Origin: an uncultured archaeon
Lineage (GTDB): Archaea > Iainarchaeota > Iainarchaeia > Iainarchaeales > CSSED10-239
Length of the DNA stretch: 32,000 nt
Assembly: GCA_964586355.1 (NCBI GenBank)
Contig: CAZPGO010000030.1
Span: 72,441 to 104,440, forward strand
Direction: 5' to 3'
The notes below the pieces were generated by a model. The model was not told the origin of the DNA and made no database searches. It saw nothing but the letters and a program-made list of their open reading frames with translations. A program made the position numbers and the translations under genes. Below, piece after piece: positions 1 to 32,000 of this stretch. Each line of letters starts with the position of its first letter. Positions within the stretch are counted from its first letter, which is position 1.

Positions 1-395
1 AAACCTAATCCAAAGTCAATAAAATAGATCTTATTTTCTTTAATTATAATATTAATCAGATTAAGATCTCCATGTATAACATCAATAGCATGAAGCCTTG
101 CAATTTCTTTTCCTATTTTTTTTAGATTTTTTTTATAGTTTTTTGTGTTTTTTAAATATTCTTGAATTATCTTATCTTTAGATACATAATACAGAGTTGG
201 TGTGTTTATTTTTTCTTTTTTAACTTTATGTAATAAATTTGCTTCCTGTTTATTTCTGGTCTTTATTATTTTTTTATCTAGAACTGGGTTTCTATATTTT
301 TTAGAAATTCTTTTTTTAATAATTATTTTTTTATCAAAAGCTTTGCCCAGATAGATTTCTGCTTCTGCACCGCTATTTATTTTTTTAAGACTCAT
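1..395 (-). CDS. bud32: Bud32/PRPK-type small atypical kinase (KEOPS subunit), N-terminal ~131 codons; the 3' end runs off the window
   Basis: Not in the ORF track because it is truncated. Minus-strand translation from ATG 395-393 gives MSLKKINSGAEAEIYLGKAFDKKIIIKKRISKKYRNPVLDKKIIKTRNKQEANLLHKV...ARLHAIDVIHGDLNLINIIIKENKIYFIDFGLG. The glycine-loop-like GAEAEIY, HGDLxxxN catalytic loop and IDFG motif match Bud32-like kinases. Confidence 0.7.
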   Translation of the reverse strand, partial: MSLKKINSGAEAEIYLGKAFDKKIIIKKRISKKYRNPVLDKKIIKTRNKQEANLLHKVKKEKINTPTLYYVSKDKIIQEYLKNTKNYKKNLKKIGKEIARLHAIDVIHGDLNLINIIIKENKIYFIDFGLG

Positions 396-421
396 TTCCT
401 ATCAATTTTAAAAAAAACAGT

Positions 422-919
422 TTAACATTTAGAAAGGGCGTGTAATCTTTCTAAAGTTGATTCTAATGATCTATTATCTAAACCAGTAATATATCTTTCC
501 CAATATATCTTTTCTAATTTTTTTTTATTATAAAAAATAAACAGATCTTGATATGCTTCTCTTAATCCTATATAATATTCAAATTTTTCTAAAGTTTTTT
601 CTGTAATACAAGGTGTTTCTAAGGAATAGATTTGAGTATACATTCTATCTAGTTTCTCAGCATCATCATAAAGTAAAACATATTTTTTTATTAGATCTGC
701 TTCTTTTGAGTTTATTTTATTTAGTTCTATTACATAACCGGTTCTATCATATGGTATTAAATTGTTAGTCGTTATCTCAAATTCAATATTTGTTTTTTCA
801 ATTTGATTTAGAGTTATTTGTTCTGACAATTTAAAAAAACCAAATATCAATAAAGCAACAAAAATTAAAAAAACAACAACACCAAAAAAAGACAAAGGTC
901 TTTTTCTATAACTCAACAT
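422..919 (-). CDS. Hypothetical membrane-anchored protein (single N-terminal TM helix)
   Basis: 165-aa ORF. Hydrophobic segment FFGVVVFLIFVALLIFGFF lies after a basic N-terminus. Overlaps the valS stop by 14 nt, suggesting co-transcription. No family recognised. Confidence 0.5.
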   Translation of the reverse strand: MLSYRKRPLSFFGVVVFLIFVALLIFGFFKLSEQITLNQIEKTNIEFEITTNNLIPYDRTGYVIELNKINSKEADLIKKYVLLYDDAEKLDRMYTQIYSLETPCITEKTLEKFEYYIGLREAYQDLFIFYNKKKLEKIYWERYITGLDNRSLESTLERLHALSKC

Positions 920-3284
920 CTATTGTTCCCTCTGATTCTTCCTTATATTCTATTTTTAATATATTGTGTGTCTTTATTAGGTCTTTTTCTATATATTTAT
1001 ATTTGTTTGTTATCTTTATAACACTTACTTTTTCTTTTAAAGAGTATCCTTTTTCTTTTTTTTCTTTCCAAATAGCATTATTTATTTTTTCAATATCTTC
1101 TAAGGTTAGTTTACTAAAATATTTTTTAGTATCTGGAAATATTTCATCATCTAGATCTGTATCAAACATTTCTTTTGAGATTCTGTTTGTTGTAAATGGT
1201 ATTACAGGATAAAGCAAGTATAATATTTTGTTTAAGCAATAATAAAGTGTATCAATTGCACCCATTTGCTCTTCTTTAGTAAAATACTCCTCTTGATTAT
1301 ATGCTCTGCTTTTAATTAGTTCTAGATAGTGTGAGGAAAAAGTGTTTGTTAGGAAAAATTTAATCTTTAATAAAGGGTTATGAAAATCATATTTTTTATA
1401 GGCTTGATCGCTTTCAATTATTAGATCGTTTATTTCTTTTCTAACAAATAGATCTAGTTCATTATATTTTGCAGTAATGTCTTTATCTAACTTAAATTGC
1501 CCAATAAATCTTGCAACATTCCAAAGTTTGTTAAGTGTTTTTTGTTCTGATTTTATTCTTTCTTTTGAGCACTTAAAATCTTTTTGATTAAGATTTCCTT
1601 CATAAGCTGTCCATAATCTAAAGGATTCTGCTCCAAATTCTTTAATAATTTCTTGAGGATCTATGCTATTTCCTGCAGATTTTGACATTTTGTTTCCATT
1701 TTCATCAAGTATGTGTTGATGAATATAAACATCATCAAATATTTTTTTACCTGTTAATAAATATGCTTTTAAAACAGTATAATATAGCCAAGTTCTAACA
1801 ATCTCTTTTCCTTGAGGTCTTAGAGAACACACCGGATTTTTTTCAAAAAATTCTGTGCCATATTTGTGTATGTAAAGAGGTGTGTTTGAGGAATCAAACC
1901 AAGTATCTAAAACCCTTGTTTCTCCGATAAATTCTTTTCCTCCACATTTTGGGCAACTATCAATCGGTGGATTTTCGCACCATGGTTTTTGATATACTCC
2001 TTCTTTTCCAAGAATTATCTCATTACAGTTTTTACAATACCATAATGGTATTTCTGTAGCATAATACCTTCTTCTAGAGATTGGCCAATCAATGGAGACA
2101 ACTTCTAACCAATCTAAAAATATTTTTTTTGTTGGAGCATATGAAAAATTAATTTGGTCTGCTAGTTCTTTTATTTTTTCAACATGCTCTAATTGCTTTA
2201 AATAAAATTCTTTTAAAGAAACAAATTCTATTTCGTCTTTAGATCTTTCACAAATAGGAACTTTATGTTGTATGGTTTTTTGTTCAGTAATTAGATTTTT
2301 TTCTTTTAAAATCTCAACCATCTTTTGTCTAGCTTCCTTAACTGTTAAGCCTTCTAAAATACCTGCATTTTTATTCATTTTTCCGGAAATATCTATGGAC
2401 ATTATTGGTTTAATATTTTGTTCCATAAAAAACCTTATATCTGAATAATCCCCTGCTGAGCACATCATAACTAATCCGGTTCCTTTTTCTAGCTTTGCTA
2501 TAGGGTGTGCTTTTATTAAAACTTCTTTATTAAATATTGGAGAAATTGCGGTTTTTCCTTCAAGATGTTTATATCTTTCATCGTCTGGGTTATATACTAC
2601 CATTCCAAGACTACAGATAAGTTCTGGTCTAGTGGTTGCAATAGGTATCTGTTCTCCTGTTTCTTTTACTGTAAACAAAACAGTATTAAATAAAGAGTCT
2701 GCTATTTTATAATCTATTTCTGAATCTGCTAATGTTGTTTTACATCCTGGACAATAGTTAGTTACTTTTTCATCTAGATATATAAGGCCTTTTTTATAAA
2801 GATCTAAAAATGTTTTTTGAGTAAGAGCACGATATTTTTCTGAATCTGTTTTATATAATCCTCCAACACAAGCACATTCTTCCCATTCATTAAAAGAAAT
2901 ACCTAGCATTTTAAATGTTTTTCTTGTCTGATCTGACATTTCTGAGAGTAGTTTTTCACAATATTCTACATATGTTTTTCTATCTGTATTTAATATAGAA
3001 ATTTTATATTTCTTTTCTGCTTCCATCTCTATTGGTAAGCCATTTCTATCAAGACCTAATGGAAATAAAACACTATACCCTTTCATTCTTTTATATCTTG
3101 CAATCATATCCATAATGGTATATGTTGCTGATTGTCCAATATGTATTGGTCTGTTTACATATGGTGGGGGTGTATCTATACTAAAGACTGGTTTATTGCT
3201 ATCTTTAAACTTAAATTTTTCTTTTTCTATATATTCTTCTATTAGTTCTTTTTCTAGTTCTTTAGTCCATTTATAGTCTATCAT
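906..3284 (-). CDS. valS: Valyl-tRNA synthetase (archaeal type, compact)
   Basis: 792 aa. FSIDTPPPYVNRPIHIGQ...IARYKRMKGYSVLFPLGLDRNGLPIE matches the archaeal ValRS N-terminal block (IDTPPP..HxGH..IARYKRM.GY.VLFP.G.D..GLP). KMSKS loop present (NKMSKSAGNSIDP). Zinc-knuckle-like CPGC, CKNC and CPKC pairs. Confidence 0.85.
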   Translation of the reverse strand: MIDYKWTKELEKELIEEYIEKEKFKFKDSNKPVFSIDTPPPYVNRPIHIGQSATYTIMDMIARYKRMKGYSVLFPLGLDRNGLPIEMEAEKKYKISILNTDRKTYVEYCEKLLSEMSDQTRKTFKMLGISFNEWEECACVGGLYKTDSEKYRALTQKTFLDLYKKGLIYLDEKVTNYCPGCKTTLADSEIDYKIADSLFNTVLFTVKETGEQIPIATTRPELICSLGMVVYNPDDERYKHLEGKTAISPIFNKEVLIKAHPIAKLEKGTGLVMMCSAGDYSDIRFFMEQNIKPIMSIDISGKMNKNAGILEGLTVKEARQKMVEILKEKNLITEQKTIQHKVPICERSKDEIEFVSLKEFYLKQLEHVEKIKELADQINFSYAPTKKIFLDWLEVVSIDWPISRRRYYATEIPLWYCKNCNEIILGKEGVYQKPWCENPPIDSCPKCGGKEFIGETRVLDTWFDSSNTPLYIHKYGTEFFEKNPVCSLRPQGKEIVRTWLYYTVLKAYLLTGKKIFDDVYIHQHILDENGNKMSKSAGNSIDPQEIIKEFGAESFRLWTAYEGNLNQKDFKCSKERIKSEQKTLNKLWNVARFIGQFKLDKDITAKYNELDLFVRKEINDLIIESDQAYKKYDFHNPLLKIKFFLTNTFSSHYLELIKSRAYNQEEYFTKEEQMGAIDTLYYCLNKILYLLYPVIPFTTNRISKEMFDTDLDDEIFPDTKKYFSKLTLEDIEKINNAIWKEKKEKGYSLKEKVSVIKITNKYKYIEKDLIKTHNILKIEYKEESEGTIDVEL

Positions 3285-3372
3285 TTTTACTCACATTAAA
3301 TATAATATATAATATTTTATTAGAAAATAATTAAAAACACTCTTTTATTTTAAAAAATAAAGAAAAAGAAGA

Positions 3373-4002
3373 CTATTTCTGTTTTTTAAGAAATTTCAAG
3401 ATATATTTGTTAGCTAAAAGCTCTGTATTTATATTTTTTATTTTTTCATTTAAGGAATCATACATACTTTTTGCATTATCAGTTTTTAGTTTTTGTTTTT
3501 TTTTGCTATGTTCTCCAATATTTGCATCTTTGTATATTAATGATTTATTTACAGTGTCTACTAGTTTTTTTCTATAATCATAATCTGTTAAAAAAGTATA
3601 AAATAATCTTTCATATCTTGGATCTAATAATGTATTATCACTTAACCTTGCATTTTTCACATCTAAATTATACTCTTTGTTAGTCATTTGTTTTAGCTTA
3701 TGTTGCCAAAATTTTTTTTTAATAAATTTTGTATATTTTATTTTTTGATCATAATTTTTTGCAATAAATAGTTCTTTTTTCCAAAAGTTTTTTAGTTTGC
3801 TTATTTTCTCTTTATTCTCTTCTAGTTCTTTTATTTTTTCTGTGATGTCCTTACTTGTTGGATATCTTATTTTGTTATCCTCTATTACCAAAAATCTTTT
3901 TTTAAAAAAAAGATCTAAATGTTTTTTATCTTCTGTATTTTTATTAATATCAAACTCTTTAATAAAATCTTCAGAGTTATTAATGGTTTTTGTGTTTTTC
4001 AT
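3373..4002 (-). CDS. Hypothetical lysine-rich protein
   Basis: 209-aa ORF, strongly basic with coiled-coil-like composition. No TM segment or recognisable motif. Confidence 0.45.
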   Translation of the reverse strand: MKNTKTINNSEDFIKEFDINKNTEDKKHLDLFFKKRFLVIEDNKIRYPTSKDITEKIKELEENKEKISKLKNFWKKELFIAKNYDQKIKYTKFIKKKFWQHKLKQMTNKEYNLDVKNARLSDNTLLDPRYERLFYTFLTDYDYRKKLVDTVNKSLIYKDANIGEHSKKKQKLKTDNAKSMYDSLNEKIKNINTELLANKYILKFLKKQK

Positions 4003-4135
4003 TTTAATGATCTGTTTTTCTAGTATATATTTATTTTTTTAATATATAAACAAATATTAAAAAGGTTTAAAAACAGAACAATCTCTTTTTAATTGTTTTT
4101 TAGGTTAATTAATATATATTAATTTTAGAGAGGTT

Positions 4136-4486
4136 ATGATTATGATGCCAAATTTAGGAGGACTAGATCCTAGAAGAATACAATCAATGATGAAACAGAT
4201 GGGTATAGAAAATAATGAAATTTCTGCTAAAAGAGTAATTATTGAGACTACTGATAACAAAAAAATCATTGTAGAAAACCCATCAGTAACAGAAATAACA
4301 ATGCAAGGTCAAAAAAGCTTTCAAATTGCTGGAGAGGTAAAAACAGAAGAAGAGTTACAGATCCCAAAAGAAGATATTTCTATGGTTTGTGAAGCCACAA
4401 AAGTTTCAGAGAAAGAAGCAAAAGAGCTTTTAGAAAAAACAGAAGGGGATATAGCAAAAGCTATATCTTTGGCAACAAAAGAATAA
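4136..4486 (+). CDS. nac: Nascent polypeptide-associated complex protein (NAC domain plus C-terminal UBA)
   Basis: 116 aa. MMKQMGI...AKRVIIETTDNKKIIVENPSVTEITMQGQKSFQIAG is the archaeal NAC domain. C-terminal EDISMVCEATKVSEKEAKELLEKTEGDIAKAI is UBA-like. GAGAGGT Shine-Dalgarno lies just upstream. Confidence 0.85.
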   Translation: MIMMPNLGGLDPRRIQSMMKQMGIENNEISAKRVIIETTDNKKIIVENPSVTEITMQGQKSFQIAGEVKTEEELQIPKEDISMVCEATKVSEKEAKELLEKTEGDIAKAISLATKE

Positions 4487-4489
4487 ATT

Positions 4490-5743
4490 TTATTCTTTTT
4501 TTGTTAGATTTAAATAGAATATTTGATCTCTTGAAACATACCCTTGTAAAGTAAATATTTCTTTTGTTTTATTTAGATCTTCTGGATAATTTAACCAAGA
4601 GCTTGTTATATTTTGATCATATTGATATTTTTTTTCTTCCACTATTATTTCAGAAACATCAATTTTTGCTGATTTTTTTATATTTAGATCTGTAATATTT
4701 AGATAATTTATTTTATTTATTAGATCCTCTTCTATTTTTTCAGCATCAAAAGAAATATTAATCTGTGTTTTTGGTTTTTGGATTATAGTTAAGTTTTGAT
4801 CTTGTTCTTGTAACTCTTTTATTAATAAGTTATAAGACTCTAGATCTAAGGAGGTAGCATCTAGTGTTAATATCAATTCCTGATCACTTTTATTATAATC
4901 TAAAACCACTGATCCATTTTTATCTATAATTTCTTCTAAAGAAAAATTATTATCTTTAATTATTAGATCTCCTAAATAATTTCTCTCTATATTAGTGTTG
5001 TTTTGATCAATAATTTCTTTAAGAGTGGATGTGTTGTTATCTATTTCTGTGATTCCAGATATTAAAAACTTATTTTCCCACCCAATTATTTCAAATTCGC
5101 CTTCACTAAAAAGCATTTGTATACTTTCTGATAAGTTTTGTTGTTCTACACCTCTAATATAAGCCATACTTTCTCCTTGAAAGATTGCTTGTATCATTAC
5201 AGATAATTGATCTCCTTTTTTGGTGGTGTTTTTTATAATACCTTCAATCTTTTCACTTACAAATGCTTGCTCTATTTCTTTATTTTGATCGTTTGTAAAG
5301 GTTATGGTGTAGGGCACTTTTAAAAGAGCAGATTGGTATATTTCTATTTCTTTTAAAACATCAATAGCTAAAATGTTTTTTTCAACATCCTCTTTTTTTT
5401 CTCCATCAATGTTTGCATTAATCATTACAAAAAAGTTGTTTTCATCTTCTTGTGTAAATTGTATTGTTGTATTTTTTATTCCTTCTATTTCATCAAATTT
5501 TTGTTGAATTATTTCTTGATCATAATCTAATGGTTTTGCAACTATGTTTAGTTGTGGAAATAGCTCTAGCACATTTGCATCTGATTCTGCAGAATATAGC
5601 TCCTGCTTTTGTTCTTCTGGTATTTGATCTACTCCACCTTCTTCTTTTTCCCTTAATAATTCTACTAATCCTGTAGCTAGTATAGACCCTAAGAAAAGTA
5701 CTACTAAAATAACTGATGCTATTGTTTTTTTATCCCATTTCAC
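4490..5743 (-). CDS. Hypothetical type-II membrane-anchored acidic surface protein
   Basis: 417 aa. N-terminal TM helix (IASVILVVLFLGSILATGLV) followed by a long acidic domain rich in N-x-S/T sequons. No family recognised. Confidence 0.55.
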   Translation of the reverse strand: MKWDKKTIASVILVVLFLGSILATGLVELLREKEEGGVDQIPEEQKQELYSAESDANVLELFPQLNIVAKPLDYDQEIIQQKFDEIEGIKNTTIQFTQEDENNFFVMINANIDGEKKEDVEKNILAIDVLKEIEIYQSALLKVPYTITFTNDQNKEIEQAFVSEKIEGIIKNTTKKGDQLSVMIQAIFQGESMAYIRGVEQQNLSESIQMLFSEGEFEIIGWENKFLISGITEIDNNTSTLKEIIDQNNTNIERNYLGDLIIKDNNFSLEEIIDKNGSVVLDYNKSDQELILTLDATSLDLESYNLLIKELQEQDQNLTIIQKPKTQINISFDAEKIEEDLINKINYLNITDLNIKKSAKIDVSEIIVEEKKYQYDQNITSSWLNYPEDLNKTKEIFTLQGYVSRDQIFYLNLTKKE

Positions 5744-5825
5744 AATTCGTTCACATTTATAATATTTTTTTAATATATATTATATATTCAAAACAATTTA
5801 TAAAATTGTTCTTAAAAGAAAAAAC

Positions 5826-6743
5826 ATGATCTATTATAAAATTGGCAAAATACCAATTAGAAAAAAAGGAGTTTTAGCTCCTATGTTAGAATATACCACA
5901 AAAAGTTTTAGAGACCTTTGTTCTCATTATGGTTGTGGATATTTATTTACTGAAATGGTTCATATAAATAAAATCATTAATACTGGTGATTTGCCATTAA
6001 TTTCAGAAAGCCCAACAGCATTACAGATTGTTGGTGATTTTAGAGATAAACAAAGTACTTTGTTAGCGCTAGAAAAAATAGAAAAATCAAAATTTAAGAT
6101 AGTAGATTTTAATTTTGGGTGTCCTTCAAGAAAAATAATTTCAACAAATTCTGGTGCTTTTTTATTAAAATATCAAAAAGAGGTTTTTGAGGTTTTAAAA
6201 GAAATTAAGCAAATAAGTAATTTAGCAATAACTGTAAAGACCAGACTAGGTTTTGATAATAACCAAATTGAAAAAATAGCAAAACAATTAGAAAAAACAA
6301 ATATAGATGGTTTTTCTGTTCATGGAAGATTAGCAAAAGAAAATTATAGTGTTCCTTCTGATTTTGAAAGTGTAAGAAAGATCTCTGATCTTGTTTCTTT
6401 TCCTTTAATCTATAATGGAGATATAACCACAGAAAATTATAAAGATTTTTTAAATATTAATGAGTTTACTGATCTAATGATTGGAAGAGGAGCACTTAAA
6501 GATCCTTTTGTTTTTAAGCAGATTAATAATTTTTTAGATCACAAATCTACTCCAACACTAACAAAAAAGGAAATTATTTTAAAATATCTTTATTATGCAA
6601 AAAAAAATAATGAAAACATAAGCTCACAGAAATTAATTTTACTTCAATTGTTAAATGGTTTAGATAATACCAGATCCTTAAAAAATAGTATTTGTAATTC
6701 TAAAACAAAAGAGGATCTACTCTCTCTTTTTTTATCTAAATAA
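5826..6743 (+). CDS. tRNA-dihydrouridine synthase (Dus family)
   Basis: 305 aa. LAPMLEYTTKSFRDLCSHYGCGYLFTEMV and DFNFGCPSRKI (catalytic Cys) are Dus TIM-barrel motifs. HGR motif in VHGRLAKE. Confidence 0.8.
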   Translation: MIYYKIGKIPIRKKGVLAPMLEYTTKSFRDLCSHYGCGYLFTEMVHINKIINTGDLPLISESPTALQIVGDFRDKQSTLLALEKIEKSKFKIVDFNFGCPSRKIISTNSGAFLLKYQKEVFEVLKEIKQISNLAITVKTRLGFDNNQIEKIAKQLEKTNIDGFSVHGRLAKENYSVPSDFESVRKISDLVSFPLIYNGDITTENYKDFLNINEFTDLMIGRGALKDPFVFKQINNFLDHKSTPTLTKKEIILKYLYYAKKNNENISSQKLILLQLLNGLDNTRSLKNSICNSKTKEDLLSLFLSK

Positions 6744-6766
6744 TAAAATTATAAGTAACCTCTGTT

Positions 6767-7492
6767 TTATAGTAACAATAAGATTGCTAATAATATTAAA
6801 AAAATTAATAAAAAAACTGTGTTGTGTTTATAGACGTATAAAATTGCTTTTTTTAAACCTAAAAAAATATTTTTAAACACCCATAAAACATATTCCAAAA
6901 GTCTAGAAGGTTCTTTTATTTCTTCAATCATTTCTTGAAATAGTTGATTGTTATTTTTTTGTTTAACTTTAATTTCTTTAAAATTATTTAGTTTATTATC
7001 TGTAGCATCAAAAATAAAATCTTTTTTATCAACAGTAATTTTCCAAAAAGGCACCCAAATCTCATCAAATCCACTAAGTGCAACTTCTTCTTTTTCTATT
7101 GTGTATTTACTTAATAATGTTTTAAGTATAATTTTTTCAGATTCTTTTTGACTAATAACAAGTTTTTTTATTTTTACTTCTGTTTTTTCAAAAACATTAA
7201 TTTCTAGATTTTTAATTAGTTTTGGATTAGAAAATTCAAAAAGTTTTAGAATATCATCTTCTATTTTGTTTTTTGTGGCATTTAGTGCGGTTTGTCCAGA
7301 GATATGCTTATATTTACCATCTATTTTAGTATCTATATCAAAAAAACAGACCCAATAAGGAAGGACTACTAATCTTAATCCTTCTTTATTGATTTTTATG
7401 TTGTGCCCTTTAGAACAAAATTCTTTACTAAATATATTAACAGCATCTTCTGTCGTTATATTAATTGGAAAACAGTTTTTATTAAATTCCAT
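6767..7492 (-). CDS. Hypothetical C-terminally membrane-anchored protein, immediately downstream of sepF
   Basis: 241 aa. C-terminal TM helix (VFLLIFLILLAILLLL). Two similar motifs, LPYWVCFFD and IWVPFWKI. An 18-nt gap after sepF suggests one operon. Confidence 0.5.
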   Translation of the reverse strand: MEFNKNCFPINITTEDAVNIFSKEFCSKGHNIKINKEGLRLVVLPYWVCFFDIDTKIDGKYKHISGQTALNATKNKIEDDILKLFEFSNPKLIKNLEINVFEKTEVKIKKLVISQKESEKIILKTLLSKYTIEKEEVALSGFDEIWVPFWKITVDKKDFIFDATDNKLNNFKEIKVKQKNNNQLFQEMIEEIKEPSRLLEYVLWVFKNIFLGLKKAILYVYKHNTVFLLIFLILLAILLLL

Positions 7493-7510
7493 TTTTAATT
7501 AACATTAGAC

Positions 7511-7867
7511 TTAATTTCTGTTTTTAAAGATTTTTACTTTTGCAGGAGTTAACAAAACTTTTGTTTTTGAAACAAATGCTAAGTCTCCACCATTGTCTTT
7601 TACAAACATTTTTATTTGACCTAAAAATTGTTTTGCTCTTTGTTCATTTCTTTTAGACAACTTTTCTATATCTAAGATAACTATATTTCTTTGTTTTAGT
7701 TCTCTTATAGTTTCTTCAACTTCTCCATTTGTTTGTAAGCTAATAGGTTTTACAAAAAAGTCAACATCTTCTGGTTCTTCTTCGACTTCCATATTATTTA
7801 AAAAGTCATCCATATCTAAACCATCTTTTTTTGAAAACACACCTTCGAAAAATGCCACCAAAACCAC
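7511..7867 (-). CDS. sepF: Cell division protein SepF (archaeal, DUF552)
   Basis: 118 aa. N-terminal amphipathic AFFEGVFSKK, acidic linker, then VKPISLQTNGEVEETIRELKQRNIVILDIEKL...AKQFLGQIKMFVKDNGGDLAFVSKTKVLLTP, typical of the SepF core. The GTG at 7867 overlaps a GAGGTG Shine-Dalgarno, so the in-frame GTG at 7858 may be the real start. Confidence 0.75.
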   Translation of the reverse strand: MVLVAFFEGVFSKKDGLDMDDFLNNMEVEEEPEDVDFFVKPISLQTNGEVEETIRELKQRNIVILDIEKLSKRNEQRAKQFLGQIKMFVKDNGGDLAFVSKTKVLLTPAKVKIFKNRN

Positions 7868-8082
7868 CTCAAAATTCGTTTATTTTTTTATTGTTTCTTG
7901 TTTTTTTAATTAAAACAAATATCATATAATAATATATTTTGCACCAAAATGTATAAAAACTAGATTGTATTTTCTTTTTTTCTAATGGCTCTAAAAATAG
8001 CCAAAAATCCTAGTTTTTATAATTATTTTGCTTTTTAAAGTTTTGTGTTCTTTATTTATATATATAACTTATTTTATAAAAT

Positions 8083-9273
8083 ATGATACTTATGACAAAA
8101 TATACCCACATAGTTATACACTATAGTGAACTTGGAATCAAGAAGGGAAATAGATCTAAATTTGAGGCCCAATTAATAAGAAATATTTCATATTCTTTGG
8201 AACCATATGTTTTAAGGGTTCACAGAAGATATGGGATTGTTGTGTGTGTATTAAAAGAAGATCTAAAAGAAAAAGATCTAAAAGAAATAGAAGACAAGCT
8301 CTTACAAGTAATAGGAATTTCTTTTTTTGCTTTTGTTGTGGCTTGTAAAAAAGAGATTAATGATATTGCCAATTCTGTTTTCGATCTAATAAAGGAAAAG
8401 GAATTTGCATCTTTTAAGATTAACTCTAGAAGATCTAACAAACAATTTTTCTATTCCTCTCAACAGATAAATGAAATTATAGGTGCAAAAGTTGTTGAAC
8501 TTTTTTCAAAAAAAGTAAATCTAGATAAACCAGATCTAGAAATTTTTATAGAAGTTACAGAAACAGAAGTTTTTGTGTATTCTAAAAAACACGCAGGTGT
8601 TTGTGGTCTTCCAATTGGCTCTAGTGGAACAGTAATTTGTTCTTTATCCGGTGGGATTGATAGTCCAGTTTCGGCATATTATTTAATGACTAGAGGATGT
8701 AAAGTCGTTTTTGTTCATATCTTATCTGGAAATTTACAAGTAAATTCTTTAAAATCAAAAATTTATAAACTTTGTGAAGTATTATCAAAATTTCAAAATT
8801 CTGCAAAATTATATGTGGTGCCTTTTTCTGAGATTCAAAAGCAAATAATTACTTTTGTTCCTGCTGATTATAGGATGATTGTTTATAGAAGATATATGTT
8901 AAAAATCATGTGTGAAATTGCAAAAAAAGAAAATGCAAAAGCAATAGTTACTGGAGATAGTGTGGGACAAGTGGCTTCACAAACACTAGATAATCTTGCT
9001 TGTATTTATGAAGCATCATCTTTACCAATTTTTTCTCCATTAATAGGTTTAAATAAAGAACAAATAATTTCTGTTGCAAAAAAGATAGGAACCTATGAAC
9101 TCTCTATTTTACCCTATCCTGATTGTTGTTCTTTTATGGTAGATAAACACCCTCAGACAAAAGCAAAGTTAGAGGATGTTTTGACTTTAGAAAAAAACAT
9201 AAGTGATTCTTCTAAATTAGTTTTAGATGCTGTTGTAAATTCTGAGTGTAAGAAAATATCTCTAAAGGATTAA
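8083..9273 (+). CDS. thiI: tRNA 4-thiouridine synthase ThiI (THUMP plus PP-loop ATPase, no rhodanese domain)
   Basis: 396 aa. HYSELGIKKGNR N-terminus and SGGIDSPV PP-loop. TGDSVGQVASQTLDNL and the PYPDCCS region are ThiI hallmarks. Confidence 0.85.
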   Translation: MILMTKYTHIVIHYSELGIKKGNRSKFEAQLIRNISYSLEPYVLRVHRRYGIVVCVLKEDLKEKDLKEIEDKLLQVIGISFFAFVVACKKEINDIANSVFDLIKEKEFASFKINSRRSNKQFFYSSQQINEIIGAKVVELFSKKVNLDKPDLEIFIEVTETEVFVYSKKHAGVCGLPIGSSGTVICSLSGGIDSPVSAYYLMTRGCKVVFVHILSGNLQVNSLKSKIYKLCEVLSKFQNSAKLYVVPFSEIQKQIITFVPADYRMIVYRRYMLKIMCEIAKKENAKAIVTGDSVGQVASQTLDNLACIYEASSLPIFSPLIGLNKEQIISVAKKIGTYELSILPYPDCCSFMVDKHPQTKAKLEDVLTLEKNISDSSKLVLDAVVNSECKKISLKD

Positions 9274-9276
9274 TTT

Positions 9277-10326
9277 ATGAAAAAAAAAGTGGTTGTTGGA
9301 TTATCTGGTGGAGTAGATTCAACAATAGCTCTAGTTTTATTAAAAGAAAAAGGTTATGATCCTATAGGCGTTTCTTTAAAATTACCTATTTGGTCTAAAA
9401 GTTCTTGTAAAGAAAATAGTTGTTGTACTGATAAATCTGTTGCGATTGCAAGAAAGATCTGCAAATCCTTAAACATTCCTCATTATGTTGTTGATGGTTG
9501 TGCTGATTTTGAAGAAAAGGTGGTTTCTTATTTTGTGTCTGAGATAAAAAACAACAAGACTCCAAACCCTTGTGTTATTTGTAATAAAGCTCATAAATTT
9601 AAAGTGCTTTTAGAGTGGGCTAAGAAAAAGAAAATTCCTTTTGTTGCTACTGGTCATTATGCAAAAACAAGATTAAATAAAGAAACAAATAAATATGAGC
9701 TTTTAATTCCAAAAGATAAAACAAAAGATCAAACTTATGGGTTGTGTTTGTTATCTGAAAAAGAGCTTTCTAAAATACTTTTTCCCTTAGCAAATTTAAC
9801 CAAAGATCAAGTTTATAAAAAAGCACAAGACACCAATTTTGATTTTTTTACAAAACAAAAGCAAAGTCAAGATTTTTGTTATGTTTCAGGCAAAGATCTT
9901 TATTCTTTTTTGTTAGAAAAAATTGGCGAACAAAAAGGCCAGATTTTAGATGTTAATAATAAGATATTGGCTGCTCATGACGGCTCTTGGCTATACACTA
10001 TTGGTCAAAGAAAAGGTTTAGGGCTAAATAAAAAATATTATGTTTTTTTTAAAGATAAAAATAATGTTTATGTAACTAATAAAAAAGATCAAGTGAAAAT
10101 AAAAGAAATAAATTTAGAAAACCTTCATTTAATTTCTGGTAAATTGCCTAAAAAAAAAATAAAGGTTAAGATAAGATATTCTTCTGACTTTTTTTCTGCA
10201 AAACTTGTAAAAAATAAAAAAGGAATAAAAGTTGTTTTAGACAAACCACTAGAATTTATAACCCCCGGTCAATTTTGTGTATTTTATTCTGGCAAGGTGT
10301 GTTTAGGTGGCGGAATAATTAAATAA
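9277..10326 (+). CDS. mnmA: tRNA-specific 2-thiouridylase MnmA (bacterial/mitochondrial type)
   Basis: 349 aa. VVVGLSGGVDSTIA PP-loop. NPCVICN and ATGHYA motifs, DQTYGL, QDFCYV second catalytic Cys, GQFCVFY near the C-terminus. Starts 4 nt after the thiI stop. Confidence 0.85.
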   Translation: MKKKVVVGLSGGVDSTIALVLLKEKGYDPIGVSLKLPIWSKSSCKENSCCTDKSVAIARKICKSLNIPHYVVDGCADFEEKVVSYFVSEIKNNKTPNPCVICNKAHKFKVLLEWAKKKKIPFVATGHYAKTRLNKETNKYELLIPKDKTKDQTYGLCLLSEKELSKILFPLANLTKDQVYKKAQDTNFDFFTKQKQSQDFCYVSGKDLYSFLLEKIGEQKGQILDVNNKILAAHDGSWLYTIGQRKGLGLNKKYYVFFKDKNNVYVTNKKDQVKIKEINLENLHLISGKLPKKKIKVKIRYSSDFFSAKLVKNKKGIKVVLDKPLEFITPGQFCVFYSGKVCLGGGIIK

Positions 10327-10447
10327 TTTTTTAACATTTTAATTTTATTTTCCAAATACCAAGTATATAAAAAGTATTTTGTTTATAATATATAATAGTT
10401 TCTTAGATGCAATAACTATTTAAGAGAAAAATTTAGGGTGTTAATTA

Positions 10448-11656
10448 ATGAGTGATAATATTTTTTATGAATTATTAAATCAAGATTCTGTTTTTACTGA
10501 CAAATCAAAAATATCACCACATTATGCTCCAGAGAAACTACCTTTTCGTGATCAACAAATAAAAAACCTCTCTTTATGGTTAGCACCAGCACTAAAAAAA
10601 GCAAAACCTCATAATATCTTTATTTATGGTAAAGTGGGTACAGGAAAAACAACTGTTGTAAAACATGTAATAGATCAATTAGAGCATTTTTCTAAAGATC
10701 AACAGCTTCCATTAAAAACAATTTATATAAATTGTAGAAATTATCAAACAAAATATGCGATTTTATTCTATTGTGTTCAATTGTTTTATCCAGATCTAAA
10801 TTTTATAGGTTATTCTAGATCTTTTATTTATGATAAATTTTTAACTTATGTTAAAGAAAATAAACTTAATTTTGTAGTTATCTTAGATGAGATTGACAAA
10901 GTAAAAGAAATTGATGATCTAACTTATACCCTAATAAGATCAAATGATGAAATAGATCTAGGCTCTGTTTCTATGATTGGCATCTCAAACAACATTTTTT
11001 TTAAAAATAATTTAGATTCTAGAACAAAAAGCACACTTTGTGAGCAAGAAGCGGTTTATCCCCCCTATAATGCTGAAGAACTAAAAAGTATTCTTGAGCA
11101 AAGAGTTGAACTAGCTTTTAAAGAAAACTCAGTTACTGATTCTGCAATAAATTCTGCAGCTGCAATTGCTGCAAAAGAGTCAGGGGATGCTAGGCGTGCT
11201 GTTATGTTATTATTAAGAGCAGGAGAGCTTGCTGATCTAAATAAATCCAAACAAGTTACAGATAAGGAAGTTTACAGAGCAAAAGAAAAAGTTGAGTTAG
11301 AAGTTATGAAAAGCATGGTTTTAACTCTACCATTACAATTACAACTAGTTTTATTTGCAATTGCTCAAAGCTCATTAAAACCTAAGGGAATACTCAATCT
11401 AACTGGTCAAACACTAGATTCAAATATAATCTATTCAGGAGAAATATTTGATAAATATTCAGAGATTTGTGAAAGTTATTGTGAAAAGGCAGTTTCTATA
11501 AGATGGTTTAGAGAATATATTACTGAGTTAGAGACCTATGGTTTTATTTCTACTACTATTTCTGGTAAAGGAGTAAAAGGAAATACTACTTTAATAAAAC
11601 TAGGTATTGATGCACAAAGTATAGTAGATCTTTTAGAAAATGAATTAAAGGTTTAA
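10448..11656 (+). CDS. orc1: Orc1/Cdc6 replication initiator, paralog 1
   Basis: 402 aa. YAPEKLPFRDQQI initiator N-terminus, Walker A YGKVGTGKTT, Walker B VVILDEID, GDARRAV sensor-2 motif, C-terminal winged helix. Confidence 0.9.
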   Translation: MSDNIFYELLNQDSVFTDKSKISPHYAPEKLPFRDQQIKNLSLWLAPALKKAKPHNIFIYGKVGTGKTTVVKHVIDQLEHFSKDQQLPLKTIYINCRNYQTKYAILFYCVQLFYPDLNFIGYSRSFIYDKFLTYVKENKLNFVVILDEIDKVKEIDDLTYTLIRSNDEIDLGSVSMIGISNNIFFKNNLDSRTKSTLCEQEAVYPPYNAEELKSILEQRVELAFKENSVTDSAINSAAAIAAKESGDARRAVMLLLRAGELADLNKSKQVTDKEVYRAKEKVELEVMKSMVLTLPLQLQLVLFAIAQSSLKPKGILNLTGQTLDSNIIYSGEIFDKYSEICESYCEKAVSIRWFREYITELETYGFISTTISGKGVKGNTTLIKLGIDAQSIVDLLENELKV

Positions 11657-11724
11657 ATTGTTTTTTTTTGTACAATCTATTTGCTTTATATATCTTTTTT
11701 TGTATAATTTATTTGTGGTTTATT

Positions 11725-12261
11725 ATGCCAGAAACAAAAAAAATAGTAGATTCTATAAGGGTAAAAATTTTATCAGCTATGAAACAAAAAGGTTCCATTA
11801 CTCCAAATGTAAGACAAATTAAGAAATTAACAGGTTTTCATAGAGCTACCATTAAATCATCAATAGATTTTTTAGAAAATTCTAAATTTATTAATGGGTA
11901 TAGACCATTATTAGATTCTAAAGTTGTTGGAAATAAATTAGTTGTTTGGTCTTTTTTAAATGTTGATTCAAGTGATAAAATTAATTTTAAAGAGTTTTTA
12001 TCCGCTCTCTCCTCAGAGCCCTCCCTTTTACATTGTTCAGATGTTATTACTGATAAAGGGTATAATATTGGTGTTGCACATCTAGCAAAAAGTGTTGAAG
12101 AATATTATTTAAATATTCAAAAAAAGTTTTTTTTTAATAATCCAAAACTTACTGATCTTATTAAGCAAAAAACTATTTTTTATTTATCTGATCCGCTTTA
12201 CAATCATAAAAATGAAATAGATGCCACAATTGATATTTTAGAAAAAGAGGTTGGTCTCTAA
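11725..12261 (+). CDS. Putative winged-helix transcription regulator (Lrp/AsnC-like layout)
   Basis: The track ORF starts at TTG 11668 with a hydrophobic junk-like extension. ATG 11725 gives MPETKKIVDSIRVKILSAMKQKGSITPNVRQIKKLTGFHRATIKSSIDFLENSKFI, a wHTH. The C-terminal half is an alpha/beta effector-like domain. Family assignment is weak. Confidence 0.45.
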   Translation: MPETKKIVDSIRVKILSAMKQKGSITPNVRQIKKLTGFHRATIKSSIDFLENSKFINGYRPLLDSKVVGNKLVVWSFLNVDSSDKINFKEFLSALSSEPSLLHCSDVITDKGYNIGVAHLAKSVEEYYLNIQKKFFFNNPKLTDLIKQKTIFYLSDPLYNHKNEIDATIDILEKEVGL

Positions 12262-12273
12262 ATCAGTGATCTT

Positions 12274-13092
12274 ATGGAAATAGAAATAAATTATGAGTTT
12301 TCTGCTGGAAAAAATGCTGAAAAAAAATATAAGCAAAGAAACAAGTATTCTCAAAAGCTTAAAGGGGTTTTGCATGCAATAGAGATCACTAATAAAAAAA
12401 TAAAAGATCAAGAAAAAAAGGACGAAAATAAGAAGCAAGAAATAACTTTAGCAAAAAAGAAACTAGTGAAAATAGAAAATAGACAAAAAGAATGGTATGA
12501 AAAGTTTAGATATTTTTTTACACAAAATAATTTTTTAGTACTTGGAGGCAGAGACTCTAAAAACAACGAAGTTTTGATAAAAAAACATTTAGAAGAAAAA
12601 GATTTTTATTTTCATGCTGATATTCATGGAGCACCACATGTGATTTTGAAAAATCATTTAGAAAGTGTAGATCTAATTTCCAAAGAAGATAAAATGGATG
12701 CTGCAATTTTTGCTGGTTGTTTTTCTAGTGCTTGGAAATCAAAAATTTATTCTGTAGAGGTTTATTCTGTTTTATCTAATCAAGTATCAAAAACAGCGAA
12801 CACAGGAGAGTCTTTAAAGACCGGTGCTTTTGTAATAAGAGGTAAAAGAGAATATTATAGTATAGATCTAAAACTAGGTGTTGGAATAAATAAACAAAGC
12901 CAAATTGTTTGTGGATCAACAGATGCTATTAAAAAAAATTGTAAACATTATTTTATTATAGTTCCAGGGGATATAAAAAAATCAGACTTTGCAAAAATTC
13001 TAAAATTGGATTTTGAAAAGAAAGGGCAAAATATATCTGTTGATCAAATAATTTCTGTTTTGCCAACTGGAGAATTTGAGTATTATAAATAA
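12274..13092 (+). CDS. NFACT-R (DUF814) protein, a short RqcH/NEMF-related ribosome quality control homolog lacking NFACT-N
   Basis: 272 aa. FLVLGGRDSKNNEVLIKKHLEEKDFYFHADIHGAPHVILK is the NFACT-R_1/DUF814 signature, preceded by a lysine-rich coiled coil. Confidence 0.65.
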   Translation: MEIEINYEFSAGKNAEKKYKQRNKYSQKLKGVLHAIEITNKKIKDQEKKDENKKQEITLAKKKLVKIENRQKEWYEKFRYFFTQNNFLVLGGRDSKNNEVLIKKHLEEKDFYFHADIHGAPHVILKNHLESVDLISKEDKMDAAIFAGCFSSAWKSKIYSVEVYSVLSNQVSKTANTGESLKTGAFVIRGKREYYSIDLKLGVGINKQSQIVCGSTDAIKKNCKHYFIIVPGDIKKSDFAKILKLDFEKKGQNISVDQIISVLPTGEFEYYK

Positions 13093-13109
13093 AAATTGTG
13101 AAAAAAAAC

Positions 13110-15245
13110 ATGAGTGATTTAAAATTAAAGGTTGCAGATCTAAAAGAGCAACATGTTGGAAAAAACATAGTTTCTATCAGCATTGTTGCAAAACAAAAAC
13201 TTAATGTTTTTTCAGGAGATGTGGTTTTAATAATTGGTAAAAAAACAACCGCTGCTCAAATATGGCCAGAAAAAGAAACAGAAGGACAAGAACAAATAAT
13301 AAAAATGGATAAATATGTTAGAGAAAATGCTGGTGTTGACATAAATGATTTTATAGAAATTAAAAAAATAGATTCTATATTTGTTGCAAAAAAAATAGCA
13401 ATATCTCCACTTTCTGATAAAAAGATAAACTTTTTTTCAAAAAATTGTGACCTAATTATAAAAAAAAGTATCTTAGAAAGACCTTTTTTTTATGGAGACA
13501 TTTTTCCAATAAATGTTTTTGGAACTTCTTTTGATTTTAAGGTTACTGAAATTTCCCCAATAACTAAAGAGCTGCCACTATTATTAGATGAGTCTACAGA
13601 TCTAGTAGTTAATTTAAATCCGGTCTCAGAAATTTCAGAAAAATCAAAAATAACTTACAAAGATATAGGTGGACTAGAAAAAGAAATAAATGCTATAAAA
13701 GAGATGATAGAGCTTCCAATAAAATATCCAGATCATTTTAAAAAAATAAATATTGTCCCACCAAAAGGTATACTACTTTATGGGCCACCAGGAACTGGTA
13801 AAACGTTATTGGCAAAAGCAATCTCTCAAGAACTTAGTGCTAAATTTATCTCTTTAGATGCTCCTCAGATAATGGCAAAGTTTGTAGGAGAAGCAGAAGA
13901 AAAGCTAAGAAAAATATTTTTAACAGCACAAAAAATAGCCCCAGCAGTTGTCTTTATTGATGAAATTGATGCCATTGCTCCAAAAAGAGATGGTTTTGTA
14001 ACAGAAGTTGAAAAAAGGGTTGTTGCTCAATTATTATCTTGTATGGATGGCATAGTAAATCGTGGGCAAGTAGTAGTTATTGCCGCAACAAACAGACCAG
14101 AAGATATTGATGTAGCTTTAAGAAGACCAGGAAGATTTGATAGAGAGATAGAGATAGGAGTTCCTGATGCTATTGAAAGACTAGAAATATTAAAAGTTCA
14201 TACAAAAGATGTGCCATTATCAAAAGATGTAGATTTAAAAGAAATTGCTGATAACACACATGGTTTTGTTGGTGCTGATTTGGCAGCATTGGTTAAGGAA
14301 GCTGGAATTTTTGCTGTTAAGTCTGCTATTAATAAGAGCACAAAAATAGATTCCTTAGATATAAAAAAATCAGATTTTTCTAATGCTTTATCCATTATTC
14401 AACCATCAGGTCTAAGAGAGATTTTTGTAGAAATTCCAAATGTTGGCTTTGACTCTATTGGTGGTCTTGATGATCAAAAAGAATTAATTACAGAAATTTT
14501 AGATTTAACTATTAAAAGAAAAGATGTTGTAAGAAGAATGGGAATTACCATACCTAAAAATCTTTTATTAGTAGGTCCGCCAGGAACAGGAAAAACAATG
14601 TTTGTTAAGGCCTGTGCTAGATCTAATAAGATTAATTTTATTTATGTAAAAGGCCCTGAAATCTTAAATAAATGGTTAGGACAAAGTGAAAAAGCAATAA
14701 GAGATATTTTTAAAAAAGCAAGAGACGTTTCTCCTGTTATTGTTTTTTTTGATGAAATTGATTCTTTGACAGTAAATAAAGCAAACACAGAAAACATTCC
14801 AAAAGTATTGGATCAATTATTAACAGAGCTTGATAATTTGGTAAATAATGATATTATTTTTATTGCTGCTACAAATAGACCAGATTTAATAGATAGATCT
14901 TTATTAAGAAGTGGAAGGATAGACAAAATTATTGAATTTAAGTTGCCTAATTTTGAAGATAGAAAAAAAATATTCTCTGTTTTATTAAAGTACGTTCCAC
15001 ATACAAAAATAGATCTAGATTTCTTTTCAAAAGAAACAGAGGGTTTTTCAGGTGCAGATCTTCAATTATTAATAAATGATTCTGCTGTTTTAGCTATTAA
15101 AGAAAAAGATTATGAACTAAATAAATTATCTGAAAAACATTTAAAAAAAGTTCTTTTAAAAATGAAAACAAATCTAAAAAAGAAAAGCACAAATATTTCT
15201 GAATATTTTAGTGAGAATAAGAGATCTACTAGTTATATTTCATAA
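13110..15245 (+). CDS. cdc48: Cdc48/VCP-like AAA+ ATPase (N domain plus two AAA modules)
   Basis: Two Walker A sites (GPPGTGKTLLAKA, GPPGTGKTMFVKA). Two Walker B sites (VVFIDEIDA, IVFFDEIDS). ATNRPEDID/ATNRPDLID and PGRFDREI motifs. The track start is GTG 13098; ATG 13110 (MSDLKLKV) seems more likely. Confidence 0.9.
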   Translation: MSDLKLKVADLKEQHVGKNIVSISIVAKQKLNVFSGDVVLIIGKKTTAAQIWPEKETEGQEQIIKMDKYVRENAGVDINDFIEIKKIDSIFVAKKIAISPLSDKKINFFSKNCDLIIKKSILERPFFYGDIFPINVFGTSFDFKVTEISPITKELPLLLDESTDLVVNLNPVSEISEKSKITYKDIGGLEKEINAIKEMIELPIKYPDHFKKINIVPPKGILLYGPPGTGKTLLAKAISQELSAKFISLDAPQIMAKFVGEAEEKLRKIFLTAQKIAPAVVFIDEIDAIAPKRDGFVTEVEKRVVAQLLSCMDGIVNRGQVVVIAATNRPEDIDVALRRPGRFDREIEIGVPDAIERLEILKVHTKDVPLSKDVDLKEIADNTHGFVGADLAALVKEAGIFAVKSAINKSTKIDSLDIKKSDFSNALSIIQPSGLREIFVEIPNVGFDSIGGLDDQKELITEILDLTIKRKDVVRRMGITIPKNLLLVGPPGTGKTMFVKACARSNKINFIYVKGPEILNKWLGQSEKAIRDIFKKARDVSPVIVFFDEIDSLTVNKANTENIPKVLDQLLTELDNLVNNDIIFIAATNRPDLIDRSLLRSGRIDKIIEFKLPNFEDRKKIFSVLLKYVPHTKIDLDFFSKETEGFSGADLQLLINDSAVLAIKEKDYELNKLSEKHLKKVLLKMKTNLKKKSTNISEYFSENKRSTSYIS

Positions 15246-15293
15246 GGTTGTTTTTGTTTAAAATATAACTCTATTTTTTTAAGAAAATTGCTC

Positions 15294-15890
15294 TTAAAGA
15301 ATAAACAAAATAAATATAGGAATAGCAATACAAATACCCCAAACTAAAGGATTCCAAGTTAATATTTTTTTCCCATCTAATGGCCCAAATGGTAAAAGAT
15401 TAAAAAAAGCAATCCATAAATTAATATTTATTCCTAGTGCTACAAGTAAAACAGGAGCACTAAAAAGCGCAGCTATAAAAAATAAAATACCCATAATTAA
15501 GTTGGAAATTGGTCCGGCAACAGAAATAATTCCATCCTCTTTAATACTAAGTGTTTTTCCAAAAATAAAAACAGCTCCAGGAGCTACAAAAATAAAACCA
15601 AATAATGCTGAGACTGCAAGAGCTATTAACAATAAAGGCAACCACATAACAAACTTAGCCCTTGCTCCAAAATGAATAGCTGTATATTTGTGAGATAGCT
15701 CGTGTATTATAAAAGAGGTGGCAGTAATTATTAGACTAAGTCCTAAGGTTGTAAAAAATTCAATTGTTGTAAAATTAAAACCATTTTTTAAATAATTAAT
15801 TAAAGTATAATTATTAATAGCCAAAGTAAAGCACAAAGATATTATAACCCAAGCTATTAATAGATCTTTAATTTCTGAATGTTTTTTCAT
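15294..15890 (-). CDS. Site-2 protease family (M50) intramembrane metalloprotease
   Basis: 198 aa, polytopic. HELSHK zinc motif (HExxH) and FNLLPFGPLDGKK (NxxPxxxLDG) motif. Confidence 0.75.
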   Translation of the reverse strand: MKKHSEIKDLLIAWVIISLCFTLAINNYTLINYLKNGFNFTTIEFFTTLGLSLIITATSFIIHELSHKYTAIHFGARAKFVMWLPLLLIALAVSALFGFIFVAPGAVFIFGKTLSIKEDGIISVAGPISNLIMGILFFIAALFSAPVLLVALGININLWIAFFNLLPFGPLDGKKILTWNPLVWGICIAIPIFILFIL

Positions 15891-15905
15891 ATTTTTTCTT
15901 TTTTT

Positions 15906-16652
15906 TTATATATCTGTTTTTCCAAACAGTTTTAAAAAATTACTATAAATTTTTTCTTTAACAAAGTTTAGATCTAAAGAATACTCTTTACAAAAAATTT
16001 CATAAGATTTCTTAATATCATAAATCTCTAGTGGTTTTGAGTTATATGAAACCGGATAATCTGTTTCAATAAATATTTGATCCAAATGATCTTTAATATT
16101 TAAGATTGTTGGTTGTGCAAATCTGTTTGTGACATAATAGCCTCTATCCAGTGCAGTGTTTAGTTCTGAGTTAAGACCACTAAACCAATGCAGTAGTATT
16201 TTTTTGTTATTTACTGTGCTTAGAAGATCTAAAACTTTTTTTGTAGCATATCTTGAATGAATAACTGCTAAAAGATCTTTTTTTTCAGCAATTTCTAATT
16301 GTTTTAAAAATAAGATTTCTTGTTCTTTTCTTTTTTGTTTATCTTTTGTTATCTTGTAATCCATTCCTATTTCTCCAACAGCAATGGCATTATCAAAGTT
16401 AATTTTATTTACTTGCTCTAAGCAGTTATCAAGAGTGTTTTTTAAAACACAATCAGGATAAAGACCATATGCAAAAAACAAACCATCTATTTTTTCTTTT
16501 CTAATTTTTTCTAGTTTTTCATAACTTTCAAAAGATACTGATGCTGTTAGGGAGATTTGTTCGTTTTTTAAAAACTCTTGTTTTAATTTTTCTTTTGATA
16601 AATTTTCATAATGGCAATGAATATCAATAAATTTTAAATCTTTATTCTCCAT
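15906..16652 (-). CDS. tatD: TatD-family metal-dependent hydrolase/DNase
   Basis: 248 aa. IDIHCHY N-terminal metal site, AVGEIGMDY, VIHSR, and ETDYP near the C-terminus. Confidence 0.8.
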   Translation of the reverse strand: MENKDLKFIDIHCHYENLSKEKLKQEFLKNEQISLTASVSFESYEKLEKIRKEKIDGLFFAYGLYPDCVLKNTLDNCLEQVNKINFDNAIAVGEIGMDYKITKDKQKRKEQEILFLKQLEIAEKKDLLAVIHSRYATKKVLDLLSTVNNKKILLHWFSGLNSELNTALDRGYYVTNRFAQPTILNIKDHLDQIFIETDYPVSYNSKPLEIYDIKKSYEIFCKEYSLDLNFVKEKIYSNFLKLFGKTDI

Positions 16653-16661
16653 ATATATATT

Positions 16662-17279
16662 ATGCCCACACTAAAATTTAAAGAGTATAGTTTAGATCTA
16701 CCAAATGAGGTGTACCTTCCAAGTGATGACACATATTTAATGATAAACACACTAGAAAAAGAAATAATTTCAAAAAAACTTATTTTTAATAATGCTTTGG
16801 AGCTGGGATCAGGAAATGGTTATTTGAGCTTGTGTGTTTATAATAATGTAAATGAAATTATTTCTCTGGATTTAAATCCAATAGCTGTTGAGTACTTAAA
16901 AAAGGTAAAAAAAAAATACCTTCTAGATAAACAAGAAATAATCTTTTCAGATCTTTTTTCTGCAATAGATAAAAAGAAAAAATATGATCTGATTATTTTT
17001 AATCCACCTTATGTACCCTCAGAACCTTTAAACTTAGAAAAAGGAATAGATCTAGCAGTAAATGGTGGCAAAGATGGTTTAGAAGTCATTTCTAAATTTA
17101 TAAAAGATCTTAGTTTTTTTTTAATTAAAACAGGTGTTTGTTATTTGTTATTTTCTTCTTTAAACAAAATAAATAAAATAAAAAAACAATTATCAGATAA
17201 AAAAATGAGTTGTGAGATCATAGCCTCAAAAAAGCTATTTTTTGAAGAGTTGTTTGTTTTAAAGATTTATTTTTCTTAA
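16662..17279 (+). CDS. N5-glutamine (HemK/PrmC/Mtq2-like) class I SAM methyltransferase
   Basis: 205 aa. VYLPSDDTYLM, ALELGSGNGY SAM motif I and IIFNPPYVPS (NPPY) catalytic motif. Confidence 0.7.
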   Translation: MPTLKFKEYSLDLPNEVYLPSDDTYLMINTLEKEIISKKLIFNNALELGSGNGYLSLCVYNNVNEIISLDLNPIAVEYLKKVKKKYLLDKQEIIFSDLFSAIDKKKKYDLIIFNPPYVPSEPLNLEKGIDLAVNGGKDGLEVISKFIKDLSFFLIKTGVCYLLFSSLNKINKIKKQLSDKKMSCEIIASKKLFFEELFVLKIYFS

Positions 17280-17343
17280 GTTAGCAATACCTTTAAAATA
17301 ACATGATTATAATATATATTTATCTTATTTTGTGTTTTAAAAA

Positions 17344-18459
17344 ATGATATCTATGCCAGCAAATGTAACTTATGAATTTTCAGCAGCAAAAGAAAAATTT
17401 GAAGCTGCAAGAACAGATGATGAAAAATTAATAGCCTTACAAGAGATGTTATCTGCTGCTCCTAATCATAAAGGTGGAGAAAATTTAAGAAAAGATATTA
17501 GTAGAAAAATTGCAGATCTAAAAAACCGAATGGAAAAAAAAGCTCAGGCACAAAAAAAATCAGGGCACACAATAAATGTTAAAAAAGAGGGTGCTGGGCA
17601 AGTGGTGTTGGTTGGTTTACCAAATTCTGGGAAAAGTACTTTTCTTACAAAATTTACAAATGCTAAACCAGTAATTGCTTCTTATCCATATACCACTACA
17701 AAACCAGAAGTTGGTGTTTTAAATTTTGGTGGCGCTTTAATTCAAATAGTTGAGCTACCAGCCTTTTTAGACACTAAAGAAATGGCTCCCCAAATCTTTT
17801 CTATGATAAGAATTGCTGATGCTACTATTTTAATTTTTGATGATTCTAATTTTGATAATTTAAATAAACTTATAACTTTATTAGAAGAGCAAGATATTTA
17901 TGTTACTAAAGAAAAACCAAAAATAGATATTGTGAAAAGCCAGTTTCCTGGAGTCTCTTTTGTAAATGAGCAAAACCTTTTAGTAAAAAAAGAAGATGCT
18001 GAGCTATTATTAAGAGATGCCGGTTTTAGAACACATACCATAATATTAAATCAAAAAACAACTATGCAAGATCTATTATTGTTAATTAACCCTAGAGCAA
18101 GTTATCAAAAAACTATTGCAATTTCTATTCCAATTACTGGAAAAAAGTTAACTAAAAAAACACATAAAAACATACTTCTTTTTGATTTTGAGGAGGTTGC
18201 TGAGATTAATGAAAAAATTTTTGAGTTAGTTGACAAGATTATAGTGTACACAAAAAAACCTGGACAAAAAGCAGATCTAAAAGATCCATTGGTGATTGAT
18301 AAAAATGGTAATGTAAAAGATGCTGCAAGAGCCATACATAAAGACATATATCAAGATCTAAAATCAGCAAAAGTTTGGGGCAGCACCAAATTTCCTGGCC
18401 AAACAGTCTCAAAAGAGTATGTTTTAAGAAATAAAGATGTTGTTGAGTTTGTGGTGTAA
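17344..18459 (+). CDS. DRG/Rbg-family (Obg-like) GTPase with C-terminal TGS domain
   Basis: 371 aa. G1 GLPNSGKST, YPYTTTKPEVGV switch region. C-terminal IVYTKKPGQKADLKDPLVI...VWGSTKFPGQTVSKEYVLRNKDVVEF is TGS-like. Confidence 0.85.
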   Translation: MISMPANVTYEFSAAKEKFEAARTDDEKLIALQEMLSAAPNHKGGENLRKDISRKIADLKNRMEKKAQAQKKSGHTINVKKEGAGQVVLVGLPNSGKSTFLTKFTNAKPVIASYPYTTTKPEVGVLNFGGALIQIVELPAFLDTKEMAPQIFSMIRIADATILIFDDSNFDNLNKLITLLEEQDIYVTKEKPKIDIVKSQFPGVSFVNEQNLLVKKEDAELLLRDAGFRTHTIILNQKTTMQDLLLLINPRASYQKTIAISIPITGKKLTKKTHKNILLFDFEEVAEINEKIFELVDKIIVYTKKPGQKADLKDPLVIDKNGNVKDAARAIHKDIYQDLKSAKVWGSTKFPGQTVSKEYVLRNKDVVEFVV

Positions 18460-18534
18460 CATTTATAAACTAAATCTTCTTATATAATTTTAGATAAATA
18501 TATTTTTATTTATCAAAATATCTTAAGAATAAAA

Positions 18535-19413
18535 ATGAGCACAAAAAAAAAAGAAGAAACAAATAAATTTGAAGAACAATTATACACATTATTTTTACCA
18601 TTAACAGAGAACATAAAAATAAAAGAATTAGAAACAAAGTTAATGCAATTAGATTACCCAGACGATCTTTCTGTTTATTTATCAAAACATCTTTTTTTTG
18701 CAGTTTTTGTGCCTTTAATATTATTATTAATCGGCTCTTTTTTTTCTTTTGCTACTGGCAATGTAGGTTGGATAAGTAATTTATTAATTATTTGTATATT
18801 TTCTTTCTTTGCGGTTTTAGTTTATGCTTTATTAAAACCTTATTTAGATGTTTCTGCAAAAGCAACAAATATTAAAAATAGTTTATCTTTAGCAATTTTA
18901 AGTATGTCTAGTATTGCAGAATCAGGAGCTCCTCCAGAATCCATGTTTCACACAGCAGCCACAAAATCAGAGTCTCCTGAGCTTTCAAAGGAGCTTCAAA
19001 AGATAACTGGTTATTTAGATCATTTTGGTTTATCTTTGCCTGAAGCTATTGATCAATATTGTAAGATCACGCCATCAGTAGATCTAAAAAAATTTTTATT
19101 AGAACTAAAATCTAATCTTGCCTCTGGTGGTTCCTTATCAGAGTTTATGAAAAAAAAAGCAGAGCATGCTCAATTTACTTATAAATTAGTTTTAGATAAT
19201 ATGAACAAGAGAGCAGAAACTTTTGGAGATATTTATTCAGCTATTGTTATTGCTGGTCCGTTATTTTTATTTTCATCAATTATGCTTTTAGGTATGATTG
19301 GTGGAGGAGGGTTTGGAGGTATGAGCATAAACACATTAATGATCTTAGGTGTGTTTGGTGTTGTGCCTATGATTAATATAATTTTTATAATTGTTCTACA
19401 AATAATATCATAA
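18535..19413 (+). CDS. Type IV pilus/archaellum platform protein, half-size (single T2SSF domain, FlaJ/TadB/TadC-like)
   Basis: 292 aa. Cytoplasmic helical bundle region (LSLAILSMSSIAESGAPPESMF...LPEAIDQY...LASGGSLSEFM) flanked by TM helices, as in T2SSF repeats. Confidence 0.65.
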   Translation: MSTKKKEETNKFEEQLYTLFLPLTENIKIKELETKLMQLDYPDDLSVYLSKHLFFAVFVPLILLLIGSFFSFATGNVGWISNLLIICIFSFFAVLVYALLKPYLDVSAKATNIKNSLSLAILSMSSIAESGAPPESMFHTAATKSESPELSKELQKITGYLDHFGLSLPEAIDQYCKITPSVDLKKFLLELKSNLASGGSLSEFMKKKAEHAQFTYKLVLDNMNKRAETFGDIYSAIVIAGPLFLFSSIMLLGMIGGGGFGGMSINTLMILGVFGVVPMINIIFIIVLQIIS

Positions 19414-19423
19414 AGGAAAAAAA

Positions 19424-20245
19424 ATGAATAAAAAACAAAAATATTTTTTGGATTTTGCTGTTAAAGGCGGTATTGCTAGTGTTGTTTTAGCGGTACTTTT
19501 AATAAACACAAAGATATTAATCTTTGCTATTTTTCCTTTTTTAGGGGCTATTGGTTTTGCCGCCATAACCTATACTAAAAAATTAAAATCTCTAGAAACA
19601 AATTTATTTATTTTCTTAGATGATCTAAGAGATTTATTACAAGGTGGTATGAATATAGTTACTGCTATGGAGATTATAACAGAACATGATTATGGAGCAT
19701 TAAACGAATATCTAAAAAGAATTGCTGCACAGATAAAAATCGGTGTGCCTTTTGAAGTTTCTTTAATTAATGTTTTTGATGATATTGAAAGTCCATTATT
19801 TGGTAAAGTTGCACAAGTTATTTCTGAGAGTACTAAGTTTGGTGGAAATTTAATAAAAATATTTTCATCAGTCTCTAATTATGTAAAAACAATAAACGAT
19901 ATGTCAGAGGAAAGAAAATCAAAAACATTCTCTACTGTGTTTTCTTCTTATTTTATGTTTTTTATTTTTATTGCAATTATTTTAACAATACAAATAGTGT
20001 TTTTACCAATGCTTGCTTCAAATGATCTAAGCTCAGCAACAGGGGGAGATAGCTCTGAGTCTTTAGCAGATATTAATTTTAATTCTTATTTTTTATTTTT
20101 ATTAGTTATTCAAGCAGGTTTTGCTGGTCCAATTATTGGAAAGATTTCAGAGAATAACGCTATTGCTGGCATAAAACACTCCATAATTTTACTAGCAGTC
20201 TCTGTTCCTTTGTATGTTGTAATCTCTATATTTTTTGTTGCATAG
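19424..20245 (+). CDS. Second half-size T2SSF-domain platform protein (FlaJ/TadC-like)
   Basis: 273 aa. FLDDLRDLLQGGMNIVTAMEII...IKIGVPFEVSL...ESTKFGGNL helical region plus N- and C-terminal TM helices. 10-nt gap from the previous gene. Confidence 0.65.
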   Translation: MNKKQKYFLDFAVKGGIASVVLAVLLINTKILIFAIFPFLGAIGFAAITYTKKLKSLETNLFIFLDDLRDLLQGGMNIVTAMEIITEHDYGALNEYLKRIAAQIKIGVPFEVSLINVFDDIESPLFGKVAQVISESTKFGGNLIKIFSSVSNYVKTINDMSEERKSKTFSTVFSSYFMFFIFIAIILTIQIVFLPMLASNDLSSATGGDSSESLADINFNSYFLFLLVIQAGFAGPIIGKISENNAIAGIKHSIILLAVSVPLYVVISIFFVA

Positions 20246-20286
20246 AGTTTAGTAAAAAAAGGGATTTTAAATGCAAAATAAATAAG

Positions 20287-20294
20287 TTTATATA
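20287..20294 (+). promoter_or_regulatory. Candidate TATA box for pilin gene 1
   Basis: TTTATATA sits about 68 nt upstream of ATG 20362. A GAGGTGA Shine-Dalgarno lies at 20348-20354 with a 7-nt spacer. A second TATA-like run, TTTATTATAATATA, lies near 20306-20320. Confidence 0.3.
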
Positions 20295-20361
20295 GGTTTG
20301 TTTGTTTTATTATAATATAGTTAAATTCAAAAAAAATATTTAATATTGAGGTGAACGAAAA

Positions 20362-20835
20362 ATGAAATTTAAAAAAAAAGCTGTTTCCCCATTAATTGCT
20401 ACAATCTTATTAATCGTTGTTGCAGTTATTTTAGTGACAATTGTTTTAACATGGGGAAAGAATTTTGCAAGTGATAGTTTAGCTTCAGCTGGCGACATAG
20501 GTGTTGATAGTTGTTCTGGCTCTTCACTAGTTTTATCTAATTGTCAAATAATTGGAACAGATGCAATCTTTACTGTAAGAAATAACAGTTCAAACGATTA
20601 CACATTTCCAAGCACAGATGTTTTAAAAGTATTTATTACCGATGATTCTGGAAATTCATCTTCTGCAGAAGCAGATCTAAACACATCTGCAAGTGCAACT
20701 TGGGATGTTGAATTAGCTCCTGGTCAAAATCAAGGTGCAAAGGTTGATGTTGATGGATTTACAGGAAACATTACAATAAATGTAAGATCTATGACTTGTC
20801 CAAATGACGCTATGGCAGAAATTGTTTGCAGATAG
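20362..20835 (+). CDS. Archaeal type IV pilin (Pilin_N/DUF361-type class III signal peptide), paralog 1, probably monocistronic
   Basis: MKFKKKA|VSPLIATILLIVVAVILVTIVLTWGK matches the archaeal Pilin_N consensus (AVSPVIATILL...). Own TATA, Shine-Dalgarno and downstream oligo-T tract. Four conserved Cys. Confidence 0.8.
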   Translation: MKFKKKAVSPLIATILLIVVAVILVTIVLTWGKNFASDSLASAGDIGVDSCSGSSLVLSNCQIIGTDAIFTVRNNSSNDYTFPSTDVLKVFITDDSGNSSSAEADLNTSASATWDVELAPGQNQGAKVDVDGFTGNITINVRSMTCPNDAMAEIVCR

Positions 20836-20838
20836 ATC

Positions 20839-20874
20839 TTTTCTTTTTCTATTTTTTTCTTATTACTTTTTTTT
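20839..20874 (+). terminator. Oligo-T tract cluster (archaeal-type terminator) after pilin 1
   Basis: Successive T4, T5, T7 and T8 runs begin 4 nt after the TAG stop. Confidence 0.4.
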
Positions 20875-20888
20875 AAAATAAAGATAAA

Positions 20889-20896
20889 TTTATATA
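20889..20896 (+). promoter_or_regulatory. Candidate TATA box for the pilin 2-3-4 operon
   Basis: TTTATATA sits 46 nt upstream of ATG 20942. Confidence 0.3.
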
Positions 20897-20941
20897 CATA
20901 TATGTAATATATTATTTTTAGAACAAAAATATAGAATTAAT

Positions 20942-21412
20942 ATGTATCTTAAAAATAAACAAAAAGCACTGTCTCCATTAATAGCTACAATTTTATTAGT
21001 TGCAGTATCTTTATCATTAGCAGGAATATTATATTCTTGGTCTTCACAAAATGCTAAAGAAACAACAACCAGCCTTACTGAGACTACTCAAAAATGGACT
21101 GATTGTGGTGCTGTAAACTTATATATTGAAACCGGTTGTAGATATGATCCAGAAACAGGAATTAGTTTAATATTAATGGATCAATCAACAGTTGCTATTG
21201 ATGAAAACTTAACTATGACTATTATTGATAATGATAATAACATAGTAAGTAAAAACTTTGCACCGAATTTTAAAGGAAAAGCAATGGCAATAAATGATAG
21301 TATTTTTGAAGATTCAGAAGATCTAAAGGGTTTAGTAAAGCCCTTACAAAGAATAAGAATTTTTGTTAATAGTTGCCCTGATAAAGCAGCAACTACAATA
21401 TCATGTAATTAA
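20942..21412 (+). CDS. Archaeal type IV pilin (Pilin_N), paralog 2 (divergent)
   Basis: MYLKNKQKA|LSPLIATILLVAVSLSLAGILYSW. Same four-Cys pattern (C-x10-C ... C-x9-C-N). Confidence 0.75.
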   Translation: MYLKNKQKALSPLIATILLVAVSLSLAGILYSWSSQNAKETTTSLTETTQKWTDCGAVNLYIETGCRYDPETGISLILMDQSTVAIDENLTMTIIDNDNNIVSKNFAPNFKGKAMAINDSIFEDSEDLKGLVKPLQRIRIFVNSCPDKAATTISCN

Positions 21413-21428
21413 TTTGGAGGAAATAAGT

Positions 21429-21938
21429 ATGATTAATTTAAATAAAAAAGCAGTTTCACCACTAATTGCAACCATCTTGTTAATAGTTGTTGCAGTTATT
21501 TTAGTAACTATAGTTTTGACTTGGGGTAAAGACTTTGCTTCAAGTAGTTTATCAACTGTAGATGATGCGATTTCTGATAATTGTGTTGGTGTTTCATTAT
21601 CTATAAGTAATTGTACAATTGATGCAGATAATAATCAAGTAACTTTCTTTTTAAGAAATATTAGTACAGATTCTTATGCATTTCCAGACACAGAAAAATT
21701 CAAAGTTTATTTAACTGATAGTTCTGGTAATACATATGCTTCAGAATTAGATCTAAATGGAACAGATGGTGTTACAGCAATAACTGGATTAAATAATGGA
21801 GAGATGAAAGCAGGAAAAGCAGCGACAGATGTTGTAACTCCTAATTTAGTTACTACAACAGGAACAATAAAAGTAACAGTAAGACCAGAAACTGTTTGTC
21901 CAACAGATGCTACTGCTACAGCAACATGTACTAGATAA
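21429..21938 (+). CDS. Archaeal type IV pilin (Pilin_N), paralog 3
   Basis: The track ORF starts at 21363 inside pilin 2. ATG 21429 is preceded by GGAGG (21415-21419) and gives MINLNKKA|VSPLIATILLIVVAVILVTIVLTWGK, identical over 27 aa to paralog 1. Confidence 0.8.
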   Translation: MINLNKKAVSPLIATILLIVVAVILVTIVLTWGKDFASSSLSTVDDAISDNCVGVSLSISNCTIDADNNQVTFFLRNISTDSYAFPDTEKFKVYLTDSSGNTYASELDLNGTDGVTAITGLNNGEMKAGKAATDVVTPNLVTTTGTIKVTVRPETVCPTDATATATCTR

Positions 21939-21950
21939 ATGTGATAATTT

Positions 21951-22403
21951 ATGAAGTTTAAGAAAAATGCAGTATCCCCGATAATAGCAACAATATTAAT
22001 AATTGTTGTTTCATTAGTGTTAGTAGCTATACTTGTTTCTTGGGGACAAAATTTTGTTCAAAGAAATACAGCTCAAGCAGATAATTCTATTGACACTAGT
22101 TGTATGGGTGCTGATCTTTCTATTTCTTTTTGTGAATATAGTAGTTCTAATGATAAATTAAGTTTTATTCTTACAAATAGTGGAGAAATTGTTTTTCCAG
22201 AAGATAGTAACTTTTTTGTGACTTTGCTGGATGATAATAGAGACCTTAACACATCAAACACTAACATTTTAGATGGTAATAGTTTAGGTATTGGAGAAGC
22301 AGCAAAAGTAGAACTAGAAGGGTATGATGCAGTTCCACCTATAAGAATTACTATAAGAAACACAAAATGTAGTGGTTTTTTTAAAGAAGTTCTTTGTAGA
22401 TAA
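21951..22403 (+). CDS. Archaeal type IV pilin (Pilin_N), paralog 4
   Basis: MKFKKNA|VSPIIATILIIVVSLVLVAILVSWGQ. Four-Cys pattern retained (C-x9-C ... C-x8-C-R). Confidence 0.8.
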   Translation: MKFKKNAVSPIIATILIIVVSLVLVAILVSWGQNFVQRNTAQADNSIDTSCMGADLSISFCEYSSSNDKLSFILTNSGEIVFPEDSNFFVTLLDDNRDLNTSNTNILDGNSLGIGEAAKVELEGYDAVPPIRITIRNTKCSGFFKEVLCR

Positions 22404-22404
22404 A

Positions 22405-22914
22405 TCACTTAAACATTCTTTCTATTTTTATTATATTTATTTTATTTTCTTTATTTACTATTCCTAATAAATACTTTGCATTAATAGAATTTGCTAGTCT
22501 TTCATCTTTTATAATTTTTTGAATCTCTGTTTTATTATCATGTGTTAATCTAACATCTAGTAAGTACTCTGTGTGCTCATGTTTTTTAGTTTTATTGTAT
22601 ATTCTAAAATCAAATCCAAAATAGGCGCCATCTTTTACAATAAACCCTTTTTCTATTAAATAAGTATACACTAATTGTTTTTCAAAAAAGTTTTTTATAT
22701 TTTTAGAAACTATTTTTTGAAATTGCTCTAAATTAAGTTCTAAGTCATCTTTGTAGATTTTTATTTTTTTTTTAGATAATAAATAATAACTTTCAAAAAA
22801 ATCTAAAAAATAACTGGTTTCTGTTTTATTACCAAAACCCTTTTCTGATAATTGACTTTTTTTATTATTACTTTTAACTTCACAGTTGTTTTTATTTAAT
22901 ATAATTTCTTTCAT
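22405..22914 (-). CDS. endA: tRNA-splicing endonuclease (short homotetramer-type EndA)
   Basis: 169 aa. LVYTYLIEKGFIVKDGAYFGFDFRIY...HTEYLLDV...ANSINAKYLLGIV aligns by eye with the catalytic C-terminal domain of M. jannaschii EndA (YKDLRTRGYIVKTGLKYGADFRLY...HS.YLV...AHSVRKKLLIAIV). Confidence 0.75.
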   Translation of the reverse strand: MKEIILNKNNCEVKSNNKKSQLSEKGFGNKTETSYFLDFFESYYLLSKKKIKIYKDDLELNLEQFQKIVSKNIKNFFEKQLVYTYLIEKGFIVKDGAYFGFDFRIYNKTKKHEHTEYLLDVRLTHDNKTEIQKIIKDERLANSINAKYLLGIVNKENKINIIKIERMFK

Positions 22915-22922
22915 ATTTTATC

Positions 22923-23234
22923 TTATTTATATAAAGTAAACAGATTTCTATCAGTTCCATAAAACAAACCAATTCTTACACCAGAGTCAATCCAGCCATA
23001 GGCGTAGGAATAAGAGGCTAAGGCTCTAATATAATCTTTCTTTTCTTCTAAAACCTTTCCATCTTTAAGATAATTTTTTGCCATCTCTTGATAGTTTTTT
23101 GCCATCTCTTTTAGAAAGGATTCATTTTCTATATTTATTTTTATGGTGTCAAGTGCTTTTTCTAAAAGCTCTCTATATTTTTTTGTGTAATTTATTAAAT
23201 CATTTTCTAAATTCATCAATAGCACCTTTTTCAA
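22923..23234 (-). CDS. DUF357-family small helical protein
   Basis: 103 aa. ALASYSYAYGWIDSGVRIGL resembles the DUF357 signature (Y..GWLD.G). Overlaps the dph5 stop by 35 nt. Confidence 0.5.
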   Translation of the reverse strand: MKKVLLMNLENDLINYTKKYRELLEKALDTIKINIENESFLKEMAKNYQEMAKNYLKDGKVLEEKKDYIRALASYSYAYGWIDSGVRIGLFYGTDRNLFTLYK

Positions 23235-23934
23235 AATTATTTAAGTTTCCACAAATAATTAGTGTTTGTGGATAAACTTCTAGGTTTGGTATTTTTTTAT
23301 ACTCTTTGAATGTAAAAGTTTTTATTTTTTGGTTGTTTGATCCAAGACCAGCTAAAACAACACACTCTTTATTACATAATTTTTTATTTTCATCAATTTT
23401 TTCTAAAATCTCACAAGCTTCATAAAAAGACATAAATCTGTTTTGATCTGTTTTTATATCTAATAAACAAACGGTGTGAGCTCCAATTGTGAGATTATCA
23501 CAAATAGTTTTGTAAAAACTTGTTGGAAAATAGTTTTTTTCTGGGTAGACTATGCTAGTTGTTTTTCCAAACTTATATTCAAATAAACCACTTATGCCTA
23601 TATAGCTAAAAACAGAAATACCAGGAATCATTTTTATTTTTAGGTTTTTCTTTTTTGCCTCTTCTATTAGTGTGTAATGAGTTGTTGCAGAAAAAGCATT
23701 TCCAATAACTAAAAGGCAACAATCTTCTTTTAGATATTCTAAGGCTTGTTCCAGCTCTGTTCTTTGTAAAGGTGTTATTTTTTTAGAAAGAATATTTTCT
23801 AGTTCTTCAATTTTTCCTTCAGAAAATATGTTTGTATAATTATCTATGTAGATCTCTTTACATCCCTTAATAATATTTTCTGCTTCTTTTGTAATTTGGT
23901 TAGTTGTCACACCAATTCCTATTATATAAAACAT
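23200..23934 (-). CDS. dph5: Diphthine synthase (Dph5, tetrapyrrole-methylase fold)
   Basis: 244 aa. MFYIIGIGV start, YIDNYTN, LLVIGNAFSATTH, IPGISVFS and HTVCLLD are Dph5-like blocks. Confidence 0.85.
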   Translation of the reverse strand: MFYIIGIGVTTNQITKEAENIIKGCKEIYIDNYTNIFSEGKIEELENILSKKITPLQRTELEQALEYLKEDCCLLVIGNAFSATTHYTLIEEAKKKNLKIKMIPGISVFSYIGISGLFEYKFGKTTSIVYPEKNYFPTSFYKTICDNLTIGAHTVCLLDIKTDQNRFMSFYEACEILEKIDENKKLCNKECVVLAGLGSNNQKIKTFTFKEYKKIPNLEVYPQTLIICGNLNNFEKGAIDEFRK

Positions 23935-23946
23935 ATTTTTTCTTTT

Positions 23947-24327
23947 TTAATAATATATACCAATTTCTATATATATATCATTATTAGAACTATTAATATA
24001 TTTTATGGAATTTACAAAAAGATTCTCTTTTTTAAGATCTGTGTTTTTTATCTGTTCTGTTTTATTATTTATTTTTATATACCCATTATAATTAGAAAAT
24101 AGTTGTTGAAAATTATATTTAAGAATGCTACTCTCCTTAATTTCAAGAATTTGAGAAGTTAATAAAAGATCGTTTGTTTTTAGAGAAAGGTCAAACACTA
24201 AAAGATCTGTTAATTTTTCTTCTGTTATGCTTGGATAATAAAACAAGAGCAAGAACAATGTAAATATGATTAGTGAAAATATAATATCAATACTAAAAAA
24301 GAACCCTTTCTTATTCACAAAAACCAA
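23947..24327 (-). CDS. Small prepilin-like protein (class-III-signal-like N-terminus)
   Basis: 126 aa. MVFVNKKG|FFFSIDIIFSLIIFTLFLLLF has a basic-Gly junction, then a hydrophobic helix with an acidic residue near +6. The track start is TTG 24327. The in-frame GTG 24318 lies 8 nt after an AGAGGT Shine-Dalgarno and may be the real start (MNKKGFFF). Confidence 0.5.
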   Translation of the reverse strand: MVFVNKKGFFFSIDIIFSLIIFTLFLLLFYYPSITEEKLTDLLVFDLSLKTNDLLLTSQILEIKESSILKYNFQQLFSNYNGYIKINNKTEQIKNTDLKKENLFVNSIKYINSSNNDIYIEIGIYY

Positions 24328-24727
24328 CCTCTAACACACAGAATTTGTTATTATTTATCACAGCTCTTTTTATTTTTCTGTTTATTTTTGAATCTTTATT
24401 AATTTCTATTTTGTTACAGAGAGATAAAAAGCAGATATTTTCAAAATCTTTTTCTATATTATTTATTTTTTCAAGGGATAAATCTATTTGGTTTTTGTAA
24501 GTGTGATTTGTTAATAGATCTTTTTTGCCTAAATAATTAGAATCTGAAATAATTTTTTCTGTTATTATTAGTTGTTGATATTGATCAATAACAAAAGCTT
24601 CATTTTTTTTATTTGTTATAAAATCATCTACTATAAAAAACTCTAAATATAATATAGATATACAAAAAAATAAAACAATAAGTATATCAAGAATAAATAT
24701 CTGAGCTTTCTGTGTTATTTGAAGCAT
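24311..24727 (-). CDS. Small prepilin-like protein (class-III-signal-like N-terminus)
   Basis: 138 aa. MLQITQKA|QIFILDILIVLFFCISILYL. Overlaps the neighbouring ORFs on both sides. Confidence 0.45.
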   Translation of the reverse strand: MLQITQKAQIFILDILIVLFFCISILYLEFFIVDDFITNKKNEAFVIDQYQQLIITEKIISDSNYLGKKDLLTNHTYKNQIDLSLEKINNIEKDFENICFLSLCNKIEINKDSKINRKIKRAVINNNKFCVLEVGFCE

Positions 24728-24914
24728 AATTTTCTGTATTTGTTTGTTCTTTATATTTTTCTAAATAGAAAGAGATGTTTCTATGGTTTTCTTTTAGATC
24801 TTTGTTAGTTTCTATTTTTGTTTTAAGTTCAATGTTTGTAATAATAAAAATATTTAAGATCATTATTAGTAATAATAAACAGAAAAGAAACTCTAAAGAT
24901 ATTTGCCCTTTAAT
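24687..24914 (-). CDS. Unlisted small prepilin-like ORF with a probable ATT start
   Basis: Hand translation of the minus strand gives (ATT)KGQISLEFLFCLLLLIMILNIFIITNIELKTK...SSDIYS*, 75 codons. KG|QISLE followed by a hydrophobic helix is a near-textbook class III signal (Glu at +5). A GAGGTGA Shine-Dalgarno at 24927-24921 lies 6 nt upstream of the ATT. TGA lies three codons upstream in frame, so no ATG/GTG/TTG start is available. Confidence 0.45.
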   Translation of the reverse strand: MKGQISLEFLFCLLLLIMILNIFIITNIELKTKIETNKDLKENHRNISFYLEKYKEQTNTENYASNNTESSDIYS

Positions 24915-25413
24915 AACAAATCACCTCTATTTTATATTCTTTTGAAAAGAGAGATTTAGATCTTAGCTTTTGAGTATTTATATTAAATGTTAATTGTAGA
25001 TTGTTTAGTAGACCTTGGTTAATAAAATATCTTTTTATTTCTATATTTTTAAGTGGTTTGTAAATTATTACTTGGGAAATTATGTTTAGTTTTTCTTTTG
25101 TTAGTTTTTCTGTTTTTTTTGAAACTCTATTTTCTAGAAAAAGAATGTTTCTATTTTTATAACTTTGAATAATCTTTTGATTGATATTTTCTTTTAGTAA
25201 TTGAGTATTACCTATATCTTTTTTAAGCTCATTTTTTATAATATTTTCAAAACTTAAGATCTCACTTTCTTTTTTATTATTTAGGATTGCAATTTCTGTG
25301 AATTCTTTTGTGTTAACTTCTGTTTTTGAAAGGTTTGTGATCTCTAAAATAAACAAAGCTATAAATAATAATAAAAATAAGCAAAAAAACCCTTTTTTCT
25401 TTATTATTCTCAT
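24910..25413 (-). CDS. Small prepilin-like / N-terminally anchored protein, first gene of the minus-strand cluster
   Basis: 167 aa. MRIIKKKG|FFCLFLLLFIALFILE. No Shine-Dalgarno, possibly leaderless. Confidence 0.45.
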   Translation of the reverse strand: MRIIKKKGFFCLFLLLFIALFILEITNLSKTEVNTKEFTEIAILNNKKESEILSFENIIKNELKKDIGNTQLLKENINQKIIQSYKNRNILFLENRVSKKTEKLTKEKLNIISQVIIYKPLKNIEIKRYFINQGLLNNLQLTFNINTQKLRSKSLFSKEYKIEVICY

Positions 25414-25502
25414 TAATACTGTTTATTACTTTGTTTGTATTTAATAATTATTTAATTTATTTTTTGTTATTTTTAAGAATTTTTAAAAAAACAAAAGGTT
25501 TT

Positions 25503-25673
25503 TTAGTTTGCTTGAGGGTTTCTGGAGTCTAGTTCTCCTAAAATATCTAATAGGAATTTACTATGGTCTTTAGTTAATGGTTCTATTGTCACTCTTTTTA
25601 AGATATTATCTTTCATTCTTACTAAAACACTTGTTTGGAAAAAGCCAAGATCTTTTCTATCTATTACACTCAT
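25503..25673 (-). CDS. Small hypothetical protein (56 aa)
   Basis: Below the track length cut-off. Minus-strand ATG 25673 is preceded by AGGTGA (25679-25684). It gives MSVIDRKDLGFFQTSVLVRMKDNILKRVTIEPLTKDHSKFLLDILGELDSRNPQAN*. No family recognised. Confidence 0.4.
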   Translation of the reverse strand: MSVIDRKDLGFFQTSVLVRMKDNILKRVTIEPLTKDHSKFLLDILGELDSRNPQAN

Positions 25674-25718
25674 TCTAATCACCTTTTTTTATTTATTACA
25701 TAAATAAGGTTTTTATTT

Positions 25719-25762
25719 AGGGGGTTCTTTTTGGAGGGGGGGTCTTGTCCACTGCAAATGGC
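25719..25762. promoter_or_regulatory. G-string plus ORB-like dyad (candidate Orc1/Cdc6 recognition element)
   Basis: TAGGGGGTTCTTTTTGGAGGGGGGGTCTTGTCCACTGCAAATGGC is a GC island in a 246-bp AT-rich spacer upstream of orc1/cdc6 paralog 2. TCCACTGCAAA resembles the archaeal ORB core TCCAGTGGAAA (9 of 11). Confidence 0.3.
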
Positions 25763-25926
25763 TTTATTTTTGTTGCTATATAATATAAATTGCTACATCC
25801 TGTTTATTGTATAATAAACTTGTTAAAAAAACAAATTTACAAAACATAGAGATCTCAAGCTTTTTAAATATAATATCTATATATTTTATTAGTTTAAACT
25901 ATTATTAAAAAAATAAAAAGATAAAT

Positions 25927-27009
25927 ATGAACAAAAACATTTTCCAAAAAGATCAAATAGAATATGCAACAATCTTTAAAGATGAAAGTATATTTTATCC
26001 AAGCTATTTACCAGAGGAAATACCTGCAAGAGATAAACAAATAAAAGAAATCACTTTTTGTCTAGATCCAATTATTAAAAATAAAAAAACACAAAACATG
26101 TTGTTATTTGGAACCCCGGGAACAGGAAAAACCTTACTTTCAAAATATGTAGTAAAACAGTTAACAGAATACACACAAAAAGCAAAATATGTTTACATAA
26201 ATGCAATTGAAGATAACACCAGATATGCTGTTTTACTAAAAATATTATCGCTGTTTTCAGATGTTTTACCAAGAAGAGGTTTAGGCACAGATGAAATATT
26301 TGGAAGAATTAAAGAAAATCTAAAAAAACAAAATTCAATACCAATAATAATTATTGATGAAGTAGATCAATTACCGTCTAGTGAGGCTTCTTATTTGTTA
26401 TATGAGCTTTCTAGAACTGTTGTAGAAAATAAATATTTCACATTATTGTTAATTACAAACAATAAAGATTTTTTAGTACATTTAGATCCAAGAGTGCAAA
26501 GTAGTTTGTTTATAACTAGAATAGAGTTTAATAAATATTCGCCAGTGGAGCTAAAAACCATTTTAAGAGAAAGAATAGAGTATGGTTTGATAAAAAACGC
26601 AATTTCTGAAGACCTTATGGGTTATATAGCAGGTTATGCTTCTAAATCTGGAGGAGATGCTAGAATTGCTATAGATCTTTTATTTAAAGCTGCAAAGAAT
26701 GCAGATAAAAAAGGTTCTTTAAAGATAACTAAACAGATACTTTTAGATTCTGCAAATGTTGTTGACTCTATTAAACTTTCAGAAAAGAAAAAAACTCTTT
26801 CTAAGCTTGAGTTAAGTGTTTTAAGTTCTATAATAGATGGTATGCAATCAGGAGATCTATATTCTTTATTTCCAAAAAATCAAGAAAGAACAATAAGAAG
26901 ATATATTACTAGTTTTGAAAAACAAAAATTAATTGAGACAAAAGAGATAAACACAAAAAATGGAAGAACTAGACAAATATTTCTAAAGTTTGATAAGAGT
27001 TTATTATAA
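25927..27009 (+). CDS. orc1: Orc1/Cdc6 replication initiator, paralog 2
   Basis: 360 aa. YLPEEIPARDKQI, Walker A FGTPGTGKTL, Walker B IIIIDEVD, GGDARIAIDLL, C-terminal winged helix. Confidence 0.85.
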   Translation: MNKNIFQKDQIEYATIFKDESIFYPSYLPEEIPARDKQIKEITFCLDPIIKNKKTQNMLLFGTPGTGKTLLSKYVVKQLTEYTQKAKYVYINAIEDNTRYAVLLKILSLFSDVLPRRGLGTDEIFGRIKENLKKQNSIPIIIIDEVDQLPSSEASYLLYELSRTVVENKYFTLLLITNNKDFLVHLDPRVQSSLFITRIEFNKYSPVELKTILRERIEYGLIKNAISEDLMGYIAGYASKSGGDARIAIDLLFKAAKNADKKGSLKITKQILLDSANVVDSIKLSEKKKTLSKLELSVLSSIIDGMQSGDLYSLFPKNQERTIRRYITSFEKQKLIETKEINTKNGRTRQIFLKFDKSLL

Positions 27010-27036
27010 ACTTTTTCAAAAAAAGTTTAATCAAAA
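27006..27036. repeat. 31-bp exact repeat, copy A (contains an A/T palindrome)
   Basis: ATAAACTTTTTCAAAAAAAGTTTAATCAAAA is identical to 30372-30402. It overlaps the orc1-2 stop codon. AAAAACGAGAT follows at 27049-27059 and recurs at 30460-30470. Confidence 0.8.
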
Positions 27037-27075
27037 ACGAAAGAAAGTAAAAACGAGATAAAAAGAAATAGAAAT

Positions 27076-27825
27076 TTAGTCTGTATCTACTCTTGGAGCT
27101 AAATAATATCTTATAGCTGCAGATCCAATAGTGTAACTTAACTCTATTGGCATATCGTCTTTTAGTTTAATATTTATTGTGCCTTTTGAGTTTTTAATCA
27201 TATTTTGTAAATAATCTAAAGGAAACATAGCTTTTGCTTTTTGTCCAGAGATTGCAACTTCTCCACCTTCAATTTCTTGTTTAAATTTACCTTTGCTACT
27301 TTGTGTCTCTAAAATAAATTTTTCATCTGATACTTTAAATGTCAAATGAGAACTAAATAATGCAGCATCTTTAATACCGCCAAGTAATTGGTCACTTGTT
27401 AGTTGAACAGTAACTTCAAAGGGTATGTTTGGCAGAGGGTGTTGTTGATCTGAAACATCTATTAAAGGTATGGTAAAAGATCTTTTTGATTTTCCTAACA
27501 ATTCAATTAAGATTGTTGGTTTCTCTTCTTTAATTTCAATAGAGAGTTTGTCATCTGCATTAGAATGAGATAAAATTTGTAAAAGGTTATTAAGATTTAT
27601 TCCAAAAGAGATTTTATTTGCACTTTCTTCTCCAATATCTGCAATATATTCTTCAAAAGCAGATTTTGGCATTACAAAGTCCACTAAGCTTATTTGGCTA
27701 GGGTCTGTTGCTCTTAAAAAGAATTTTTCTTTATCTATGGTAAATAAACCTTCATTTATTAATACTCCAATAGCATCAATACATTTGTAAAATTCTTTTG
27801 CATCTTTTATTACAAGTTTTATCAT
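27076..27825 (-). CDS. pcn: DNA polymerase sliding clamp PCNA
   Basis: 249 aa. MIKLVIKDAKEFYKCIDAIGVLINEGLFTIDKEKFFLRATDPSQISLVDF is a typical archaeal PCNA N-terminus. C-terminal IRYYLAPRVD. Confidence 0.9.
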   Translation of the reverse strand: MIKLVIKDAKEFYKCIDAIGVLINEGLFTIDKEKFFLRATDPSQISLVDFVMPKSAFEEYIADIGEESANKISFGINLNNLLQILSHSNADDKLSIEIKEEKPTILIELLGKSKRSFTIPLIDVSDQQHPLPNIPFEVTVQLTSDQLLGGIKDAALFSSHLTFKVSDEKFILETQSSKGKFKQEIEGGEVAISGQKAKAMFPLDYLQNMIKNSKGTINIKLKDDMPIELSYTIGSAAIRYYLAPRVDTD

Positions 27826-27895
27826 TTTTCAATCATCCCCTCAAAAATAATATATATTTTGGTTAAAAACATTTTTTAAATAGGTCTTTTTTAGG

Positions 27896-28621
27896 TTATC
27901 TAGCAAACATTAGTTTTATATATCCAATATATGGAATTTTTCCAATTTTCTTTCCAATGATGTTCTCTGCGGGTGTTGGGTATAGATGTAAGCATCCTTT
28001 ATTAATATAGATCTCCTCATCTGTGCTAATGTTTCTATCTATTCCACAATCTTGATCTAGGTATCTATTTGTTTTACTATTATCTCCTTTTGTAAAGATA
28101 TATTCTCCATCATTAGCTTTAATATAAACAATTGCTCTGTGAATTATATCTTTTGGAACAGTGTTTGATTTATAAACTACTGTGCTGTTGTTGTTTGTTA
28201 TTGCATCATTAACAAAAATCTTTTCATTATTTATTTCTAAATACTCTATTTCTTGTAAACCGTATTCATTTGTTTTATAATTTAGAGTAAATATCTCAAA
28301 AAGATCTTTTTTAGAAATGTTATAATCAACAGTAATTGTTGGAACTATTAGATTTTCTGGAGCAGTTAAGATAACTACATCTCCTTTATTTAAGGTTGGA
28401 GTCATTGATGTGCTAACAACAATTGCTAGTGGCATACTTACTCTTAGAATAACACCTATTAGGTTGTATATTAAGTAAGCCATTAAAAAAGAAAATAATA
28501 AATAAAATATCCAATAAACAGTTTTAATTAAAGTATTTTTTGGTTTTCCAATTATTTTTTCAAGAAAGAGATCAAGATAAGTAAATGGATCTAACCAATA
28601 AAATATTTTTTTTAGTTTCAT
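27896..28621 (-). CDS. Signal peptidase I (archaeal/ER Sec11-type, S26B)
   Basis: 241 aa. N-terminal TM helices then VVSTSMTPTLNKGDVVIL (catalytic Ser box), HRAIVY (His box) and TKGDNS. Confidence 0.75.
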   Translation of the reverse strand: MKLKKIFYWLDPFTYLDLFLEKIIGKPKNTLIKTVYWIFYLLFSFLMAYLIYNLIGVILRVSMPLAIVVSTSMTPTLNKGDVVILTAPENLIVPTITVDYNISKKDLFEIFTLNYKTNEYGLQEIEYLEINNEKIFVNDAITNNNSTVVYKSNTVPKDIIHRAIVYIKANDGEYIFTKGDNSKTNRYLDQDCGIDRNISTDEEIYINKGCLHLYPTPAENIIGKKIGKIPYIGYIKLMFAR

Positions 28622-28622
28622 T

Positions 28623-28907
28623 TTAATTTATTTTCTCTGCACTTTTTTCTATAGATTTTAGTATATTTAAAAATTTTTCTTCAGTTTCATTTATTGCATC
28701 TAAAAAAACATCTTTTGCATTTTTTTCTTTTGTTCTAAGATAAATAGTAAATTCTTTTGCAAGTTCATCTGCATTTTTTTTAGAAACAAATTCTACGTCT
28801 TTTTTAGAAGATAGTTCATTTACTATCATATCGTAAAAAGAAGAATCTTCATTTTTTACTACAAATTCAAGTTCATTTTTTGTTTTCTGTATAAATTCTA
28901 TTTCCAT
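28623..28907 (-). CDS. rpoL: RNA polymerase subunit L/Rpo11-like protein
   Basis: The track ORF begins at 28952 inside csl4. ATG 28907 gives MEIEFIQKTKNELEFVVKNEDSSFYDMIVNELSSKKDVEFVSKK...FTIYLRTKEKNAKDVFLDAINE, resembling RpoL (MEI.i.e...neiefei.gEDHTlgN.L..eL....V.fa.Y...HP). The EDHT box is degenerate. The csl4-rpoL pairing fits conserved archaeal synteny. Confidence 0.5.
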   Translation of the reverse strand: MEIEFIQKTKNELEFVVKNEDSSFYDMIVNELSSKKDVEFVSKKNADELAKEFTIYLRTKEKNAKDVFLDAINETEEKFLNILKSIEKSAEKIN

Positions 28908-28908
28908 T

Positions 28909-29358
28909 TTATTCCACCAATTTTGCAAATTTTTTTGTTTGTATTGTGCCACAGTTTAGGCATTTTATTTTTCCATCATTCTCAATTGCTTTTTTATTTA
29001 ATGTTTGTTTACATTTTTTACAATATCCTTTGATAACCCCAAGTTCTGGGTAGTTGGTAACTAATTTATATTCATAAGGGGAGACATCACTAACCTTAGC
29101 AAGAATAATATCCCCTTTAGAAAAACAATCTTGTGTGCTTTCTATGTATTTAGAATCAATATTTTTTACAAATATAACTCCCATATCAGCAGGAGACAAA
29201 ACCTTTTTAGAATCCATACACCCACTAACACCAACAACTACAAGATTATCTTTTAAAACTAATATTTCTCCGTAAATTGTGTCTCCAATACTAATTGGTT
29301 CCTTTTTTTTAATATTTTTAAAAATATCATTAAATTCTTTTACTTTTTCGTTTTGCAT
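28909..29358 (-). CDS. csl4: Exosome RNA-binding subunit Csl4 (S1 domain plus zinc ribbon), shortened
   Basis: 149 aa. GDTIYGEI, GVIFVKNIDSKYIES..FSKGDIILAKV (S1), and GVIKGYCKKCKQTL...IKCLNCG (CxxC...CxxC ribbon). Confidence 0.65.
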   Translation of the reverse strand: MQNEKVKEFNDIFKNIKKKEPISIGDTIYGEILVLKDNLVVVGVSGCMDSKKVLSPADMGVIFVKNIDSKYIESTQDCFSKGDIILAKVSDVSPYEYKLVTNYPELGVIKGYCKKCKQTLNKKAIENDGKIKCLNCGTIQTKKFAKLVE

Positions 29359-29476
29359 TTGTTAATCACATGTTTTTTTATATAAAAATAAGTATTATAT
29401 AATATATATTATATAAAAAAAGGTTTATATAGATATTCTACTAATAAATCTTTAACAAAACACAAAATAGATTCAT

Positions 29477-30343
29477 ATGCTTGACTTTATATTTTCTGCA
29501 AAAAAGATGTTAGACAGACCTTATTTGATTATTTTTGAGGCCATTTATTTAGTTATAATCTCTGTATTTATTTCTTTGTTGTTATTACCACCACAATATG
29601 TAAGTATTGGTATTTTAACTTTTATAACTGTTGGAGCTATTCCTTTGTTTAATAAGATCTTTTCATATAGCTCTTATTTATTTAATTATAACAAATCTTT
29701 TTTTACTAGGCATAAAAAGCTATTAATAATATTAGTTTATTTTTTTATTGGTTTGTTTATTGCATATTCTGCATTTTATTTTTTTAGTACAGAACCTGTA
29801 AGAGAGGCTATTTTTTTAATTCAAAATGAAGAGATGGAAGGAATTTCTTATTTAAGAAGTTCTCTTACAGGAGAAATTTCTGCAATTGATTCTAGTACTC
29901 AAGCTGGTTTTGGGAAAGTATTTTCTTTAATTTTAAAAAATAACATAGGTGTTGCTTTTAGAGCATTATTACTTTCTTTATTTTATGGTGCTGGTGCTTT
30001 GTTTTTAATAGCTTGGAATGCTTCAATATTAGCAACAGTTATTTCTGCAGAGATCTTTTCTTCAATTGTTATTAGTGGTTATGGGCTAGGGTTATTAAGT
30101 CCATTTATTGGTCTTTTTAATGCTTTGTTTAATTTAATTGGGTATATTCCTCACGGTCTGCCAGAGATTCTAACCTATTTTTTAATAAGTTTTGCAGGAG
30201 CTATGATTGCTAGAGATCTTAACAAAGGGATTTTTTCAACAGAGTACAAGTTTAGAGTTTTGTTAGATTTTTTGTTAATGGTTGGTTTAGCTTTGCTTTT
30301 GTTAGTGTTAGGGGCATTAATAGAGGCCTCTTATTTCCTATAA
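29477..30343 (+). CDS. SpoIIM-like (DUF95) integral membrane protein
   Basis: 288 aa, polytopic. IPHGLPEILTYFLISFAGAMIARD matches the SpoIIM/DUF95 signature (PHG..E..a....g.aG). Confidence 0.6.
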   Translation: MLDFIFSAKKMLDRPYLIIFEAIYLVIISVFISLLLLPPQYVSIGILTFITVGAIPLFNKIFSYSSYLFNYNKSFFTRHKKLLIILVYFFIGLFIAYSAFYFFSTEPVREAIFLIQNEEMEGISYLRSSLTGEISAIDSSTQAGFGKVFSLILKNNIGVAFRALLLSLFYGAGALFLIAWNASILATVISAEIFSSIVISGYGLGLLSPFIGLFNALFNLIGYIPHGLPEILTYFLISFAGAMIARDLNKGIFSTEYKFRVLLDFLLMVGLALLLLVLGALIEASYFL

Positions 30344-30371
30344 CTTTTTTTTAAACAAAGAGATTAATCAA

Positions 30372-30402
30372 ATAAACTTTTTCAAAAAAAGTTTAATCAA
30401 AA
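30372..30402. repeat. 31-bp exact repeat, copy B
   Basis: Identical to 27006-27036. Lies between the SpoIIM-like gene and the pilin-FGE fusion gene. Confidence 0.8.
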
Positions 30403-30559
30403 TAGCCTTTCTTGAAAAGAAAGCCTAGGGAAAGAATTTTTTTCAACAAAAGGTTCAACAAAAACGAGATTAGAAAAAAATTATTACTAAAACCTAGTGA
30501 TTATCTATTTTTCTTGTTTTTCGCAACCTTTTTATATGTTTTCTTCTTTTTATTTAAAT

Positions 30560-31891
30560 ATGTTTTACAAGCGTTCTGTCTCTCCTTTAATCGCCACTAT
30601 TTTAATAATAGTTGTAAGTGTGATATTAGTCACTGTTGTTTTAACTTGGGGCAAAAGTTTTGTAAGCGATCATTTATCCAGTTCTTCTTCTTTAGTCACT
30701 TCTAGTAATACCGATCGTTATCAATATATTCGTTTAACCGATTCCAAGAACGGTCGTTTTTTTTTCACTTATTCTCCACCCCAGACCATAACTGATCATA
30801 ATTTTACCATTACTAGTTTTACTTACAATGGCGGTCATGAGATCCCCTTACCAGAAGAAAAAATAATAACCACTCCAGGAATATTTACTTTAGATCTAGG
30901 TATACTGGATAATGATCCTTTTTTTATAAACTTAATTTTTGCAGACAATTATTATTTATCCTTCAAAGACCTCACCACCACCAGTTCCGCCCCAAATGAA
31001 AGTGATTGTCCATCAGGTTTTATTCCAGTTCCAGGTAATCATTTATATGGTACTGTTTACTCCAAAGGTGGTTTTTGTGTAGCCCAATACGAAATGAAGA
31101 TGGATTATAATAGTGATGGTATAGGAGATCTAGTTGTCAATTATCCTGATTGTAATACCGATAGTTTAGTCTATAACACTTGGAGTTACTTAAATTGTTC
31201 AAACGGCACAATCGTTTCCACAAAAGAAGGTTCACCCATAGCACGAATCACTCAAGAACAAGCAATACCCGCTTGTGAGTCTATAGGCGGTCATTTGATC
31301 ACCAATGACGAATGGATGACTTTAGCAAGAAATATTGAAATGGTCAAAGACAACTGGAGTGGTGGAGAAATCGGCGTAGGTTATTTACCACGAGGTAACA
31401 CTAATCTTGGTGGTGCTGGTACCTCTTTAAATCCAGAAGGTAGTGGTAAAGCCAAGCGAACCTTAAAATTAACCAATGGTCAAATCATTTGGGATCTTCC
31501 CGGTAATGTTTGGGAATTGACTAATGATGAAATTGATTTATCTACAAATAGACCTACCTCTTTTAATAATTCAGGAGAAATAATAACTACAAATGGTTTT
31601 TATAATTATTTTTTAAAAGATCCGGACTCTGCTGCTATAGGGTATATTAAATATGATTCTCTTGGTAGTACAACTTTAAAATATAAAGATTTATTTTTAT
31701 TAACTAATGGAAATTATAATGTTGATAATGGTATTGGCAGAATATATTTGTCAACATCTACTGGGCGAGTGTTTCTGCGCGGTGGCGATTGGAACACTGG
31801 ACCTCACGCAGGTCTTTTAGCCTTGTACCTGCGCAGCGGGGCAAGTAGCCGGAGCTATAACATCGGGTTTCGGTGCGCAGTAGTTCCTTAA
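30560..31891 (+). CDS. Fusion protein: archaeal Pilin_N class III signal/anchor plus beta-rich linker plus FGE-sulfatase (SUMF1)-like C-terminal domain
   Basis: The track ORF starts at 30497; ATG 30560 gives MFYKRS|VSPLIATILIIVVSVILVTVVLTWGKSFVSDHLSS, the same module as pilins 1 and 3. C-terminal CPSGFIPVPG, FCVAQYEM, ITNDEWMTLAR, GNVWELTND, RGGDW and IGFRCAV are FGE-sulfatase family blocks. Confidence 0.8.
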   Translation: MFYKRSVSPLIATILIIVVSVILVTVVLTWGKSFVSDHLSSSSSLVTSSNTDRYQYIRLTDSKNGRFFFTYSPPQTITDHNFTITSFTYNGGHEIPLPEEKIITTPGIFTLDLGILDNDPFFINLIFADNYYLSFKDLTTTSSAPNESDCPSGFIPVPGNHLYGTVYSKGGFCVAQYEMKMDYNSDGIGDLVVNYPDCNTDSLVYNTWSYLNCSNGTIVSTKEGSPIARITQEQAIPACESIGGHLITNDEWMTLARNIEMVKDNWSGGEIGVGYLPRGNTNLGGAGTSLNPEGSGKAKRTLKLTNGQIIWDLPGNVWELTNDEIDLSTNRPTSFNNSGEIITTNGFYNYFLKDPDSAAIGYIKYDSLGSTTLKYKDLFLLTNGNYNVDNGIGRIYLSTSTGRVFLRGGDWNTGPHAGLLALYLRSGASSRSYNIGFRCAVVP

Positions 31892-31969
31892 TTTAAATAA
31901 TATTTAATCTCCAAATAATATATGTTATTCTGCTAGGAGATTATCTGCTATCTGTCTATCTTTGGTAAA

Positions 31970-32000
31970 GACCTTGCCTAAGGCAAGGTCAAATTTTTTT
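31970..32000 (+). terminator. Intrinsic (bacterial-style) hairpin terminator
   Basis: GACCTTGCC-TAA-GGCAAGGTC is a perfect 9-bp GC-rich stem. It is followed by AAA then T7 at the window edge, 79 nt after the fusion-gene stop. Confidence 0.55.

Follow-up and report, generated by a model that had tools for sequence, protein, structure and literature searches.

A DGR variable protein that carries an archaeal type IV pilin module, a probable hypervariable pilus adhesin

Known DGR variable proteins and modular pilins

[quoted passage not shown] The CLec-fold DGR variable proteins include TaqVP (5vf4), Mtd of Bordetella phage BPP-1 (1yu0-1yu4), TvpA (2y3c) and AvpA of Nanoarchaeota (PMC5006420). 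The protein described here, the target, resembles them in its FGE-like CLec fold and in a C-terminal variable region (VR) ending in G(F/L)RC, and its system has in common with theirs an AAY-rich template repeat (TR), adenine-specific VR/TR differences, Avd and a reverse transcriptase (RT). However, a type IV pilin module is absent from all four: Mtd forms the tip of a phage tail fibre, TvpA is a lipoprotein, as is LdtA, and TaqVP and AvpA lack a defined anchor. The archaeal cassette also differs from those of the CLec systems named in its two tandem four-helix-bundle genes. In the largest DGR survey (Roux et al., 2021; PMC8144416), a membrane anchor or conserved domain could usually not be recognised in CPR and archaeal targets, whose location was left open, and a passage of PMC6642488 attributes to Paul et al. 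(2017) that CPR/DPANN DGR targets include "putative pilin structures".

A pilin module with a DGR-diversified CLec head on a surface filament, like the arrangement proposed for the target, is present in BfrT/BthT/BunT of Bacteroides (bioRxiv 10.1101/2024.11.15.621889), although the type V pili of Bacteroidota are lipoprotein-derived strand-exchange polymers with no relation to archaeal type IV pili, be it in fold, export or assembly. Furthermore, surface display of BfrT/BthT/BunT is experimental, whereas we infer that of the target from sequence and models. The bacterial modular type IV pilins, such as S. sanguinis PilB and PilC (PMC8179133), join a small pilin module to a bulky C-terminal module, and the target has the layout by which Raynaud et al. 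(2021) define modular type IV pilins, a concept for bacterial IPR012902 proteins. Eight proteins with the pilin and SUMF architecture IPR012902-IPR005532 are catalogued in Dataset S1 of PMC8179133, and the CPR relatives we identified have this architecture too. That survey covers the bacterial N-methylation motif alone and mentions neither archaea nor DGRs, whereas the N-terminus of the target is of the archaeal Pilin_N type. The sequence-only reading, which knew of no characterised archaeal pilin with this architecture, should be softened in view of these bacterial fusions and of the putative pilin structures attributed to CPR/DPANN targets. Both the DGRs of DPANN archaea and type V pilus tips diversified by DGRs have been described before; an archaeal type IV pilin scaffold was previously uncharacterised for DGRs.

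SUMF1 and its inactive paralogue SUMF2/pFGE (1y1e, 1y4j) have fold and Pfam family in common with the target, which differs from SUMF1 in its N-terminal architecture, in the lack of the catalytic Cys pair and in the hypervariability of that segment. The target shows the features of archaeal type IV pilins (P. calidifontis 8fk7, PF07790, UpsA; helix of ~30 residues), namely a short basic leader, a small residue at -1, a hydrophobic helix of ~25-30 residues and an Ig-like sandwich, but it carries an extra head domain of 295 residues and its Pfam score is below the threshold.

Pilin module and head domain of the target

Within the window, the whole 32,000-nucleotide stretch of DNA that was analysed, the target gene lies in an open frame that spans 30497-31891 (+) and ends with a TAA stop codon at 31889-31891 (Table 1). 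Translation from the ATG at 30560 begins MFYKRSVSPLIATIL. Public gene calls begin at another in-frame ATG, at 30536; the public protein P0125 is identical to the window sequence from 30536 onward, and the mature protein is the same from either ATG. The tRNA and Rfam scans of the whole window gave no matches. We found 273 homologues, ~100 of them full-length, and all relatives found in a GTDB scan (Ca. Forterrea, Ca. Iainarchaeum and 'ainarchaeum') show 49% identity or less; the source is thus probably a DPANN archaeon resembling Iainarchaeota. The AF2 model (pLDDT 90.3, pTM 0.85) divides into three parts: the class III signal with the pilin helix, an Ig-like beta-sandwich, and a C-type-lectin/FGE-fold domain. 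The protein has six Cys (residues 150, 173, 198, 213, 239 and 439); the conserved Cys residues and six N-x-S/T sequons are suggestive of extracellular features. A soluble protein translated from a downstream start was ruled out, since the first Met after the start is residue 179, and the alpha-1 helix columns are the best conserved of the family alignment.

Table 1. Coordinates of the target gene, its parts, the DGR cassette and the filament genes. Positions refer to the window, or to contig L001 where so prefixed.
Feature	Coordinates	Strand	Evidence
Target gene, DGR variable protein with archaeal type IV pilin module	30560..31891	+	ORF; 443 aa from ATG 30560
MFYKRS leader with class III signal; prepilin peptidase predicted to cut after Ser6	30560..30577	+	homologue motif; cleavage predicted
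Hydrophobic pilin alpha-1 helix, residues 7-42	30578..30685	+	AF2 helix 9-42; pilin identity; profile match
Ig/FN3-like beta-sandwich, residues ~55-140, globular half of pilin module	30722..30979	+	AF2, Foldseek
C-type-lectin/FGE-sulfatase-fold domain, residues ~149-443	31004..31888	+	PF03781, Foldseek; five conserved Cys, without catalytic Cys pair
VR, codons 405-440	31771..31879	+	109-nt repeat of TR L001:7048-7156
Invariant VR 3' end CTATAACATCGGGTTTCGGTGCGCA, candidate IMH-type boundary	31855..31879	+	same in VR and TR; G/C-rich
Hairpin GACCTTGCCT-A-AGGCAAGGTC, then T7	31970..31990	+	10-bp perfect stem; folded region z=-3.6
avd	L001:6621-6962		NF033474 DivGenRetAVD 85.3 bits (cut-off 80); PF22296 73 bits
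TR	L001:7048-7156		109-nt repeat of VR
RT	L001:7359-8414		RVT_1 E=2.7e-25; motifs IGNLTSQ and YVDD
Four small pilin genes, candidate subunits of a filament that would bear the target	20362-20835, 20942-21412, 21429-21938, 21951-22403	+	common N-termini
Two membrane platform genes (T2SSF/FlaJ-PilC type) of a type IV filament machine	18535..20245	+	PF00482 E=4e-12 and 1e-17

The N-terminus reads MFYKRS followed by VSPLIATILIIVVSVILVTVVLTWGK, with a mean Kyte-Doolittle hydropathy of 2.6, and 63 of the 64 homologues with the motif have K/R at -2 and solely A/S/G at -1. The 36 residues past the predicted cleavage site (KRS/VSPLIATIL...) are identical at 28 and 27 positions to the pilins encoded at 20362-20835 and 21429-21938, respectively, and the pilin N-terminus is also detectable as a DNA repeat (family D1). 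A profile of 68 homologues matches the solved archaeal pilins 8fk7_A (E=1.3e-6) and 8rey_M (2e-4), which bears out the pilin N-terminal module proposed in the sequence-only reading. Of the two Pfam families it had named, FGE-sulfatase PF03781 scores above its gathering cut-off on the target (25.7 bits against 23.3, E=1.1e-5), but Pilin_N PF07790 stays below its own (17.6 bits against 25.2, E=0.0074), as does the NCBIfam N-terminal model TIGR02537 (14.2 bits against 20); among the profile members, PF07790 matches 17/68 (E<0.01) and PF03781 52/68. The archaeal pilin N-terminus is kept in ~85 of the best 120 homologues. The region previously described as a beta-rich linker of about 150 residues is instead a folded Ig/FN3-like beta-sandwich, with strands at 57-138 modelled at pLDDT >90, and it matches 8fk7_A in Foldseek (E=1.8e-4 across 146 columns) as well as FN3 domains. 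Helix and beta-sandwich (residues 1-140) together are modelled as a complete archaeal pilin fold.

In Foldseek the head domain matches the DGR variable protein TaqVP best (5vf4, E=3e-10); FGEs (~1e-4), Mtd (4e-4) and TvpA (7.5e-3) come next, and phage tail-fibre proteins are among the matches in BFVD. In a phmmer search against PDB sequences, TaqVP 5vf4 was the sole match, in an alignment that covers the VR. The FGE sequence blocks noted earlier recur as invariant or nearly invariant family columns (CPxGF.PVPGN, FCV..YEM, TN.EW, GNV.E, RGG.W and GFRC), and the proposed FGE/C-type-lectin fold agrees with the model and these matches. In human FGE, the segment between the RGGS and GFRC blocks holds the catalytic Cys pair. 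As already noticed in the sequence-only reading, the target has no Cys between its RGG and GFRC blocks (residues 410-438). That the Cys-less stretch, WNTGPHAGLLALYLRSGASSRSYN, is the VR of a DGR had been missed there.

The variable region and its DGR cassette

The VR has a GC content of 58.7%, against 26.7% in the window. It differs from the TR at 14 positions, 13 of which are TR adenines (p=1.7e-7), and, set against the 32 adenine positions of the TR, only one of its 77 non-A positions differs in the VR, by a T-to-C mismatch. Homology between VR and TR is lost abruptly past 31879. An adenine-blind TR scan of the window found the VR alone and a repeat search found no partner for it; the TR, avd and RT lie outside the window and were read from L001, a contig of another sample that is 99.8% identical to the last 6.2 kb (25811-32000). 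Beyond the window end, L001 carries avd2, avd, the 109-nt TR and a DGR-type RT, in that order; transferred to window numbering, the cassette is predicted at about 32038-34224. DGR-type RTs are recognised by the motif [LIV]GxxxSQ plus YxDD. The RT and avd frames of L001 are intact, and the TR retains 10 AAY codons with no stop reachable by adenine changes; ~15-17 codons would be randomisable, corresponding to ~2e16 possible proteins. The hairpin at 31970-31990 lies 91 nt downstream of the VR. It may be a DGR target-recognition cruciform or, because the T7 tract comes directly after it, a terminator; its stem recurs 3' of a 48%-identical target (L007:3513-3534), and other relatives have different hairpins.

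Three VR alleles were found in the cluster of proteins at least 90% identical to the target. The VR of L083 differs from the TR at 13 positions, all of them TR adenines (13/13), and 17 of the 18 differences between the VRs of the window and L083 are at TR-A sites. In the target's own 90% cluster, the C-terminal 42 residues hold 13 of the 21 variable columns (p=7e-10), and in Ca. Forterrea they hold 10/10. One VR allele is common to the window, L001, P0121, P0123 and P0125; as the VRs of the window and L001 are the same, turnover is too slow for all samples to differ. Polymorphism outside the VR is also concentrated in the target gene.

The order target-avd2-avd-TR-RT is kept in the closest archaeal relatives, and mismatches at A sites amount to 18/18 in L006, 18/18 in L007, 20/20 in L010, 20/20 in L015, 17/22 in L011 and 12/14 in L002. 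Head-domain homologues also sit behind archaeal QxSxE class III and bacterial N_methyl N-termini, and in CPR bacteria the homologous head domain is found behind bacterial type IV pilin N-termini. Three bacterial pilin-type loci (L034, L041 and L058) have an adjacent RT, and the VR/TR mismatches of L034 and L041 are mostly at A sites. The target is a DGR variable protein: VR and TR differ at adenines, Avd and a DGR-type RT adjoining the TR lie downstream, and sibling genomes of the same population carry VR alleles that differ at A sites. This linkage of VR, avd, TR and RT makes the head domain a programmed hypervariable binding site, which goes beyond a merely non-catalytic lectin-like domain; the earlier preference for binding over catalysis is upheld by the lack of catalytic Cys and by the DGR variable protein as top structural match.

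Display on a type IV filament and its meaning

Taken as a whole, the target is probably a DGR-diversified modular archaeal type IV minor pilin, acting as a hypervariable pilus adhesin. The four small pilins of the window have the common N-terminus K(K/N)A[VL]SP[LI]IATIL, with 22.6 bits for Pilin_N on the fourth (21951-22403), and the JGI name for relatives of the platform genes is FlaJ. The target gene is 8 kb from the pilin cluster and outside the pilin operon, and no prepilin peptidase or PilB-type assembly ATPase was found among window ORFs of at least 70 aa. These last points, together with a mature protein of ~47 kDa, three times a normal pilin, would also fit a DGR-diversified surface receptor in which the class III signal serves for export and membrane or cell-surface anchoring alone, unpolymerised, like the sugar-binding proteins of the Sulfolobus bindosome. 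Class III signals are established on non-pilin binding proteins in Sulfolobus. Nevertheless, such a receptor is unlikely: the helix of the target and that of a co-encoded pilin are 78% identical, which points to co-assembly, residues 1-140 form the whole pilin fold, three unrelated types of pilin N-terminus carry the head domain across archaea and bacteria, and bacterial modular pilins of similar size do assemble into pili (PMC8179133). Diversification could also serve mainly for escape from viruses or antagonists that use the pilus protein as receptor, and not for new ligands, as was raised for cellular DGR targets by Roux et al. (2021; PMC8144416). The non-VR polymorphism concentrated in the target gene would agree with this, but the VR occupies the ligand-binding face of Mtd, TvpA and TaqVP and the DGR variable proteins solved and studied are binders, and we give escape as the main role a low probability. 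It is a question of selective pressure, compatible with the same molecular mechanism.

A static lectin-like pilin, with the VR as a relic of a now inactive DGR, could account for the allele found in five sequences, but it becomes very improbable in view of the three alleles differing at TR-A sites, one of them wholly A-specific, the intact RT and avd frames and the AAY codons kept in the TR. Several homologues bear NCBI names of catalytic SUMF1/FGE/EgtB-type enzymes, and the PF03781 score would be in line with these; even so, an enzyme is scarcely conceivable here and catalytic FGE activity was rejected, because the segment of the FGE catalytic pair has no Cys and is the hypervariable VR, DGR variable proteins outrank FGEs in the structural search and the protein has a pilin N-terminus. 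The enzyme option left in the sequence-only reading is thereby dropped, and the database label 'SUMF1/EgtB/PvdO family nonheme iron enzyme' is misleading for the proteins of this family.

For the diversified minor pilin, we propose that TR RNA would be reverse-transcribed with adenine-specific errors and the cDNA would replace the VR, re-randomising by retrohoming the ~15-17 codons on the ligand-binding face. The protein would be exported through its class III signal and cut by a prepilin peptidase after KRS, and its helix, nearly identical to those of the pilins at 20.3-21.9 kb, would insert in the core of a type IV filament. The target would be a minor subunit, probably at the tip, with the variable lectin-fold head projecting from the pilus, and may let the cell adhere adaptively as the ligands on host cells, on other cells or on particles change. 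We infer filament incorporation, tip location and ligand; the pilin N-terminus and the whole pilin fold agree with the filament display that the sequence-only reading had suggested.

The type IV pilin module would be the display mechanism for the target's family, with archaeal-type helices in archaea and bacterial-type helices in CPR, and it is predicted that organisms unculturable alone recognise their partners by means of hypervariable adhesins borne on pili. More tentatively, and with somewhat less than even confidence, DGR-rewritten lectin-fold heads on pilins could have been assembled independently in both domains as a general means by which ultrasmall symbionts recognise hosts or partners; DPANN may use Pilin_N or QxSxE class III helices for it, and CPR may use N-methyl pilin helices. 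If so, it would answer the question left by Roux et al. (2021) of whether the DGR targets of CPR and archaea have any surface anchor, and would provide a concrete molecule by which ultrasmall symbionts find and switch hosts.

Pilin module and C-type-lectin head of the target protein

The target gene is read here from ATG 30560; the in-frame ATG 30536 is the start in public gene calls, and the database protein P0125 is identical to the window protein from that position. The next Met is residue 179, so no start skips the hydrophobic helix without loss of the following domain as well, and a soluble protein from a downstream start is ruled out. The sequence-only reading compared the N-terminus with those of pilins 1 and 3, and the identity past the predicted cut (28/36 and 27/36 residues, respectively) confirms this. 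The FGE-family blocks that it listed are exactly the invariant columns of a 68-sequence alignment, which varies least in the helix. Of the two Pfam families it named, FGE-sulfatase (PF03781) matched residues 219-326 (E=1.1e-5, 25.7 bits, cut-off 23.3), but Pilin_N (PF07790) remained sub-threshold (17.6 bits, cut-off 25.2). The NCBIfam matches to UpsA and arch_flag_Nterm were weak, and the sub-cut-off scores of the pilin family models are a single-sequence result for the target protein.

The AlphaFold2 model built on the same alignment showed a pLDDT of 90.3 and a pTM of 0.85. The top Foldseek match in PDB was the DGR variable protein TaqVP of Thermus aquaticus (5vf4, E=3e-10), followed by formylglycine-generating enzymes (about 1e-4), in agreement with the proposed FGE/C-type-lectin fold. 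Further matches were the archaeal type IV pilus subunit of Pyrobaculum calidifontis (8fk7_A, 1.8e-4, 146 columns), Mtd (4e-4), SUMF2, TvpA and, for the middle part, FN3 domains. With a family profile, the N-terminus matched 8fk7_A (E=1.3e-6) and the C-terminus 5vf4 (2.5e-5). TaqVP was also the only PDB match of the head as a single sequence, aligned over RGGDW...GFRCA, and the best BFVD matches were phage SUMF-like and tail-fibre proteins. The protein is thus predicted to be a complete pilin module joined to a C-type-lectin-fold head, and what had been taken for a beta-rich linker of about 150 residues is instead modeled as the globular half of the pilin. The six conserved Cys and the six sequons are compatible with an extracellular location of the head.

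The AT-rich window (26.7% GC) is archaeal, with genes for two Orc1/Cdc6, PCNA, tRNA-intron endonuclease, CDC48 and RpoL; judged from gene content, GC content and relatives, its source is DPANN-like. It also holds a type IV filament locus; neither a prepilin peptidase nor an assembly ATPase gene was found within it. The mechanical ORF of pilin 3 (21363-21938) begins with a TTG codon (21363) inside pilin 2; the true start is probably ATG 21429 (MINLNKKAVSPL...). The Orc1/Cdc6 genes lie at 10448-11656 and 25927-27009, and both coding strand and GC skew switch near 7.9-8.1 kb; together, the two genes and the switch near 8 kb may mark a replication origin region. An intergenic motif, TTTTTCAAAAAAAGTTTAATCAAAA, is found three times (27012-27053, 30378-30419 and 30439-30480), twice just 5' of the target gene, and is a possible promoter or terminator.

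Features of the target protein, its retroelement cassette and the filament locus (L001, sibling JGI contig)
Feature	Location	Strand	Evidence or description
Target ORF	window 30497-31891	+	ATG 30560 -> MFYKRSVSPLIATILIIVVSVILVTVVLTWGKSFVSDHLSS..., 443 aa
Helix	residues 9-42		AlphaFold2
Beta-sandwich	residues ~55-140		AlphaFold2
Large alpha/beta domain	residues ~149-443		AlphaFold2
VR	window 31771-31879 = L001:5961-6069	+	109-nt copy of TR
avd2, four-helix-bundle	L001:6228-6605		TIGR02436, 25.8 bits
Avd	L001:6621-6962		NF033474 85.3 bits (cut-off 80); PF22296 73 bits
TR	L001:7048-7156		109-nt repeat of target 3' end, in non-coding gap between avd and RT
RT	L001, ending 8414		after gap; RVT_1 E=2.7e-25; IGNLTSQ motif, YVDD
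Two T2SSF/FlaJ-like genes	window 18535-20245		type IV filament locus
Four small pilin genes	window 20362-22403		type IV filament locus

Diversity-generating retroelement downstream of the target gene

P0001, which is 98% identical to the target protein, is encoded on L001, a contig that overlaps window positions 25811-32000 with 99.8% identity and no gaps. The avd2, avd, TR and RT were read from L001 and all lie beyond the window end, where avd2 and avd would span window positions ~32038-32772. The IGNLTSQ of the RT is a DGR-type motif. Comparison of VR (FLRGGDWNTGPHAGLLALYLRSGASSRSYNIGFRCA) and TR (FLRGGNWNNGTNTGLLALNLNNGTSNQNYNIGFRCA) shows 14 mismatches, 13 of them at TR adenines (32 A in 109 nt; hypergeometric p=1.7e-7) and the other a silent T-to-C. 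The TR has 10 AAY codons from which adenine substitution reaches no stop codon, and about 1.9e16 proteins are accessible from it. No second TR-like site was found within the window. The GC content is 58.7% in VR, 46.8% in TR, 34-35% in the target outside VR and 19-21% in avd and RT; no spot of the window is richer in GC than VR, because its adenines have been mutated away. The VR/TR pair, avd and RT identify the target gene as a DGR target. The stretch between the RGG and GFRC blocks is, as noted earlier, Cys-less, but it had escaped that reading that this segment is exactly the VR.

A perfect hairpin (GACCTTGCC/GGCAAGGTC) lies 3' of VR at 31970-31990. It is kept at L007:3513-3534, in a 48%-identical relative, and the hairpins at the equivalent place in other relatives differ from it; it could be a DGR target-recognition cruciform or simply a terminator.

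Variation of the target gene in the population

Six proteins form the cluster with at least 90% identity to the window protein, including P0122 and P0124 with different VRs, and 13 of its 21 variable columns fall within the last 42 of 451 (p=7e-10). The P0122 allele (L083, from another sample) shows 13 differences from TR, all at adenines (p=1.5e-8), and 18 from the window VR, 17 of them at TR-adenine sites. Three near-identical copies from Ca. Forterrea multitransposorum have all 10 variable columns inside VR (p=1.5e-11). Judged from these alleles, the element is active in the window's population or was so until recently. The 5' half of the P0124 VR equals the window allele and its 3' half resembles the L083 allele, so that it looks like a chimera of both, which suggests partial retrohoming or recombination within VR.

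Outside VR, the window and L001 differ at 12 positions, 11 of which belong to the target gene (30912-31631, p=4e-7), and the 5 kb flanking it are identical. Nine of the 11 are non-synonymous (N118T, V204A, S241D, K297E, A298T, L320W, S357P, A358S). The 11 differences show no adenine specificity; they recombine among population members, which carry them in different combinations. Diversifying selection, gene conversion or a mosaic of strains is suggested by this pattern.

Distribution and proposed role of pilin-head fusions

A search of 5.8 billion proteins yielded 273 relatives, of which about 100 are full-length with 35-75% identity and come from 'archaeon', 'Candidatus ainarchaeum', Ca. Iainarchaeum and Ca. 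Forterrea MAGs, named either 'flagellin-like protein' or 'SUMF1/EgtB/PvdO family nonheme iron enzyme'. In the 82 loci fetched for the genomic survey, the order target-avd2-avd-TR-RT is kept in the archaeal full-length relatives L002/L009 and L015 (both Forterrea, CP045477), L006, L007, L010 and L011, with 12/14, 20/20, 18/18, 18/18, 20/20 and 17/22 mismatches at A sites, respectively. An RT is directly 3' of the target in L008 and L013, where neither avd nor a TR repeat came up in the screen, and no RT was found within the flank of the more diverged paralogues L004, L014, L029, L056 and L075. The archaeal cassettes (L001, L002, L006, L007, L010, L011, L015) have two tandem four-helix-bundle genes, avd2 and avd; the CPR cassettes surveyed gave matches to avd only. 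The complete 840-kb DPANN genome of Ca. Forterrea multitransposorum (CP045477; L009, L015, L014) has two DGR-linked family copies, one adjoining a DDE transposase, as well as a locus where three genes with pilin N-termini stand in tandem, one of them a diverged copy without RT nearby.

Fusions of the homologous head to a pilin-type N-terminus recur in DPANN and CPR genomes. The archaeal N-terminus of type K/R-[AGS]↓[ILV]-[SE]-P-L-I-A is found in 85 of the 120 best matches; a first screen with a narrower motif gave 64 matches, of which 63 have K/R at position -2, with only A, S or G seen at position -1. Two of the 120 show the QxSxE archaeal class III N-terminus (P0093: PF04021 22.7 bits, cut-off 23.7), and the bacterial N-methylation motif exceeds its Pfam cut-off in several CPR proteins among them (P0114, P0119). 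In the genome survey, GFT[LI][IVL]E..., a canonical N-terminus of bacterial type IV pilins (GFTLxEL...), is in frame with the homologous head at 14 CPR loci of Gracilibacteria (read through UGA, code 25), Saccharibacteria, Peribacteria and Minisyncoccia. An RT adjoins three of these (L034, L041, whose ORF matches N_methyl with 37.1 bits, and L058); the others are L005/L033, L024, L043, L045, L060, L061, L063, L068, L076, L078 and L081. At two of the three RT-linked loci, TR and VR form a pair whose mismatches are mostly at TR adenines (L034 20/25, L041 14/16).

Established DGR biology includes that of Bordetella phage BPP-1. By such biology (PMC8144416, PMC6182149), RT-Avd would reverse-transcribe the TR RNA, misincorporating specifically at adenines, and the resulting cDNA would take the place of VR. 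As in other type IV filaments, a prepilin peptidase would cleave the target after KRS and its helix would insert into a filament built of the co-encoded pilins. Because of its size, the protein would be a minor, probably tip-located subunit, a placement already proposed for bacterial modular pilins (PMC8179133), whose Dataset S1 catalogues, without comment, eight proteins with a pilin and SUMF-domain architecture. Both the DGRs of DPANN and CPR and variable proteins with a CLec fold are well documented (PMC4372165, PMC5006420, PMC8144416), and for the type V pili of Bacteroides, tip adhesins diversified by a DGR have been demonstrated (bioRxiv 10.1101/2024.11.15.621889). A 'G-type pilin' domain is among the rare VR-bearing domains of one survey (PMC11661182), and PMC6642488 credits Paul et al. 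2017 with 'putative pilin structures' in targets of the DUF1566 type. In contrast, Roux et al. (PMC8144416) reported that DGR targets of DPANN and CPR mostly lack a membrane anchor or conserved domain that can be recognized. No description of an archaeal type IV pilin as DGR target was found in the literature searched. On sequence grounds, the pilin link appears general and crosses domains, from archaea to CPR bacteria, and the homologous head has been combined with type IV pilin helices of three kinds, which speaks for display on a filament or the cell surface as the function under selection.
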